DNA from: an uncultured Mycoplasmatota bacterium
GTDB taxonomy: Bacteria > Bacillota_I > Bacilli_A > RF39 > UBA660
Reading direction: 5' to 3'
Length of the DNA stretch: 64,000 nucleotides
NCBI GenBank assembly: GCA_900549625.1
Contig: URPE01000002.1
Location: forward strand, 2,242-66,241
The translations under genes and the position numbers were made by a program. The notes below the pieces were generated by a model. The model ran no database searches and was not told the DNA's origin. It saw only the letters and a program-made list of their open reading frames with translations. The number at the start of each line of letters is the position of its first letter. Position 1 is the first letter of the stretch. Shown here piece by piece: positions 1-64,000 of this stretch.

Positions 1-585
1 TACTGCATCTTCATGTTGACCACCATCATAATGATATGCTTTCATACTAACTAAATCAATGATACCATTGAAATCATTTTCGGCACCAATAGGCCATTCA
101 ATTGGTTTGGTATCAACACCTAAACGATCTTTAATTGTTTTTAATGAGTACGCAAAATCTGCACCCATTTTACCCATTTTATTACACATAATCATACGTG
201 GAACTTTAAATTCATTAGCTTGACGCCAAACAGTTTCAGTTTGTGGTTCAACACCAGCTTGAGCATCTAAAAGTGCTACGGCACCATCTAATACACGTAA
301 ACTACGAGAAACTTCAACAGTGAAGTCTACGTGGCCCGGAGTATCGATAATATTGAAACGGTATCCCTTCCAGTGTGCAGTTGTCGCAGCTGAGGTAATT
401 GTGATACCTCTTTCTTTTTCTTGTTCCATCCAGTCCATTTGTGATTCACCATCATGTGTTTCACCAATTTTATGAGTGACACCGGTATGGAATAAAATTC
501 TTTCCGTTGTCGTTGTTTTTCCGGCATCAATGTGAGCCATAATACCAAGGTTTCTTACTTTGTCAATTGAGACATCTCTTGTCAT
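1..585 (-). CDS. fusA: Elongation factor G, N-terminal ~195 codons (rest lies beyond the left edge)
   Basis: Own reverse translation from ATG 583-585 reads [35 protein letters not shown]...[17 protein letters not shown] (GTPase G1/G3 motifs). GGAGAG RBS. Follows rpsL-rpsG. Missing from the ORF track because no stop lies in the window. Confidence 0.95.
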
Positions 586-596
586 AGTTCACTCTC

Positions 597-1064
597 CTAC
601 CATCTATAATGAGCAAATGCTTTATTTGCTTCAGCCATTTTGTGAGTATCCTCACGTTTTTTAACAGCACCACCAGTGCCATTTGCAGCATCAATAATTT
701 CCATAGCAAGTTTAAATGCCATTCCTTTGCCGCTTCTATTTTTTGCATAATTAACTAACCATCTTAGAGCTAAAGCTTGACTTCTGTCATCATTAACCTC
801 AATAGGTACTTGATAGTTACTACCACCAACACGGCGAGATTTAACCTCTAAGGCAGGTTTAATATTCTCTAAAGCTTCTTCATAAACTTCAATTGCAGGA
901 CGACCTGTTTTTTCAGTTACAATATCGAATGCTTCATAAAGAATCTTTTGAGCTGTTCCTTTTTTACCATCTTGCATAATTTGGTTTATAAGTTTAGTAA
1001 CAACCTTTGACTTATAAATAGAATCTGGTAAAACATCTCTTTTTTCTGCTCTTCTCTTACGCAT
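597..1064 (-). CDS. rpsG: 30S ribosomal protein S7
   Basis: 155-aa ORF with full-length S7-family sequence ([20 protein letters not shown]...AFAHYRW). Sits between rpsL and fusA. Confidence 0.97.
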
Positions 1065-1082
1065 AATTATTTCCTCCTTCTA

Positions 1083-1499
1083 TTATTTAGTTTTTGGTCT
1101 CTTTGTACCATATTTACTACGTCCTTGTTTACGGTTTTGAACGCCTTGAGTATCTAATGTACCACGAATTACATGATAACGTACACCGATTAAGTCTTTA
1201 ACACGTCCACCACGTACTAAAACAACGCTATGTTCTTGTAAGTTATGTCCTTCACCTGGAATATAAGCATCGATTTCTTTACCATTAGAAAGTCTAACAC
1301 GAGCATATTTACGTAATGCTGAGTTCGGTTTCTTTGGTGTTTTAGTAGCAACACGAGTACAAACCCCACGTTTTTGAGGACTAAATTGATCAGTTTGTTT
1401 TCTCTCTAAAGTATTTAACCCAACATTTAAAACTGGACTTTTACTTTTACGAGTTTTTTTACTTCTTCCTTTTTTTACAAGTTGATTAATAGTAGCCAT
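1083..1499 (-). CDS. rpsL: 30S ribosomal protein S12
   Basis: S12-family sequence ([12 protein letters not shown]...[10 protein letters not shown]...[13 protein letters not shown]). Start moved to ATG 1497-1499, which follows GGAAGGAGAG; the track ORF starts 6 codons earlier. Confidence 0.96.
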
Positions 1500-1595
1500 A
1501 ATTTCTCTCCTTCCCATTTACACACACCCTGGTGTATCAAACATTTCTTTAAATAAGACCTTACCTAAGTAAAACCAACATTTAAAATCAAAAAT

Positions 1596-1624
1596 ATATT
1601 ACCATTTATTAGTTACGTTGTCAA
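1596..1624 (-). promoter_or_regulatory. Sigma-A-type promoter of the rpsL-rpsG-fusA (str) operon
   Basis: Minus-sense TTGACA (1619-1624), 17-nt spacer, TAATAT (1596-1601), about 95 nt upstream of the rpsL ATG. Confidence 0.6.
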
Positions 1625-1641
1625 ATAAAATCGCACATTTT

Positions 1642-2292
1642 TTAAACACCATCAATACAATTATCATATACCCATTTGTTAATTTCAGTATAATCATTTG
1701 TTTCATAAAAATGAATTAGCACATTAAAGTATTCACCAATTTTTGGCACTGGCACTGAAATTATTCCTTGTCCACATCTTATCATTTCCTTATTAGCAAC
1801 TAAATTCGCTACACGCTTATTTCCATCTTTAAACATTTGAGAACGTTGAAGGAAAGCAAATAAAGTTATACACCTTTCTAATGGATTTACAATATTCTTT
1901 ATTTTTTCTAATTCTTCTTCATAATTACAATTTATAGGTAATTCTGGTCTCCAAGATGTACCTGTAATTCCAACTCCACAGTCTCTAAACTCACCAAGTG
2001 GATAAATGTTTTGCCCTTTACAAACTTGAAAATGAATTTTTTTAATATAATCAATCGTTAACTCTTCATCAATTGTATTCAAAACTAATTCCCAGGCATC
2101 CTTAAGTCCTTTTAATTTTAACATATCATCAATAGTTATGTTTCCAGTATTAACATTGTTAAAAAAAGCCATGGTATCTGCAAATGTAACAGCAATTCCT
2201 TCTAAATTAGCACTTCTATACAAATTATCAACTAATTTTCTTTTTGCAAAAAAAATGTTATCGTCTTTTGTCATATTATATATACTTTTCAT
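1642..2292 (-). CDS. Fic/DOC-fold protein with degenerate active-site motif
   Basis: 216 aa. Residues 152-163 read QMFKDGNKRVAN where Fic enzymes have HPFx[DE]GNGRxxR (His->Gln, second Gly->Lys, last Arg->Asn). N-terminal SANLEGI block is typical of Fic N-terminal regions. Confidence 0.6.
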   Translation of the reverse strand: MKSIYNMTKDDNIFFAKRKLVDNLYRSANLEGIAVTFADTMAFFNNVNTGNITIDDMLKLKGLKDAWELVLNTIDEELTIDYIKKIHFQVCKGQNIYPLGEFRDCGVGITGTSWRPELPINCNYEEELEKIKNIVNPLERCITLFAFLQRSQMFKDGNKRVANLVANKEMIRCGQGIISVPVPKIGEYFNVLIHFYETNDYTEINKWVYDNCIDGV

Positions 2293-2321
2293 AATATCTC
2301 CTTACCTATTTATTAATCTCA

Positions 2322-2687
2322 CTAAATTGCTTTTTGATAGCCCTTAGTCTTATATTTATCACATTTAATATAAGCCTTATAAAGATACTTAGAAGAATCA
2401 TTTTTCACAATAACAAATGCATCACATTCATTTTCTTTAACTTTTAAAGTATCTAAAAGACCTGCTTCAACTAATTCCTCGCCAGTAATCTTTATAGAAT
2501 CAAACTCTAACTTACGTTCTGTAATATAAACATTAGCCTTATCAACTAAAAGACTTTCAAAATCTTTATATTCCTTACTTTCTTTTTTATAAATAAGACC
2601 TATAATAGTAAGTCCTAAAACCAAAGAAACTAAAACAAAACCCCATACAAAACTAATCATTCGCATTTTTTTATAATTAACATTCAT
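2322..2687 (-). CDS. Small membrane-anchored protein, C-terminal two-Cys domain paralogous to 2687-3085
   Basis: 121 aa with an N-terminal TM (ISFVWGFVLVSLVLGLTIIGLI). C-terminus CDAFVIVKN...YIKCDKYKTKGY parallels CEGYVMITD...FIHCNNYETEGY of the upstream gene. Overlaps that gene by 1 nt. Confidence 0.6.
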   Translation of the reverse strand: MNVNYKKMRMISFVWGFVLVSLVLGLTIIGLIYKKESKEYKDFESLLVDKANVYITERKLEFDSIKITGEELVEAGLLDTLKVKENECDAFVIVKNDSSKYLYKAYIKCDKYKTKGYQKAI

Positions 2688-3085
2688 TAGTATCCCTCAG
2701 TTTCATAATTATTACAATGAATAAAAACTTCATAATCATCAGTAATCATAACATATCCTTCACATGTATCATTACTAGTTTTAAGTTTACTACTCGTTAA
2801 ATACTTATTTTCTATAAGTTCATCACTAGTTAAAATTTCACTATCATCATCAGCATGATTTTTTATATATCTTCGTGCCGCAATTTTTAAATTATTTTCT
2901 ATATCTTTATAAGTATATCCATTATTAGTTGAACTAGATGGAGTACTACTACTACCATTATTAGATAAATCTAACTGTGAATATAAACTGTTTATTAACA
3001 CAGAAACAAATAAAACAAAAAAAAGTAATATTGCTGAGAAAAAAAGCATTTCTTTTAATCCCCATCCATGATTATTAAGTTTCAT
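2687..3085 (-). CDS. Small secreted/membrane protein with prepilin-like N-terminus
   Basis: Likely start is ATG 3083-3085, giving MKLNNHG/WGLKEMLFFSAILLFFVLFVSVLI. This is a short basic leader ending in Gly, Glu at +5 and a hydrophobic helix, i.e. a type IV pilin-like class III signal pattern. Ser-rich linker. The C-terminal two-Cys domain is shared with 2322-2687. Confidence 0.55.
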   Translation of the reverse strand: MKLNNHGWGLKEMLFFSAILLFFVLFVSVLINSLYSQLDLSNNGSSSTPSSSTNNGYTYKDIENNLKIAARRYIKNHADDDSEILTSDELIENKYLTSSKLKTSNDTCEGYVMITDDYEVFIHCNNYETEGY

Positions 3086-3086
3086 T

Positions 3087-3368
3087 TTATTCACCAACAC
3101 TTTCTATAACATTATTTTTAACAATTATAGCATTTAATCCATAAGATGTTTTTCCATCCTTAGTATATTCATAATATTTATAACCAAGACTAACACACTC
3201 ATAATATTCACCATTATTTATAGTTTTAGTATCTTCCGAAATACAAATAAGAGGTTTTAAAGCCTCTTGAGCCTTAAAATAATCTCTCACCAAAATACCA
3301 AGCCAACTAATAAGTAAAATAAATATTATAATTGATATAATTTTTTTTAAAAGTTTCATTTTCTTCAC
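3087..3368 (-). CDS. Small membrane-anchored protein
   Basis: 93 aa with an N-terminal TM (IISIIIFILLISWLGILV) and two Cys in the ectodomain. Its stop lies 1 nt before the next gene start (operon with 2687-3085 and 2322-2687). Confidence 0.55.
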   Translation of the reverse strand: MKKMKLLKKIISIIIFILLISWLGILVRDYFKAQEALKPLICISEDTKTINNGEYYECVSLGYKYYEYTKDGKTSYGLNAIIVKNNVIESVGE

Positions 3369-3425
3369 CCCAACAATAACAAGTATATTATAGCGAATTA
3401 TTAATTTTAAAACAACTTATTTAAC

Positions 3426-3989
3426 TTACTTTAATTCTTTAATTTCATTATAAAGCTTATCTAATTGCTTAATTCTATTGTCAAGAATACTAACATCAAA
3501 ATATGTAATATTATTTTTTTCACATTCATCTTTTATAATATTATTTCTTATAAATATATCTTTTGCTTGAATATTCGCTTCATCTATAGACAGTTTTTTA
3601 TTCCATTCAAATTCATCACCATATTTTCCTAAGCAATCAATTATTTGAGAAATGGTTGCATCAGGATAAATAAGATAATAAATATAAACGTCATCTATCT
3701 TATTTAAACCAAGCATTTCAGAAGGCAAAAAATCATATATATCAAAAACGACATTTTGATTATAATTTTGAGCATCTTCATAATATCTATTCACCAAGTT
3801 ATTAAAAAATGCAAATTCTTGTTGATGCCTTTCGTTTTTATCAAATATAGACAATTCATCTAAATGATTATCAAACGCATCTAACAAATAATCAAATTTT
3901 AAATATATATAACCATCTTTAGCTAAACGATTACATGTTGTCGTTTTACCAGCACGCCTATTTCCGGCAATTATAACTAACTTTCCCAT
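3426..3989 (-). CDS. P-loop NTPase / nucleotide-kinase-like protein
   Basis: 187 aa with Walker A at the N-terminus (VIIAGNRRAGKTTT). Small single-domain size is typical of AAA_33/kinase-like proteins. No closer family recognised. Confidence 0.55.
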   Translation of the reverse strand: MGKLVIIAGNRRAGKTTTCNRLAKDGYIYLKFDYLLDAFDNHLDELSIFDKNERHQQEFAFFNNLVNRYYEDAQNYNQNVVFDIYDFLPSEMLGLNKIDDVYIYYLIYPDATISQIIDCLGKYGDEFEWNKKLSIDEANIQAKDIFIRNNIIKDECEKNNITYFDVSILDNRIKQLDKLYNEIKELK

Positions 3990-4104
3990 AAATACCCTCC
4001 ATTAATATTATTTAATAATTAAAATTAACCATAAATATAATATCAAAAAGCTTGGATACATATCAATAACTTTCCGAATCATCCACATAATTTTTTGTTA
4101 AAAC

Positions 4105-4133
4105 AAGAAAAAAAGAACCACCTAAGTAGTTCT
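4105..4133 (-). terminator. Intrinsic terminator after rplL
   Basis: Minus-sense AGAACUAC-UUAG-GUGGUUCU hairpin (4114-4133) followed by a U-run (plus-strand A-run 4108-4114), immediately 3' of the rplL stop. Confidence 0.7.
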
Positions 4134-4140
4134 AATTCAA

Positions 4141-4506
4141 TTAAGCAAGTTCGATTTCAGCGCCAGCTTCTTCTAATTGAGCTTTAATTTGGTTAGCTTC
4201 TTCAGCAGGAACGTTTTCTTTAACATTTCCACCATTATCAGCTAATGCTTTAGCATCAACTAATCCAAGTCCTGTAATTTCTTTTAATAGTTTAATTACA
4301 GCAATCTTGTTTCCTCCAGCACTCTTTAATACTACAGTTTTGTTTGCGTTGTCAGCTTCTGCTTCAGCTGCAGGAGCAGCAGCAACAGCAACAGCACTTG
4401 GATCAACACCAAATTTTTCTTTCATAGCGTCAACCCATTCTTTAATTTCTAAAAGTGTCATTTCTTCTAGTGAAGCAATAAAATCTTCAGTTTTAATTTT
4501 AGCCAT
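4141..4506 (-). CDS. rplL: 50S ribosomal protein L7/L12
   Basis: 121 aa with an Ala-rich hinge (AAAPAAEAEA) and the conserved C-terminal domain (IKLLKEITGLGLVDAKALAD...). Confidence 0.97.
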   Translation of the reverse strand: MAKIKTEDFIASLEEMTLLEIKEWVDAMKEKFGVDPSAVAVAAAPAAEAEADNANKTVVLKSAGGNKIAVIKLLKEITGLGLVDAKALADNGGNVKENVPAEEANQIKAQLEEAGAEIELA

Positions 4507-4524
4507 TTCTAATCATTTCCTTTC

Positions 4525-5019
4525 TTAATTTTCTTCTTTTTCCTCAGCATATAAATTTAATGCAATAGATAAGTTACGAACATGTTCCATCATACCAGCA
4601 GCAAGCATTGTAAGTAATCCTTCTCTAGATGGTATAGCAGCATATTCATTAATTGTAGCCAAATCAGCTACTGAACCATTAATGATACCAATGCGAATTT
4701 CTAACTTATCATGTGCCTTAGCAAAGTCTGCTAATACTTTAATTGGTTCAAGTAAATTTTTACCAAACAAAATAGCATTAGGACCTTCTAAGAAACCATC
4801 AAAGCTATAATTCATATCATCAAGAGCTCTTTTTAATAGGGTATTTTTATAAACTTTAACTGTAGCATCTGTACCCTTTAAGTTTCTTCTTAATTCAGAA
4901 AGTTCAGCAACAGTTAAGCCTTGATATTGAAATAAGATAACTGATTCACTATCAGCAATACTTTTTTCAATTTCTGAAACTATTACTTTTTTTCCATCAA
5001 GAATTTTTGTGCTAGCCAT
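4525..5019 (-). CDS. rplJ: 50S ribosomal protein L10
   Basis: 164-aa L10-family sequence, directly upstream of rplL. Confidence 0.95.
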   Translation of the reverse strand: MASTKILDGKKVIVSEIEKSIADSESVILFQYQGLTVAELSELRRNLKGTDATVKVYKNTLLKRALDDMNYSFDGFLEGPNAILFGKNLLEPIKVLADFAKAHDKLEIRIGIINGSVADLATINEYAAIPSREGLLTMLAAGMMEHVRNLSIALNLYAEEKEEN

Positions 5020-5170
5020 ATCGTTTCCTCCTTTGCTTAATCTATCAAAAAAAGCTATCCGACTAAAGGACAGCCTAAAGTTAAGCGTCCCTCGGCAAGA
5101 TAATTAAGGTTAAACCCCTTGCTGTCTTCGGTCATTGCTTTTTTCGAACAATATTATAATCGATTCTGAA
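5020..5170 (-). promoter_or_regulatory. Structured rplJ leader (L10-leader-like attenuator)
   Basis: 150-nt non-coding gap between rplA and rplJ. Minus-sense hairpin GCUGUCC-UUUAGUC-GGAUAGC (5054-5074) plus U7 (5047-5053) lies about 30 nt before the rplJ RBS. Bacillota L10 leaders work by terminator/antiterminator. Confidence 0.5.
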
Positions 5171-5869
5171 TTAAATGTCAAAAGAATTTTGATCTATTTT
5201 AATACCAGGACCCATTGTAGATGATACACTAATTGATGTAATATATTTACCCTTAACAGTAGATGGTTTCATACGTGTTAAAGTGCTTACAACATATTGT
5301 AAATTTTCTTTTAAAGCATTAGCATCAAAAGAAACTTTACCAAGCATACCATGAATATTACCATATGAATCAGTACGGAATTCAACCATACCTTTATTGA
5401 TGTCTTCAATTGCTTTTACAGGATTAGGTGTTACAGTATTAGTCTTAGGATTTGGCATTAAACCTTTAGGTCCTAAAATTTTACCAATTTTACCTAATTC
5501 TGGCATCATGTCTGGAGTAGCAACGATTACATCAAAATCAAACCAATTTTCTTTTTGGATTTTTTCGATCATATCCTTATCTCCAACATATTGAGCTCCT
5601 GCTTCCTTAGCAGCTTCAGCAGCTGCACCTTTTGCAATAACTAAAATACGTTTAGTCTTTCCTGTACCATTTGGCATAATGAAAGAACCACGTAATTGTT
5701 GATCAGCCTTTTTAGGGTCAACATTTAATTTAATTGCAAAATCAACAGTTCCATCAAATTTAGTAATAGATGTACTTTGAGCAAGTTCAATTGCTTCTAG
5801 AGCGCTATAAAGTTTGTTTTTATCAACATTCTTACTAGCTTCCACATATTTGCGACCAAATTTTTTCAT
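5171..5869 (-). CDS. rplA: 50S ribosomal protein L1
   Basis: 232-aa L1-family sequence between rplK and rplJ. Confidence 0.96.
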   Translation of the reverse strand: MKKFGRKYVEASKNVDKNKLYSALEAIELAQSTSITKFDGTVDFAIKLNVDPKKADQQLRGSFIMPNGTGKTKRILVIAKGAAAEAAKEAGAQYVGDKDMIEKIQKENWFDFDVIVATPDMMPELGKIGKILGPKGLMPNPKTNTVTPNPVKAIEDINKGMVEFRTDSYGNIHGMLGKVSFDANALKENLQYVVSTLTRMKPSTVKGKYITSISVSSTMGPGIKIDQNSFDI

Positions 5870-5913
5870 TATTTCCCTCCTAACTGTGGTTTATTAGCGG
5901 ACTTAATTATAAA

Positions 5914-6507
5914 CTAATCTTCTTTAGATTCGTCTTCTTTATTCTTACTGATAACCTCAACTTCAGCAGAACCAGCTTCTTTTACTTCTGCTTCCATTTC
6001 AGCAAGTTCTTCTTCTCTTTTCTCCATCTCAGCTTCTTCAACTAAAGCTTCTTTAGCTTGTTCAGCCATCTCAGCATCATTAACACCAAGAACAGAAATA
6101 CCCATATTACGCGCAGTTCCTTCAATTTCTTTCATAGCATTCTCAACTTCATAAGAATTTAAATCAGGAAATTTAAGTTCAGCAATAGCGCGAATATCAT
6201 CTTTTGTTAAAGTAGCCACAACTTCATTAGCACCTTTTTTGCCACCTTTTTGAATTTTAGCAAATTTCTTAAGTAAGAATGATGCTGGTGGAGTTTTTAA
6301 GACAAAGTCAAATGTTCTGTCATCATAAATTGAAATTTCGCATGGTACAACATCACCAATTTTATCTTTAGTTGCATCATTAAATTTTTGACAGAAATCT
6401 TGAATATTAATACCTGCAGGTCCTAAAACAGTACCAACTGGTGGAGCTGGATTAGCCTTACCAGCAGGAATTTGTAATTTTACTTTCTTTACGACTTCTT
6501 TTGCCAC
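5914..6507 (-). CDS. rplK: 50S ribosomal protein L11 with ~56-aa acidic C-terminal extension
   Basis: The first ~141 aa are canonical L11 ([26 protein letters not shown]...). They are followed by [58 protein letters not shown] start after GGAG. Confidence 0.93.
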
Positions 6508-6652
6508 GAAAACCGACTCCTTTCTTTGGAATATTTAAGTTTTAAACGTGTAAGTGGTCTGGGCAAGTCCGCATGACTCCCTTCCACTTAATTGCACTTA
6601 ACTATAACATAAATGCACTTAAGATACTACCATAAATACCCACAAAAAGCAA
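6508..6652 (-). promoter_or_regulatory. rplK operon promoter plus structured leader hairpin
   Basis: Minus-sense TTGCTT (6647-6652), 17 nt, TAGTAT (6624-6629). The leader contains a long irregular hairpin AAGUGG-AAGGGAGUCAUGCGGACUUGCCCAGA-CCACUU (6552-6589). An L1-binding autoregulatory site is plausible but unproven. Confidence 0.4.
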
Positions 6653-6690
6653 GAACTTTTAAAAATATTCAAGTACAAAATATTACCTAA

Positions 6691-6716
6691 TAAAAAAACT
6701 GGAATAATTCCAGCTT
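6691..6716 (-). terminator. Intrinsic terminator after rplQ
   Basis: Minus-sense CUGGAAU-U-AUUCCAG hairpin (6699-6713) followed by U7 (plus-strand A-run 6692-6698). Confidence 0.75.
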
Positions 6717-6722
6717 TTTAAA

Positions 6723-7064
6723 TTAAACTAATTCTAAACGAACTTGTAAAGCGTCATCACCAACACGCTCAGTAATTTTAATGATTCTAGTATAGCCACC
6801 ATTTCTATCTTGATATTTAGTTGCTAATTCATTAAATACTTTTGCGACAACATCTTTATCATTATGTAAGAAAGCTAAAGCTTTTCTTCTTGAAACTAAA
6901 GTTCCATTTTTTCCGTAGGTAATCATTTTATCAACAAATTTACGTACTTCTTTAGCTCTTGCTTCTGTAGTAACTACATAACCATTCATTATAACAGTCT
7001 TTGTAAGACCTGCTAAAATACTTCTTCTTTGACGAGTTTCTCTTCCTAATTTTCTATATGCCAT
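6723..7064 (-). CDS. rplQ: 50S ribosomal protein L17
   Basis: 113-aa L17-family sequence, after rpoA. Confidence 0.96.
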   Translation of the reverse strand: MAYRKLGRETRQRRSILAGLTKTVIMNGYVVTTEARAKEVRKFVDKMITYGKNGTLVSRRKALAFLHNDKDVVAKVFNELATKYQDRNGGYTRIIKITERVGDDALQVRLELV

Positions 7065-7078
7065 ACATCTTACCTCCT

Positions 7079-8023
7079 TTAATCACGGAACTTAAGTCCC
7101 ATTTCTTCTACTTTATCAAGTACTTCTTTCAATGATTTTTTACCTAAGTTACGAATTTTTGTAACTTCTACTTCTTTTTTATTGATTAAATCTTGAACCG
7201 TATGAATTCCTGCTCTTTTTAAACAATTATAAGCGCGAACAGAGAATTCAATTTCTTCAATTGGTGTTTCTAAGGTTTTAGTAATAGTATCAACCTTTTT
7301 CTCACTCATAAGACCTGAAACATCACTAATTGCATTTAAATCAGCAACAATGCTAAAATGTTCAATTAATATTTTACCAGCTAAAGCCATACATTCTTCA
7401 GGAGTAATACTACCATTAGTTTCGATTTCCATAATTAATTTATCAAAATTTTCATTATGACCAACACGTGCACCTTCAACTTCATAAGCAACACGTTCAA
7501 CTGGACTATATAAAGAATCAATAGCAATTACACCAGGTTTATCCTCAGCATACATTTTTTGATTTTCCTTAGAATCAACATAGCCCTTACCATTATTACA
7601 TGTAAGTTCCATTGAAATTTTACCACCACTTACTAAATTACAAATAACATAATCAGGATTGCAAATTTCAATATCAGCATCATGTGTAATCATACCAGCA
7701 GTAACGGGTCCTTCTGTACTACATTCCAAACGAAGTGTTTTTGCTTCATCAGTATGATTTTTTAATACTACATTTTTTAGATTAAGTACTATTGCCGTAA
7801 CATCCTCATACACACCATCAATTTTTTGGAATTCATGAAGAACGCCATCAATTTTAACAGTTGTAATAGCACAACCAGGCATACTAGATAACATAACACG
7901 ACGTAGTGCATTACCTATCGTAGTACCAAATCCCCTTTCTAAAGGTTCAAGTTCAAACTTAGCATAATGATTGCTAGATTGATACTCAGTAATTTTATAA
8001 TCAGGTTTCTCAAATTTAATCAT
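7079..8023 (-). CDS. rpoA: DNA-directed RNA polymerase alpha subunit
   Basis: Alpha NTD plus CTD (EFSVRAYNCLKRAGIHTVQDL). Start set to ATG 8021-8023 (MIKFEKP...) after a GGGGG RBS. Confidence 0.96.
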   Translation of the reverse strand: MIKFEKPDYKITEYQSSNHYAKFELEPLERGFGTTIGNALRRVMLSSMPGCAITTVKIDGVLHEFQKIDGVYEDVTAIVLNLKNVVLKNHTDEAKTLRLECSTEGPVTAGMITHDADIEICNPDYVICNLVSGGKISMELTCNNGKGYVDSKENQKMYAEDKPGVIAIDSLYSPVERVAYEVEGARVGHNENFDKLIMEIETNGSITPEECMALAGKILIEHFSIVADLNAISDVSGLMSEKKVDTITKTLETPIEEIEFSVRAYNCLKRAGIHTVQDLINKKEVEVTKIRNLGKKSLKEVLDKVEEMGLKFRD

Positions 8024-8043
8024 ATTCACATTTCCCCCCATCA

Positions 8044-8427
8044 TTAATTTCTAGGTCTTTTTGGTGGACGACATCCATTATGTGGGATTGGTGTTTCATC
8101 AATAATACTTGTAACCTCTAATCCAACAGCTTGTAATTGACGGATAGCGTTTTCTCTTCCAGCACCTAAACCTCTAACATGAACTTCAACTTTTTTAACT
8201 CCACAGTCCATAGCAGCACGTCCAGCAGCTTCAGCACTAGTTCCTGCAGCAAAAGGAGTTTTCTTTTTAGAACCTTTATAACCAATAGTACCAGCACTTG
8301 CCCAACTAATAACATTACCATTTTTATCAGTAAGAGTTACAATAGTATTATTATAAGTAGAATGAATATGTGCAACAGCCTCAGGAATATTTTTCTTTAC
8401 TTTTCTTTTTCTTCTATTATATGCCAT
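8044..8427 (-). CDS. rpsK: 30S ribosomal protein S11
   Basis: 127-aa S11-family sequence. Confidence 0.96.
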
Positions 8428-8438
8428 AATTAAACCTC

Positions 8439-8804
8439 CTATTTTTTCTTATTAGCAACAACTTTACCTCTACCTTTTCTGGTATGAGCGTTTCTACTTG
8501 TTCTTTGTCCTCTAACAGGAAGTCCTTTTTTATGACGAACTCCTTGATATGAGTTAATTTCCATTTTTTCTTTAATACTCATTTGTACTTCACGACGAAG
8601 ATCACCCTCAACAGTATGATTATCAATTTCTTTACGTAACTTTTGAATATCTTCATCTGTTAAATCTTTAACTTTACATTCAGGATCAACACCTGCATTT
8701 TTACAAATAGTTTTTGCTAAAGGTCTACCAATACCATAAATAGCCGTTAAACCTATACAAACATGTTTTTCATTTGGTAATTCAATATTCTTAATTCTTG
8801 CCAT
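8439..8804 (-). CDS. rpsM: 30S ribosomal protein S13
   Basis: 121-aa S13-family sequence ([15 protein letters not shown]...). Confidence 0.96.
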
Positions 8805-8817
8805 AATAACTCACTTT

Positions 8818-8931
8818 CTAACCTTGTACTTGTCTGTGTTTTGGATTTTCACAGATAACCATGATTTTTCCATTTCTTTTAATAATTTTACATTTTCTAC
8901 ATATTTTTTTTACTGAAGCTCTAACTTTCAT
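8818..8931 (-). CDS. rpmJ: 50S ribosomal protein L36
   Basis: Own translation gives [37 protein letters not shown] (37 aa, CxxC...C...H zinc ribbon). It lies between infA and rpsM and is too short for the ORF track. Confidence 0.93.
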
Positions 8932-8943
8932 TTTTTACCTCCA

Positions 8944-9234
8944 TTATCTTTTGTTCCATGTAATACGCCCACGTGTTAAGTCATAAGGAGAAAGCTCAAT
9001 AGTAACTGTATCACCTGGTAGAATACGAATCATGTTCACTCGCATTTTACCAGAAACGTAGGCCTCTACAGTATAACCATTTGGTAACTCAACAATATAA
9101 TCTCCGCCTTTAGTAACATCTACTACTTTTCCTTCCACTTCAAGTTTATCAGATTTAGTATTATTACTAGGTTGTCTTTTTTTAATTACATCTTTACTTT
9201 GTAAATTACTTTTTCGATCATTTTTTTTCGCCAT
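8944..9234 (-). CDS. infA: Translation initiation factor IF-1 with ~25-aa basic N-terminal extension
   Basis: C-terminal 70 aa are the canonical S1-like IF-1 (EVEGKVVDV...[35 protein letters not shown]). They are preceded by [30 protein letters not shown]. Start is ATG 9232-9234 or 9238-9240. Confidence 0.93.
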
Positions 9235-9236
9235 AA

Positions 9237-9980
9237 TCATTCTCCCGTTAAAATTTCATAGCCATCTTCTGTAACACATACAGTATGTTCAAAATGAACA
9301 GATGGCATACCATCTCTGGTAACAATAGTCCAGTCATTATCTAACATTTCTACGTACCGTTCACCTAAATTTAACATTGGTTCAATCGCAATAGTCATGC
9401 CTTTTTTTAAAACCATTCCCGTATTAGGCTTACCATAATTTGGTACATCTGGACTTTCATGCATTTCAGTTCCTATCCCATGTCCCACTAGTTCTTCAAC
9501 TACGCTCAAGCCATGACTATGTGCATAAGACATAATTGCATAACTTACATCGCCTATTCGGGCTCCAGGACGAACCTGTTTGATACCTTCATAAAGTGCT
9601 TGTTCAGTATCAATTACACTTTGCTTTATAGTATCACTAACATTGCCAACTAAATAAGTTCTTGTCATATCTGACTCATAACCAGCCTTACGAACTGTAA
9701 AATCAAGTTTAACAATATCACCATCTTTTAATTTTCTATTAGATGGAATACCATGTACAACTTCATCGTTCACAGAAATACATGCACTAGCAGGAAAACC
9801 CTCATATCCAAGACATGATGGATAAGCCCCGTGAGCTACAACAAAATCATGAATATGTTTATCAAGTTCTTTTGTTGTAACCCCAGGCCTAATATATTTT
9901 TCTATTTCTTTATGTGCAAGGTAATTTATGTGTCCAGCCTCTTTCATAAGTTTAATTTCCCGATCACTTTTAATTGTCAT
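9237..9980 (-). CDS. map: Methionine aminopeptidase, type I
   Basis: 247-aa MetAP-I family sequence in the adk-map-infA position. Confidence 0.95.
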
Positions 9981-10614
9981 CTAAGACACCCCGCAATGAT
10001 TTAAGAGCACTACTTTGGTCTACATCATTATTAGAAATACTAGTAAACACTCCTTTTTCTTTATAAAAATCTATTAAAGGTAAAGTACTCTTTATAAATG
10101 TGTTATAACGAACCATATAAGATTCTATTGTATCATCTTCTCTTTGTATTAAAAGAGCATCACAATCATCACATTTATTTTCAATTTTTGGTTTAAAAGA
10201 GTCAATGTTTATATTATAACTACGATGACATTTACTACAAATTCTTCTACCGCATACACGATCTAACAGAATTTCTTTATCCACATCAATATAAACTACT
10301 ACAGCCTCTTTTTCTAAACCAGATAATATTATATCAAGTTTTTCTGCTTGTTGCAACGTTCTTGGTATACCATCTAAAATAAATGGTGTATCATTACTAA
10401 TATTTTTTAAAGCATCAGATATAATATCCATAATCATATCATCACTAACAAGTTTTCCACTTTTCAAAAAAAGGGCTAAATCTTTATCGATACTTGCCTT
10501 TTCTCTTAGCATATCACCTGTTGATAATTGAATGTATCCATAATTTTTAACTAAATAATCACTAAATGTTCCCTTGCCTGCACAAGGAGGAGAAAGAAAA
10601 ATTATATTTTTCAT
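9970..10614 (-). CDS. adk: Adenylate kinase (zinc-lid type)
   Basis: P-loop SPPCAGKGT and lid cysteines CSKC...CDDC. Lies between secY and map. Confidence 0.95.
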   Translation of the reverse strand: MKNIIFLSPPCAGKGTFSDYLVKNYGYIQLSTGDMLREKASIDKDLALFLKSGKLVSDDMIMDIISDALKNISNDTPFILDGIPRTLQQAEKLDIILSGLEKEAVVVYIDVDKEILLDRVCGRRICSKCHRSYNINIDSFKPKIENKCDDCDALLIQREDDTIESYMVRYNTFIKSTLPLIDFYKEKGVFTSISNNDVDQSSALKSLRGVLDDN

Positions 10615-10616
10615 TT

Positions 10617-11888
10617 TTATTTAACTCTCCTATGAGCAAACTTACGAGAAACAAGACCACTTTCAATTTGTTTGTATGTTTCAATAGCTACACCAACAAC
10701 TATTAATATACCAGTACCACCTATAGCAACTGATTGACTAAGACCAGTTAGATTTGAAATCAAAATTGGTGCTCCTGCTAAAAGAGCTATAAAAAATGAA
10801 CCAACTAAAGTCAAACGACTTACTACAGTACTAATATATTTAGTAGTTTCAACTCCTGGTCTAACGCCTGGAATATATGCACCACTCTTATTTAAGTCTT
10901 TACTCATTTCTTCAGGATTCATAGCCATAAAAGTATAGAAATAGCTGAAGAAAATAATAAGTGCTATATAAATTACAAAACCACTTAATGATGTATACAT
11001 AATATAGTTATTAACAAAATCAATTGCATTTTGGTTACCAATTATATTAACGATAATTGATGGAATAGTAAGTAACATAGAAGCAAATATTACAGGCATA
11101 ACACCAGCATAGTTAATTTTAAGTGGTAAATAACTTTCCTTTGCTCCATATGCACTAACGGTTTTATTTGCATATTGAATTCTTATTTTTCTTTCTGCAA
11201 GGCTAATCCAAACTACACCTACAATTACTAAGAAATACATTATAAGATAAATTATAAAGAATAATATACCAACCCATGAAGCATATGTACCAGCACCAAT
11301 AAATGCTTGATAAGCACCTGTAAAAACAGAAGGTAGTGATAACACAATACTTGCCATAATTAAAAGCGATTGGCCATTACCGATTCCTTTATTAGTAATT
11401 TGATCTCCAAGCCATAGTAATAAAGATGTACCAGCAGTCATAATTAAAGTGATTTTTAATATCATAGAAACATCGGTTACTTTTAAAAGGAAGACTGTAA
11501 GAACATAAGCTTGCACGAATGCAAGAGCAATTCCTAAATATCTTGTTATACGATTGATTTTTTGTCTTCCGACATAACCTTGTTCTTTTAATTCCTTAAA
11601 GTATGGAATAATATCCATCGTTAGTAACTGAGTTACAATCGATGCATTAATATAAGGGGTAACACCAAGGCCAAAGATTGAGAATCTTTCAAAACCTCCA
11701 CCACTCATTAAGTTAAACACACCAAGGAAATCTAAACCTCCATATAAAGTGCTTAACCAAGGTGTTGCCCATACAATGGTAATCCCTGTACCTAGGCAAT
11801 ATATACCTAGAACACAAATGGTAAAAAGAATTCTCTTTCTTAAATCTTTCGCGTCTTTGGAAAAAATCTTGAGTTCCCTTTTAGCCAT
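10617..11888 (-). CDS. secY: Preprotein translocase subunit SecY
   Basis: 423-aa polytopic membrane protein of the SecY family, in the canonical position. Confidence 0.96.
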   Translation of the reverse strand: MAKRELKIFSKDAKDLRKRILFTICVLGIYCLGTGITIVWATPWLSTLYGGLDFLGVFNLMSGGGFERFSIFGLGVTPYINASIVTQLLTMDIIPYFKELKEQGYVGRQKINRITRYLGIALAFVQAYVLTVFLLKVTDVSMILKITLIMTAGTSLLLWLGDQITNKGIGNGQSLLIMASIVLSLPSVFTGAYQAFIGAGTYASWVGILFFIIYLIMYFLVIVGVVWISLAERKIRIQYANKTVSAYGAKESYLPLKINYAGVMPVIFASMLLTIPSIIVNIIGNQNAIDFVNNYIMYTSLSGFVIYIALIIFFSYFYTFMAMNPEEMSKDLNKSGAYIPGVRPGVETTKYISTVVSRLTLVGSFFIALLAGAPILISNLTGLSQSVAIGGTGILIVVGVAIETYKQIESGLVSRKFAHRRVK

Positions 11889-11889
11889 A

Positions 11890-12333
11890 CTAGATCACCT
11901 CAGTTTTTCCACCTGCATTTTCAATCTTAGTAACAGCAAGACTAGAGAAACGATTAGCTTTAACAATCAATTTCTTAGTTAATTCGCCATTTGCTAAAAC
12001 TTTAACACCACTTAATTGTTTTTTAATAATTCCACGACTTTTTAAGATTTCTGGTGTAACCTCATCTCCATCATTAAAGAATGTTTCTAAGTCGCTTAAA
12101 TTAATAACAGCATATTTAGTTTCAAAACGAGTATTTTTAAATCCCCTTTTAGGTAATCTTCTATACAATGGAGATTGTCCACCTTGGAACCAAGCACTAA
12201 TGCTTACACCACTACGAGACTTTTGTCCTTTTTCTCCATGAGTAGAAGTTTTACCCATACCAGATCCAGGTCCACGACCAACACGTTTAGTAACTTTTAA
12301 TTCTTTTGTTTTAGGTAAACTTTCTAATCTCAT
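11890..12333 (-). CDS. rplO: 50S ribosomal protein L15
   Basis: 147-aa L15-family sequence. It starts 1 nt after the rpsE stop, so no rpmD lies between them. Confidence 0.96.
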
Positions 12334-12334
12334 A

Positions 12335-12838
12335 TTATAACTCCTCTACTTTCTTACCACGTAATTGAGCAATTTTAGCAGGTGTTCTAACAGATTTTAA
12401 AGCTTCTAATGTAGCCTTAGCAACGTTAACTTGAGTGTTGCTACCTAAACTTTTAGAAACAATATCCTTAACCCCAGCAAGTTCAAGTACAGCACGAGCA
12501 GCACCACCAGCAATAACACCAGTACCTTCTTTAGCAGGTTTTACTAAAACAACTGCGCGACCAACTTTACCAGTAGCTTCATGAGGAATAGTACGATTAT
12601 CTTGTAATGCTACACGGAATACATTTTTGTTTGCAGCCTTTGAAGCCTTTGCAATTGCATCATTAACTTCATTAGCTTTTCCAGTACCAATACCAACTAA
12701 ACCTTTACGGTTACCAACTACAACAGTAGCAGAAAAACGAAAATGTCTACCACCTTTTGTAACTTTTGTAACACGTCCTAAATTAATAACTTTTTCTTCT
12801 AATAATTTTTTCTTTGGATCCATATTTTGTCTAGCCAT
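12335..12838 (-). CDS. rpsE: 30S ribosomal protein S5
   Basis: 167-aa S5-family sequence. Confidence 0.96.
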
Positions 12839-12849
12839 AAATAACCCTC

Positions 12850-13203
12850 CTAAAATTGTAAGCCGTTTTCACGTGCAGCATTAGCTAAAGCCTCTACACG
12901 TCCATGATAAAGATATCCACCTCTATCGAAAACAACTTTTTCTATTTTTTTATCAATACATTTTTTAGCGATGTCAGCACCAACTGCTTTTGCACCTTCA
13001 ATGTTTCCACCATTAACTTTTAACATTTTAGAAGAAGAGCTAGCTAAAGTAACGCCTTTTACATCATCGATTACTTGAACATAAATCTCTTTATTAGAAC
13101 GAAATACATTTAATCTTGGCATTTCTGTTGTACCACTAATATTTTTTCTAACTCTTGCATGACGTCTTAGTCTTGCAACATTTCTAGATTCTTTCTTAAT
13201 CAT
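12850..13203 (-). CDS. rplR: 50S ribosomal protein L18
   Basis: 117-aa L18-family sequence (...[15 protein letters not shown]...). Confidence 0.96.
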
Positions 13204-13211
13204 ATTATCAC

Positions 13212-13751
13212 CTACTTAGCCGCTTTCTTTCCTTCTTTACGACGTACATGTTCGCCTTTATATCGAATTCCTTTTCCTTTGTAAGGTTCTGGACTTCTTA
13301 TTTCACGAATCTTAGCCGCAAATTCAGATACTTTTTGTTTATCAATACCAGAAAGTTCAATTTCTGTATTGCTAATACCTTTTACTTCAACGCCTTCAGG
13401 ACATACAACCTCTACAGGATGAGAAAAACCAGCATTTATACCAATTTTATTTCCTGAAACATTGAAACGATAACCTACACCAACTATTTCTAATCCTTTA
13501 GTATAGCCTTCACTTACACCAATTAACATATTATTAATAAGTGAATTAACTGTGCCATAAATAACATTTGCGCGAGCACTATTATCTTTAGCTTTTGTTT
13601 CAATAGTACCATCAGTAATAACTACATCTACTAATGGATCTACTGTAAGAGTAAGTGTTCCCTTACTAGATTTAGCAGTAAACACATTATCTTTTAAAGA
13701 TGCTTCCACACCATTTGGGATTTGAAGTTTTCTATTTCCGATTCTACTCAT
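13212..13751 (-). CDS. rplF: 50S ribosomal protein L6
   Basis: L6 family. Start set to ATG 13749-13751 ([12 protein letters not shown]...), 8 nt after the rpsH stop. Confidence 0.95.
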
Positions 13752-13759
13752 AAACACGC

Positions 13760-14155
13760 TTACCAAATATAGGCAAGAACTTCGCCTCCTAACTTAGCTT
13801 GTCTAGCTTCTTTATCTGTCATTAAGCCTTTAGAAGTTGAAATAATAGCAATTCCAAGACCATTTAATACATAAGGAATTTCTGAAGATTTAGCATAAAC
13901 ACGTAATCCAGATTTACTAATTCTTTTTAAACCAGTAATAACTCTTTCTTTACGATCACCATATTTTAAAGTTAAAGTCATTGTATCACCATTTGTATGT
14001 TTTTCATAAACATAATCAGCAATATAACCTTCTCTTTTTAAAATTTCAGCAATACCTAAAGTCATCTTTGTTCCAAGTACAACAACAGTATCATATTTTA
14101 ATTGATTTGCATTACGAATTCTTGTAAGCATATCAGCAATTTTATCTTGTACCAT
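13760..14155 (-). CDS. rpsH: 30S ribosomal protein S8
   Basis: 131-aa S8-family sequence. Confidence 0.96.
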   Translation of the reverse strand: MVQDKIADMLTRIRNANQLKYDTVVVLGTKMTLGIAEILKREGYIADYVYEKHTNGDTMTLTLKYGDRKERVITGLKRISKSGLRVYAKSSEIPYVLNGLGIAIISTSKGLMTDKEARQAKLGGEVLAYIW

Positions 14156-14166
14156 AACTTAACCTC

Positions 14167-14352
14167 CTACCAGCTTGCTTTCTTAACGCCAGGAATCTTA
14201 CCTTCATTAGCAAGTTCCCTAAAACATATACGACATAAATGATATTTACGTAGAACACCATGAGGTCTTCCACATCTTTCGCAACGCGTATAAGCTCTTG
14301 TACTAAACTTAGGCGTTCTAGATTGTTTAACTTTTAAACTTGTTTTTGCCAT
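14167..14352 (-). CDS. rpsN: 30S ribosomal protein S14, short zinc-ribbon (type Z) form
   Basis: 61 aa reading [12 protein letters not shown]...[32 protein letters not shown] before ATG 14350-14352; the track ORF is N-terminally over-extended. Confidence 0.95.
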
Positions 14353-14362
14353 AGTGTTCCTC

Positions 14363-14902
14363 CTATTTCTTGAAAGGCATTTTAAATCCTGCAAGTAATG
14401 CCTTTGCTTCTTCGTTAGTTTTAGCTGTTGTAACCATTACAACATCCATACCACGAATCTTTAATACGTTATCATAGTCAATTTCTGGGAAAATTAATTG
14501 TTCTTTTACACCAAGTGTATAATTTCCATGTCCATCAAAAGCAGTTTTTGAAACACCACGGAAGTCTCTTACACGAGGAAGAGCAACACGAATTAATTTT
14601 TCTAAGAAAATATACATTTTTTCTCCACGTAAAGTTACCTTAACACCAATAGATTGTCCTTCACGAATTTTAAATCCAGCGATAGACTTATGTGCTTTAG
14701 TAACAACTGCTTTTTGACCAGTAATAGTCTCTAAGTCTTTTAAAGCAGCATCAATATATTTTTCATCAATGTGGCCTTCACCAACACCGATATTAATGAC
14801 AATTTTTTCTAATTTAGGAACTTGCATTACAGAAGCGTAATTAAATTCTTTCATTAATGCAGGAACAATTTCCTTTTTATATAAATCTTTATATGCACTC
14901 AT
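14363..14902 (-). CDS. rplE: 50S ribosomal protein L5
   Basis: 179-aa L5-family sequence. Confidence 0.96.
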
Positions 14903-14913
14903 ACATTCCCACC

Positions 14914-15150
14914 TTAATTTTTACCTTTCTTAGTTTCTACTTTTTTAACGTTAGATACATGAATTGGAGCTTCAATATCAAATATTCCTCCACCTTCATT
15001 ATTTTGATTAGGTTTAGTATGTTTTTTTACAAGGTTTAATCCTTCAACAACAACTTTATCTTTTTTTCTTAAAGTTCTTAGAACTCTGCCAGTTTTCCCT
15101 TTATCTTTACCAGCAATTATTTCTACTTGATCATTTACTTTTATTTTCAT
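14914..15150 (-). CDS. rplX: 50S ribosomal protein L24
   Basis: 78-aa L24 family with KOW motif ([11 protein letters not shown]). Confidence 0.95.
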
Positions 15151-15159
15151 GTAAACCTC

Positions 15160-15528
15160 CTATATAACTTCACTTGCTAAAGAAACTATTTTCATGAAAT
15201 CTTTTTCACGAAGTTCTCTTGCAACTGGACCTAATACACGTGTACCAACTGGAGTTTTATCATCTTTAATAATAACACAAGCATTATCATCAAATTTAAT
15301 ATAACTTCCATCTTTTCTTCTAACGCCTTGTACGCTTCTAACAATAACAGCCTTTACAACTTTACCTTTTTTTAAGTTACTATTTGGAATAGCTTTTTTT
15401 ACAGTACAAACAACAACATCACCAATATTAGCAGTTTTTCTATTACTTCCACCTAAGCAGCGAATTACTAATACTTCACGAGCACCAGTATTATCAGCAA
15501 CTTTAAGTCTAGATTCTTGCATTACCAT
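15160..15528 (-). CDS. rplN: 50S ribosomal protein L14
   Basis: 122-aa L14-family sequence ([13 protein letters not shown]...). Confidence 0.96.
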
Positions 15529-15539
15529 AAGATTACCTC

Positions 15540-15800
15540 CTAAAGGATAACAGCTTCAATTAAAACCTCAACAAGTTCATATCTTTTAGTTTTAGATAAT
15601 GGTCTTGTTGCTCTAATTCTTACTGTATCTCCTACTTTTGCAACATTTTTCTCATCATGTGCAGCATACTTTTTAGAATACTTTACACGTTTTCCATATA
15701 ATGGATGTTTTTTATGAGTTTCTACTAATACTGTAATAGTTTTATCGTTTTTTGCACTAACAACTTTTCCAACTAATTCTTGTTTTCTATTTTCTGCCAT
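15540..15800 (-). CDS. rpsQ: 30S ribosomal protein S17
   Basis: 86-aa S17-family sequence. Confidence 0.95.
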
Positions 15801-16006
15801 TATTTGTTACCTCCCTTTTGAAGTTCTCTTTCTTTTAAAATTGTCATCATACGAGCTATGTCTTTTTTCATCATGCTCATTTTATGAGGTTTTTCTAATG
15901 CTCCTCTTGCATTTTGCATACGCATATTTAGAAGTTCACTTTTACCTTCTTTAATTTTTTCAATAATTTCTTCATCAGTCATTTTACGAATTTCTTGAGC
16001 AGTCAT
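15800..16006 (-). CDS. rpmC: 50S ribosomal protein L29
   Basis: 68-aa L29-family sequence. Confidence 0.93.
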
Positions 16007-16422
16007 TAGATTTCACCTTCTTTTTTTACAAATTTACATTTAACAGGTAATTTGTGAGAAGCAAGTCTAAGTGCTTCACGAGCAATCTCTTCGCTAACAC
16101 CAGAAACCTCAAACATGATTTTTCCTTTTTTAACTACAGCTACCCATTCATCAACATTACCTTTACCTTTACCTTGACGAGTTTCAAGAGGTTTTTTAGT
16201 ACGAGCTAAATGAGGGAAAATATTAATAAATACTTTACCACCACGTTTCATATAACGAGTCATCGCAATACGAGCCGCTTCAATTTGACGAGCACTAACA
16301 TAGTTTCCTTCTTTAGCCATTAAACCGAATTCACCAAATTGTAATTCAGTATTTCCTTTAGCATGTCCATCATAAGTAAGACGATGTGGTTTACGATATT
16401 TAGTTCTTTTTGGCATTAACAT
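16006..16422 (-). CDS. rplP: 50S ribosomal protein L16
   Basis: L16 family. Start at ATG 16420-16422 ([11 protein letters not shown]...) after AAGGAG. Overlaps the rpsC 3' end by 23 nt. Confidence 0.95.
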
Positions 16423-17083
16423 CTTTACCACTCTCCTTTACATTTCTTTTTGATGGTAGTATTTCACCTTTATAAATCCATACTTTAACACCAATTTTAC
16501 CATAAGTAGTATCAGCTTCACTTTGAGCATAATCAATGTTAGCACGAATTGTGTGAAGAGGAACAGTACCTTCTGTATAACCTTCACTACGAGCCATTTC
16601 TACACCACCTAAACGTCCAGAAACTAAAGTCTTAATACCTTTAGCACCAGCTTTCATAGTGTTTCTAATAGCGCGTTTTTGAGCACTTCTAAATGGTGCA
16701 CGGTTTTCAATTTGCATTGCTATATTATCAGCAACTAATTTAGCGCATAAATCAGCACTTTTTGAAACATCTTGGATTGAAACATAAACTTCTTCACCAA
16801 CATGTCTAGATAAATCTTTACGTAGTTTATCAATATCTTCACCGCCACGACCAATAATAACACCAGGCTTAGCAGTATTAATAGTAATTTCTACACGATT
16901 TTTCTTACGTTCAATAAGGATAGAAGCAACAGCAGCATCTTTTAATTTTTCTTCTAAATATTTACGGATTTTTAAATCTTTATTTAAAGTTGTACCAAAA
17001 TCACTTTTTGATGCATACCATTTAGATTCCCAATCTTTATTAACACCTAAACGGTATCCAATAGGATTAACTTTTTGTCCCAT
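16400..17083 (-). CDS. rpsC: 30S ribosomal protein S3
   Basis: 227-aa S3-family sequence ([13 protein letters not shown]...). Confidence 0.96.
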
Positions 17084-17430
17084 TAGTTATTGTCTCCTTT
17101 CCCGTCACTTACTTTAACAATAATATGACTTGTTCTTTTATCTCTTCTATCAACATTACCACGACTTGCAAATTTAATTCTCTTATAAACAGGTCCTGGA
17201 TTAATCATACATTCTGAGATAAATAATTCACTTTCTTGAGCCCCAAAGTTATTAGTAGCATTAGCAACAGCACTTTCTAATACTTTAGAGATTAAACGAC
17301 TTGCTTTTGTATTCGTTGTACTAAGAATACTTCTAGCAGAACTAACGCTTTTACCACGGATTAAATCCATAGTCATACGAGCCTTTCTAGGAGCTATCAT
17401 AGCACTTTTATGTATTGCATAAGTTTCCAT
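17083..17430 (-). CDS. rplV: 50S ribosomal protein L22
   Basis: 115-aa L22-family sequence. Confidence 0.95.
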
Positions 17431-17439
17431 ATATACCTC

Positions 17440-17703
17440 CTACTTCTGACCTGCATGTCCGCCGAACTTACGAGTTGCCGCAAATTCTCCTAATTTATGT
17501 CCAACCATTTCTTCAGTTACATAAACGGGAATAAAATCTTTTCCGTTATGAACAGCAAATGTATGTCCAACAAAACTAGGAAAAATAGTAGAACGACGAG
17601 AATAAGTTTTAATTACTTCTTTTTTATTACTTTCATTTAATTTATCAACCTTTTTAAGTAGATAACTATCTGCAAAAGGTCCTTTTTTTAAACTTCTAGC
17701 CAT
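17440..17703 (-). CDS. rpsS: 30S ribosomal protein S19
   Basis: 87-aa S19-family sequence ([10 protein letters not shown]...). Confidence 0.96.
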
Positions 17704-17714
17704 TTTTTGTCCTC

Positions 17715-18545
17715 CTATTTCTTTCTACGACTAACAATAAGTTTGTCAGAAGCCTTTTTATTTTTTCTTGTTTTATAACCAAGAGCAGGTTTACCCCATG
17801 GAGTCATTGGACTCTTACGTCCTACTGGAGCACGACCTTCACCACCACCATGTGGGTGATCATTAGGGTTCATAACAGAACCACGGTTTGTAGGTTTAAT
17901 ACCCATATGTCTTTTACGTCCAGCCTTACCTAAGTTAACAAGTTCATAGTCTTCGTTACCAACAACACCAATAGTTGCCATGCAGTTTCCTAAAATTTTT
18001 CTTGTTTCACCAGATTGTAAACGAACTAAAACATATTTTCCTTCACGTCCTAAGATTTGTGCAGAAGCACCAGCACTTCGGCATAGGCTTGCACCACTAC
18101 CTGGATTAAGTTCAATACAATGAATAACAGTACCAACTGGAATACTCATAAGTGGTAAAGCATTACCAACTTTAATATCAGCGTTTTCACCGTTTTCAAT
18201 AATCATACCAACTTTTAATCCTTTAGGAGCAATGATATATCTCTTTTCACCATCTAAGTAGTTAATAAGAGCAATATTAGCATTACGGTTTGGATCGTAT
18301 TCAATAGTAGCAACACGTCCTGTAACACCAATTTTATTTCTTTTAAAATCGATTACACGATATTTTCTTTTAGCTCCCCCACCAATGTGACGAACAGTAA
18401 GTTTACCTTGATTATTACGTCCACCAGTTTTAGTCTTTTTAACTAAAAGTGATTTAGTAGGAGTAGAAGTAGTTAACTCTTCATTGGCTAAAGTACTCAT
18501 GCCTCTACGGCCATTTGTTGTTGGTTTAAATTTCTTAATTGCCAT
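17715..18545 (-). CDS. rplB: 50S ribosomal protein L2
   Basis: 276-aa L2-family sequence (...[13 protein letters not shown]...). Confidence 0.97.
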
Positions 18546-18555
18546 AATATCCCTC

Positions 18556-18828
18556 CTACATTTCTATTGATGAGCCTTGTGCAAGTCTCACCATAGCTTT
18601 TTTGTAAGTTTTTGTTTTACCAGTGTACTTACCAACACGACGAGCCTTAGGTTTAGTGATTAATGTATTAACACTTACCACTTTAACACCAAATTGACGT
18701 TCAATTTCGCTTTTGATTTGTGTTTTAGTAGCTCTTTTGTCTACTTTAAATGTATAAACGCCTTCTTGGTTTTGAGTCATACTCTTTTCTGTAATAACTG
18801 GCCCTAAAATAATATCTGGATTACGCAT
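18556..18828 (-). CDS. rplW: 50S ribosomal protein L23
   Basis: 90-aa L23-family sequence. Confidence 0.95.
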
Positions 18829-19450
18829 TTAACATACCCTCCTCGATTTTCTTAACTGCTGCTTCATCAATTACTAATGTATCAGCATTTAAAATATCTA
18901 AGACGTTAATTTCATCTGCAACAATATGATATGCATATCCTAAGTTACGACAAGCCATGTATAAATTTTCACAATCACTTTCAGTAACAAATAATACTTT
19001 ACCTTCTAAATTAGCAGTCTTAACTAACTCTTTAATATCTTTAGTTTTTAAAGTAGGTAATTCTAAGTTTTCAAAAATAACAATTTTTCCTTGACTCATT
19101 TTGTCTCTTAAAGCACTAACAAGAGCAAGTACTCTTTCTTTCTTATTAATTTTGAAACTATAGTCACGTGGGCATACACCATGAGGAACGCCTCCACCTA
19201 CCCATTGAGTAGCACGAATACTACCTTGTCTTGCACGACCTGTACCTTTTTGTTTCCAAGGTTTTCTACCGCCACCAGAAACTTCGCTACGATTTTTTGT
19301 TTTACGAGTTCCTTGACGAGTAGCTGCAAGTTGTAAACGCACCATTTTTTTAAGTGCATCTTCATGAACATCACCAGACCAAACAGAATCATTTAAAGTG
19401 ATATCACGAACTTTTTCTGAATTTAAATTCTTAACTTCAATTTTTGCCAT
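18821..19450 (-). CDS. rplD: 50S ribosomal protein L4
   Basis: 209-aa L4-family sequence. Confidence 0.96.
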   Translation of the reverse strand: MAKIEVKNLNSEKVRDITLNDSVWSGDVHEDALKKMVRLQLAATRQGTRKTKNRSEVSGGGRKPWKQKGTGRARQGSIRATQWVGGGVPHGVCPRDYSFKINKKERVLALVSALRDKMSQGKIVIFENLELPTLKTKDIKELVKTANLEGKVLFVTESDCENLYMACRNLGYAYHIVADEINVLDILNADTLVIDEAAVKKIEEGMLNA

Positions 19451-19471
19451 AATTATCTTTCCTTTCTGATT

Positions 19472-20179
19472 CTATTCTTCTGTTTTAGTAGTTTCTTCTT
19501 CACTCTCTACTGGAGCAGAAACTTCTTCATAAGAAATAATCTCTTTTGGATTTTTCTTAACATTATTTTTAACTGCACTGCAAATAGTAACTAAGCCTTT
19601 TTTAGCACCTGGCACATTACCACTTACTAAAATATAATTTTCAGCTGCATTAGCTTCAATTATCTCAAGGTTTTGTACAGTAACAGTTTCACTACCCATA
19701 TGTCCTGGTAAGTTTTTACCTTTTAATACTCTTTTTGGAAGCATAGTTCCTAAAGAACCAGGTCCTCTATGATAATGAGATCCATGAGTCATAGGTCCAC
19801 GACTTTGACCATGTCTTTTGATTGTACCAGCAAATCCTTTACCTTTAGATGTACCAGTAACATCAACGATATCGCCAACCTCAAATATATCTGCGCTTAC
19901 TTTATCTCCAACTTGATATCCTTCGAAGTCACGAATTTCTTTCAAGAAGCGCTTAGGAGTGGTGTTAGCTTTTTTCGCGTGTCCAACACTTGCACGACTA
20001 GAATTTTTTTCTTTTTTGTCAACTACGCCAAGTTGAATAGCATTATAGCCATCAGTTTCAACAGTTTTAACTTGCATTACAGTATTAGGTTCAACACTAA
20101 CAACTGTAACAGGAATTAATTTACCATCTTTACTGAAAACTTGAGTCATTCCAACTTTACGTCCTAAGATTCCTTTCAT
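19472..20179 (-). CDS. rplC: 50S ribosomal protein L3 (acidic C-terminal tail)
   Basis: 235-aa L3-family sequence ending in ...[18 protein letters not shown]. Confidence 0.96.
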
Positions 20180-20196
20180 GTCTCTTTCCTTTCTAA

Positions 20197-20505
20197 TTAT
20201 AATTTGATATTAATGTCAACGCCACTTGGTAAATCAAGTCTTGTTAAAGCATCAATAATTTCTTTACTAGGATCTAAAATATCAATAAGTCTCTTGTGAG
20301 TACGACTTTCAAATTGTTCACGAGAGTCTTTATATTTATGTACAGCTCTTAAAACAGTAACTCTTTCAACTTCAGTTGGAAGTGGTACAGGTCCAGAAAC
20401 AGTACCTCCTAATCTCTTAACAGTTTCCACAATTTTACCAGCAGCCATATCTAAAACTTTAGAATCGAATGCTTTTAAATTGATACGAACTTTGCTCTTT
20501 GACAT
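20197..20505 (-). CDS. rpsJ: 30S ribosomal protein S10
   Basis: 102-aa S10-family sequence; first gene of the S10 operon. Confidence 0.96.
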
Positions 20506-20659
20506 AACATATGTCCTCCTTTCGCCTATATCTTGTATAGACTTGCTCCGTCGTAAGTTCTCTCATATTTCTAAGCAACGTTGCCTAGTGTATCAGTAAC
20601 CTCACACATCACAGCCGTCATACGTAGTTCATTCTACAATAAACATAAGCCATAGTCAA
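20506..20659 (-). promoter_or_regulatory. S10 operon promoter and ~118-nt structured leader
   Basis: Minus-sense TTGACT (20654-20659), 17 nt, TAGAAT (20631-20636). The leader contains hairpins, e.g. CUAGGCA-ACGU-UGCUUAG. Its regulatory role (L4-type autoregulation) is only inferred. Confidence 0.6.
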
Positions 20660-20810
20660 GCACTTTTCACCTTATTTTTTAATATTTTTTTTCAAACTTT
20701 TATAAGTATATATAATATAGGAAACGAAATTTATGAGTTCGACAAAACTAGACTTTATTTATTGAATAAAAAAGACTAACTCTAATACATTATATATAAG
20801 GGTGATATAT

Positions 20811-21380
20811 ATGAACATAATTCCAACAGTCTTAGAAAAAAGTAGTAATCACGAAACAGCTTATGATTTATACTCAAGACTCCTAGAAGACCGTATTATC
20901 TTTTTAACCGGTGAAATTAACGACATGACAGCCAATATTATTATCAGTGAACTCTTATACCTAGATTCAAAAAATAATGATGATATCTATCTTTATATCA
21001 ATAGTCCAGGTGGCTCCGTTACAAGTGGTCTTGCCATTTATGACACAATGAACTATATAAAAAGTGATATCAAAACAATAGTCATTGGCATGGCTGCCTC
21101 TATGGCTGCTTTCCTCCTATCAAGTGGCACAAAAAATAAAAGATATGCCCTAAAAAACGCTGAAGTAATGATTCACCAACCCTTAGGCGGTATGGAAGGA
21201 CAAGCAAGTGACATGAAAATAGCCTGTGAAAGAATTTTAAAAACTAAAAACAAACTAAATCAAATACTTGCAAATAATACTAATCAAAGCCTCAAAAAGA
21301 TTGTAAAAGATACAGACCGTGATTACTATCTTGATGCTAAAGAAGCACTAGATTATGGTCTTATTGATGAAATCTTGTAA
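20811..21380 (+). CDS. clpP: ATP-dependent Clp protease proteolytic subunit
   Basis: [32 protein letters not shown]...SMAAFLL...MIHQP matches the ClpP family (Ser-His-Asp). ATG 20811 follows AAGGGTGA. Confidence 0.96.
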
Positions 21381-21562
21381 TATGTTTTTCAAAGACAGTA
21401 TATCAAAAAGTCTACTATACGAAAAGAAATTCATTAGAAAAACAAATATCAAAAATTACCAAAGAAAATGATACATATCAAAAATTTTTACTTATATCCC
21501 AAAAATTCATTCTTTTATTTTAAGTATTTTTATGTTAATATGTATTTAGTGAATATATTTCA

Positions 21563-21654
21563 TATAATAAAAAAGAGAACCTCTAGTTTTTGCTTAGCTA
21601 GACGTCCTCGTTTATTTGTGGGACGCCTAAACATTTTGTTTAGACGTTTTTTTT
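21563..21654 (+). ncRNA. Putative ~80-nt small RNA (or long clpP 3' UTR end) with intrinsic terminator
   Basis: TATAAT at 21563-21568. No credible ORF. The terminator is ACGCCUAAAC-AUUUU-GUUUAGACGU plus U7 (21623-21654). An alternative pairing GACGUCC (21601-07) with GGACGCC (21621-27) competes with the terminator arm. Convergent with the small peptide gene. Confidence 0.35.
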
Positions 21655-21656
21655 AA

Positions 21657-21761
21657 TTATAGAGAAGAGATTAAGAATAGTTTGGAAACTAAAATTAATA
21701 TGACCATAATTAACAAAAATATTAGTATCATCAACATACAGATTTCTGTATCCTTTTTCAT
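21657..21761 (-). CDS. 34-aa hydrophobic peptide (type I toxin-like)
   Basis: Own translation gives MKKDTEICMLMILIFLLIMVILILVSKLFLISSL, with one TM helix. SD AGGGG lies 6 nt before the ATG and sits in a 7-bp hairpin AUCCUCU-AGAA-AGGGGAU (21766-21783). Confidence 0.45.
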   Translation of the reverse strand: MKKDTEICMLMILIFLLIMVILILVSKLFLISSL

Positions 21762-21876
21762 GCTAATCCCCTTTCTAGAGGATACCTAACAACTAAAGGT
21801 TCGAGGCTTATTATATATCACTAAATGTAAGTATTTTGTCGAACTATATACTTTTTAGCATTTTTATTATTTTTTT

Positions 21877-23226
21877 CTATAAACTTGGTACATAAGGGTT
21901 ATTTTTTGTGCCATCGCCAGTAAATTTTAAAGTGTTCTTCAAATTTATAACCGGTCTCAAACCTTGACCTGATGTTGGATACGTATCAGTAGGATAGCCA
22001 TCTTTACCAACTGAAAAAATCACCGCAGAAATATCAGAAAATCCATACAAATTAAAATAACCAGATGGCGACATAGTCCAAAAATCCGTACCAGATATTA
22101 AGTGCCCATTTTTATTTTTAGGGGTAGAAAAGTCAGCTCTGTCATAATATCCAGCTCCACTTCCCGCAAAAACAATTTCATCCAAATTAACAAGTCCTAT
22201 AGGATAAGTAAGTTTTTTGTTACCTGCTACTGCATCAGTTACAGTATAATAATCACGACTATCATAACATTTTAAAGATGGGGTTGCACGATTAAGTCTA
22301 GTATATGATTTATAATATGTCAAAACAGAACCAGTACCAACACCAGCCAAAACATTATAAGAACTCCTATCTCCCCAAAAACCTGCATTAATATCTAAAA
22401 AAGAAGAATAAGATAATAAATATTGAGAATAAAAATTATCATTACTACTTTTCAAAGCTGAAGAAGTACTCAAACCATGTGATAAACCACTTTCATACAT
22501 ATAACCAACATACATATTATCATTGATCATTCCGTTAAAAATAACATACCCACAATTTCTATCTTCACTTGACTCACCATTGTCATGTGCTACTGTGCCA
22601 TCGTAAATCACACGAATACTTCCATTACCATTAATACGAATGATACGCCAATAAAAGCCCGCAAACTTAACATAATTATTTTCCACACTGCCTCGGTAAT
22701 AATAGCTAGTACCATCATCATCTAGGGTCTCATATATTCCTTTTTCGTGTGATTCACAAGTATCATCATCACACGCACTTTTACTAAAATCAGGTGTATA
22801 TGTATTTACCTCTATATCACCAATAGACGTACTTACTATTTTGCTAGTCTTCTCAAAATACAAATTACACCTCGTCCTTGTATAATCAGTTGCGTTATAA
22901 TTACTATAATTTCCTATAAATTGCCAACTAGCATTATCCCACTTTGCTACAACACCATTGGTACATTCACTCTTCTCTTCATTTAACGTATAACCTGTAT
23001 TCTGAGTAGGCATACTTCTCGTTATCTTCCCATCCACATAATATGCAAAATATATATCCCCTGGGTCCCCAACAGTTCCATTTATCACATTAAATTGTTT
23101 ATTACTTGTAAAAATTGCATATGTCTTATATAAATAGACACTAGCTAAAATTATAATCATCAAAATTAAAATAACAATTATAAGATTATTTCTATAATTA
23201 AGCTTTTTAAACTTTTTAAGTTGCAT
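21877..23226 (-). CDS. Large membrane-anchored/secreted surface protein
   Basis: Start is likely ATG 23224-23226 (MQLKKFKKLNYRNNLIIVILILMIIILASVYLY, a signal anchor) after AGGTGA. Cys-containing ectodomain. Motifs FYWRIIRINGNGSIRV and C-terminal GLRPVINLK...GDGTKNNPY. Family not confidently named. Confidence 0.7.
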   Translation of the reverse strand: MQLKKFKKLNYRNNLIIVILILMIIILASVYLYKTYAIFTSNKQFNVINGTVGDPGDIYFAYYVDGKITRSMPTQNTGYTLNEEKSECTNGVVAKWDNASWQFIGNYSNYNATDYTRTRCNLYFEKTSKIVSTSIGDIEVNTYTPDFSKSACDDDTCESHEKGIYETLDDDGTSYYYRGSVENNYVKFAGFYWRIIRINGNGSIRVIYDGTVAHDNGESSEDRNCGYVIFNGMINDNMYVGYMYESGLSHGLSTSSALKSSNDNFYSQYLLSYSSFLDINAGFWGDRSSYNVLAGVGTGSVLTYYKSYTRLNRATPSLKCYDSRDYYTVTDAVAGNKKLTYPIGLVNLDEIVFAGSGAGYYDRADFSTPKNKNGHLISGTDFWTMSPSGYFNLYGFSDISAVIFSVGKDGYPTDTYPTSGQGLRPVINLKNTLKFTGDGTKNNPYVPSL

Positions 23227-23258
23227 CTTATCATCACCTATCATAATTATTGTACCCG

Positions 23259-23295
23259 TTTTCCGTGTATATTTCAATACAATTTTTCCGTGTAT
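23259..23295. repeat. Two direct copies of TTTTCCGTGTAT (25-bp period) in a divergent promoter region
   Basis: Exact 12-mers at 23259-23270 and 23284-23295, between the surface-protein gene start (23226) and the XRE gene start (23319). Confidence 0.7.
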
Positions 23296-23318
23296 GATAA
23301 ATTGTTTTTGGTGAGAAT

Positions 23319-23558
23319 ATGAACAGACTAAAAGAAATTAGAGAAGACAAAGACTTACTCCAAAAAGACTTAGCAAAAATATTAAATGTATCTCAACAAC
23401 AATACTCAAGATTAGAAACAGAAGAAAACCAATTATCATATGATGGCTTAATTAAATTAGCCTTATTTTACAATACAAGCATAGATTATATCCTATATCT
23501 TACTGATGAAAGAAAGCCTTACAAAAGAAGCATTATTGATTCTAGCAAAAAAGAATGA
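23319..23558 (+). CDS. XRE-family helix-turn-helix transcriptional regulator
   Basis: 79 aa. LKEIREDKDLLQKDLAKILNVSQQQYSRLETEENQLSYDGLIKLALFY is the HTH_3 pattern. Confidence 0.85.
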   Translation: MNRLKEIREDKDLLQKDLAKILNVSQQQYSRLETEENQLSYDGLIKLALFYNTSIDYILYLTDERKPYKRSIIDSSKKE

Positions 23559-23565
23559 ACTAAAC

Positions 23566-24501
23566 CTATTCATTCTTTTCATTTTCCAAAAATTTATTTT
23601 TTAGTTTCTTCATTTTAATAAAATGATGATTAATACCTGATTTTCCTATATGATAATCTGTCTCTACTGAAATAATATCCGCTAATTCCTGATAAGAACT
23701 TTCTGGATATTTTTCTCTATATTCTAAAACCAGTTTTGTCTTTTCTTCTAACAATTCTACTAAGTCATTATCTCTTAAAAACTTTATAAGTTCTAATTGT
23801 TCCATACCTGTTTTAGTACTTTTTTCTTGATTAGCAATTTCACAATTATTAAGCCTATTAACCATATTCTTATGGTCTCTATATATTCTTATATCTTCAA
23901 AATAAAACAAAGAATTAGAAGCCCCAAACATTCTTATCATATCACTTATCTCTTCAGAACTTTTTAAATAAAGCATATAATGATTTCCTCGTTCAATAAC
24001 TTTACTATCAAATTTCATTTCATGTAAAAGATTATTCATAAATGAAGCATCATTTAATTTATTAAAAACAAATTCTAAATGATAACCACTTGTACTTGGG
24101 TCATTAATAGAGCCAATTACTAAAAAAGCCCCTCTTACAAAATCTTTTTTTTCTTCTTTATCTAATAAATAATTACTATTCATTTCTAAAAAATTACCAT
24201 TATCATAAATATTAAGTTTCTTAAGTATTTCTTTAACACTATCTTTAATTTCTAATATATATATTTGTTTAGCTCTAAACCTCTTTTGATTACGAACTAT
24301 TATCTTAGGCACTATATTAAATAAACTTTTTATATCTTTAAATACTCTTCTTGCTACACTAGCATTTTCAAAAGTAAGGGTTATAGAATTTTCTTTAATA
24401 GCCGCATCATATCTTATAATTGCGGATAATTCACTATACGTAGAAACATAATTAAGTGATGAACTAGTAATTTCTTCTTTTAATCTCGTCGAAAAAGTCA
24501 T
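23566..24501 (-). CDS. whiA: DNA-binding protein WhiA
   Basis: MTFSTRLKEEI...; degenerate LAGLIDADG-like domains (FVRGAFLVIGSINDP) and a C-terminal HTH (SYQELADIISVETDYHIGKSGINHHF). AGGAGG RBS before ATG 24499-24501. Confidence 0.88.
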   Translation of the reverse strand: MTFSTRLKEEITSSSLNYVSTYSELSAIIRYDAAIKENSITLTFENASVARRVFKDIKSLFNIVPKIIVRNQKRFRAKQIYILEIKDSVKEILKKLNIYDNGNFLEMNSNYLLDKEEKKDFVRGAFLVIGSINDPSTSGYHLEFVFNKLNDASFMNNLLHEMKFDSKVIERGNHYMLYLKSSEEISDMIRMFGASNSLFYFEDIRIYRDHKNMVNRLNNCEIANQEKSTKTGMEQLELIKFLRDNDLVELLEEKTKLVLEYREKYPESSYQELADIISVETDYHIGKSGINHHFIKMKKLKNKFLENEKNE

Positions 24502-24635
24502 ATGAAACCTCCTATAATTATTTAAACAATAATCAAAAATCACACTTTTGCAAACTTTTGCACAATAATTATCACATTTTTGTAAAAACTAGTCAATATC
24601 ATCAGAAAAAAAGGACTGTAATTAACAATCCTATT

Positions 24636-25844
24636 TTAATACATTTGTGTTCTCGAATAGAAACGCCATCCCTCTAAGTTAGGGAACCCTGGTGGAGTTA
24701 TAACATTGCTTCTTGATATTGAATAACCATTATAAAATCCTTTTGCTACTCCAAAGTGTAAATGTGCACCAGTCGTACAACTATCATAGCCACCATGACT
24801 TGTACTTGTTGAATAGCCACCGACCCAACCAATAATCGTATTTTGGTCAACAACATCACCTACATTAACATTAAATCTCAATAAATGATAATAATAAGTC
24901 GTGTATGATACTCCATTTACAACCACATCAATATATAGCATATTTCCACCGCACCAATACTGCCTAATCTTTCCAGAAACAACTCCTGCAGCTGCTGCAT
25001 AAACTGGTGTTCCTTCAAATGGACTATTACCACTTATATCAAGTGCATTATGATAAGAACCCCATCTATTACCAATCCCACTCATAATTGTTCCATAATT
25101 AAGTGGTTTAAGCCAACCATCATTAGAAATATTTCCAGTACTTTTATCAATACAATCAACATTAATTATTGCTTTATCACCTAAATCAGGCGCATACTTT
25201 TCACAACGTTTAACTGCACTATCTAAATTAGTTTTAAGTGATTTAACTTGTGTATTAATATCAAGCGCATACTTATCATAATTAGCAACGTCTTCCGTTT
25301 TAGCCTTAATTGTTGCTTCATATATAGTAATTTGTTTATTCAAATTAACTTTCTTTTGTTCTAGTTCAACCTTTAACTCTTCATTTTTCTTTATTTCTGC
25401 TTCTAAATCTTTTGTACTTTTTTCAATATAAAGAGAAAGTTGTTCTGCTACCGCTACTCTAGAAACAAAATCAGTAATTGTACTAGCCCCACTTACATAC
25501 TCCAAATAAGCATTACTACCATTTACTTGTTGTAAATAAAGTAAGACTTCTTTAACATTTTTAGTAAGTTCTTCTATTTTTTTATTAGATTCATCTATAT
25601 TTATTTGAGCCGTTTCCATTGCTTCTTCAGCTGCATGAATATCTTGTTCTGCTTGTGCTTTAGCAGCCTCATTTTGCTTTATTGCAGCCTTAGCCTCTTC
25701 ACTTTTAGCTTCATATTCTTTTTGTTCATTTAATTTAGTTTGATATTCACTTTTTAATTCTCCTAAAGTTTGTTGACTAGTTGCAAAAACCATACTAGGC
25801 ATAAAAAGTAATAAAGTAAATATCATTAAAATTTTCTTTTTCAT
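24636..25844 (-). CDS. Secreted coiled-coil M23 peptidoglycan endopeptidase (FtsEX partner type)
   Basis: Signal peptide, ~200-aa coiled coil, then an M23 domain (YHNALDISG...GAHLHFG). Stop/start junction with ftsX at 25844. Confidence 0.85.
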   Translation of the reverse strand: MKKKILMIFTLLLFMPSMVFATSQQTLGELKSEYQTKLNEQKEYEAKSEEAKAAIKQNEAAKAQAEQDIHAAEEAMETAQINIDESNKKIEELTKNVKEVLLYLQQVNGSNAYLEYVSGASTITDFVSRVAVAEQLSLYIEKSTKDLEAEIKKNEELKVELEQKKVNLNKQITIYEATIKAKTEDVANYDKYALDINTQVKSLKTNLDSAVKRCEKYAPDLGDKAIINVDCIDKSTGNISNDGWLKPLNYGTIMSGIGNRWGSYHNALDISGNSPFEGTPVYAAAAGVVSGKIRQYWCGGNMLYIDVVVNGVSYTTYYYHLLRFNVNVGDVVDQNTIIGWVGGYSTSTSHGGYDSCTTGAHLHFGVAKGFYNGYSISRSNVITPPGFPNLEGWRFYSRTQMY

Positions 25845-26737
25845 TATATCTTTAAATGCTTTCTAACGGCAAACCAAGAACTTAACATACCAACTAAAGA
25901 ACCAACTAATAATAAGAATAATGAAACATATAAAACAAATGGGAAAGGTTTAGTTAAAGTAATAATTTTTGTAAACAAATATCCTCCTGTTTTATCAAAT
26001 AAAAATACATAACCATATATACTTAAAGCGATAGGAATTATACTACCTATTACACCTAAAATAAACCCTTCAAAAACAAATGGTAATTTAATAGCCGTAT
26101 TACTAGCCCCAACTAAACGCATAATTTCAATTTCTGTTTTCCTTGAAAAAATTGTTAACTTAATCGTATTACCAATTAAGAAAGCCGTTACTAAAACTAA
26201 AGCTACAACCATGCCAATTGTTCCTAAACTAATTGCATCAAAAACACCAATAATATTTTCAACCATGCCTTCGCCATATTCAGCACTAGAAACAAACTCA
26301 TATTCTCTTAACCTTTCAGCTGTTTTCGATAAATTCCTTACCTCATCTACAGTTACTGTAATACTATCAAGAAGTGGATTAGTATCCAAATAATCCAAAA
26401 CTGATTTAAAAGTATCACTTTCTTTTTTCATTTCCGCTTTCCACTCATCTTTGCTTTTCAGTTTATAAGTATCAACGTTTTCCATAGTTTTTAAATCATT
26501 TTGAATTAAAACCTTTTGTTCTTCTGTCGTATCTTGCTTTAAATAGACAACTATAGTAAGTTCATGTTCCAAATTAGTAGTTATTTGCCTTACATTATAA
26601 GATAGAAATAAAGCCAGCGCTACTAAAATAAGAGTAATTGTCGTACACAAAATAGATGCTACCGATAAAGAAAAATTACGAAATACACTCTTAAATGAAT
26701 CTCTTATACTCCTACTTAGAATCCTTAATGCTCTCAT
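25844..26737 (-). CDS. ftsX: Cell division permease-like protein FtsX
   Basis: Four-TM FtsX architecture with a large first extracellular loop. Start at ATG 26735-26737 (MRALRILSRS...). Follows ftsE. Confidence 0.88.
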   Translation of the reverse strand: MRALRILSRSIRDSFKSVFRNFSLSVASILCTTITLILVALALFLSYNVRQITTNLEHELTIVVYLKQDTTEEQKVLIQNDLKTMENVDTYKLKSKDEWKAEMKKESDTFKSVLDYLDTNPLLDSITVTVDEVRNLSKTAERLREYEFVSSAEYGEGMVENIIGVFDAISLGTIGMVVALVLVTAFLIGNTIKLTIFSRKTEIEIMRLVGASNTAIKLPFVFEGFILGVIGSIIPIALSIYGYVFLFDKTGGYLFTKIITLTKPFPFVLYVSLFLLLVGSLVGMLSSWFAVRKHLKI

Positions 26738-27425
26738 GTACTTTATAACTTCCTTTCTTTGTGTCACTTGCAAGAGTACCATCTTCTATTACAAGTACTC
26801 TTTTTTTCATTCTATTTACTAGTTCTTTATCATGGGTAGCCATTATAATTGTCGTTCCCATCGTTTGATTAATATTTTCTAGTATATCCATAATTTCTTT
26901 TGATGTTTCAGGGTCTAAGTTTCCTGTTGGCTCATCACATATCAAAAGTTTGGGATCATTGGCAAGCGCCCTTGCAATCGCTACTCTTTGTTGTTCACCG
27001 CCACTTAACTGACTAGGTAAATTTCTTGTTTTTTCTTTTAAGCCAACTGCTTCAATCGCTCTTAAAACTTTAGGCCTTATCTCGTTATTAGGAAGCCCAA
27101 GCGTCTCCAAAGCAAAACTAACATTTTCATAAACATTTAATTTTGGCAATAATTTAAAATCTTGAAAAACAACTCCTAATTTTCTTCTTAGTTTATATAC
27201 TTTTGAATTTCTTAATTTAGCAACATCGATTCCGCCTACTATAACTTTGCCCTTAGTAGGTTTTTCCTCTCGATATAACATTTTAATAAATGTCGATTTA
27301 CCTGAGCCTGTAGAACCAATAACAAAAACAAATTCCCCTTTATCAATTGAAACACTTATATCTGCCACCGCGGTCGTGCCATTCTTATACACTTTATAAG
27401 CATGTTCAACTTTAATTAACTTCAC
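26712..27425 (-). CDS. ftsE: Cell division ATP-binding protein FtsE
   Basis: ABC ATPase with GSTGSGKST, LSGGEQQR and LLICDEPTGNLD, of FtsE length. GTG start after GAGGTGG. Confidence 0.9.
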   Translation of the reverse strand: MKLIKVEHAYKVYKNGTTAVADISVSIDKGEFVFVIGSTGSGKSTFIKMLYREEKPTKGKVIVGGIDVAKLRNSKVYKLRRKLGVVFQDFKLLPKLNVYENVSFALETLGLPNNEIRPKVLRAIEAVGLKEKTRNLPSQLSGGEQQRVAIARALANDPKLLICDEPTGNLDPETSKEIMDILENINQTMGTTIIMATHDKELVNRMKKRVLVIEDGTLASDTKKGSYKVHESIKDSK

Positions 27426-27465
27426 TTATACCACCTCGTACTTTAATAATACCACAAAAAAACCA

Positions 27466-28359
27466 TTAGATAAATGGTAAATTCTTATCTTTCACTCCTC
27501 CTTGTACTTCATAACAATCATGAATAATAAAGAAGGCGCAGGGATCAATTTCTAAAATGGTTTCTTTAAATATATAATAATCTTTGTTAGGCACTACACA
27601 CATTAAAGTATCTCTTTTTTCTTTTGTATAGCCACCTTCCGTTTCTAATATAGTAACCCCAGTATGCAAATCATTCAAAATGAAATCTGTAACTTTTTTA
27701 GAATGTCTTGTATAAACAAAAAACATTTTTGAATCACTTATACCAATTATAATTTTATCCATAATTCCCGTATACAAAACTAATATAATGATTGCATATA
27801 TCATTTGATTAATACCAAAAACTATCCCACCAATTAAAATTATAATTCCCTGGACTACTACAGAGCTTTTTCCCTCTGGCATATGTAAATACTTATTTAC
27901 TATTCTAATTAGAATATCACTACCACCTGTATCAAACCCAACTTTATAAATAATCCCATAAGCAAATCCATATATACTACCAGCTACAAGAATCGTTAAA
28001 ATAATTGAATCAAAAGTAAAATAAGGCATTAACAATTTAGCAAGAGGCATAGTAAAACTTATAAAAAGGGGATACATTATACTACCAACAAAAGAAGTAA
28101 TAGTCTTTTTAACCCCTAATAAAGTAAAGCTTAAAATAATTAAAATAGCTGTACTAACATACAAGAAAGTCTGTGGGTTCCACCCAAAAAGTTTATTAGT
28201 AACAATTGAAAGACCAGTTGTACCCCCAATAACAAAGTTATTAGGAAGCAAAAACAAATTATAATCTAAAGCAAGCAAAAATATTCCTATAAGTATTATC
28301 AAATATCTTTTATAAAAATCTTTTTTTAAGACACTTTCTTTAATCTTTTCAAAATCCAT
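27466..28359 (-). CDS. YitT-family membrane protein (with C-terminal DUF2179-like domain)
   Basis: 297 aa with multiple TM helices, GGTTG/GGSD motifs and a soluble C-terminal domain. Confidence 0.7.
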   Translation of the reverse strand: MDFEKIKESVLKKDFYKRYLIILIGIFLLALDYNLFLLPNNFVIGGTTGLSIVTNKLFGWNPQTFLYVSTAILIILSFTLLGVKKTITSFVGSIMYPLFISFTMPLAKLLMPYFTFDSIILTILVAGSIYGFAYGIIYKVGFDTGGSDILIRIVNKYLHMPEGKSSVVVQGIIILIGGIVFGINQMIYAIIILVLYTGIMDKIIIGISDSKMFFVYTRHSKKVTDFILNDLHTGVTILETEGGYTKEKRDTLMCVVPNKDYYIFKETILEIDPCAFFIIHDCYEVQGGVKDKNLPFI

Positions 28360-28367
28360 AAACCCTC

Positions 28368-28910
28368 CTATATTTTTTTTAATTCACTTAATACATAATC
28401 ATGTTTTTCAGTATCATAAACACCTCTACAATAAGGACATATACCATTATTATGAATATCAATAGAAGCCCCACAATAAGTACACTTAGGCATAATGCTT
28501 CTTTTATAACTATCTCTTCTTTTTTTAAAAGTTAATAAGTATGGCACAACTACTCTTGATTTATCATTACCAGAGATAGTATTACCACTTTCCATATCAA
28601 GCATGTATTCCATATAACGCGCTCTTAAAAATACATTTATCACAAAATAATCATCGGTAATATCTAAAGATTTTATTTTGCTATCCCAAACATTCATCTC
28701 ATCATACATATGTCGCGCACCAATATCTTTAGCCTCATTTAATATATGACTGCAATATGCATAAACAAACTCATTCATATAATGTTTCACAGTATCTAAC
28801 TTATCCATCATTATACTCGTAAAAACTTTCACAAAAACATTATTTACAAAAGACAAAAACATACTTTCATTAAAATCTTTATCATATAAACTAAATTCTT
28901 TAATATCCAT
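28368..28910 (-). CDS. Tim44-like domain protein with C-terminal zinc ribbon (cytoplasmic paralog)
   Basis: 180 aa with no TM. The core resembles the neighbour's Tim44-like domain. Ends with CTYCGASIDIHNNGICPYCRG. Confidence 0.55.
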   Translation of the reverse strand: MDIKEFSLYDKDFNESMFLSFVNNVFVKVFTSIMMDKLDTVKHYMNEFVYAYCSHILNEAKDIGARHMYDEMNVWDSKIKSLDITDDYFVINVFLRARYMEYMLDMESGNTISGNDKSRVVVPYLLTFKKRRDSYKRSIMPKCTYCGASIDIHNNGICPYCRGVYDTEKHDYVLSELKKI

Positions 28911-28914
28911 TTTA

Positions 28915-29787
28915 TCACCTATTAATATTAGTTTTTTTACTTAAAACAAAATCACTAGCATTCTTAACAATTTTCATTCTACAATATTCACATACGCCAC
29001 TTGTATTCATTTTAAGTTCTGCCCCACAACCAGGACACTTAGTAATACTTTCATTTGCAACAACAAACGTCATTAGATAATGATTATTTACTTTACGAGA
29101 TTTATTACCTCTTATTACTTCACCAGTTTTTTCATTAATTACATAATCATAGAATGTAATATTTGCATACACTACGACACTTATAAGGTCATTATCTAAC
29201 TTAGCACTAGTAATTTTAATATCAATTGGATTAAAATCACTCATTACATTTTTACCATTTTTTAATTTTAAAGTATCTAACTGTGATATATAACTTTCTG
29301 CAAGTTCATCAGTACACATTTCTCTTAAAGCATCATAATTAAAGTTTTCCCAAGCATCTTGTATATCTTTAAATTTTTGATATAGTTTAAGTTTTAATTT
29401 TTCCAAATTTTCATTAGGTAAAACTTTTTGTAAATCTTCTAATGAAATATCTTTATAAGAATCATAATTATTACTTGAAGAAATATTATTACCTGATGTA
29501 GGCGAAGATTTTGACATCACAATCACAAAAACAACCATACCGCCTATCAAAAATATTGCTATGATAAATGTTTCACCAGCGCTTAAATTGCCTCCCCTAC
29601 TGCTACTACTGCCATATGAATAATCACTATCCCAAGAGCTACTACTTGATGAACTGCTACCCCATGAACTACCACTATCATAAGACGAATCCCAACCAGA
29701 ATCCGCTAATACATTTCTAACGCCAAATATAAATACAAACAAACACAAACATAGTGTCAAAAAATTTAATAATTTCTTTTTCATCAA
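28915..29787 (-). CDS. Membrane protein: Ser-rich ectodomain, TM, Tim44-like domain, zinc ribbon
   Basis: Signal/TM, then DSGWDSSYDSGSSWGSSSSSSSSWDSDYSYGSSSS, a second TM, a block FKDIQDAWENFNYDALREMCTDEL... (Tim44-like pattern), and CPGCGAELKMNTSGVCEYCR. Confidence 0.6.
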   Translation of the reverse strand: MMKKKLLNFLTLCLCLFVFIFGVRNVLADSGWDSSYDSGSSWGSSSSSSSSWDSDYSYGSSSSRGGNLSAGETFIIAIFLIGGMVVFVIVMSKSSPTSGNNISSSNNYDSYKDISLEDLQKVLPNENLEKLKLKLYQKFKDIQDAWENFNYDALREMCTDELAESYISQLDTLKLKNGKNVMSDFNPIDIKITSAKLDNDLISVVVYANITFYDYVINEKTGEVIRGNKSRKVNNHYLMTFVVANESITKCPGCGAELKMNTSGVCEYCRMKIVKNASDFVLSKKTNINR

Positions 29788-29876
29788 AGCACTTCCTTAT
29801 AATAAAAAGTATACAAGAATAATAGTAAAATAACAAGAGTTCTAAATAAAAAAAATATTCATAAACTTAACTAGAG

Positions 29877-30242
29877 GTGATAATTATAAACGGTAGTTTT
29901 TTTAGTAATCCTACATTTCCAAGTGCATCAAGCGCAGCACCCATAACACCACCAGGTAATATCTCAGTCGAACAATCATACCCATTAGAACAAAGTTTAA
30001 TAGAAAATATATTAAGATTAAACAAAGGAAAACTAGTAAAAGTATATGCTTCATTCCCTGATTCTAATGAATGGCGTGACAAAATATATACCGGTGTTAT
30101 AGAACAATCTGGAAGAGATCATTTAATTCTTTCTAACCCTAATAATGGCACATGGTATTTAATTCGTATGTTATATATTAACTTTGTTGAATTTAATGAG
30201 AAAATAAATTACAATGTGGATTACTCAGATACATTTGATTAG
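29877..30242 (+). CDS. Spore coat protein GerQ-like
   Basis: SLIENILRLNKGKLVKVYASFPDSNEWRDKIYTGVIEQSGRDHLILSNPNNGTWYLIRMLYINFVEF closely follows my recollection of the Bacillus GerQ core. The exact start codon is uncertain (GTG 29877 overlaps the SD-like AGAGG). Confidence 0.65.
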   Translation: MIIINGSFFSNPTFPSASSAAPITPPGNISVEQSYPLEQSLIENILRLNKGKLVKVYASFPDSNEWRDKIYTGVIEQSGRDHLILSNPNNGTWYLIRMLYINFVEFNEKINYNVDYSDTFD

Positions 30243-30269
30243 CAATTAGAAAAATCTAATTGTTTTTTT
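30243..30269 (+). terminator. Intrinsic terminator after the GerQ-like gene
   Basis: CAAUUAG-AAAAAU-CUAAUUG followed by U7. Confidence 0.7.
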
Positions 30270-30308
30270 CTAGTCTTATTTGTATTTTCTTTTCTTTTTC
30301 TAATTCTT

Positions 30309-31092
30309 TTAAAGATTTTTTTGGCGTTGGTAATTATGAAGACTTACGCCGCCATTTTTAATAATAACATCACGAATATTCTTGCCAATATTATAATGTG
30401 TTTGATTTGCATCATCTTCACTAGAAATATTATCTTTTTTTAACTTTGCTTCAGTCTGCGTTATCCTAAAAAGATTGGCCGCTAAGTCTTCACTGCCCAT
30501 ATTATCTAAAATATCTTCACGATATCTTAATTTTTTTCTTTTAGCAATATCATTTACCGTTTCACCATTATATAGTCCCTTATATCCAGCATTTTGGAAT
30601 TTATCAAAATTTTTAACGCCACAATTTTTAGCCGTTTGATTTAAAGAATAATTACCCTTTTTAGTTAAATATCTTTGAGTAAATCTTTTTTCTTCTTCAG
30701 TTAAATTAACATATTCTTTTTCACTTAATTCCTGTTTTCTAGTTTGCACAGCAAAATACGTTTGTCCTAAAGCAACAACCTTTTTTCTAGCATCTGCATT
30801 TTGAACTATCAAATAACAAGCGTATCTTGATAATTCATAATCAACTTGTTTTCTTTTAGCACCAGAGCCTATTTCTACCATTTTGTCGGCTTGGACAAAA
30901 TGGTCTAGTACATTAATATTGCTATTATTACATGCATTCATAGCTTTATCCCATTACTCCAGAAAACTTCCTCCACTCTTTATACTCAAGAGCCACTTAC
31001 AATTCTCTAGCATACCAATACTCTTTTCCATATTCATTAATATGTTTAATACTTTCAAAAGTTGTTTCATTATATTCACTTATTTGATTCAT
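30309..31092 (-). pseudogene. dinD: DNA-damage-inducible protein D (DinD-family) gene, disrupted
   Basis: The 210-aa ORF (..VDYELSRYACYLIVQNADARKKVVALGQTYFAVQTRKQE..) lacks the N-terminus. Upstream I read MNQISEYNETTFESIKHINEYGKEYWYAREL, then TAA (30997-30999), then VALEYKEWRKFSGV, then a frameshift into WDKAMNACNNS. Confidence 0.75.
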
Positions 31093-31287
31093 TAAAGCCT
31101 CCATATTCTATATATTTACTATTGAAGAATAATCATTATTTACTTTTGTACATATTTAACTTTTATCAAAATAATACCTCAGTAGTTTTCTTACACTATT
31201 AAATAAATAATCTTCAAAATGTATGCTAGTTATATTAAAGGATTAAAAACCATATGCCAGCACTTTTTCGAACGCTTGTTCTAAACT

Positions 31288-31797
31288 TTATAAAGTATTT
31301 AAGAAATATTCCAAATTATCTTTTTCATCACGAATAGTTGTAGGTGCTCCATGCCCAGGATATAAAATCGTATCTTCTAAATCACTATCTAAAAACATTT
31401 TTATACTTTTTTTCATTTCTTCGTTATTACCACCTAAATCAGTTCTACCAATACTCCCTTTAAATATAAAGTCTCCTACGAAAATAGCATTAATATCTCG
31501 AAAACAAAAAGACTTAGAATCCTTCGTGTGTCCTGGTGTATTTATTATTTCACACTGAAAACCTTTAGGTATTACATTAACTTGTAACCCATATTTATCT
31601 TTTAAATAATCTAAAGCCCCAATATGATCAAAATGATAATGTGTAACTAAAAGCCCAACAACTTTTTTAGTACTCAAAACATCTAATATCTTTTCTTTTT
31701 CATCACCTGGATCTATTACTATCGCCTCATTATTTTCATTAACTAAAATATAGCAATTTTCTTGTAGCTCACCTACAACAATTCTAATAAGTTTCAT
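31288..31797 (-). CDS. MBL-fold metallo-hydrolase (small glyoxalase II-like)
   Basis: THYHFDHIG motif and downstream PGH / D / H ligands. Start at ATG 31795-31797 after GGGTGA. Confidence 0.85.
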   Translation of the reverse strand: MKLIRIVVGELQENCYILVNENNEAIVIDPGDEKEKILDVLSTKKVVGLLVTHYHFDHIGALDYLKDKYGLQVNVIPKGFQCEIINTPGHTKDSKSFCFRDINAIFVGDFIFKGSIGRTDLGGNNEEMKKSIKMFLDSDLEDTILYPGHGAPTTIRDEKDNLEYFLNTL

Positions 31798-31856
31798 ATG
31801 TATCACCCTAAACCAAGTTTATCATAAAAAGAATTAAATTAATAACCCTAATAAAT

Positions 31857-31943
31857 TTATGATGTAAAGATGAATGGATTATTCTTAGTTCCAGACCCAT
31901 TAACACTCAAAGTACTTTTTAAATTTATAACTGGTCTTAAGCC
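31857..31943 (-). pseudogene. 3'-terminal remnant of a paralog of the surface-protein gene 21877-23226
   Basis: Own translation GLRPVINLKSTLSVNGSGTKNNPFIFTS* compared with the C-terminus GLRPVINLKNTLKFTGDGTKNNPYVPSL* gives 18/28 identical. A stop codon lies immediately upstream, so only ~29 codons remain. Confidence 0.7.
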
Positions 31944-32150
31944 AAATGACTATAAACCAAATGAAATTTTATATTTTATAAGGCAAAGCACAGGTAAAAC
32001 ACAAAAAGAATTTGCCCAAACAATTAACAAATCAAAAGATTGAGAACAATCTAATGAACTAGGAAGAAGTAACTTTCTCTTTAAAGACTTACTAGAACTT
32101 GCTAAAATACACAATATTGAAATAATTATTCAAGAAAAAAAGAAAAATTA
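31870..32150 (+). pseudogene. XRE-type HTH gene interrupted by in-frame TGA
   Basis: ATG 31870...NEILYFIRQSTGKTQKEFAQTINKSKD-TGA(32041-32043)-EQSNELGRSNFLFKDLLELAKIHNIEIIIQEKKKN*. The HTH pattern continues across the stop (TGG->TGA would fit). Its first ~25 codons are antisense to the remnant above. Confidence 0.6.
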
Positions 32151-32266
32151 ATATAAGCTGTTTTAATAATTTAATAACCATAAGACTTTAAAATAAATAA
32201 AAAATATTGTATCAAAAAAAGCCATGTATAACTACAATGACTTAAAACAAATTAAATTTATAAAAA

Positions 32267-33898
32267 TCACTTATTAGCCAAAACTATTGCTAATATTACT
32301 CCAATCATAAGTGTAAATATTATAACAACAAAGCAATTAAAATAACCATTTACTGCTCTTTTCCTAGTTAAACCTTGATCTTTTTTATATGGTTCTAAAT
32401 TCCCATTTGAAACTCTATATTCATAATTATTAGATGCTAGTAATTCATTTAAATATTCCTCATTTAAAGACTTTTGTCCATCATCATTTATATAAAAATA
32501 CTTTTTATTATATATTTCAAGTAATTTTTTTAAACATTCATTTTCATTATCATAATCAGGTTCTCTACCATGCTGTTTAGTAAAAGAATCAATATAATGT
32601 CTTATCTCATTATCTATATCATTTCTAACAAAACCCAAAATATCTATAAAAGATTTATCACTACTATAATACTGAGCCACAGTACTTAGCAATTCGAAAT
32701 GCTTATCCATAGCAAATGGTTTATCTTTAATTTGCTTTATTTGCCAAATATACATTCTAAAAGCGTTTATAAAAGAAAGAAATTGAGCACTAAAAGTATA
32801 GTCTTTGATTATCTTAATTTCATTTCTAGATTCCAAATAATGAAGCAAATCTAGCGCTTTAAAAGACACCTGTTCAGTTGGCACTAGTGAGTATGAAGAA
32901 ATCCACTCACCATTAGGAGCCTTAGTACTTGGTTCTAAATACTCCACAAATTTATCTTCAGGCAATTTATATATAGATATATATTTAGAATCTAAAGTTT
33001 CATCTATTGTGCCTGGAAATATTTCTTTAATCGCATTTTTTTCTCTTGGAAATAAAGTAGATGAACGAAATGTAGCCATTTTAAAACAATCAACAGGATC
33101 TATTCCTCCATAAACATATTTTCCTTTTTGAGTACTTTCGTTTACCTCTAATTTTTCAATACAAGGATTTAAAGAAGCATGAAATATATTTTTTTCTCCA
33201 TTATGAAAAGCACTAATCCATTCATCTAATAGCTTATAATTATTTAAAATTATTTTCCCTTCTAACTCTTCTTTATTGTGGATCATAGCCAAATTATAAT
33301 CAGCTAAAAAAGCATTGCTAAAACTTAAAACAGTTTTTGCCTCTTTAATTCTAAGTTTATTAATGTCACATCCCCCAACTGGTGCTGGATAATTAATCCT
33401 ATTTCTATCAAGAGCATCAGCATCTTTCAAAATATCACTCATTTTTTGAACTTTCATTTTTTCTATATCAGTAATTTTTACGTTGGAAAAATCAATTTTA
33501 TTTTCTTCTAAAGCATGCTGCTTTATTAATATGGAAATAATAGTGGCCCTTTTATAATCCAAATCATCAACATGATTATCTAAAAATTGTTTTGCACCAA
33601 CAAATCCATGCGTTTGATTAGAGGCACCTAATGTTTTACCAATATCATGATACAAAGCTGCCGTCAAAAGTAATTCTAAATCAATATCTTCACTATTCAA
33701 CTTATTAGCAATCATGCAAATGTAAGCAAGTACTCTTTCTATATGTAGCAAATTATGTTGAAAATCCTTTGTAGACGTATATAGTCCTTCATTAATAGCC
33801 TTAGCAACAAGTACAGCAATTTTATTTTGATCATCTTTTGTTAAACCATATTTATTAAGTTGCTCCAGCGTAAAAAGATTAATATAACTTTTTTCCAT
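32267..33898 (-). CDS. HD-domain phosphohydrolase-superfamily protein with C-terminal membrane anchor
   Basis: 543 aa. N-terminal HD module (LLHIERV...LYHDIGK...THGF...KQHALE...LKDADALDRNR), ~330 aa unassigned, then a C-terminal TM FNCFVVIIFTLMIGVILAIVLA. Confidence 0.8.
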   Translation of the reverse strand: MEKSYINLFTLEQLNKYGLTKDDQNKIAVLVAKAINEGLYTSTKDFQHNLLHIERVLAYICMIANKLNSEDIDLELLLTAALYHDIGKTLGASNQTHGFVGAKQFLDNHVDDLDYKRATIISILIKQHALEENKIDFSNVKITDIEKMKVQKMSDILKDADALDRNRINYPAPVGGCDINKLRIKEAKTVLSFSNAFLADYNLAMIHNKEELEGKIILNNYKLLDEWISAFHNGEKNIFHASLNPCIEKLEVNESTQKGKYVYGGIDPVDCFKMATFRSSTLFPREKNAIKEIFPGTIDETLDSKYISIYKLPEDKFVEYLEPSTKAPNGEWISSYSLVPTEQVSFKALDLLHYLESRNEIKIIKDYTFSAQFLSFINAFRMYIWQIKQIKDKPFAMDKHFELLSTVAQYYSSDKSFIDILGFVRNDIDNEIRHYIDSFTKQHGREPDYDNENECLKKLLEIYNKKYFYINDDGQKSLNEEYLNELLASNNYEYRVSNGNLEPYKKDQGLTRKRAVNGYFNCFVVIIFTLMIGVILAIVLANK

Positions 33899-33918
33899 TT
33901 ATTAACACTACCTTTCAA

Positions 33919-34305
33919 TCAACTAGTAAATCTTAGTAAATACCCATCTGGATCTTGTATTAAAAATTCTTTATCTTGATAGACTTCATCATCAACCTTA
34001 TATTCACTAACTTTAAGTTCTCTAAAAATATGTATATCTAATTTCTTCACTTTTTGATAAAGAGCATCTATATCACTAACTTCCATACTTAAATTAATAC
34101 CATTTCCAAAAGGATACGAAAGTTTACCAACACTCCAATTATTATTTATTTCTTCTATCATAATCTGATTATTTTCGTATTCTAAAAAAACAAACTTATT
34201 TTCTTTTCTCTCATACTTAACATTAAATCCTAAAAGAACATAAAACTTAGTACTAGTTAGAATATTCGTAACACTAAGCTCTGGTATCAACGAATTAAAT
34301 TTCAT
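33919..34305 (-). CDS. Glyoxalase/bleomycin-resistance (VOC) family protein
   Basis: 128 aa with the small beta-alpha-beta-beta-beta duplicated pattern, ending ...FLIQDPDGYLLRF. Confidence 0.7.
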   Translation of the reverse strand: MKFNSLIPELSVTNILTSTKFYVLLGFNVKYERKENKFVFLEYENNQIMIEEINNNWSVGKLSYPFGNGINLSMEVSDIDALYQKVKKLDIHIFRELKVSEYKVDDEVYQDKEFLIQDPDGYLLRFTS

Positions 34306-34418
34306 CTTATCACTCCTACCATATATAAAATTATAAAATAATTATTAAAAATCAGCAATGAAATAATGCAAATAAAAAAAAACTATGATAAAATTAAATT
34401 AAGTTAGGAGAATAAAAA

Positions 34419-34964
34419 ATGGAACCATTAAATATAATTTTATTAATAACTATAATTGTTGGCTTACTTGCAATTTTATATATTACAATATATAACAAAT
34501 TGCAAACAGAAAAATCAAAAATAGAACATGTAGAAAGTCTAATAGATAACGCTTTAAGAGAAAAATTTGATTTAGTAAAAAGATCTAACTTAGTAATATT
34601 AGAAGTACTTAAAACTAAAAAAGAATATTTAAAAGAATACATTGCCTTAGAAACCCAAGATATTTCTAACTTTGACTTAGAACGTGAACTAAAAACAGCC
34701 GAAAGCATTATAAACAATCTTTTTCACGATCACGAAGATTTAGAAAGCAATGAAAATATGATAAATATAATTCATGATTTCAAAGAATGTAATGAAAAAC
34801 TAACCGCATGTATTTTATACTATAACAAAGAGGTAGCTATTTTAAATAATATAACTAGAAAATTTCCTAATAATATTGTTGCTAAAATTCATCATATCAA
34901 AATAAAACCATTCTTTGACGGTAAAGATATGCAAGATGATAATAATAATGATTTCAAATTCTAA
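34419..34964 (+). CDS. LemA-family membrane protein
   Basis: N-terminal TM, then YNKLQTEKSKIEHVESLIDNAL...YYNKEVAILNNITRKFPNN (LemA pattern). Confidence 0.7.
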   Translation: MEPLNIILLITIIVGLLAILYITIYNKLQTEKSKIEHVESLIDNALREKFDLVKRSNLVILEVLKTKKEYLKEYIALETQDISNFDLERELKTAESIINNLFHDHEDLESNENMINIIHDFKECNEKLTACILYYNKEVAILNNITRKFPNNIVAKIHHIKIKPFFDGKDMQDDNNNDFKF

Positions 34965-34987
34965 AAAAAGACGAAAGTCTCTTTTTT

Positions 34988-35653
34988 TTATTCAACTCTC
35001 GCCCAATTAATCTCTTTTAAATTTTTACTTTTTAAAAATTCATTTGTTCTAGAAAATGGCTTGCTTCCGAAAAAACCATAACGAGCTGAAAAAGGACTTG
35101 GATGAGGAGACGTTATAACAAAGTGGATTGGATTAGTTATAAACTTCATTTTTTCCTTAGCAAAATTTCCCCATAATATAAACACTACTGGCGTATCCTT
35201 TTCATTAACAAGTTTAATAATATAATCAGTAAGTCTTTCCCAGCCTAATTTTCTATGTGAAGCCGGTTTATCTTTCTCAACTGTTAAAACAGCATTTAAT
35301 AAAAGTACCCCTTCTTTTGCCCAGCCAGTTAAATCTCCATCGCTCCGTGGTGGTATTCCTAAATCGCTATATAATTCTTTATAAATATTTTGTAATGATG
35401 GAGGTACTTTAATACCCTTTTGCACTGAAAACGAAAGTCCATGTGCTTCACCTTCACCATGATACGGGTCTTGTCCCATAATAACCACTCTTACATCCCT
35501 AAAAGGGGTCAATTTAAGTGCATTAAATATATAACCCTTTGGTGGAAAAATAGTTTTCGTAGCATATTCATGTTTAACAACACCCATAAACTTTTTAAAT
35601 CCATCACTTTCTTCTACAACTCTTAATTTTTCATCCCAATCATTACCTATCAT
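34988..35653 (-). CDS. ung: Uracil-DNA glycosylase (family 1)
   Basis: VVIMGQDPYHGEGEAHGLSFSV...HPSPFSA motifs. Start at ATG 35651-35653 after GGAGTG; the track ORF is over-extended. Confidence 0.93.
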   Translation of the reverse strand: MIGNDWDEKLRVVEESDGFKKFMGVVKHEYATKTIFPPKGYIFNALKLTPFRDVRVVIMGQDPYHGEGEAHGLSFSVQKGIKVPPSLQNIYKELYSDLGIPPRSDGDLTGWAKEGVLLLNAVLTVEKDKPASHRKLGWERLTDYIIKLVNEKDTPVVFILWGNFAKEKMKFITNPIHFVITSPHPSPFSARYGFFGSKPFSRTNEFLKSKNLKEINWARVE

Positions 35654-35720
35654 ACTTTCACTCCTATCGCTATAAATTATCGCAAAACAAATATTTAAAG
35701 TCAACTAAAAAAAGAGCCTA

Positions 35721-36758
35721 CTATGACTCTAAAAATTCAAAATTACACATTATCCTTTCTTTAACGGTAATTCTAGGCATCACCCCTATTTTACCCTGAT
35801 ACTCTATTTCAATTGGTTCTATCTGTACAACATTATTAACCCCTTCAAAAATAAACTCACCATACATACTAATTAATTCTTTATAATTATTAGTAATAAA
35901 ATAACTTATAGTATTATTATTAGAAGCATACTCTATAAAATCATCTATAAAAGGAATTTTAGGTATTTTATTTAAATTATCAAATATTAACACCAAACTA
36001 GTATCTTTTTCTTTTTTAGTCAAAACTTGTTTTAATAATACTAAACCTAAAGAACTATTTTTACCAGTCCCTGAAAAGAAAATAGCAGTTTTATCTCTTT
36101 TACATAAATCTATTTCATTAGTACTTACTAAATCTAACATAGCAGGTCTAAAAATATAACTACTTAAAGCTGACTTAAGTGTTGCAAATATTCCACTTCT
36201 TGTTTCTATTGGTGCAAAAATACTAGCAGAACCAAAACTATATATTGGGTCTATCACGTCTAATTTACTTAAATATTTTCTTAAATCTTCAATAAGTTTA
36301 TTTTGATCTTCATCAATTTTTCTTAAAAGATTAACTATACTATAAAAATTTATTTCTTCCTTCTTGCCTTCTTTAAATAACAAAAGAATTAAAGAACATA
36401 ATAAATCTCTAGCATTATTATCCCAAAAATCAGTTACATTATCACTAGTATTAACCATAGATACCCCAAGCTCTTGAATAAGCAATAAAGCCTTATCAAC
36501 ATTACCATTTTTATATAACGAATAAGGAATACTTAGTATATTAAAGCCATTAGAATTTTCTGGTTCATCTAGCCGTACCATTTTAATAGTATAATGAGAA
36601 TCCTTTAAATCATTATAAAAGTAATTATAATATTCTTCTTTATTATCCCAAATAAATAGCTTCTCACCATTACTTATCATTTCTTTAACCTGGTTAAACA
36701 TATAACCTCTTGTTTTACCACTATCAGGTTTGCCAATAATTAAATTTGTATTTTTCAT
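35721..36758 (-). CDS. Orphan VirD4/TraG-like (type IV coupling protein-like) P-loop NTPase, no TM segment
   Basis: Walker A IIGKPDSGKT. Central FWDNNARDLLCSLILLL block and C-terminal LVLIFDNLNKIPKIP...ELISMYG parallel T4CP conserved blocks (xxLDEFxxLGxIP...YG), but with DN in place of DE. Confidence 0.55.
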   Translation of the reverse strand: MKNTNLIIGKPDSGKTRGYMFNQVKEMISNGEKLFIWDNKEEYYNYFYNDLKDSHYTIKMVRLDEPENSNGFNILSIPYSLYKNGNVDKALLLIQELGVSMVNTSDNVTDFWDNNARDLLCSLILLLFKEGKKEEINFYSIVNLLRKIDEDQNKLIEDLRKYLSKLDVIDPIYSFGSASIFAPIETRSGIFATLKSALSSYIFRPAMLDLVSTNEIDLCKRDKTAIFFSGTGKNSSLGLVLLKQVLTKKEKDTSLVLIFDNLNKIPKIPFIDDFIEYASNNNTISYFITNNYKELISMYGEFIFEGVNNVVQIEPIEIEYQGKIGVMPRITVKERIMCNFEFLES

Positions 36759-36764
36759 TTATAA

Positions 36765-37142
36765 TCAATCCTTCCTTCTTAAGAGTACATCTTCTACTCT
36801 TTCTTTATAAATCATACCATGAGCTATTCTTGTTCTAAGTTCATCAAGTTTTTTAATTCTCTCATTTAATAGTTTTTGTTCTTGAAACACTTTTTCTTTT
36901 TGTCTCAAAAAATATTCATCATTCCAATTATTCCAGTTATCTCTAATTTCTAAAAGTGAAAACCCAGCTTCCTTTAGTTCCATAATTAGATATATATCAT
37001 CAAGCTGTTCTTCTGTGTAATATCTATATCCACTAAAAAGATCTATTTCACTTGGTTTAAACAAGTCAATATCATCATAATAACGTAAGGTTTTAACTGG
37101 TATATTACATAGTTTAGAAAACTCTCCTATCTTTAATTTCAC
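36765..37142 (-). CDS. MerR-family transcriptional regulator
   Basis: MKLKIGEFSKLCNIPVKTLRYYDDIDLFKPSEIDLFSGYRYYTEEQL (MerR HTH plus wing), then a coiled-coil dimerisation helix. GTG start after GGTGAGG. Confidence 0.9.
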   Translation of the reverse strand: MKLKIGEFSKLCNIPVKTLRYYDDIDLFKPSEIDLFSGYRYYTEEQLDDIYLIMELKEAGFSLLEIRDNWNNWNDEYFLRQKEKVFQEQKLLNERIKKLDELRTRIAHGMIYKERVEDVLLRRKD

Positions 37143-37155
37143 TTACCTCACCAAC

Positions 37156-37431
37156 CTAATACCCCATCATTTTTCCAACAAAATAAAGAATACATAACAA
37201 TATAAATACTATCACATACATAGTAATTGGTATAGTATCTTGACTCTTTTTTTTCCCTAAATCGTAAAGTTTTTGCTTTTCATACCAATTTCTACTATAA
37301 CTTTCTGAAAATTTTTCACAACACCCACTACAAGGAAAAACATAGCATTTACATTTCTTACACTTATAAATACCATCACGCTTCTTATCAAAAGTATTTA
37401 TATATTCACAATCCGCACAATATTTTGCCAT
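37156..37431 (-). CDS. Cys-rich zinc-ribbon-like protein with C-terminal TM anchor
   Basis: MAKYCADCEY...YKCKKCKCYVFPCSGCCEKF (9 Cys in the first 40 aa), then TM MYVIVFILLCILYFVG. First gene of the MerR operon. Confidence 0.6.
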   Translation of the reverse strand: MAKYCADCEYINTFDKKRDGIYKCKKCKCYVFPCSGCCEKFSESYSRNWYEKQKLYDLGKKKSQDTIPITMYVIVFILLCILYFVGKMMGY

Positions 37432-37453
37432 ATAACTCACCACCTGTAATTAA

Positions 37454-37495
37454 ATTAAATCATTACAGTTAACTGGAGAGTCAATTACTATTTTA
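37454..37495 (-). promoter_or_regulatory. MerR-type promoter (19-nt spacer with dyad), copy 1 of a 25-bp repeat
   Basis: Minus-sense TAAAATAGTAATTGACTCTCCAGTT (37471-37495). TTGACT at 37479-37484, a 19-nt spacer containing the palindrome CAGTTAACTG, and TTTAAT at 37454-37459. ATG lies 23 nt downstream. Confidence 0.6.
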
Positions 37496-37784
37496 TTTGA
37501 GTTTCGTTTTTTTCAATAAAATTAATTCTATTTTTAAATTTTTATTAATTAATACTCAAGTGAAAATTTAAATTGACCAAAATTAGAAAATATAGTAGTA
37601 TAATGGCACTGAACGAGTAAATGGCCCAAAATAGTGTATTTGTTTGACTGGTACACTATTAAAAAATGGTAATTTTAATATTTCATTCCACACCAAAAAG
37701 TGTCGAACACAATAACGTGAATGACTAAATGCACCATTTAAGATGTAATATTAGAAATAATTAAATGTGCCATTTTACCCATTC

Positions 37785-37829
37785 GATAATAATAAATAAC
37801 GGAGCCTAGGCGTAGATTATTTATTATTA
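37785..37829. repeat. Perfect 14-bp inverted repeat with 17-nt spacer
   Basis: ATAATAATAAATAA (37785-37798) and TTATTTATTATTAT (37816-37829). The spacer contains the palindrome GCCTAGGC. Lies ~80 nt beyond the 3' end of the IS30 remnant. Confidence 0.6.
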
Positions 37830-37911
37830 TCTTTATTGAATAAACTAGGTTTAAGTATAATATATTTTGCGGGGATAAAATAAAAACCTAGTTTTTTTAT
37901 GTTTTCTTCTC

Positions 37912-38450
37912 CTATTTTTCTTTCATTAAATTATATGGTGTATTACCATTTAATTTTTCTCTTTTAATATTGTTAATATAATTCATCATTAAATAAATAT
38001 CTTCTTTAGAATATCTATCTAAATCTGTACCTTGTTCAATAAATCTTCTTATGTATTCATGTGTCACCTCAATACCTCCTTTTTGATCACTTCTTCTAGA
38101 ATCACAAAAGAACACCTTAATTTTAATAACATCAGGACCATTATCTTCGATTAAGTATGGCCTTTTAAACTCTTTACCATTGTCAGTTAATATCACTGGA
38201 AATTTTTTATAAAATGATTCATATCCAAGTATTGCTCTAATTCCGTTAATTTTGGCAGTAACTTCAGATATTGTTTGACTTTCTAATTTACAGGCTATCA
38301 TAAAGTTAAAGGGTATAAAGTTTAAAGTGAGTAAAGAACAGTGTCCTTTAATACCTTCAACAGTGTCCATTTCTACATAATAGTTGATATTGTTAGCTGC
38401 TTTATAGTTAAGAAAGTCTTTATAAGTGCGGTTAATTTTACACTCATTCT
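37912..38450 (-). mobile_element. IS30-family transposase gene remnant (5'-truncated)
   Basis: The 152-aa ORF carries the DDE-core C-terminal part (MDTVEG...ILTDNGKEF...QKGGIEVTHEYIRRF...LNGNTP). The frame stays open ~27 codons upstream to a TGA. The N-terminal HTH half is absent and no clear terminal IRs were found. Confidence 0.7.
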
Positions 38451-38579
38451 GTTTTCATTTCATATGTATTTTTAGTAAAATTATTTATATAAACACCTCC
38501 GATTATTTTTATTTAGCACTAATTTTAGACTACAATTAAATTGTACTAAATTTTGGACTTGTTTACTTCATTTTTAAGA

Positions 38580-38620
38580 CAAAAAGATGAAGAATTTATG
38601 ATTTTCTTCATCTTTTTTAG
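38580..38620. terminator. Bidirectional-looking intrinsic terminator
   Basis: An 11-bp perfect stem AAGATGAAGAA (38584-38594) / TTCTTCATCTT (38604-38614), flanked by an A-run on one side and a T-run on the other. Sits just 3' of gene 38649-39284. Confidence 0.75.
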
Positions 38621-38648
38621 TTATCAACAAATTTTAACATAACTCAAA

Positions 38649-39284
38649 CTATTTTAATATTTCTTCTAGACTATGACGTTTATTATCTTTATTTTTAGCC
38701 ATTTGTATTAAGGCTTTGTGTATCTTAAATTCATTTTCGGTTTCATCATCAAAAATGCCATCAGATAAATCTAAGAATTCTAAAGCATCTTCAAAATGTC
38801 CGTCCATTCTAAGCAAATCACATATAATTAATATTTCATCGGGCACTCTTTTTAAAACATTATTAAATAAAATTTGGAGTCCGACTTGTCTATAATACCT
38901 TTCATCTTCTTCATTATCACAAACCCAAGAAGCATTAATAAATGTCTTATAAGCCAAGAAATATTGTTGATTTTCTTCATACTGACTAGCAACACCAACT
39001 ATTTTTCTAAGTCTATCATTTTTAATTTTCTGCATTTCTTCAAATATTTTACTTTTTTGCCAATCTTTAAGATTATTACAATACTTATGTACAATAGGTT
39101 CGGTAATATCAAAGCTTACATAATGACAATGTGGACACTCCTTAATATTAAAACCAATTATCGAATCATTTTTAGGTTTACCATCCATATCTCCATACCC
39201 AAAATTATGCCAAGATAAAACATCATTATACTTTGCTTCTTTATTACAAACAGCACATTTATAAATATTTTCAATAATGTTCAT
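38649..39284 (-). CDS. Zinc-ribbon plus helical (TPR-like) protein, possibly DUF2225-like
   Basis: True start is likely ATG 39282-39284 (MNIIENIYKCAVCNKE...) after GGGAGG. CxxC...CPHCHY zinc ribbon, followed by a helical C-terminal half. The track ORF extends over its own promoter. Confidence 0.6.
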   Translation of the reverse strand: MNIIENIYKCAVCNKEAKYNDVLSWHNFGYGDMDGKPKNDSIIGFNIKECPHCHYVSFDITEPIVHKYCNNLKDWQKSKIFEEMQKIKNDRLRKIVGVASQYEENQQYFLAYKTFINASWVCDNEEDERYYRQVGLQILFNNVLKRVPDEILIICDLLRMDGHFEDALEFLDLSDGIFDDETENEFKIHKALIQMAKNKDNKRHSLEEILK

Positions 39285-39319
39285 ATATATCAAACCTCCC
39301 AAAAAACATTTACAAAAAA

Positions 39320-39360
39320 ATCTTATCATACAATCAACTGGAGAGTCAATTACTATTTTA
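39320..39360 (-). promoter_or_regulatory. Copy 2 of the 25-bp MerR-type promoter core
   Basis: Identical 25-mer at 39336-39360. TTGACT at 39344-39349, 18-nt spacer, TAAGAT at 39320-39325, 36 nt upstream of ATG 39284. Confidence 0.55.
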
Positions 39361-39548
39361 ATATTTTTTTCCAAATAATATTACAACAAAAAAGTAACAA
39401 GATTACCTTGCTACTCCTCTACTAGGATCTTCAAAAACAGGAGTTCCATTATTATAATAATTAACTCTATTAGGTGCCATTTGTCTAAGTGCTTCTTGTA
39501 ATTCAGCAGGTGCATTAGCAATTTTTACGTTCAATTTATTTCACGTAT

Positions 39549-42500
39549 TCACATATTTCTTCCATGATTAGATAATTCAAAATATTCATTTGAATCATTT
39601 TGAGCTAATGTAGACTTTAAAACCTTTTGTTCCTGTATATAACGACAACTTAACTCAAATTGTTGTTTATCATAACTCTTGTAAGATTCGTAAAGTTCTT
39701 TAATTATTGGTATTAATTCCTTTGAAAAATCAAATCTTAACATTTGCTTATTAAGTTTTGAATCCGAATTTAAAAATCTAACCCGATCTAAAGCATCAGA
39801 ATCTTTCAAAATATTAGCAATTTTTTTAACATAATCTCTTTGGTTACGTTCAATTTCATATTTGTCACAAATTTTTTCAAATCTAAAATCATCATCAATA
39901 TCGGCATGATACTCAACAACAACCTGCATAAGCTTAATATCATTCTTACTAAAACCTTTTTGAAATAAATAAGGCTCCATTTTTTTTGCACTTTCTAAAC
40001 CATGTCTGTTATCATAATAATCACTTTTTCTACCACAATCGTGATATTTTGCGCATTCAGTTAAAAGACTAATAGCGTGCTCATCAATTGAACCATTATC
40101 TAATTTTAACTCTTGCCTTCCTAACAATTGTGACAAAAACATAACTCTTTCTATATGTTCAATACTATGATTTTTATCAGCATTCAAATATAATTTATTT
40201 GTCATAATATCATCTATTTGCTTACTTAAAAAATCGCAATCAATCTCAGAAAAAATTTGAGTCAACGTGGAATCTGAATTTTCAAATTGATTAACCTTAA
40301 TAATATTCATCAATTTTGGAGTATTGTTTCTACATAAGTTAACATTAATATATTGCATCAATTGAGATATATACTTATCAATTGAAATATCCATATAATT
40401 TGACCGTTCCGTAGTTTCCATTGCATTGCTAAATTTGTTATTTTCCTTTTCTAAAATACTAATCAATCGATTACTATTTTTAAAATATTCTACAATGTCA
40501 TTAGTTTCTTGATAATGTGCTTGTATTTCAGATATAATTTGATCTAATAATATTTCAATTTTTGTTGTAGGAAAATATTTATCTACCCAATCATTATTTG
40601 TCCATTTTAAACCACTTCGATTGTTTTCATGAGACAACAATATTTGTTCTAATAAAGTAAGTTTCATTTCCATATCTTTACATCTATTAAATTCCTGTAT
40701 TTTTTTATCAATTTTTTTAACCTCATGTTGAATTATCTTTTCTTTATTCAAAAATACAATTGGAATATTCATCTCTGAAGAGCATTTTATAGAATTCTGT
40801 TTGATTTCATCATCCATATCGCTATAAATTATTACATAACTTGGTTGAATATTTTGAAACATTTGATTTTTTTTATCATTTCGTAATTCATTTCTTTCTA
40901 AAACAAGTTCATTATGTGAATGTCTAGTATTATCAATTATATCCTGAGCACTCATAAAAACTAATGGCCGTCCCTCTTGAATGTCATACTCATCATTAGC
41001 AGAATAAATATCATATGGTGCAATTTTAGTTATTGATTTAGAATCCCAACCATCAAATCCAAATAAAACATCGTTTACCATGGCTATACTTAAATTATCG
41101 TTTGAAATTAATGAACAACAAATTCCATGATTAGATTTTCTACTACTATTATTCCATGAATCAAAGTAGTTATTGTTTATTAACTCCATTTTACCATAAG
41201 CAGCAGTACTATGAACAAGCATTTTAAATTCATACCCAGGTTCAAAAACTGATACTTTTTTTATAAACTTATTACCATTTTCTTCTATAACAAATTCCAT
41301 TTCTTTAGATTGATTAAAAATATATTCATCATTTTCATCTTTTATTTTATCAGTAACTTTATAAACACTATCAGATATTTCCTTACTAAACATTTGTCTA
41401 ATAGATTGCTCAAAAAAGACAGTTTCTTCAAAAGATAAAACCCTATTTTCTGATTCAAAGTATTGTTCAGCAATAACATGAATTTTTTGAATATCAAGAA
41501 TTCTTTTAATATTTTCAATATATTTTACTTGTGATTCATATTCATGCTTATCCGCAAATTTTTCAATAGAATTACCAAACATTCGCACTATTTCATGTGC
41601 CTCTTGTATATTTATATTAAAATATTTATTTAGGTAAGCATTTTTTGCATCATACAAATTTTTCTTAACAACGGCCTTCCTAAAACATTCATCACACAAT
41701 ATCATTCTATTATTTTGATAATTATTTAAATCATCAATTGTATTAATATCAGGTAAAATATTTAAAGAAAAATCTATTTCATCTTTTTCAACGTCAAACA
41801 TACTACCAGAAATACCATTATAATAAAGTGAAAAATCCCTCATACCAATTTCTGTTATTGTTTTCCAATTATTGTCAGTAAATTCCTTGGTATCAAAATT
41901 CTTATTATGTATTATTTTAGATATTTTTTTTATTTTTTTTGGATTTTTACTATAATATGAATTGTCTCTACTTATTTCAATAAGTCTTGTCATAAAAAAT
42001 ATAATATCTAAACCAGGAACATTTAGATTTTCAACACACCTAATCATGTTTTTTAAATACTCAGAAGAATTCTCATCAGCTAAAGCATAAGCCAATGACT
42101 TTGCTTCTATTGGATATTTACTCATTCTTTCAATAAAATCAAAACCCAAATCTAATATATTGTCTTGAAACAAATCAAATACTATAGTCCTAACAAGATA
42201 TGGATTTTTAGAATATAACTTTTTCAAGTATTCATATTTGTCATACTTAAAAGGGCCTTTATATCCTCTAAAATTATTTGGACAATTAAAAGTTTCATTC
42301 CATTCACCTATTAACCTGTAAAAAAAACGTTTGTCGAACAAAATATCATTTGCAGTATCTATGTCCAAATCAGGCTCAAACATTAGTTCCTGAATAATTT
42401 TCTTGTCAATGTAATTCATAAATTTTTCATTCTTTACAATTGCTACTTTATCTATAAGAGGCATTGACTCAGAAGAAAATGCTCCATTAAAGCCAAAGAG

Positions 42501-43658
42501 ATTATTAACATTAAAATCAACATTCCCACTAAAAATCAAATCAACAATTTTTTTGTCATTTAACAATTCAAAACGTTGCTCGCTTGTAAGGTATTCTTGG
42601 CCAACAATTATTGCCATATCAAATCCAGATAATTTTGAAAATAAAAGTTCATCGGACAATAAACTTTTTTTAGTTTTAAAATCATAATTTTTTGATATCA
42701 TAAAATTTGCAAGAATACTACCACTTATTCTAACTTTAACCCTATCATCTAAAAGAATTGACATTAAATCTGCTGACGACAATTTACTAGATTTTAAAAA
42801 ATATCCAATATCTATATTTTGAGCAAATTTATCAATAGCAATGAAATTTTGAAAATCATTGTAATTTTCACATAATTCTCCTAATAGTGCAGAAAAATCG
42901 AATTTTAGCAGAGCATCAAATATTTCGGGTCTAATTAGTAAATTTAATTTCTTACTTTTAGAAAAATTAGATTTTGATATAATATATCTAATACTTGAGG
43001 AAGAAATATATGGAAGTAACTTTTGATTAGATAAAATATAATCTTTAAATTCTTGTGAATAGTTTTTTGAATTTAAAATTGCCACTATAAAAGAACCTAA
43101 TTCACCAAAATCAGTAATAATATTAGCTCTATTATCTCTATCCCACTTATTAAAATTACGACAATAGTTTTCTAGAAAATCTACAACTGCTTTTTCATCA
43201 TTAGTTTTTTCTATTAATTGTGTTATAGACTTTTGTGGAAAAGATAAACAATTAATAAAATCTTGTGATGCTAACAAATTATTACATATTTTACAATTTG
43301 GGTCTTCTATTCGTTGTAAAAAAGATATTATTATTTCATCCAGTACAACAGATTTTCCAATGTTGTTTTTTTCAATAAATTCTTGTGATATTTTTTTTAA
43401 TATATCTATCATATCTTTTTGATTTATACCTGACAATAATTTTTGCATCGTTTGTTCTATAATAGATTCAAAATGAGTATTAATTTGTGCTATTTCTGAT
43501 TTAGATTCCTCCGAAAGTTCATTATTACTTTTTTCCTCAAGTTCCATCAGTCTATTTTGCATTTCTAAAATTTCTTCAGAATTTTCAAGTTCATCTTTTG
43601 CTTTCTTCCAATCTGAAATCAACTTTTTTAACATGTTTATTGCTTCTTGTTCTGACAT
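39549..43658 (-). CDS. 1369-aa protein: unassigned N-terminal ~1140 aa plus C-terminal HD hydrolase module
   Basis: GGAGG RBS before ATG 43656-43658. N-terminal charged coiled-coil-like segment. Internal repeats (IISKSNFSKSKKLNLL..EIFDALLKFDFSAL / MISKNYDFKTKKSLLSDELLFSKLSGFDMAI). C-terminal HSIEHIERV...KYHDCGR...RHGLESA...EYHADI...LKDSDALDRVR. Confidence 0.8.
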   Translation of the reverse strand: MSEQEAINMLKKLISDWKKAKDELENSEEILEMQNRLMELEEKSNNELSEESKSEIAQINTHFESIIEQTMQKLLSGINQKDMIDILKKISQEFIEKNNIGKSVVLDEIIISFLQRIEDPNCKICNNLLASQDFINCLSFPQKSITQLIEKTNDEKAVVDFLENYCRNFNKWDRDNRANIITDFGELGSFIVAILNSKNYSQEFKDYILSNQKLLPYISSSSIRYIISKSNFSKSKKLNLLIRPEIFDALLKFDFSALLGELCENYNDFQNFIAIDKFAQNIDIGYFLKSSKLSSADLMSILLDDRVKVRISGSILANFMISKNYDFKTKKSLLSDELLFSKLSGFDMAIIVGQEYLTSEQRFELLNDKKIVDLIFSGNVDFNVNNLFGFNGAFSSESMPLIDKVAIVKNEKFMNYIDKKIIQELMFEPDLDIDTANDILFDKRFFYRLIGEWNETFNCPNNFRGYKGPFKYDKYEYLKKLYSKNPYLVRTIVFDLFQDNILDLGFDFIERMSKYPIEAKSLAYALADENSSEYLKNMIRCVENLNVPGLDIIFFMTRLIEISRDNSYYSKNPKKIKKISKIIHNKNFDTKEFTDNNWKTITEIGMRDFSLYYNGISGSMFDVEKDEIDFSLNILPDINTIDDLNNYQNNRMILCDECFRKAVVKKNLYDAKNAYLNKYFNINIQEAHEIVRMFGNSIEKFADKHEYESQVKYIENIKRILDIQKIHVIAEQYFESENRVLSFEETVFFEQSIRQMFSKEISDSVYKVTDKIKDENDEYIFNQSKEMEFVIEENGNKFIKKVSVFEPGYEFKMLVHSTAAYGKMELINNNYFDSWNNSSRKSNHGICCSLISNDNLSIAMVNDVLFGFDGWDSKSITKIAPYDIYSANDEYDIQEGRPLVFMSAQDIIDNTRHSHNELVLERNELRNDKKNQMFQNIQPSYVIIYSDMDDEIKQNSIKCSSEMNIPIVFLNKEKIIQHEVKKIDKKIQEFNRCKDMEMKLTLLEQILLSHENNRSGLKWTNNDWVDKYFPTTKIEILLDQIISEIQAHYQETNDIVEYFKNSNRLISILEKENNKFSNAMETTERSNYMDISIDKYISQLMQYINVNLCRNNTPKLMNIIKVNQFENSDSTLTQIFSEIDCDFLSKQIDDIMTNKLYLNADKNHSIEHIERVMFLSQLLGRQELKLDNGSIDEHAISLLTECAKYHDCGRKSDYYDNRHGLESAKKMEPYLFQKGFSKNDIKLMQVVVEYHADIDDDFRFEKICDKYEIERNQRDYVKKIANILKDSDALDRVRFLNSDSKLNKQMLRFDFSKELIPIIKELYESYKSYDKQQFELSCRYIQEQKVLKSTLAQNDSNEYFELSNHGRNM

Positions 43659-43742
43659 AATTACCTCCATAATATTAACTAATCATAAAATATAAATAAA
43701 AAATCACTTATAAACGATTTAATTTTAAAAAGCAATTTTAAT

Positions 43743-44492
43743 TTAAACATTATTTAAACTATTTTTGTGCAAATGATATTTTAACTCAAATTCTCTTTCT
43801 TCAAATTTAAACAATTTATTAGAAATAAAATATGGCAATTCATCTAATAATTTATCTATATTACCATTGATTATTAAATCATGATTATTTATGCATACCA
43901 AATGAATTATTTTTAATATATTTATATTTCCAACAGAATTTGGTAAATAAAACAAACCAAATTTACTTGCAAACAATCTTGCTTCCATCTCAATTATTAT
44001 ATCATTAAGTTTAAATCCAATATTTTCTGTATATTTAACATAATCATCAGAATAATATAATTTTCTTGTACCTTTTAAACAAATAATTTTTTTAATGTAT
44101 TGTCTTAAAAATTCATATTTTATATAACTCTTAAAATCAATGTTATACTTTTTTATGATTTGCGCTATTTCTTCATTTGAAAAATATGAATAGTAACCAT
44201 TCTTTAATTTACTATCAATATCGACCAAATTTATGGGATTTACATTTCTTATTTTATCATACTTTGAAATCCCGTTTGGCAATGATAAAAAAAACTTCTG
44301 ACTAGCAGCATCATAGAAAATAAACCCTTCAGTAAAATTTTCAGAAATTTCAAAATCTCTATAAAAATTAACATTTAATTTATCATTATCAATTATGCCA
44401 GCAAAATTAAAAGATATATCATCTTTGATTTTCAAATAAAATTGATAAATTATATTTAATAAACTATTATAACTATTAATCGTATCAATCAT
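43743..44492 (-). CDS. Hypothetical 249-aa protein
   Basis: Long ORF co-oriented with, and 84 nt upstream of, the 1369-aa gene. No motif recognised. Confidence 0.6.
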   Translation of the reverse strand: MIDTINSYNSLLNIIYQFYLKIKDDISFNFAGIIDNDKLNVNFYRDFEISENFTEGFIFYDAASQKFFLSLPNGISKYDKIRNVNPINLVDIDSKLKNGYYSYFSNEEIAQIIKKYNIDFKSYIKYEFLRQYIKKIICLKGTRKLYYSDDYVKYTENIGFKLNDIIIEMEARLFASKFGLFYLPNSVGNINILKIIHLVCINNHDLIINGNIDKLLDELPYFISNKLFKFEEREFELKYHLHKNSLNNV

Positions 44493-44496
44493 AAAA

Positions 44497-44592
44497 TCAC
44501 CAATCCAACTGTTCTATAAAAGCTTTTCTAAACAAATAATCAGCCTGCCCCAACATTATATTATTTTTAATATTACTAACAATCCCAGCCAT
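44497..44592 (-). CDS. Possible 31-codon leader ORF
   Basis: Own translation MAGIVSNIKNNIMLGQADYLFRKAFIEQLDW. GAGG lies 7 nt upstream of the ATG. The stop is 4 nt before the 249-aa ORF start. Confidence 0.3.
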   Translation of the reverse strand: MAGIVSNIKNNIMLGQADYLFRKAFIEQLDW

Positions 44593-44675
44593 AACGTTAC
44601 CTCACTCTAAATATAGAATAACATAAAATGTTAAAAATGAAACAACAAACACTTTATATTTACGTAAAAAAAACT

Positions 44676-45482
44676 CTATTTATCTAGAGCTTCATACACA
44701 AATTTCATTATATCTTCCAAAGTATCTGCCGCAATTAAAAACCTACTATTATGACAAAATCTTAGTCCTTCTGGTAATTCATGTGTCCATTCTTCCGGAA
44801 ACGGTTTCTTTAATTCTACCGTATCTGGACTCTTACTTACCCCTTGTGCTGAATAACCACCTCTTTTAGAGGGATAAACAACATAAATAGTTTCCTTAAA
44901 AGGCAAAAAATCTTTAAAATAAGCATGTTTATCTAATACTAATACTCGTTTATCTAAAGAAGCATTATATTTTTCTATAACATATTTCTCTTCCTCCAAA
45001 TGTCTTTCTTCTTTCTTAATTAAATTTTCTAGTATTCTTTTAGCAAAAGAAACACATTCCATAAACTCTTTATCGCCAGTTTCATTATCTTCTAAAGGAT
45101 TAAAAGCAGAAAGGGCATAACATAAAGAATCATAAACACCAGTATTATCAGATAAATCTAAATGTTTAATAAATGCATTATCTATTTTTTTTACAATCTT
45201 CTCATCATACAAATAAGATGCAAAGTGACACCACAACTTTCCAAACGCAGCATAAGGCGTTTTATCACTCCTACATTCATTAGAAACCATATGATGATCA
45301 AACTCACCCATACCAATATCGAACATTATATAATCAGTTACTTTAGGGTTTTCATTAGTTCTAATAATTTCTATATCAGGTACAATAAGTTTTAAAAATG
45401 CTGCCCCAAAAATATCATCAGCATGAAAAGTACCCGTATGTGTAACCGCATATTTACATTTTTTTAATTCATCTAATGTCAT
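44676..45482 (-). CDS. MYG1-family (UPF0160) metal-dependent hydrolase/exonuclease-like protein
   Basis: N-terminal VTHTGTFHADDIFGAAFL and ...FDIGMGEFDHH motifs are typical of the MYG1 family. Confidence 0.7.
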   Translation of the reverse strand: MTLDELKKCKYAVTHTGTFHADDIFGAAFLKLIVPDIEIIRTNENPKVTDYIMFDIGMGEFDHHMVSNECRSDKTPYAAFGKLWCHFASYLYDEKIVKKIDNAFIKHLDLSDNTGVYDSLCYALSAFNPLEDNETGDKEFMECVSFAKRILENLIKKEERHLEEEKYVIEKYNASLDKRVLVLDKHAYFKDFLPFKETIYVVYPSKRGGYSAQGVSKSPDTVELKKPFPEEWTHELPEGLRFCHNSRFLIAADTLEDIMKFVYEALDK

Positions 45483-45490
45483 TAACCCTC

Positions 45491-45928
45491 CTATTTATGA
45501 TAAGTCTCATGATTGATTATCTTAAAAGACCTATATATCTGTTCTAGTAAAATAGCTCTAAAAAGGCCATGAGGAAAAGTAAATTCTGAAAATGACAAAG
45601 CCATATTACTTCTTTTTTTTATATCTTCATGTAAACCTAATGAACTACCAATCACAAAAGTAATTACCGGATAATGTACAAAAGTATTTTCTAATTTACT
45701 TGCTAGTTCTTCACTCTTTAATGCTTTACCCAATATTTCTAATGTAATAACATAATCTCTTGTATCAATATGTTTCAATAATAAATCTCTTTCTAAGTTT
45801 AAAGAATTACTATCATTAACTTCAATTATTTCTAACTTATGATACTTATTAATTCTTTTTTGATAATCACTTATCATCTCTTTTAAATAATTTTCTTTAA
45901 TTTTACCTACACATAATATCTTTATCAT
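45491..45928 (-). CDS. rlmH: 23S rRNA (pseudouridine1915-N3)-methyltransferase RlmH
   Basis: MIKILCVGKIKENYLKEMISDYQKRI...; SPOUT C-terminus (FSEFTFPHGLFRAILLEQIYRS). Confidence 0.9.
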   Translation of the reverse strand: MIKILCVGKIKENYLKEMISDYQKRINKYHKLEIIEVNDSNSLNLERDLLLKHIDTRDYVITLEILGKALKSEELASKLENTFVHYPVITFVIGSSLGLHEDIKKRSNMALSFSEFTFPHGLFRAILLEQIYRSFKIINHETYHK

Positions 45929-46685
45929 CACATACCCTCGTTACTTCATTTTGTTTTGCACAACAAACAAAAGGCTTTTCTATTTCATATTCATCTAATG
46001 TATCACTTAAAGTACTAAGTGCTTTTTCTTCTGTATTATTTTGATGTGATAAGTGCATAAGTATTATTTTTTTAGTATTCTCGCCAACTAATTTAGAAAG
46101 ATAAAAACTAGAATCTTTATTTGACAAATGTCCAAGTGTTCCAAGAACTCTTTGCTTTAGCCATTTAGGATAAGGACCATTCATAAGCATTTCTATATCA
46201 TGATTGCTTTCCATTAGATAATATTCTTTATTTTTTAAAAGTTCAAAATACTTACGATTCAAATAACCAGTATCAGTTAAATATACCAAAGAATTAGCCC
46301 CATGTACTAATACAAAGTTTCTAGAATCACTCGCATCATGACTTCCATGAATATTTAAAATATGAATATCTCCTATATAAAAATCATCTTCATAAACTAT
46401 GACATTATCATAATCTTTTAAATAATCTAAATCATAAAACATTTTCTCCGTTACATAAACTTTAGGGTGATTTTTTTTCAAAAAAATTTTTAGAGCACTA
46501 ACATGATCATCATGTGTATGACTAATTATAATTGCGTCAATTAAACTAGCATCTTCCCCTATTTCCATTAATTTTTCTTTAATATACTTAGCATTTTTAC
46601 CAATATCAAGTAATATTCTTTGTCCCCCAGAGGAAAAGAAAGTGGAATTTCCTTCGCTTCCACTTGCTAAAACAACCACTTTCAT
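45903..46685 (-). CDS. MBL-fold hydrolase, YycJ/WalJ-like
   Basis: SGSEGNS...ISHTHDDHV motifs. ATGA start/stop overlap with the upstream M23 gene. Lies adjacent to rlmH, as at the Bacillus yycJ locus. Confidence 0.8.
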   Translation of the reverse strand: MKVVVLASGSEGNSTFFSSGGQRILLDIGKNAKYIKEKLMEIGEDASLIDAIIISHTHDDHVSALKIFLKKNHPKVYVTEKMFYDLDYLKDYDNVIVYEDDFYIGDIHILNIHGSHDASDSRNFVLVHGANSLVYLTDTGYLNRKYFELLKNKEYYLMESNHDIEMLMNGPYPKWLKQRVLGTLGHLSNKDSSFYLSKLVGENTKKIILMHLSHQNNTEEKALSTLSDTLDEYEIEKPFVCCAKQNEVTRVCDDKDIMCR

Positions 46686-48220
46686 CGAAATAGACTCCAA
46701 GGGCTATACCATTTACCACCATGATTTGGCATACCTACTGATAAACCAAAGTGTAAATGTGTTCCTGTTGAAGAACCAGAAGAACCCATATGCCCTATTA
46801 CTTGACCTTGACTTACACGACTACCTACGCTAACCTCTAAATTACTAGTTAAATGAGCATACATTGTGTAATAATTATTATCATGCTTTATAACTACATA
46901 ATTACCATAAGAGCCACCACACATACTACCATACCAGCCATAATTAGCACATGAATTATAAATCTCAACTACAGTACCTGCTCGTGATGCATATACAGGT
47001 GAATTAAATCCTGTACCTGAAATATCTATAGCATTATGAAAAGAACCCCAACGATACTCATAGTCTGTTGTAATAATGTATGGTGTCTTCGTTGGCCATG
47101 ACCAAGAAAGTCCTGTATTAATAGTGCCACCAGTACCACCACTACCAGTCCAACCATAAGTAGGACTATATTTAGGACCAACACTTGTAACCTCTTCAAC
47201 TGCATTTCTTATTGTAACTGAATTGATAAGTGTTGTTTCTTGTGAACGTTCACCATTAATTACCCTAAGTTCTTGAGTAACTCTCTCAAGTCCCGTAACC
47301 CCCGCTTGTGTAACTTTACTTTCACCACTTTTTAAAGTGTTATCAGTAACAGTTGTCTTAGTATAAGCTTGTTCAACATCTTCAGTAAGTCTCATCTCTT
47401 CATATAATGTAAGAATAGGATTAATAATTCTATTAGATATTTTATCGCCTATTGCTAGTACTGCATTAGCATTTCGATATTTAGGATTTGCAATCATAAG
47501 TTCTCTTACATTTAACTTACTAGCAGAAGCAATACTCTCTAAAGTATCACCTTGCTTAACAATATAATTTTCTTGAGAGTCAGTTGTACCATATAACAAA
47601 TATTGGGTAAGTTCCTTTGCATCTGTAAAAATTTTATTTTTAACTGAAATATATGTTTTTTTAATTGTAATATTTTCTTCAAATTCCATATGCTTTATAT
47701 AAGAACCAACTGTTGTTATTTCTGATTGAGTATTATTAATATATGCCTGATAATCTTTCTCATCAACAAATGTTGTAATAAAACTATACTCTGCATCTGT
47801 AAACACTTTATCATCTAAAACATATATTTTAGTAACTTTTTCATCTTTATCTTTAGTTGCAGGACTAGTAATAGTTATCTCATATCCTTCAATAGTAAAA
47901 TCGCCTTGATTTTTAATCTTTTGGTAAATATCATTAGCTGAACTAACTCCCCCATTATAAGTAATAGATTCTAATATATCAAATCCAGTTGGAGGATAAA
48001 CTTGATTAATTTGATATGTATCTTTAATTTCTTGTTGCTCTTCATTAATAAGATTTAATAGTTCATCTTTATCTTCTACCAACCCCACTTTTTTACCATC
48101 TAAATACACCTGATAAACACGAGAAGGATTTTCTTTAAGTTTATTAACACCAATTAAAGTAAAAAATATTCCCATCAAGACAACCACGATAGCTAACATA
48201 ATTTTATTCTTTGTTTTCAT
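46682..48220 (-). CDS. Membrane-anchored LysM-G5-M23 peptidoglycan endopeptidase
   Basis: N-terminal TM. LysM (VKQGDTLESIASASKLNVRELMIANP), G5-like block (KSGESKVTQAGVTGLERV...VGPK) and M23 (FHNAIDISG...GTHLHFG). Confidence 0.85.
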   Translation of the reverse strand: MKTKNKIMLAIVVVLMGIFFTLIGVNKLKENPSRVYQVYLDGKKVGLVEDKDELLNLINEEQQEIKDTYQINQVYPPTGFDILESITYNGGVSSANDIYQKIKNQGDFTIEGYEITITSPATKDKDEKVTKIYVLDDKVFTDAEYSFITTFVDEKDYQAYINNTQSEITTVGSYIKHMEFEENITIKKTYISVKNKIFTDAKELTQYLLYGTTDSQENYIVKQGDTLESIASASKLNVRELMIANPKYRNANAVLAIGDKISNRIINPILTLYEEMRLTEDVEQAYTKTTVTDNTLKSGESKVTQAGVTGLERVTQELRVINGERSQETTLINSVTIRNAVEEVTSVGPKYSPTYGWTGSGGTGGTINTGLSWSWPTKTPYIITTDYEYRWGSFHNAIDISGTGFNSPVYASRAGTVVEIYNSCANYGWYGSMCGGSYGNYVVIKHDNNYYTMYAHLTSNLEVSVGSRVSQGQVIGHMGSSGSSTGTHLHFGLSVGMPNHGGKWYSPWSLFR

Positions 48221-48231
48221 ATTCTTCCTTT

Positions 48232-49581
48232 CTAAAATGCCGTATCATCAATTGGTGTATATGGTTTAAATGAGCTTTTATTAAGTTCAAATAATATTTG
48301 AAATAAGCCCGTTCCACCACGACGATGTTTAGCAATAATAACGTCAACTGGTACAATATTACTTTTATTTTCAGCCGACTTTGTTTCGAAATAATCTTGT
48401 CGATTTAAAAACAATACCAAATCTGCATCTTGTTCTATTGAACCAGATTCACGTAAATCAGCAAGTCTTGGTTGATTAGATTCTCTTCGCTCAGCATTAC
48501 GTGATAACTGGGCAAGTGCAATTACTGGCACTTTTAATTCCATTGCCATTGTTTTAAATGCACGTGAAATTTCTGAAACCTCAACTTGTCTTGATTCTAC
48601 TCTACCACCCGTTGTAACTAACTGTAAGTAATCTATTACAACTAATCCAAGTCCTTTAGGACTAGAAGCAAGCCTTCGACATTTTGCTTTAATTTCTGAT
48701 GCTGTAACTGATGCGTCATCTTCTATATATATATTAGTATCAGCAAGTTCACTCATCGCTTCTGTATAACGTTTCCAATCATTTTCATTAAGCATACCTG
48801 TTTTTAACTTATCACCTTCAATTTGTCCTACTGAACTAATCATTCGATTTACTAACTGTTCACTACTCATTTCTAAGTTAAAAATAGCTACTGCTTTATC
48901 GGTTGTCATTGCCGCATTCGTAGCTAAATTTAGAGCAAAAGCCGTTTTTCCCATACCTGGACGAGCAGCTAAAATAATAAGTTCTCCTTCATGTAAACCA
49001 GCAGTAGCTTTATCCAAATCTTTAAATCCTGTTGAAAGTCCTGTTACTGCACTATGATTTTTACTCATTAATTCTAGATTTTCATGTGCCTCTCTTAAAG
49101 CCTCACTTATTGTTTTAAATTCACTAGTTTGTCTTGTTCTTACAACATTCAAAAGTTTTTGTTCAGAAGTATCAAGTATTTTAGTAAGACCTTCTTCTTC
49201 ATCATAAGCATCTGTAATAATGTTAGTTGCTGTATCAATAAGTCTTCTTCTTGTTGCCTTATCTTTAACTATTTCCATATAATAATCTAAGTTAGCACTA
49301 GTTGCAACCGAGTCAATTATTTCACTTAGATAATCAATCCCACCAATTGCATTTAAGTTTTTTTGTTTATCAAGTTCATTTTTTACAGTTGTAATATCAA
49401 TAGGTGTATTAGTCTTATATAATTCCATAAATGCCCTAAATATCTTCTTATTAGCGTCACTAAAAAACATATCTTCTGTAATATTTTCCATTATTTTTTC
49501 AAGTGCATAAGGATTTAAGAAAACAACCCCTAAAACACTCATTTCCGCTTCTAAATTTTTAGGCATCTCTCTTGTTGCCAT
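48232..49581 (-). CDS. dnaB: Replicative DNA helicase (DnaB family)
   Basis: 449 aa with Walker A ARPGMGKTAF and an N-terminal DnaB domain. Follows rplI. Confidence 0.95.
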   Translation of the reverse strand: MATREMPKNLEAEMSVLGVVFLNPYALEKIMENITEDMFFSDANKKIFRAFMELYKTNTPIDITTVKNELDKQKNLNAIGGIDYLSEIIDSVATSANLDYYMEIVKDKATRRRLIDTATNIITDAYDEEEGLTKILDTSEQKLLNVVRTRQTSEFKTISEALREAHENLELMSKNHSAVTGLSTGFKDLDKATAGLHEGELIILAARPGMGKTAFALNLATNAAMTTDKAVAIFNLEMSSEQLVNRMISSVGQIEGDKLKTGMLNENDWKRYTEAMSELADTNIYIEDDASVTASEIKAKCRRLASSPKGLGLVVIDYLQLVTTGGRVESRQVEVSEISRAFKTMAMELKVPVIALAQLSRNAERRESNQPRLADLRESGSIEQDADLVLFLNRQDYFETKSAENKSNIVPVDVIIAKHRRGGTGLFQILFELNKSSFKPYTPIDDTAF

Positions 49582-49589
49582 TTAATCAC

Positions 49590-50030
49590 CTACTTTTTTA
49601 ATATCACATTAATATCAAATGTAACTCTTTTATGAAGAGCTATTGTTACTCTATGCGTTCCAAGTGTATCTAAATTATGATCTAATATAATACATTTTTT
49701 AGGAACGTCAAATCCATATTCTTTTAACTTATCACTAATTTGTTTAGTAGAAACCATTCCAAAAATTCGATCATCATTACCAGTTTTAACTTGAAAAGTA
49801 TAACTCTTTTTTTGAATTTCTTTTTGTAAATTTTCTAGATTTTTAACAAGTTCTTCTTCCTCTAAATGTCTATCAAGAATTTCTTTATCTAATACCTCTT
49901 TACTTTTTTTAGTTGCTAAAACTGCAAGACCTTTTTTTAATAAGAAATTTGTTCCATAGCCATCACTTACATTAATGACCTCATCTTTCTTTCCTTGTCC
50001 TTTAACATCTTTTAATAAAATAACTTGCAT
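49590..50030 (-). CDS. rplI: 50S ribosomal protein L9
   Basis: [30 protein letters not shown]... Start at ATG 50028-50030 after AGGAGG. Confidence 0.95.
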
Positions 50031-50257
50031 AATAAGTTGCCTCCTTAAAACTAACAACCATATTATACAAAATATCTAGTTTTTTTTCTACCCAAAAGAA
50101 AAAGTAATTTATTTTTAAGAAATCTACTAATCAAATAAACTAATACTAATTTTTTCGACTATTTTAAAGAAATTTACGTAAAAAAAAAGAAAATCGACTA
50201 ATCGCTGTGTATATATATAAGTAGAGATACTTATCTCTTAGGAAGGAGGTTATATAA

Positions 50258-51160
50258 ATGATAAAAGAATATACTAAGTTAGATAATTGGTTTACTGCTA
50301 AGCGTGACCGCGTGTTTAAAGCTGTTTTTGTAAATGACAAAGATAAAAGACTACTTGAATGTATTTTAAAGGAAACTTTAAATAAGTCAGTTAATATTGT
50401 TAAATTTCATATTACTGAACTTGCTGTTAAAACCATTAGTGAACGAGTTAAAATGTTAGACGTTTTAATTGAAATAGATAATAACAAATTTATTTTATGT
50501 GAAATTAATACCTCTTTTAGCACTGTCATTAGAGAACGTAATTTAATGTTTCTAGAAGCATTTTCGTCTCAGAGAGTTAAACGTGGCGAAAAATATAGAA
50601 AGATAAACGAAATTTATTTAATTAACTATAATTTTATTGCCGACTTAGGTGGACCAATTATTAGACATTTCACTTATCGTGATGAAAATGGCAAAAAATA
50701 TTCTAATTCGAGAATGATCATCAACGTCAATATGGACAAATTGCTTAAAAATTATTATAATGATGGTGGAAAGGATGCGTACAAACACTTAGCTATGCTT
50801 GATATGGCTCAAAAGAGTTTACATGATTTAGCTCAAAATGATGAGATAGCTAGTATGTACTACAATAAACTTATGGAGCTTAATACCGATCAAGAATTTG
50901 TTCAATTATTATCAAATGATGATGAATACGAATTATATGTCGAATCTGAAATTAGTGAAGCCCGTGAAGATGCTCGCAAAGAAGGCGTCAAAGAAGGAAT
51001 TGATATTGGCGTTGCACGTGGTAAAACACAGGGTTCAAAAGAATCTAAGTTAGAGATCGCGAATGCTATGCTTAGTAATCACGAAGACTTAGAAAAAATA
51101 ATGACTTATACTAATCTTACCAAGGATGAAATACTAAACCTTAAAAATACTAACAACTAA
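50258..51160 (+). CDS. Rpn-family recombination-promoting nuclease / PD-(D/E)XK putative transposase
   Basis: N-terminal DRVFKAVF...MLDVLIE...ILCEINT (PD-(D/E)XK-like core) and a helical C-terminal tail (EAREDARKEGVKEGIDIG...) typical of this family. Confidence 0.7.
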   Translation: MIKEYTKLDNWFTAKRDRVFKAVFVNDKDKRLLECILKETLNKSVNIVKFHITELAVKTISERVKMLDVLIEIDNNKFILCEINTSFSTVIRERNLMFLEAFSSQRVKRGEKYRKINEIYLINYNFIADLGGPIIRHFTYRDENGKKYSNSRMIINVNMDKLLKNYYNDGGKDAYKHLAMLDMAQKSLHDLAQNDEIASMYYNKLMELNTDQEFVQLLSNDDEYELYVESEISEAREDARKEGVKEGIDIGVARGKTQGSKESKLEIANAMLSNHEDLEKIMTYTNLTKDEILNLKNTNN

Positions 51161-51232
51161 CATTAACGATCAAAAATAGACTTTTTTAGAAAGCCTATTT
51201 TTTTATATAAAGTAAAAAAGACAACTTGTGTC

Positions 51233-51448
51233 TTATTTTACAAATGGAATTAAAGCCATAAATCTTGCATATTTAATTTGTTCAGCAATATGTCTTTGAT
51301 GTTTAGCACATGCGCCAGTCATACGTCTAGGTAAAATTTTTCCTTTATCACTAATATATTTATTAATAATCATAACGTCTTTATAATCAACACTTTTACC
51401 AGCACACATTTGACAGATTTTTTTCTTTTTTCTTCTAAATTCAGCCAT
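51233..51448 (-). CDS. rpsR: 30S ribosomal protein S18
   Basis: 71-aa S18-family sequence. Confidence 0.95.
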
Positions 51449-51465
51449 ATAAAATATCTCCTTTC

Positions 51466-51978
51466 CTAGAATGGAAGATCATCATCAGATAGAGCAATTT
51501 CATCTCCAAAATCTTTGAATGGGTCTTCACTAATATCAGTGGTCTCCACCGGATTTGGTTCGCTAAAAGATGGTCCAGGTTGAGCTTGTGAATAACTTGG
51601 AGCAGAATAACTTTGATTAGAATAATTATTAGGTTGTTCATAAGTACTATCACCAGTACCACGACTACCTAAAAACGTAACATTATCAGCTACTACATCA
51701 GTTGTATAATGTCTTTGTCCATCAGCTCCATCATAACTACCTGTTTGAATTCTACCATCAACAGCCACTTGTGAACCCTTAGTACAATATTTAGCAATTG
51801 TCTCAGCTTGTCTTCTAAAAGCAACACAACCAATAAAATCAGTTGCAGCTTGACCATTTGCATTTGGATTATAAGGTCTTGAAACTGCTACTGTAAAACG
51901 TGTAACAGCTGTTCCATTCCCACTTGTACGCATCTCTGGGTCTCTTGCAAGTCTACCAATTAAAACAACTTTGTTCAT
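51466..51978 (-). CDS. ssb: Single-stranded DNA-binding protein
   Basis: OB fold ([17 protein letters not shown]...), a Gly/Ser/Gln/Pro-rich linker and the acidic tip DDDLPF. Confidence 0.96.
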
Positions 51979-51981
51979 TTT

Positions 51982-52272
51982 TTACTCCTCTTCTTGACGA
52001 ATAATTAAATGTCTAAGTACATTTTCATCAAGTCTGATTTTACGATCAAATTCACTAATAATATCTTTATTAGCTTCCACTTGCATTAAGTAATAATTAC
52101 CACTTATTTCCTTTTTAATAGGATAAGCAAGTTTCTTTTGACCAAGTTCTTTGTAAAGAACTACTTTACCATTTAAATCTTCAACTAATGATTTAAAACT
52201 ATCAGCACATTTTTTTGCTTCTGCACTTTCCATAGTAGTTTTTACAATAAACATAATTTCATATTTGTTCAT
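51982..52272 (-). CDS. rpsF: 30S ribosomal protein S6
   Basis: 96-aa S6-family sequence (MNKYEIMFIV...). Confidence 0.95.
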   Translation of the reverse strand: MNKYEIMFIVKTTMESAEAKKCADSFKSLVEDLNGKVVLYKELGQKKLAYPIKKEISGNYYLMQVEANKDIISEFDRKIRLDENVLRHLIIRQEEE

Positions 52273-52343
52273 TTCTACACCTCCTCATGGTCTATTGGCT
52301 TTTCATCAATGTAAAAAGCAAGGAGTAATCGCTTACTCGCTAG

Positions 52344-53009
52344 TTATTTTAACAGATTTCTTTCTCTTTGTAAACTTGTTTTATTTAATTTTTCTCTTAA
52401 AAATCTATTAACAACCTCCATTATTTCTGACAAGTTCATATACAAAACTTGATGTTTATACTTCTCCCAAAATAAATAAACCAAAAAATCAGAAATAACA
52501 TCACTAATATTTGGATCTACTGTTTCATCCATCATCACAAATAAATCCCAAGGCTTTTCTCTTGTATTTGCAATATTATATTCAACAAACTCTTCTTGTA
52601 CCTCATTAAAAGGCAATTTAATAACTTCTTTATCTTCCACTAGATAGTAATTATTATCACCTTTAATAATTAAAAAATTTCTACCAAAATATTTATTTAC
52701 AACCATTTCTATAGCCCTAAAAATAGTATTTTTATATTCTTTATTAAAACGAATTCTTGCATCATAACAAGCTGTTATTTTAAAAGCAAGCATTTCATTA
52801 CTAACCCTTATTTTATTTAACTCTTGCTCTAATTTTATTAACTTATTTGATTTATTATCTAATAATTCTCTTACATCCTTTTTTTCACAAACAATATTTA
52901 AATCATACAACTCTCTTGATAGCGCATCAACAAATGGCTGCCTATCCTTTATTTCATTCTCATTATCTCGCACTTTTTTGTAAAATTTTTCTAATTCATC
53001 TATTGTCAT
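52344..53009 (-). CDS. Hypothetical protein
   Basis: ~221 aa from ATG 53007-53009 (MTIDELEKF...) after AAAGGAG. No motif recognised. Confidence 0.55.
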   Translation of the reverse strand: MTIDELEKFYKKVRDNENEIKDRQPFVDALSRELYDLNIVCEKKDVRELLDNKSNKLIKLEQELNKIRVSNEMLAFKITACYDARIRFNKEYKNTIFRAIEMVVNKYFGRNFLIIKGDNNYYLVEDKEVIKLPFNEVQEEFVEYNIANTREKPWDLFVMMDETVDPNISDVISDFLVYLFWEKYKHQVLYMNLSEIMEVVNRFLREKLNKTSLQRERNLLK

Positions 53010-53194
53010 AATACTCCTTTCAAGCAAAATATTTAAATTTTACAATTTTTTATACTAACTCTTTTCTCTTAAAATAAAAAGACTAGTAGACACAATTTAA
53101 TTATACTTGACACTTTTTTCTTTTATACCAAATTTATTATTAATTAAGTAGATTTATAAATAGTTATTTTATATAATAAAAACGGTGATATTTT

Positions 53195-55513
53195 ATGCAA
53201 ATAATACTTACAAGCCAAAGTCAAAAAGAATCATTATTAAAAAAGAAAGAAACTTTTGCAAATATCAAAATATATACTATAGAAGAGTTAAAAAGTGTTT
53301 ATCCTTATCTATGGAGTAATGAAGCAATTGATTATATAATGAGTACGTATGACGTTATATTACCAGTAGCTAAAATCTATTTAAATCAAATAATATTATA
53401 TGATATAGATAATATTCCTGGGCTTACTGGTGATATGTTAAAAGAAATTAAAAAAAATCTTATTGCCAAATCCCTTTTAAAAGAAAACATTTTATTAAAA
53501 AAAGAACTAGAAAGCTCTCCTATTGAAATAACCATACCAAAAGAAACTTGGCTTACTACTTGGTTAAAAGACTATAAACTAATTTTCAAAGAAGAAGAAG
53601 CTAATAACTATTCTCCGACTATTTATGAATTTTCATCTTTTAATAATGAGCTCCTTTTTGTAACTGAAAAAATAAAAGAACTATTAGAAAATAACGTTAG
53701 TCCTAAAAATATCTTTATAACTAATTTAGAAACTAGTGATTACTTAAATATAAAAAGAATAATGTCCATGGCTAGTATTCCCCTTACTATAAATGATAAT
53801 CCCCCACTTGCTAAAACAACTCTTGGTAATATCTTCTTAAAAAAGTTAGAAACACTTTCCTTAAATGAAGCCATAGATTATTTAAAGAGTCACCTAGACT
53901 CTAATGACTTAGACTTATTTAATGAAATTATTAATGTTGTCAATAACTATGTTGGTTTAAACCATACTAAAGACTTTATTAAATATGCTTTAAATAGTAC
54001 CTCAGTAAAAAGACCCATCAATACTTTTTCAATTACCGAAAAAAGCATTCTTGACATTGAGCCAAATGAAGATAACTACATCTTTTTATTAAATGCTACC
54101 TCAAATATTTTACCTTTAACTACTAAAGATGAAGATTTTCTAAGTGATGAAATAAAGTCTTTAATTGGTGGCACAACCAGTCTTGAAAAAAACAAAATAA
54201 TTAAAGAAACTACTTTAAAGAAAATATTATCCCTAAAAAATATTACAATTACTTATAGTACTACTAAAGACGGTAAAGAACTTTACCCATCATCATTAAT
54301 TAAAGACTATGAAGTAATTAAAAACCCCCCTTTAAAATATAACGTTTCTAACAAGTTAAACAAGATCATTCTAACCAAAGAACTAGATGAATACACTAAA
54401 TATAACGTTATCTCTAGTACTCTAAAAGACTTAAATTGTTACTATAGTCTACCATATCAAACTTATGATAATTCTTACAAAAAAATAAAAAAAGACATAC
54501 TTAATGAGTACTTAAAAAATATAAACATATCTTATAGCAGCATGGATACTTACAATAAATGTCCCTTTAAATACTTTATAACTAACGTTCTTAGAATAAC
54601 ACCTTATGAAGAAACGTGGCAAATTTTTGTTGGTAACCTATTTCATAAAATTTTAGAAAATAAAGATTTAAAAGATTGGTCCAAACTATATGATGAGTTA
54701 AGTACTGATAGAGATCTAACTTATAAAGAAAAATTTTTCTTAAAAAAATTAAAAACCGATCTAGCCTTTATTTTAAAAACATTAAAAGACAATGAAACAG
54801 AAAATGATTTACCATATGAAGCATACGAAACAGAACTAATTGTACCAATAACTCCTAATGGAACAGTAATAGGTAGAATTGACAAAATGAAATATGCAAA
54901 AGTTAATGATAAGTCTATAGTTACTTTAATCGATTATAAAACAGGTAATGCTAAAATTGACCCATCCATCATGCCCCTAGGTTTTAGTTTACAACTACCT
55001 ACTTATTTATATCTTTTAAAAAATACAGCAAATTATAAAGATGCCATCTTTGGTGGTATATACTTTCAAAACATTTTACCTACTAGAATAACTTATGAAG
55101 AAAATAAAACCCTAGATTACCAAAAAAAAGAAAACTTAAAACTACATGGCTTCAGTAGCAACGATCAAAGCATTTTAAAATACGTCGATAAGCACTATGA
55201 AAACTCTCGTATAATTAAAGGATTAAAAACCAAAAGTGATGGCGAATTTTATTCTTATGCTAAGGTACTAAATGAAACTGACTTAACAACCCTTGAAAAT
55301 CTAGCCCATAAATTTCTTTTAGAAAGCACTGAGAATATTTTAGCTGGCAATTTTAACATAACAGCTAAAATAATTGATAATAAAGAAAACATAAGTTGTG
55401 AATATTGTAAACTAAAAGATATTTGTTTTCATACCAATAAAGAAAACATTTATTTAAAAAGTGACAAAACATTTTTAAAGAAAGAGAGTGATTCACATGG
55501 CATGGACTCCTGA
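53195..55513 (+). CDS. addB: AddB/RexB-type helicase-nuclease subunit, compact form
   Basis: 772 aa with no Walker A. C-terminal RecB-type nuclease (GRIDKM...LIDYKTG) and Fe-S cysteines (YNKCPFKYF; CEYCKLKDIC). Overlaps addA. Confidence 0.8.
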   Translation: MQIILTSQSQKESLLKKKETFANIKIYTIEELKSVYPYLWSNEAIDYIMSTYDVILPVAKIYLNQIILYDIDNIPGLTGDMLKEIKKNLIAKSLLKENILLKKELESSPIEITIPKETWLTTWLKDYKLIFKEEEANNYSPTIYEFSSFNNELLFVTEKIKELLENNVSPKNIFITNLETSDYLNIKRIMSMASIPLTINDNPPLAKTTLGNIFLKKLETLSLNEAIDYLKSHLDSNDLDLFNEIINVVNNYVGLNHTKDFIKYALNSTSVKRPINTFSITEKSILDIEPNEDNYIFLLNATSNILPLTTKDEDFLSDEIKSLIGGTTSLEKNKIIKETTLKKILSLKNITITYSTTKDGKELYPSSLIKDYEVIKNPPLKYNVSNKLNKIILTKELDEYTKYNVISSTLKDLNCYYSLPYQTYDNSYKKIKKDILNEYLKNINISYSSMDTYNKCPFKYFITNVLRITPYEETWQIFVGNLFHKILENKDLKDWSKLYDELSTDRDLTYKEKFFLKKLKTDLAFILKTLKDNETENDLPYEAYETELIVPITPNGTVIGRIDKMKYAKVNDKSIVTLIDYKTGNAKIDPSIMPLGFSLQLPTYLYLLKNTANYKDAIFGGIYFQNILPTRITYEENKTLDYQKKENLKLHGFSSNDQSILKYVDKHYENSRIIKGLKTKSDGEFYSYAKVLNETDLTTLENLAHKFLLESTENILAGNFNITAKIIDNKENISCEYCKLKDICFHTNKENIYLKSDKTFLKKESDSHGMDS

Positions 55514-58500
55514 ACAAAAAAAAGCTATAGAACTTACTGGCACTAATATTATTGTTTCTGCTGGAGCTGGTTCTGGTAAAACCGCTGTCCTAACAACACG
55601 CGTACTTGAAAAATTAAAAAACGGTACTCACATTAATGAACTACTAATATTAACATTCACTAATGCAGCCGCGGCCGAGATGAAACAAAGAATAAAAACC
55701 AACATTGAAAAAAATAATTTATTAAATGAACTAGATTTACTAGACACATCCTACATAACAACCTTTGATTCATTTGCTTTATCCATTGTTAAAAAATATC
55801 ATTACCTTTTAAACATATCAAATGAAATTAATATTACTGACTCTTCTTTAATTGCTTTACAAAAAAGAAAAATACTAGATGATATATTTGAAAAAAACTA
55901 TCAAAACCCATCTATAAACTTTCAAAATCTTATCAATACCCTTTGTATCAAAGATGATAATAATTTAAAAGAAGAAATACTCCGTATAGCAAACAAATTA
56001 TCCATTAAAACTGATTTAAATACCTACTTAAATAATTACCTTGTTGAATACTACAGTGAAGCCACTATAAATAAATTAATTAACGATTACCAAAATATAT
56101 TAAATCAGTCAGTAAATGAATTGTTTTTAGAACTAGAAAATTACCAAATGGACTTTGAAACTGACTATTACACTAAATTGCAAGAAACATTATGGCCATT
56201 AAAGAGTGATGACTTAGATACATTAATTGCCATGATTAAAGCCGTTAAATTACCAAGTTTAAAACGAGGCAGTGATGAAATATCTAAATTTGCTAAAGAA
56301 AAGATTAATAAAAAATTAAAGGAACTAAAAAGTATAACTATTTATGGTTACAAAGAAAACATGAAAAATGACTATAAAGATACTAAAAACTTAATTGAAC
56401 CATTACTATCTATTCTAAAAGATTTCTTTAATACTTTAACTACCTACAAAAGAGAAAATGAAATATATGACTTTACAGACATAGCAAAACTTTCTTTAGA
56501 AATTTTAAAGAATAACAAAAGTATCAGACTAGAATTAAAAAATTATTTTAAAGAAATAATGGTCGATGAATACCAAGATACTTCTGATATCCAAGAAGAA
56601 TTCATTTCTCTTATTAGTAATAACAATGTTTACATGGTAGGCGATATAAAGCAAAGTATCTATCGTTTTCGAAACGCTAACCCCTATATATTCAAAAACA
56701 AATATGATAACTATAGTAAAAACTTAGGTGGTGCGAAAATTGACTTAGTAAAAAACTTTCGTTCAAGACCTGAGGTTCTAGACAACATAAATACTATCTT
56801 TAATCCTATTATGGATGATTTAATTGGTAATGCCGATTATAGAGAATCACATCAAATGGTATTTGGTAATACTACATATATTAATGAAGGCAAAACTGAC
56901 TATGACAATGACATGACCATATATAAGTATAACGTAGATAACTCTGATTTTTCTAAAGAAGAAATTGAATTCTTTAAAATTGCTAAAGATATTAAAGAGA
57001 AAATGAATAACCATTACCAAATATTAGATAAAGAAACAAGTACTCTAAGAAATATTGAATATAAAGACTTCTGTATAATTCTTGATCGTAATTCATCTTT
57101 TGATTTAGCTAAAAAAATATTTGAATACTTTGACTTACCTCTTTCATTATATAAAGATGAAGAAATAAATCAAAGCAATGATATTTATCTCATTAAAAAT
57201 CTCTTAATATTAGTTACTCACTTAAAAGAAAAGAATCTAAACAACGAATTTTCTTATGCTTTTACAAGTGTTGCTAGAAGTTTTCTATACGAATATTCTG
57301 ATGAAGAACTATTAAAAATTATTAAAAATAAAAAAGAATGTCAAACCCATATAATTAAATCTTTATATCCCCTTGTAAAAAATATGAATATATTATCTAC
57401 ACAAGAAATAATTGCCGAAATTATCAAAATAACTAATTACTATGAAGCCTTAATAAAAGTTGGCAATATGAATGAAAGTATAATTAGATTAAATAAAATA
57501 ATGGAATTAGCCGACAATACTAATTATAATATTTATGAATTTATAGATTATCTAAATGATCTACTAACTAAAAACGAACTAATTAAATATAACGTTAAAA
57601 CTACTACTAAAAGTAGTATCAAAATCATGAACATTCATAAATCAAAAGGATTAGAGTTTCCTATTTGCTATTTTGCTGGTCTTTATAAATCATTTAGTAA
57701 ACAAGATTTAAAAGGAGATATTATATATGAACCAAACATGCCACTATATATCCCTACATTTAATGAAGGTATAAAAGAAAATATCGTTAAACTAATAATC
57801 AAAGAAAAAATGAAAACTCTAGATATATCCGAAAAAATAAGACTATTTTATGTTGCTCTTACTAGAGCCAAAGAAAAAATGATAATGTTTTTACCAATTA
57901 CTGATGATTTAGATGAAAGAAAAAATGCTGACGGTCTTGTTATAAACACTATTCGCTATAAATATAGTTCATTCAAAGACTTTTTAAATTCCATTCCCAA
58001 AGAACTAGAAAAATATACTAAAATACTTGATATAAAAGAGTTAGATCTTACTAAAGATTATTTACTATTAAAAGATAAAGACTTACTTAATGAAGAAAAA
58101 AAATCATTAATAATTAATGAACTTGAATTTAAAGAAAATAATATTACTAGTAAAACTTTCTCTAAAAAAACTAAAGATTTAATTGATAATGAAACTAAAA
58201 AAAATATGGAATTCGGCACAATTGTTCATGAAATATTAGAACACATTGATTTTAAAAATCTCGACTTATCTCTTATTGAAAATAATTTTATTAAAAATAT
58301 TATTAACTCATTAGTAAAAACACCTCTTTTTAAAGACATAGAAAATGCGACTATTTTTAAAGAATACGAATTTATTGATTGTGACTTGGACAATGAATAC
58401 CATGGTAAAATTGATTTAATGATTGTTCATGATGAATATATTGACATAGTAGATTATAAGTTAAATGATCTTACTGATGAAAACTATATAAATCAATTAA

Positions 58501-58595
58501 ATGGTTACAAAGCATATATTTCTAAAAATACAACTAAAGAAGTTAATATCTATCTTTTTAGTCTTCTTACAAGTACTTTGAAAAAGTTAAATTAA
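55497..58595 (+). CDS. addA: AddA/RexA-type ATP-dependent helicase-nuclease subunit
   Basis: UvrD-like motifs (VSAGAGSGKT, VDEYQDTS, VGDIKQSIYRFR, IMNIHKSKGLEF, YVALTRAK) plus a C-terminal nuclease (GKIDLM...IVDYKLN). Confidence 0.9.
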   Translation: MAWTPEQKKAIELTGTNIIVSAGAGSGKTAVLTTRVLEKLKNGTHINELLILTFTNAAAAEMKQRIKTNIEKNNLLNELDLLDTSYITTFDSFALSIVKKYHYLLNISNEINITDSSLIALQKRKILDDIFEKNYQNPSINFQNLINTLCIKDDNNLKEEILRIANKLSIKTDLNTYLNNYLVEYYSEATINKLINDYQNILNQSVNELFLELENYQMDFETDYYTKLQETLWPLKSDDLDTLIAMIKAVKLPSLKRGSDEISKFAKEKINKKLKELKSITIYGYKENMKNDYKDTKNLIEPLLSILKDFFNTLTTYKRENEIYDFTDIAKLSLEILKNNKSIRLELKNYFKEIMVDEYQDTSDIQEEFISLISNNNVYMVGDIKQSIYRFRNANPYIFKNKYDNYSKNLGGAKIDLVKNFRSRPEVLDNINTIFNPIMDDLIGNADYRESHQMVFGNTTYINEGKTDYDNDMTIYKYNVDNSDFSKEEIEFFKIAKDIKEKMNNHYQILDKETSTLRNIEYKDFCIILDRNSSFDLAKKIFEYFDLPLSLYKDEEINQSNDIYLIKNLLILVTHLKEKNLNNEFSYAFTSVARSFLYEYSDEELLKIIKNKKECQTHIIKSLYPLVKNMNILSTQEIIAEIIKITNYYEALIKVGNMNESIIRLNKIMELADNTNYNIYEFIDYLNDLLTKNELIKYNVKTTTKSSIKIMNIHKSKGLEFPICYFAGLYKSFSKQDLKGDIIYEPNMPLYIPTFNEGIKENIVKLIIKEKMKTLDISEKIRLFYVALTRAKEKMIMFLPITDDLDERKNADGLVINTIRYKYSSFKDFLNSIPKELEKYTKILDIKELDLTKDYLLLKDKDLLNEEKKSLIINELEFKENNITSKTFSKKTKDLIDNETKKNMEFGTIVHEILEHIDFKNLDLSLIENNFIKNIINSLVKTPLFKDIENATIFKEYEFIDCDLDNEYHGKIDLMIVHDEYIDIVDYKLNDLTDENYINQLNGYKAYISKNTTKEVNIYLFSLLTSTLKKLN

Positions 58596-58619
58596 ACTAT
58601 CAAAAAAAGATAGTTTTTT

Positions 58620-59258
58620 TTATAGACCTAATTCTTCATCACTAGGTATATCACTACTATCTTCTTCACTATAAAATTCCAAATCTTTAAATCTAGTTAT
58701 AAAACTAATTAATGTAAGTGGAAAACTATGTATTAACGTGTTATACAAAGATACATAATCATTATATGTCATTTTCTCATTAGCAATAACGTTTTCACTC
58801 TCTCTAATTTGTCTTAACAATTCCATAATACTTTCATTAGCTTTTAACTCTGGATAATTCTCTAACATTCCCCCAAATTGTTTAGAATTTAAAATTACCT
58901 TGCTTTTTCTAGCATATGCCACACTTTTTTGAACATGACTTTCATGTTTCATATACTTATCAGCTACTTTATTAGCCTTAGTAAGTAAAGTCTCACTTCT
59001 TTTATTTAATACTTCTATATTACTTTTAACAGCATTAGCTTTTTGCTTTAGGGAACTAACATTATTTAATTTAAGTACAAAAGTTATTATTACTCCCGTT
59101 AAAAAGCCAAAAACTAAACTAGCCCCATTAAATGGTTCTACTACCTCTTCTACTGAACTTGGTGTAAAAACAGAAAAAATAAATACCCAAAAAATCCAAG
59201 CACAAACTATCCATGCAAACAATTTTAAAATTTCAATTGCCAAACTATTTTTCATCAA
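58620..59258 (-). CDS. LemA-like membrane protein
   Basis: Two N-terminal TMs, then ...ENYPELKANESIMELLRQIRESENVIANEKMTYNDYVSLYNTLIHSFP (LemA pattern). Confidence 0.65.
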   Translation of the reverse strand: MMKNSLAIEILKLFAWIVCAWIFWVFIFSVFTPSSVEEVVEPFNGASLVFGFLTGVIITFVLKLNNVSSLKQKANAVKSNIEVLNKRSETLLTKANKVADKYMKHESHVQKSVAYARKSKVILNSKQFGGMLENYPELKANESIMELLRQIRESENVIANEKMTYNDYVSLYNTLIHSFPLTLISFITRFKDLEFYSEEDSSDIPSDEELGL

Positions 59259-59337
59259 AACTCACCATCACTTTCAAAATTAATTAAATTTTCTCATATT
59301 AAAATTTATAAGTCAAATATAATCACTACAATTAAAT

Positions 59338-59727
59338 CTATGCTTCAAAATAATTCCATATACCAAGTTGCCCTTTTGCCTTAATAGGCGTTTCTAAAAC
59401 TTCTATTAATTCTAACTGCCAAGCATATCTTCCTAGCGCATAATAGCCATAAAAATACTCAGTTGTTTCATTATTTATGTAACTAATAAATTCTTCATTC
59501 ATTTCTATACAATCTACTAATCTACATTTACATAGAATATATCCAGGATTAATATCACTTTCCAAAAACTTTAATGCATTTTCTTTATTATCAGACGTAC
59601 TTATTGTTTTACTAGCATGGATATAAATTTCTCCCCGATAATTTGTTTTCCAACTACGTGTTTCATACATTTTAACTCCATCTTTAATAAGAGACGCAAA
59701 TGGTTCTTTAATAGATATAACTTTCAT
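59338..59727 (-). CDS. ASCH-domain (PUA-like) protein
   Basis: MKVISIKEPFASLIKDGVKMYETRSWKTNYRGEIYIHASK is the typical ASCH N-terminus. Confidence 0.7.
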   Translation of the reverse strand: MKVISIKEPFASLIKDGVKMYETRSWKTNYRGEIYIHASKTISTSDNKENALKFLESDINPGYILCKCRLVDCIEMNEEFISYINNETTEYFYGYYALGRYAWQLELIEVLETPIKAKGQLGIWNYFEA

Positions 59728-59755
59728 TCCATTACCTCTTTATAATAATCTTTTA

Positions 59756-60220
59756 TTATTTCTTATTATATTTTATAGATAAATTTCTAACCATTGATAA
59801 AGATTTATTTATATCATTAAATTTATCAGAAATTTCTTCAACTACCATAATTAATTGTTCCCTATTTTCTACAACAATATCATTCTTATTTATAATTGCC
59901 GAGGCAACTTTTCTATCCATTATATTTTGCACCAATAATAAACTATCAGGTTGCAGTTCATTATTTTCAGGTACTACTACCTCAAAACTATCTGCCTTAA
60001 GAACAAGTTGTTTTAAAGTCATTTTTTCACCAACATAGATGCTAAATACTTTTTTAGCACCGTTATTAATTCCTTCTTGATATTCAAATACATCCATTGC
60101 CGCAACATTTTTTGGCAAATCACCTTCCAGTGGCAATTTAAAAGAATATGGTAAAACGTTACCCATAATATCTCTTAAATTTATAAGTGTCAAAGTAACT
60201 TTATCATTTTGTCCAAACAT
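59756..60220 (-). CDS. Hypothetical protein
   Basis: 154-aa ORF; no motif recognised. Confidence 0.5.
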   Translation of the reverse strand: MFGQNDKVTLTLINLRDIMGNVLPYSFKLPLEGDLPKNVAAMDVFEYQEGINNGAKKVFSIYVGEKMTLKQLVLKADSFEVVVPENNELQPDSLLLVQNIMDRKVASAIINKNDIVVENREQLIMVVEEISDKFNDINKSLSMVRNLSIKYNKK

Positions 60221-60301
60221 AAAACCCTCCTAAATTAAAAAAACTTGATACATATCGTACCAAGCAATCTTAACGAACACAATGGTTCGATTAAATCAAA
60301 A

Positions 60302-60375
60302 TGGCAGGGGCGGAGAGAATCGAACTCCCATCAAAAGTTTTGGAGACTCCTATGCTACCATTATACCACGCCCCT
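60302..60375 (-). tRNA. trnW: tRNA-Trp (anticodon CCA), CCA end encoded
   Basis: Reverse complement AGGGGCGTGGTATAATGGTAGCATAGGAGTCTCCAAAACTTTTGATGGGAGTTCGATTCTCTCCGCCCCTGCCA. It has a 7-bp acceptor stem, anticodon loop CUCCAAA and T-loop TTCGATT. The D-stem has one A-C mismatch. Confidence 0.9.
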
Positions 60376-60464
60376 AATAACCTATAACTAAAGGACAAAT
60401 ACATTATAACATGATAAATTAGACATTTCTAGTCTTTTTACATAAAATATTTTAGGTGATATTA

Positions 60465-60887
60465 ATGATTATTGAATATACTACAAAAGAACGTGACTTA
60501 CTAGCGCGAATAATGCGAGCAGAAGCCTTAGCAGAAGGAGACTTAGGTATGTTAATGGTCGGCAATGTTGTGGTAAATCGTGCTCTAGTAAAATGTCTTA
60601 CTTTTAAAAAAATTACCACTATTGAACAAGCAATATACCAACCTAATCAATTTGTCGGGACAACCTCATCCCTTTTTGAAGCTTCACCTACTACCCTTGA
60701 AAAAAATCTAGCTGATCGTATATTAAAAGGTGAATACTACCATCCTGCCACACATGCTTTATGGTTTTATGCCCCCAAAAAAGGTGAAAATTGCAAAAGC
60801 ACTTGGTACACACAACCTCTAGCAGGCAGATACAACGACCATTGCTTCTATAGACCTAATCAAGGTGAATGCAAAGAAATTTATTAA
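60465..60887 (+). CDS. SleB/CwlJ-family cell wall hydrolase (Hydrolase_2 domain)
   Basis: ERDLLARIMRAEALAEGDLGMLMVGNVVVNRA...QPNQFV...ALWFYAP pattern of spore cortex-lytic enzymes. ATG 60465 follows AGGTGA. Confidence 0.8.
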   Translation: MIIEYTTKERDLLARIMRAEALAEGDLGMLMVGNVVVNRALVKCLTFKKITTIEQAIYQPNQFVGTTSSLFEASPTTLEKNLADRILKGEYYHPATHALWFYAPKKGENCKSTWYTQPLAGRYNDHCFYRPNQGECKEIY

Positions 60888-60948
60888 GTTACGCTCGTCG
60901 TAATTTTTTTTATACTAAAAAAGACAACTCAATAAGTCATCTTAAAAA

Positions 60949-62139
60949 CTATGGAATAATCAATTTTTGACCAATATTTAACAAATTACTTGTTAAATTG
61001 TTTCTTTTCTTAATTGCATCTACTGTTGTATTATAATCACGTGCTATAGCATATAAATTATCACCAGCCTTAACCGTATATATAACATTTGCACTATTGC
61101 TACTAGGAATTTTTAATATTTGCCCAATGCTAAGACTATCACTATTAAGATTATTTAAACTCTTAATTTCACTTACTGATACATTATTTTCTCTAGCAAT
61201 TTTATACAAATTATCTCCTGCTTTAACAGCATAAGTATTAATATTATTAGGAACATCACTTGTGTTATTTGCTATTTTCAATTTCTGTCCTACACTTAAA
61301 TTATTACTAGATAAATTATTAATTTCTTTTAAAGCTGAAACACTAGTACCATATCTTTTTGCAATACTATATAGGGTATCTCCTTTATTAACAGTATAAT
61401 ATTCATGGGCGTTATCACTACCAGGTATTAAAAGAACTTGTCCAATACTAAGTGAATTACTAGTTAAATTATTTTTATTTTTTAACTCTTCCACACTTAC
61501 ACCATATTTTCTTGCAATACCCCACAATGTATCTCCCTTACTAACAACATAAGTATTAGTACTATCACCCGCTTGTTTATAAGTAACACCAGCGTAACTT
61601 GCTACAGCTCTTACTACCGCTTCTGCTAAATCCTGCCAATCCTCCTTTAGCAAATTAGGATCATCACCACTACTATCAGCAAAACCATACTCAATAATAA
61701 CTGATTCATTATTAGGTGTATCTCTTAAAATATAATAGTAATCTTTAGAAGGGTCAGATGGTAATCTTCTTTGATAATACTTACGAACGTTTTGCCCAGC
61801 CCTAGTAAATTCATCCGCAATCTTTTTGGCTAGTGTAGATGAATTTCGTAAAGCATAGATTATTTCAGCACCATCCCCACCACCTGCATTAATATGATTA
61901 GACAAAACTATAACATCATTTCCATTACCATAAAAACTCTGAACTTTTTTTGGTCTATCACTAGGTCCTAGAGTAATATCACTATCCCTTGTCATAGCAT
62001 TTTCAATTCCTAATTCATTAAAACGCTTATGTAAATATTTACTTATTTCCAAAGTTTTATTCTTTTCTATTATTCCATTTGCGCTAGTCCCAGGGTCTTC
62101 TCCCCCATGACCTGCATCAATCACTATTTTTTTAGCCAT
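60949..62139 (-). CDS. N-acetylmuramoyl-L-alanine amidase (Amidase_3) with four C-terminal LysM repeats
   Basis: MAKKIVIDAGHGGEDPG...SNHINAGGG...E (Amidase_3 ligands). Four repeats of Y.V..GD.L..IA......V..........L..GQ.L.IP. Confidence 0.9.
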   Translation of the reverse strand: MAKKIVIDAGHGGEDPGTSANGIIEKNKTLEISKYLHKRFNELGIENAMTRDSDITLGPSDRPKKVQSFYGNGNDVIVLSNHINAGGGDGAEIIYALRNSSTLAKKIADEFTRAGQNVRKYYQRRLPSDPSKDYYYILRDTPNNESVIIEYGFADSSGDDPNLLKEDWQDLAEAVVRAVASYAGVTYKQAGDSTNTYVVSKGDTLWGIARKYGVSVEELKNKNNLTSNSLSIGQVLLIPGSDNAHEYYTVNKGDTLYSIAKRYGTSVSALKEINNLSSNNLSVGQKLKIANNTSDVPNNINTYAVKAGDNLYKIARENNVSVSEIKSLNNLNSDSLSIGQILKIPSSNSANVIYTVKAGDNLYAIARDYNTTVDAIKKRNNLTSNLLNIGQKLIIP

Positions 62140-62267
62140 ACATATCACCTAAAATAGTATATGGTAAATACCTAAATATGTTATTTATTAATAATGTATA
62201 TTACTTAACTTTTTAATCTAGTACTTTTTTTAGTATTTTAACTTTCAACTACAATATACATAAATTA

Positions 62268-63437
62268 TCATTCAATAAATCTTTCCCAATTCTCTTTAGT
62301 AGAACTTGAAACACAATCAAAATATTTTTCCAATTGTCTACTAATCAATTTAGCTTTTTCATTAATTGGATTACCAGCACTATAATAATCTTTCTTTAAT
62401 GTTCTAAACATCATATCAGAAAACAATACGGCTCTATCTTCTTTATAATCAGATTTACTATAAGCTGATAAAAAATAAGCAGGATTAGAATAATAATATA
62501 CATATTCAGTTGTTTGATTTCCATATGTAAAACCAGGTGGATTATAATCTTTCATGCTATTTTCTAATGCACTTACTCCTATAATACTTGCTAAATAACA
62601 ATCTATATAATGCATTATTTCATGATGAAGTGTACTTTCAAACAATAAACTTTCTGTATTAATAAGAATCACTACATTATTTGGATTTCTATTATCTGTT
62701 AATCCAGCTACGTTACCTGTTAATTGATCTACCAAATAAATCGTTAAAGATTTCCATTTCTTATTAATTTCAAAAAAGAAACTGCTTGGATATTTTGCTA
62801 AAGCAACATTGACATTATTTAATGCCGTATGAATTTTCTCATCATCATATTGTTTAGTAAAATTAGAATATGAATTAATATAATTAACATCTGATTCATC
62901 TTTATAGCCAATATTAACACCATATTTTGACTTTATATTTTTTCTTAAATTATCATTGGTAATACTTAAAGAACTTGTGTTATTATTTTCTTCTTTTGGT
63001 TGTTCGGTAGTTCCTTCATTTTTTATAGTAGCATTATTTTTTATAGTATTATCCTTATTATTTGTATTTTTATTTGAATTTGTATCTTTTTCTAATACAC
63101 TAGTTTCATCTTTTTTAGCACTACTAGCCGAATTATTTTCTTGCTTATTATTAGATTCTTGCTTATGTTCTGTTATCTTTTCTTCTTTTGTTTTCACATT
63201 TTTTTCTTGTAAATCTTCTTCTTTCTGAGAATTTTCACTATTCTTATTATCTTGTTTTTCTCCTAGTTCATTAAAATCGTTAGAGTGCCCATCTTCTTCT
63301 TTATTTACTGGAGCCCCAACTTCATTATGATTAAACTCACTTTTAACATTAATACCAGTATAGTATTTAACACACAACATGATTATAAATAAACCCATTA
63401 ATAAAATAACAATAATATTCTTCTTATCTAACTTCAT
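62268..63437 (-). CDS. Membrane-anchored protein with low-complexity linker and HExxH domain (putative zinc metallopeptidase)
   Basis: N-terminal TM and a ~130-aa N/K/E/S/T-rich linker. The C-terminal domain contains LHHEIMHYID (HExxH). Family not confidently named. Confidence 0.6.
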   Translation of the reverse strand: MKLDKKNIIVILLMGLFIIMLCVKYYTGINVKSEFNHNEVGAPVNKEEDGHSNDFNELGEKQDNKNSENSQKEEDLQEKNVKTKEEKITEHKQESNNKQENNSASSAKKDETSVLEKDTNSNKNTNNKDNTIKNNATIKNEGTTEQPKEENNNTSSLSITNDNLRKNIKSKYGVNIGYKDESDVNYINSYSNFTKQYDDEKIHTALNNVNVALAKYPSSFFFEINKKWKSLTIYLVDQLTGNVAGLTDNRNPNNVVILINTESLLFESTLHHEIMHYIDCYLASIIGVSALENSMKDYNPPGFTYGNQTTEYVYYYSNPAYFLSAYSKSDYKEDRAVLFSDMMFRTLKKDYYSAGNPINEKAKLISRQLEKYFDCVSSSTKENWERFIE

Positions 63438-63694
63438 AAAAAAAACTCCTTAACAAAATTGTACCAAATTTCTAATAAAAAGTCTTTAAATTATCAAAAG
63501 CAATACATATTTATACAATAAAGTTATTATTAAATAGATACTCATCTTTATTTTTATAATAACAAAAACATCAATATATATAGCATTAACATTGTAGTTA
63601 GTATAAATAGTAATATCATATAATTTTAATCTTAATTTATATAATAATTATAGTAGATAAAGCCTATCCCAAATTAAATCTCAATAAAAGATTT

Positions 63695-63907
63695 TTACAA
63701 GTTCTCTTCTGTTATTCTTCTTCTCACTTTCAATAAATTGTCTATTCGCATTGATTCCTCGTTATTCTTGTTCTTTTGTAAGTATTCTAACATTTTCGTG
63801 GCTTGAGTTTCCGTATCTAACGGGTTTATTATTGCAATCACTAAATCTCTATTCATATCGGGAAGTGTCCAAAGAATATTTGCTATTTGAATTAGAATTT
63901 GTTTCAT
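63695..63907 (-). CDS. Hypothetical small protein
   Basis: 70-aa ORF with GAGGAGG upstream of the ATG; no motif recognised. Confidence 0.4.
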   Translation of the reverse strand: MKQILIQIANILWTLPDMNRDLVIAIINPLDTETQATKMLEYLQKNKNNEESMRIDNLLKVRRRITEENL

Positions 63908-64000
63908 GTGCTACCTCCTCACTAATAATTCTGATTAGTTTAACATTAGTTATTCTAAATTAATTATTATTTTTATCAATTATATCAGAAAAATATATAT

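What the first reader, a model, noticed from the sequence alone, without database searches (positions are those of the whole stretch)
39549..44592. Orphan operon: 31-codon ORF, 249-aa protein and 1369-aa protein ending in an HD hydrolase module (best candidate for an undescribed system)
Seen in the sequence:
- On the minus strand a 31-codon ORF (44497-44592, GAGG 7 nt before the ATG) stops 4 nt before a 249-aa ORF (43743-44492).
- After an 84-nt AT-rich gap comes a 1369-aa ORF (39549-43658, GGAGG RBS).
- I cannot assign the 249-aa protein or the first ~1140 residues of the large protein to any family.
- The large protein starts with a charged coiled-coil-like segment.
- It then has recognisable internal repeats: IISKSNFSKSKKLNLLIRPEIFDALLKFDFSAL versus MISKNYDFKTKKSLLSDELLFSKLSGFDMAI.
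- Around aa 820-960 there is a compact block (LVHSTAAYGK..SNHGICCSLISNDNLSIA..NELVLER..PSYVIIYSD..NIPIVFLN) that looks like a globular, possibly catalytic, domain.
- Only the last ~220 aa are assignable, to the HD metal-dependent phosphohydrolase signature (H..HIERV, YHDCGR, HG, YHAD, LKDSDALDR).

Context: the operon lies in a decayed accessory stretch containing an IS30 remnant, pseudogenes and a T4CP-like orphan.

Inference: this is a multi-gene module whose effector is an HD hydrolase or nuclease fused to a very large sensor or scaffold. That is the kind of architecture seen in defence or conflict systems, but a function cannot be read from the sequence.
Basis: partly seen in the sequence, partly recalled or inferred. 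Interest (0 to 1): 0.7.

Follow-up and report, generated by a model that had tools for sequence, protein, structure and literature searches.

The report
Uncharted giant enzyme and its partner
Two real, co-inherited genes of an uncultured gut bacterium encode a 249-residue adaptor-like protein and a 1369-residue cytoplasmic protein. Only the large protein's last domain (an HD phosphohydrolase) is recognisable; its central 360-residue domain defines a large undescribed family, and no evidence ties the pair to anti-phage defence.

Summary
The coordinates and sequence details of the finding are correct.

- **Gene count.** The operon has two genes, not three. The 31-codon ORF is cut by a stop in the closest relative and is absent from all other orthologous loci.
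- **The pair.** The 249-aa and 1369-aa genes are under purifying selection (dN/dS 0.14 and 0.23). They are adjacent in every orthologous locus that could be judged (19), while their flanking genes differ.
- **HD module.** It is real, with an intact H..HD..H..H..D..D signature, but it is accessory. Only 38 of 176 family members carry it, and it has decayed independently in a few of them.
- **Core domain.** The constant element is a 360-aa domain (aa 640-1000) found in at least 1015 protein clusters, all from uncultured, AT-rich gut Bacillota.
  - It has no hit in Pfam, NCBIfam, PHROGs, PADLOC or PDB sequences.
  - A confident model (pLDDT 92) has no Foldseek match in PDB or BFVD.
- **Partner.** Its model is also confident (pLDDT 91.5) and also unmatched. 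In several lineages the partner carries a C-terminal membrane anchor.
- **Context.** Neighbours are housekeeping genes. No relatives were found in phage or plasmid collections.

My best reading, at low confidence, is a lineage-specific cellular enzyme complex. The defence reading is not excluded, but nothing found here supports it.

The parts
44497..44592 (-). 31-codon ORF. Probably not a gene; it is part of the 5' leader of the two-gene operon.
   Evidence: It is present with an RBS. In the 95%-identical locus L013 it carries substitutions and a stop after 26 codons. No counterpart lies upstream of the partner gene in L001, L004 or L009. It has no family hit.
43743..44492 (-). Partner protein, 249 aa. 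It is a soluble version of a protein that is tail-anchored in the membrane in other lineages, and its fold has no known analogue.
   Evidence: It lies directly upstream of the large gene in every informative orthologous locus. dN/dS is 0.14 against L013. The AlphaFold model has pLDDT 91.5 and pTM 0.90, and the best Foldseek PDB match has E 0.73. There are no Pfam, NCBIfam, PADLOC or PDB sequence hits. Orthologues in L016-18, L052-55 and L058-63 end in a transmembrane helix.
41742..43658 (-). Large protein aa 1-639: a charged N-terminal segment, then a region with weak internal repeats. This is the most variable part.
   Evidence: There are no family hits. The repeats are supported at z=4.8 and by profile hits. 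dN is highest at aa 151-450. No hydrophobic segment was found; the maximum Kyte-Doolittle value over 19 residues is 1.19. Its helical character is inferred from the sequence and was not modelled.
40659..41741 (-). Large protein aa 640-1000: the conserved core domain, a helical subdomain followed by an alpha/beta subdomain. It is the defining element of an undescribed family and has enzyme-like invariant polar residues.
   Evidence: At least 1015 cluster representatives match at E<=1e-3 and 453 at E<=1e-30. Across 169 sequences, W835, H844, G845, C847, G867, F868, D883, T911, R912, N916, E917, R922 and P939 are at least 90% conserved. The model has pLDDT 92 and pTM 0.89. Foldseek finds no match in PDB (best E 1.3) or BFVD (best E 0.11). 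There are no Pfam or PDB sequence hits.
40239..40658 (-). Large protein aa 1001-1140: the tail that follows the core. Most family members end here, about 110 aa after the core.
   Evidence: The distribution of tail lengths is. E1072 and K1075 are invariant and the 'ENN.SG' motif is shared. Its helical character is inferred from the sequence and was not modelled.
39552..40238 (-). Large protein aa 1141-1369: an HD-superfamily metal-dependent phosphohydrolase domain (Pfam match at aa 1166-1292) plus a C-terminal tail.
   Evidence: Pfam HD scores E 0.024-0.026 (15 bits, full-length profile) for this protein. It matches 7 of 11 orthologues, with a best E of 5.5e-5. A profile of this domain hits the window's own Pfam-HD protein (32270-33898) at E 9e-13. 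H1168, H1206, D1207, H1219, H1251, D1286, D1288 and D1291 are all present.

Best explanation
This is a vertically inherited two-gene operon of an uncultured, low-GC gut Bacilli lineage. I read it as a lineage-specific cellular enzyme complex, not an anti-phage island gene.

**Shown**
- The 249-aa gene and the 1369-aa gene are always adjacent and are under purifying selection.
- The large protein is cytoplasmic. It has a variable N-terminal region with weak repeats, a conserved 360-aa core, a tail of about 130 aa and an intact HD phosphohydrolase.
- The core, not the HD, is the invariant part of the family.
- The partner is tail-anchored in the membrane in several lineages.

**Inferred**
- The partner binds the N-terminal scaffold. 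Where it keeps its anchor, it holds the enzyme at the cytoplasmic face of the membrane.
- The core carries out the primary reaction on a phosphate-bearing substrate (a nucleotide, nucleic-acid end or lipid-linked compound), using its invariant Asp, Glu, Arg, Asn, His and Cys residues.
- The HD module hydrolyses a phospho-ester of that substrate or product. This would resemble the way HD domains accompany synthetase or transferase domains in RelA/SpoT, GlnD and Cas10.
- The HD is dispensable, because it has been lost or inactivated repeatedly.
For: - **Pair conservation.** The pair is conserved in 8 of 8 informative ortholog loci (window, L001, L004, L009, L015-L018) and 11 of 11 informative metagenome loci, with differing flanks.
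- **Selection.** dN/dS is 0.23 for the large gene and 0.14 for the partner.
- **Rate of divergence.** Between the window and the L004 genome, the large protein is 45% identical and the partner 37%. DnaB (partial), L9 and WhiA are 41%, 45% and 42%.
- **Constrained length.** Orthologues are 1329-1372 aa and 45-95% identical over their full length.
- **Cytoplasmic location.** Only 3 of 176 family members have any hydrophobic segment.
- **Neighbours.** They are housekeeping genes. One member sits inside rbfA-truB-X-tlyA-fmt with overlapping or near-abutting gene boundaries.
- **Mobile elements.** There are no PADLOC hits and no phage or plasmid relatives.
- **HD status.** The signature is intact in most carriers but degenerate in P0012, P0019, P0037 and in the first copy of the double-HD members. 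It is present in only 38 of 176 members.
- **Alternative C-terminus.** P0015 carries a weakly PI-kinase-like domain in place of the HD, which is also phosphate chemistry (weak).
- **Tail anchors.**
Against: - No activity, ligand or interaction has been shown.
- The fold of the core matches nothing, so calling it an enzyme rests only on its invariant polar residues.
- Several features are also seen in conflict systems:
  - there are paralogues within one genome (L014 and L019; L026 and L029; L047 and L050);
  - the C-terminal module varies;
  - a small ORF often overlaps the stop codon.
- In the window, the pair abuts remnants of an IS30 element and an integrative conjugative element.
- The window's partner lacks the membrane anchor, so tethering cannot apply in this organism.
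- Prevalence of the pair across the lineage's genomes was not measured, so 'core gene' is not proven.
Confidence: 0.4

Rival explanations
1. Defence or conflict system. The large protein senses an invader through its N-terminal repeats and releases an HD nuclease or nucleotide-depleting activity. The partner acts as regulator or co-sensor.
For: - The layout is a large repeat region plus an HD domain.
- The family has expanded, with paralogues in one genome.
- C-terminal modules vary.
- The N-terminal region evolves fastest.
- Flanks vary around a conserved pair.
- In the window the pair lies next to mobile-element remnants.
Against: - No protein of the locus hits any PADLOC model.
- Pfam finds no NTPase or other domain typical of defence sensors.
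- The HD is absent from most family members and dead in some orthologues that still keep the partner.
- Neighbours are housekeeping genes, not defence genes.
- Divergence tracks that of housekeeping proteins.
- There are no phage or plasmid copies.
- PADLOC-DB dates from 2023, so newer systems were not covered.
Confidence: 0.2
2. Non-catalytic scaffold or cytoskeleton-like protein. The core domain is a binding or oligomerisation module, the partner is a membrane receptor, and the HD is a recruited accessory enzyme.
For: - The protein is very large and rich in weak repeats, with no recognisable catalytic fold in its first 1140 residues.
- The partner is tail-anchored in many lineages.
- Orthologue length is tightly conserved.
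Against: - The best-conserved core residues are polar or charged: H844, C847, D883, R912, N916, E917 and R922, at 90-99% across 169 sequences that are often only about 25-30% identical. That pattern fits an active or ligand-binding site.
- The core is fused to phosphate-handling domains.
Confidence: 0.15
3. Polymorphic-toxin-like effector. It would have a variable C-terminal toxin (HD, kinase-like or none) and a small downstream immunity protein, and would be delivered to competitors.
For: - The C-terminal module varies.
- Many family loci have a 40-75 aa ORF that overlaps or directly follows the stop codon.
Against: - There is no signal peptide, LXG/WXG, RHS or other trafficking domain.
- The N-terminus is the variable part and the centre is the conserved part, the reverse of polymorphic toxins.
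- The HD region evolves at the same rate as the rest of the protein or more slowly.
- The window, L013 and L001 have no downstream small ORF.
Confidence: 0.07

Closest known systems
HD-superfamily metal-dependent phosphohydrolases (Pfam PF01966); by motif the YpgQ/YedJ-like 'H..H..RV ... HD ... D.D.LD' type (that subtype is from my own recollection and was not tested)
   Same: The C-terminal ~200 aa carry the ordered H, HD, H, H and D..D residues. They match the full length of the Pfam HD profile, and a profile of the domain matches a Pfam-HD protein in the same window at E 9e-13.
   Different: The window's protein scores below Pfam's gathering threshold (15 bits against 22). A profile of the domain finds no HD protein among PDB sequences. 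The domain is fused to 1140 residues that have no family. Its substrate is unknown.
Multidomain enzymes that pair an HD hydrolase with a synthetase or transferase domain: RelA/SpoT, GlnD, Cas10 (own knowledge, offered as an analogy)
   Same: An HD domain is fused to a second, larger conserved domain. The HD decays to a pseudo-enzyme in some members, as it does in some RelA-type proteins.
   Different: The second domain here has no detectable similarity to nucleotidyltransferase, palm or synthetase folds. This is an analogy for how the protein may work, not a claim of membership.
Known anti-phage systems with HD nuclease or large sensor proteins (Cas3, Avs/STAND and others in PADLOC-DB v2.0.0)
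   Same: A large protein with a repeat region plus an HD module.
   Different: There is no hit to any PADLOC model. Pfam finds no P-loop/STAND or helicase domain in the large protein. No cas genes were seen among the gene calls of the flanks examined. The context is not a defence island.
Novel gene families exclusive to uncultivated taxa (FESNov catalogue, PMC10849945)
   Same: The family is found only in metagenome-assembled genomes, is under purifying selection and has no match in reference databases.
   Different: I did not check whether this particular family is in that catalogue.

Membership tests
HD superfamily (PF01966) | Ordered metal-binding and catalytic residues H ... HD ... (H) ... 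D | tested here: met
   H1168, H1206-D1207, H1219, H1251 and D1286/D1288/D1291 are present. The same pattern ('HRHDHH.DDD') is seen in most HD-bearing relatives.
HD superfamily (PF01966) | Score above Pfam's gathering threshold (22 bits) | tested here: not met
   The window's protein scores 15.2-15.4 bits, E 0.024-0.026, although the match spans profile positions 2-115 of 116. Seven of 11 orthologues match at E<=1, with a best E of 5.5e-5. Indirect support: a profile of the domain hits a Pfam-HD protein at E 9e-13.
HD superfamily (PF01966) | All-helical HD fold | not tested
Known anti-phage defence systems (PADLOC-DB v2.0.0) | Match of any component to a system model | tested here: not met
   There were no hits for the 31-aa, 249-aa and 1369-aa products at E<=1.
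Known anti-phage defence systems | Location in defence islands or mobile elements, with patchy distribution | tested here: inconclusive
   Neighbours in other genomes are housekeeping genes, and there are no phage or plasmid homologues. However, the window's copy abuts IS30 and ICE remnants, and presence or absence across close genomes was not measured.
Polymorphic toxin systems | N-terminal secretion or trafficking domain | tested here: not met
   There are no Pfam hits. No hydrophobic N-terminal segment was found, and 173 of 176 family members lack any TM-like segment.
Polymorphic toxin systems | Immunity gene directly downstream of a variable C-terminal toxin | tested here: inconclusive
   A small downstream ORF is present in many family loci but absent in the window, L013 and L001.
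STAND/Avs-type sensors | P-loop NTPase domain | tested here: not met
   No NTPase family was detected by Pfam or NCBIfam in any segment.
Core-domain family (undescribed; defined here by alignments A3 and A6) | A 360-aa domain with W835, H844-G845, C847, G867-F868, D883, T911-R912, N916-E917, R922 and P939 | tested here: met
   The window's protein carries all of them. The family holds at least 1015 cluster representatives.

The most novel reading that the evidence does not exclude
The 360-aa core is a new catalytic fold. It would define a large family of giant cytoplasmic enzymes confined to uncultured gut Bacillota. In this clade a dedicated adaptor, ancestrally tail-anchored in the membrane, recruits the enzyme, and an HD phosphohydrolase is coupled to it. 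Together they would form a previously unknown pathway, for example in nucleotide signalling or envelope-precursor metabolism, or else a new class of defence system.
Probability: 0.3. Interest if true: 0.75.

Novelty: categorically new. Interest (0 to 1): 0.55.

Why it matters
If the core domain is a new enzyme fold, it is a common one. It occurs in at least 1015 clusters at 50% identity, often with several copies per genome, in bacteria that are frequent in human and animal gut metagenomes. None of these bacteria has been cultured.

The confident models of the core and the partner give concrete residues for experiments: D883, E917, R922, H844 and C847 in the core, and H1206/D1207 in the HD domain. 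They also suggest a testable interaction between the partner and the N-terminal scaffold.

For annotation, three points follow:
- The HD label alone would misname the protein.
- The 31-codon ORF should not be called a gene.
- The pair should not be listed as a defence system on present evidence.

Novel families from uncultivated taxa number in the hundreds of thousands (PMC10849945). The value here therefore lies in the family's size, its modelled but unmatched folds and the conserved partner, not in its being unknown.

Tried and rejected
**Searches that found nothing**
- Family searches on the three products and on five segments of the large protein: Pfam, NCBIfam, PADLOC and PHROGs. Only the weak HD hit appeared.
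- PDB sequence searches with single sequences and with profiles of the HD region, the core and the partner. Nothing meaningful was found.
- Pfam on nine diverse family members and on 30 core domains. No consistent signal appeared.
- Foldseek of the core against PDB and BFVD, and of the partner against PDB. No match reached E<0.1. The weak zincin-like hits for the partner (selecase, PprI, FtsH; probability at most 0.41) are rejected as unsupported, because the partner has no HExxH motif.
- Source names for family members. None carries an informative name; the only two named are 'hypothetical protein'.
- Phage and plasmid collections and an IMG/VR pattern scan. No relatives were found.
- Rfam on 37000-46000. 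No RNA family was found.
- Promoter scan. It was uninformative in this AT-rich DNA: 48 sites found against 50 expected.
- A partner domain fused inside other family members. None was found.

**Ideas considered and dropped**
- I weighed H-Y-E or R-S-E ADP-ribosyltransferase, PD-(D/E)xK, caspase-like, deaminase and JAMM readings of the core motifs. I dropped them because motif order or spacing does not fit, and Foldseek found no such fold.
- Alternative genetic code 4 is rejected. The large gene ends in TGA, at the same position where the orthologues end.

It was rerun after an exact look-up gave those proteins ids.


Full report
**1. Observation**

- The 31-codon ORF (44497-44592) has GAGG 7 nt before its ATG. 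Its TGA stop lies 4 nt before the ATG of the 249-aa ORF (43743-44492).
- An 84-nt gap follows. The 1369-aa ORF then starts at 43658 behind GGAGG.
- The mechanically longest ORF starts at 43670, but all orthologues begin MSE/MSD, so 43658 is the start.
- The large gene ends in TGA, at the same position where its orthologues end. The organism therefore uses the standard bacterial code.
- The window has about 28% G+C.
- It is ordinary chromosome: a ribosomal-protein operon at 1-20 kb, then whiA, ftsX/pcsB-like, UDG, remnants of a coupling protein and an IS30 transposase, the pair, MYG1, rlmH, an MBL-fold protein, an M23 peptidase, dnaB, rplI and addAB-like genes.

**2. Two genes, not three**

- In the closest relative (L013; flanking genes 96-100% identical), the 31-codon frame carries substitutions and a stop after 26 codons.
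- In three other orthologous loci (L001, L004, L009) no such ORF exists. There the partner gene is preceded by a TGATATAAT extended -10 box 35-50 nt upstream.
- I therefore treat 44497-44592 as leader sequence.
- The two larger genes are under purifying selection against L013: dN/dS 0.23 for the large gene and 0.14 for the partner. Neighbouring genes range from 0.01 to 0.18. Neither gene is decayed.

**3. The pair is a conserved unit**

- A word-indexed search found only 15 relatives of the large protein. Twelve are full-length at 45-95% identity and 1329-1372 aa long.
- The partner is fast-evolving at the sequence level. The word search found only two hits. A profile finds it directly upstream of the large gene in all eight informative ortholog loci (the window, L001, L004, L009 and L015-L018), and the close relative L013 has the same arrangement.
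- The same holds in all eleven informative metagenome contigs retrieved with the partner as bait.
  - The one apparent exception, L053, is a chimeric contig. Its large gene breaks off after about 505 codons into foreign GC-rich DNA.
- The genes flanking the pair differ between species.
- Between the window and the genome of L004, the large protein is 45% identical and the partner 37%. That is the same range as DnaB (41%, partial), L9 (45%) and WhiA (42%). This fits vertical descent at an ordinary rate.

**4. The HD domain is real but accessory**

- On its own, the C-terminal 250 aa matches Pfam HD over the whole profile, but only at 15 bits (E 0.026), below the 22-bit threshold.
- Seven of 11 orthologues match, with a best E of 5.5e-5.
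- A profile of this region hits the window's own 543-aa Pfam-HD protein (32267-33898) at E 9e-13.
- The residues H1168, H1206-D1207, H1219, H1251, D1286, D1288 and D1291 are all present.
- Across HD-bearing relatives the signature is nearly always intact. It is degenerate in P0012 (which still keeps the partner and the core), in P0019, in P0037, and in the first copy of proteins that carry two HD domains.
- Only 38 of 176 family proteins examined carry the HD tail. Most end about 110 aa after the core.
- One member (P0015) instead has a C-terminus with a faint resemblance to a PI-kinase-like family, TIGR03843, at E 0.085.

**5. The core domain defines a large undescribed family**

- The invariant columns shared with the distant relatives fall mainly in aa 800-980.
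- A profile of aa 640-1000, searched exhaustively against 1.84 billion cluster representatives, found 1015 proteins at E<=1e-3 and 453 at E<=1e-30. These proteins are about 170-3700 aa long, and the whole 360-aa profile is usually matched.
- None of nine diverse members has a Pfam domain. None of the large-protein family members looked up carries a name in any source. All are from metagenomes.
- In GTDB species representatives, the 37 loci found belong to uncultured Bacilli, 'Tenericutes', 'Mollicutes', Erysipelotrichaceae, Candidatus Faecimonas and Candidatus Coprovivens. A few MAGs labelled Clostridia, Lachnospiraceae, Roseburia or Muribaculaceae also carry it. Some genomes carry two copies.
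- Across 169 full-length domains, F811, Y821, W835, H844, G845, C847, I851, G867, F868, D883, T911, R912, N916, E917, R922 and P939 are at least 90% conserved. That is a pattern of polar residues typical of an active or ligand-binding site.
- An AlphaFold2 model built on 30 diverse sequences is confident: pLDDT 92, pTM 0.89. It shows an eight-helix subdomain followed by an alpha/beta subdomain.
- Foldseek finds nothing in the PDB (best E 1.3, TM<0.15) or in BFVD (best E 0.11).
- Profile searches of PDB sequences, and Pfam scans of all 30 members, give no consistent signal.
- Within the limits of these tools, the fold has no known analogue.

**6. The partner**

- A model built on 14 sequences is also confident: pLDDT 91.5, pTM 0.90.
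- It has no significant PDB match (best E 0.73). The scattered low-probability hits to small zinc peptidases are not supported by any HExxH motif.
- In two separate clades (L016-18 and L058-63; L052-55), the partner carries a C-terminal extension. It ends in a hydrophobic helix followed by basic residues, which makes it a tail anchor.
- The window's partner and those of L001, L004, L009 and L015 lack this anchor.

**7. Context and mobility**

- Family proteins are cytoplasmic. Only 3 of 176 have any strongly hydrophobic segment.
- Their neighbours include trmB, ligA, pcrA, FemAB, HSP90, leuS, typA and nusB.
- One member sits inside rbfA-truB-X-tlyA-fmt with overlapping or near-abutting gene boundaries.
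- No protein of the locus matches a PADLOC model.
- The core has no relative in INPHARED phages, PLSDB plasmids or an IMG/VR pattern scan.
- Many family loci have a small charged ORF (40-75 aa) at or overlapping the stop codon. The window does not.

**8. Interpretation**

  - this is a real multi-gene module;
  - its C-terminus is an HD domain;
  - the block at aa 820-960 is a globular, probably catalytic domain;
  - nothing else can be assigned to a family.
- The evidence does not support a third gene, the HD as the central effector, or a defence-island setting.
- My preferred reading (confidence about 0.4) is a lineage-specific cellular enzyme complex.
  - The partner acts as an adaptor, and as a membrane tether where it keeps its anchor.
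  - The core is the primary catalytic unit, acting on a phosphate-bearing substrate.
  - The HD is a dispensable accessory hydrolase.
- Only the anatomy, conservation, selection and context are shown. The interaction, the chemistry and the localisation are inferred.
- A defence or conflict role (about 0.2) remains possible, because of the paralogy, the variable C-terminal modules and the fast-evolving N-terminal repeats.
- A purely structural role (about 0.15) and a polymorphic-toxin-like role (about 0.07) are less likely.

**9. Novelty and scoring**

- Apart from the HD domain, no component matches any described family or solved fold with the tools available. I therefore rate the distance from known systems as categorically new.
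- Interest is moderate at 0.55.
  - In its favour: the family is large, gut-associated and confidently modelled, and the conserved partner makes it experimentally approachable.
  - Against it: unknown families from uncultivated taxa are very numerous (PMC10849945), and no function has been established here.

Noticed in passing
L004 13987-14175; L007 6583-6768; L009 5644-5847; L011 4227-4388; also L015, L030, L032-L037, L039, L040, L043, L045, L048: A small charged ORF (40-75 aa) starts within a few tens of nt of the stop codon of the core-family gene, often overlapping it, in many loci. The L004, L009 and L011 versions align with each other. It is absent downstream of the window's gene and in L013 and L001.
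   Followed up: partly
window 37464-37495 and 39329-39360: A 32-nt direct repeat, 94% identical, brackets the IS30 transposase remnant (37912-38370) and the unassigned 241-aa ORF (38649-39374), immediately downstream of the large gene. It may mark the ends of an inserted element.
   Followed up: no
window 32267-33898 (minus strand): A 543-aa protein has an N-terminal Pfam HD domain (E 1e-9) and a C-terminal two-thirds with no assignment. Its HD is the closest annotated relative found here of the large protein's HD domain (profile E 9e-13). It has no PDB sequence match.
   Followed up: partly
L008 4655-8428 (protein P0015): A distant family member lacks the HD and the partner. It has a C-terminus faintly like the PI-kinase-related SCO1664 family (E 0.085). 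It sits inside an rbfA-truB-X-tlyA-fmt gene string whose gene boundaries overlap or nearly abut.
   Followed up: partly
L016 5138-6082, L017 5141-6085, L018 4378-5322, L052-L055, L058-L063: Partner orthologues of 314-324 aa end in a linker helix plus a hydrophobic helix followed by basic residues, which is a tail anchor. The window's 249-aa partner lacks this.
   Followed up: yes
L036, L043, P0153, P0155: Family members with two tandem HD-like domains: the first copy has lost the catalytic residues and the second is intact.
   Followed up: partly
L053 6939-8486 onward: A chimeric metagenome contig. The large gene is homologous for about 505 codons and then switches abruptly to GC-rich DNA that does not match the rest of the gene.
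   Followed up: yes
window 35721-37443 (minus strand): Remnants of an integrative or conjugative element: a truncated type IV coupling protein (345 aa against a 468-position profile), and a 125-aa protein that matches PADLOC mad1 (E 1e-10) and carries MerR Pfam domains in L013's gene calls. The same remnants are conserved in L013.
   Followed up: partly
window 38649-39374 and L011 9192-9932: The unassigned 241-aa ORF just downstream of the large gene has a homologue about 5 kb from the large gene, on the opposite strand, in another species' locus. It was not seen in the other orthologous loci.
   Followed up: no
window 50258-51160 (plus strand): A PD-(D/E)XK family transposase-like gene (PDDEXK_2, E 3e-13) lies on the opposite strand to its neighbours, near rplI/dnaB.
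   Followed up: no
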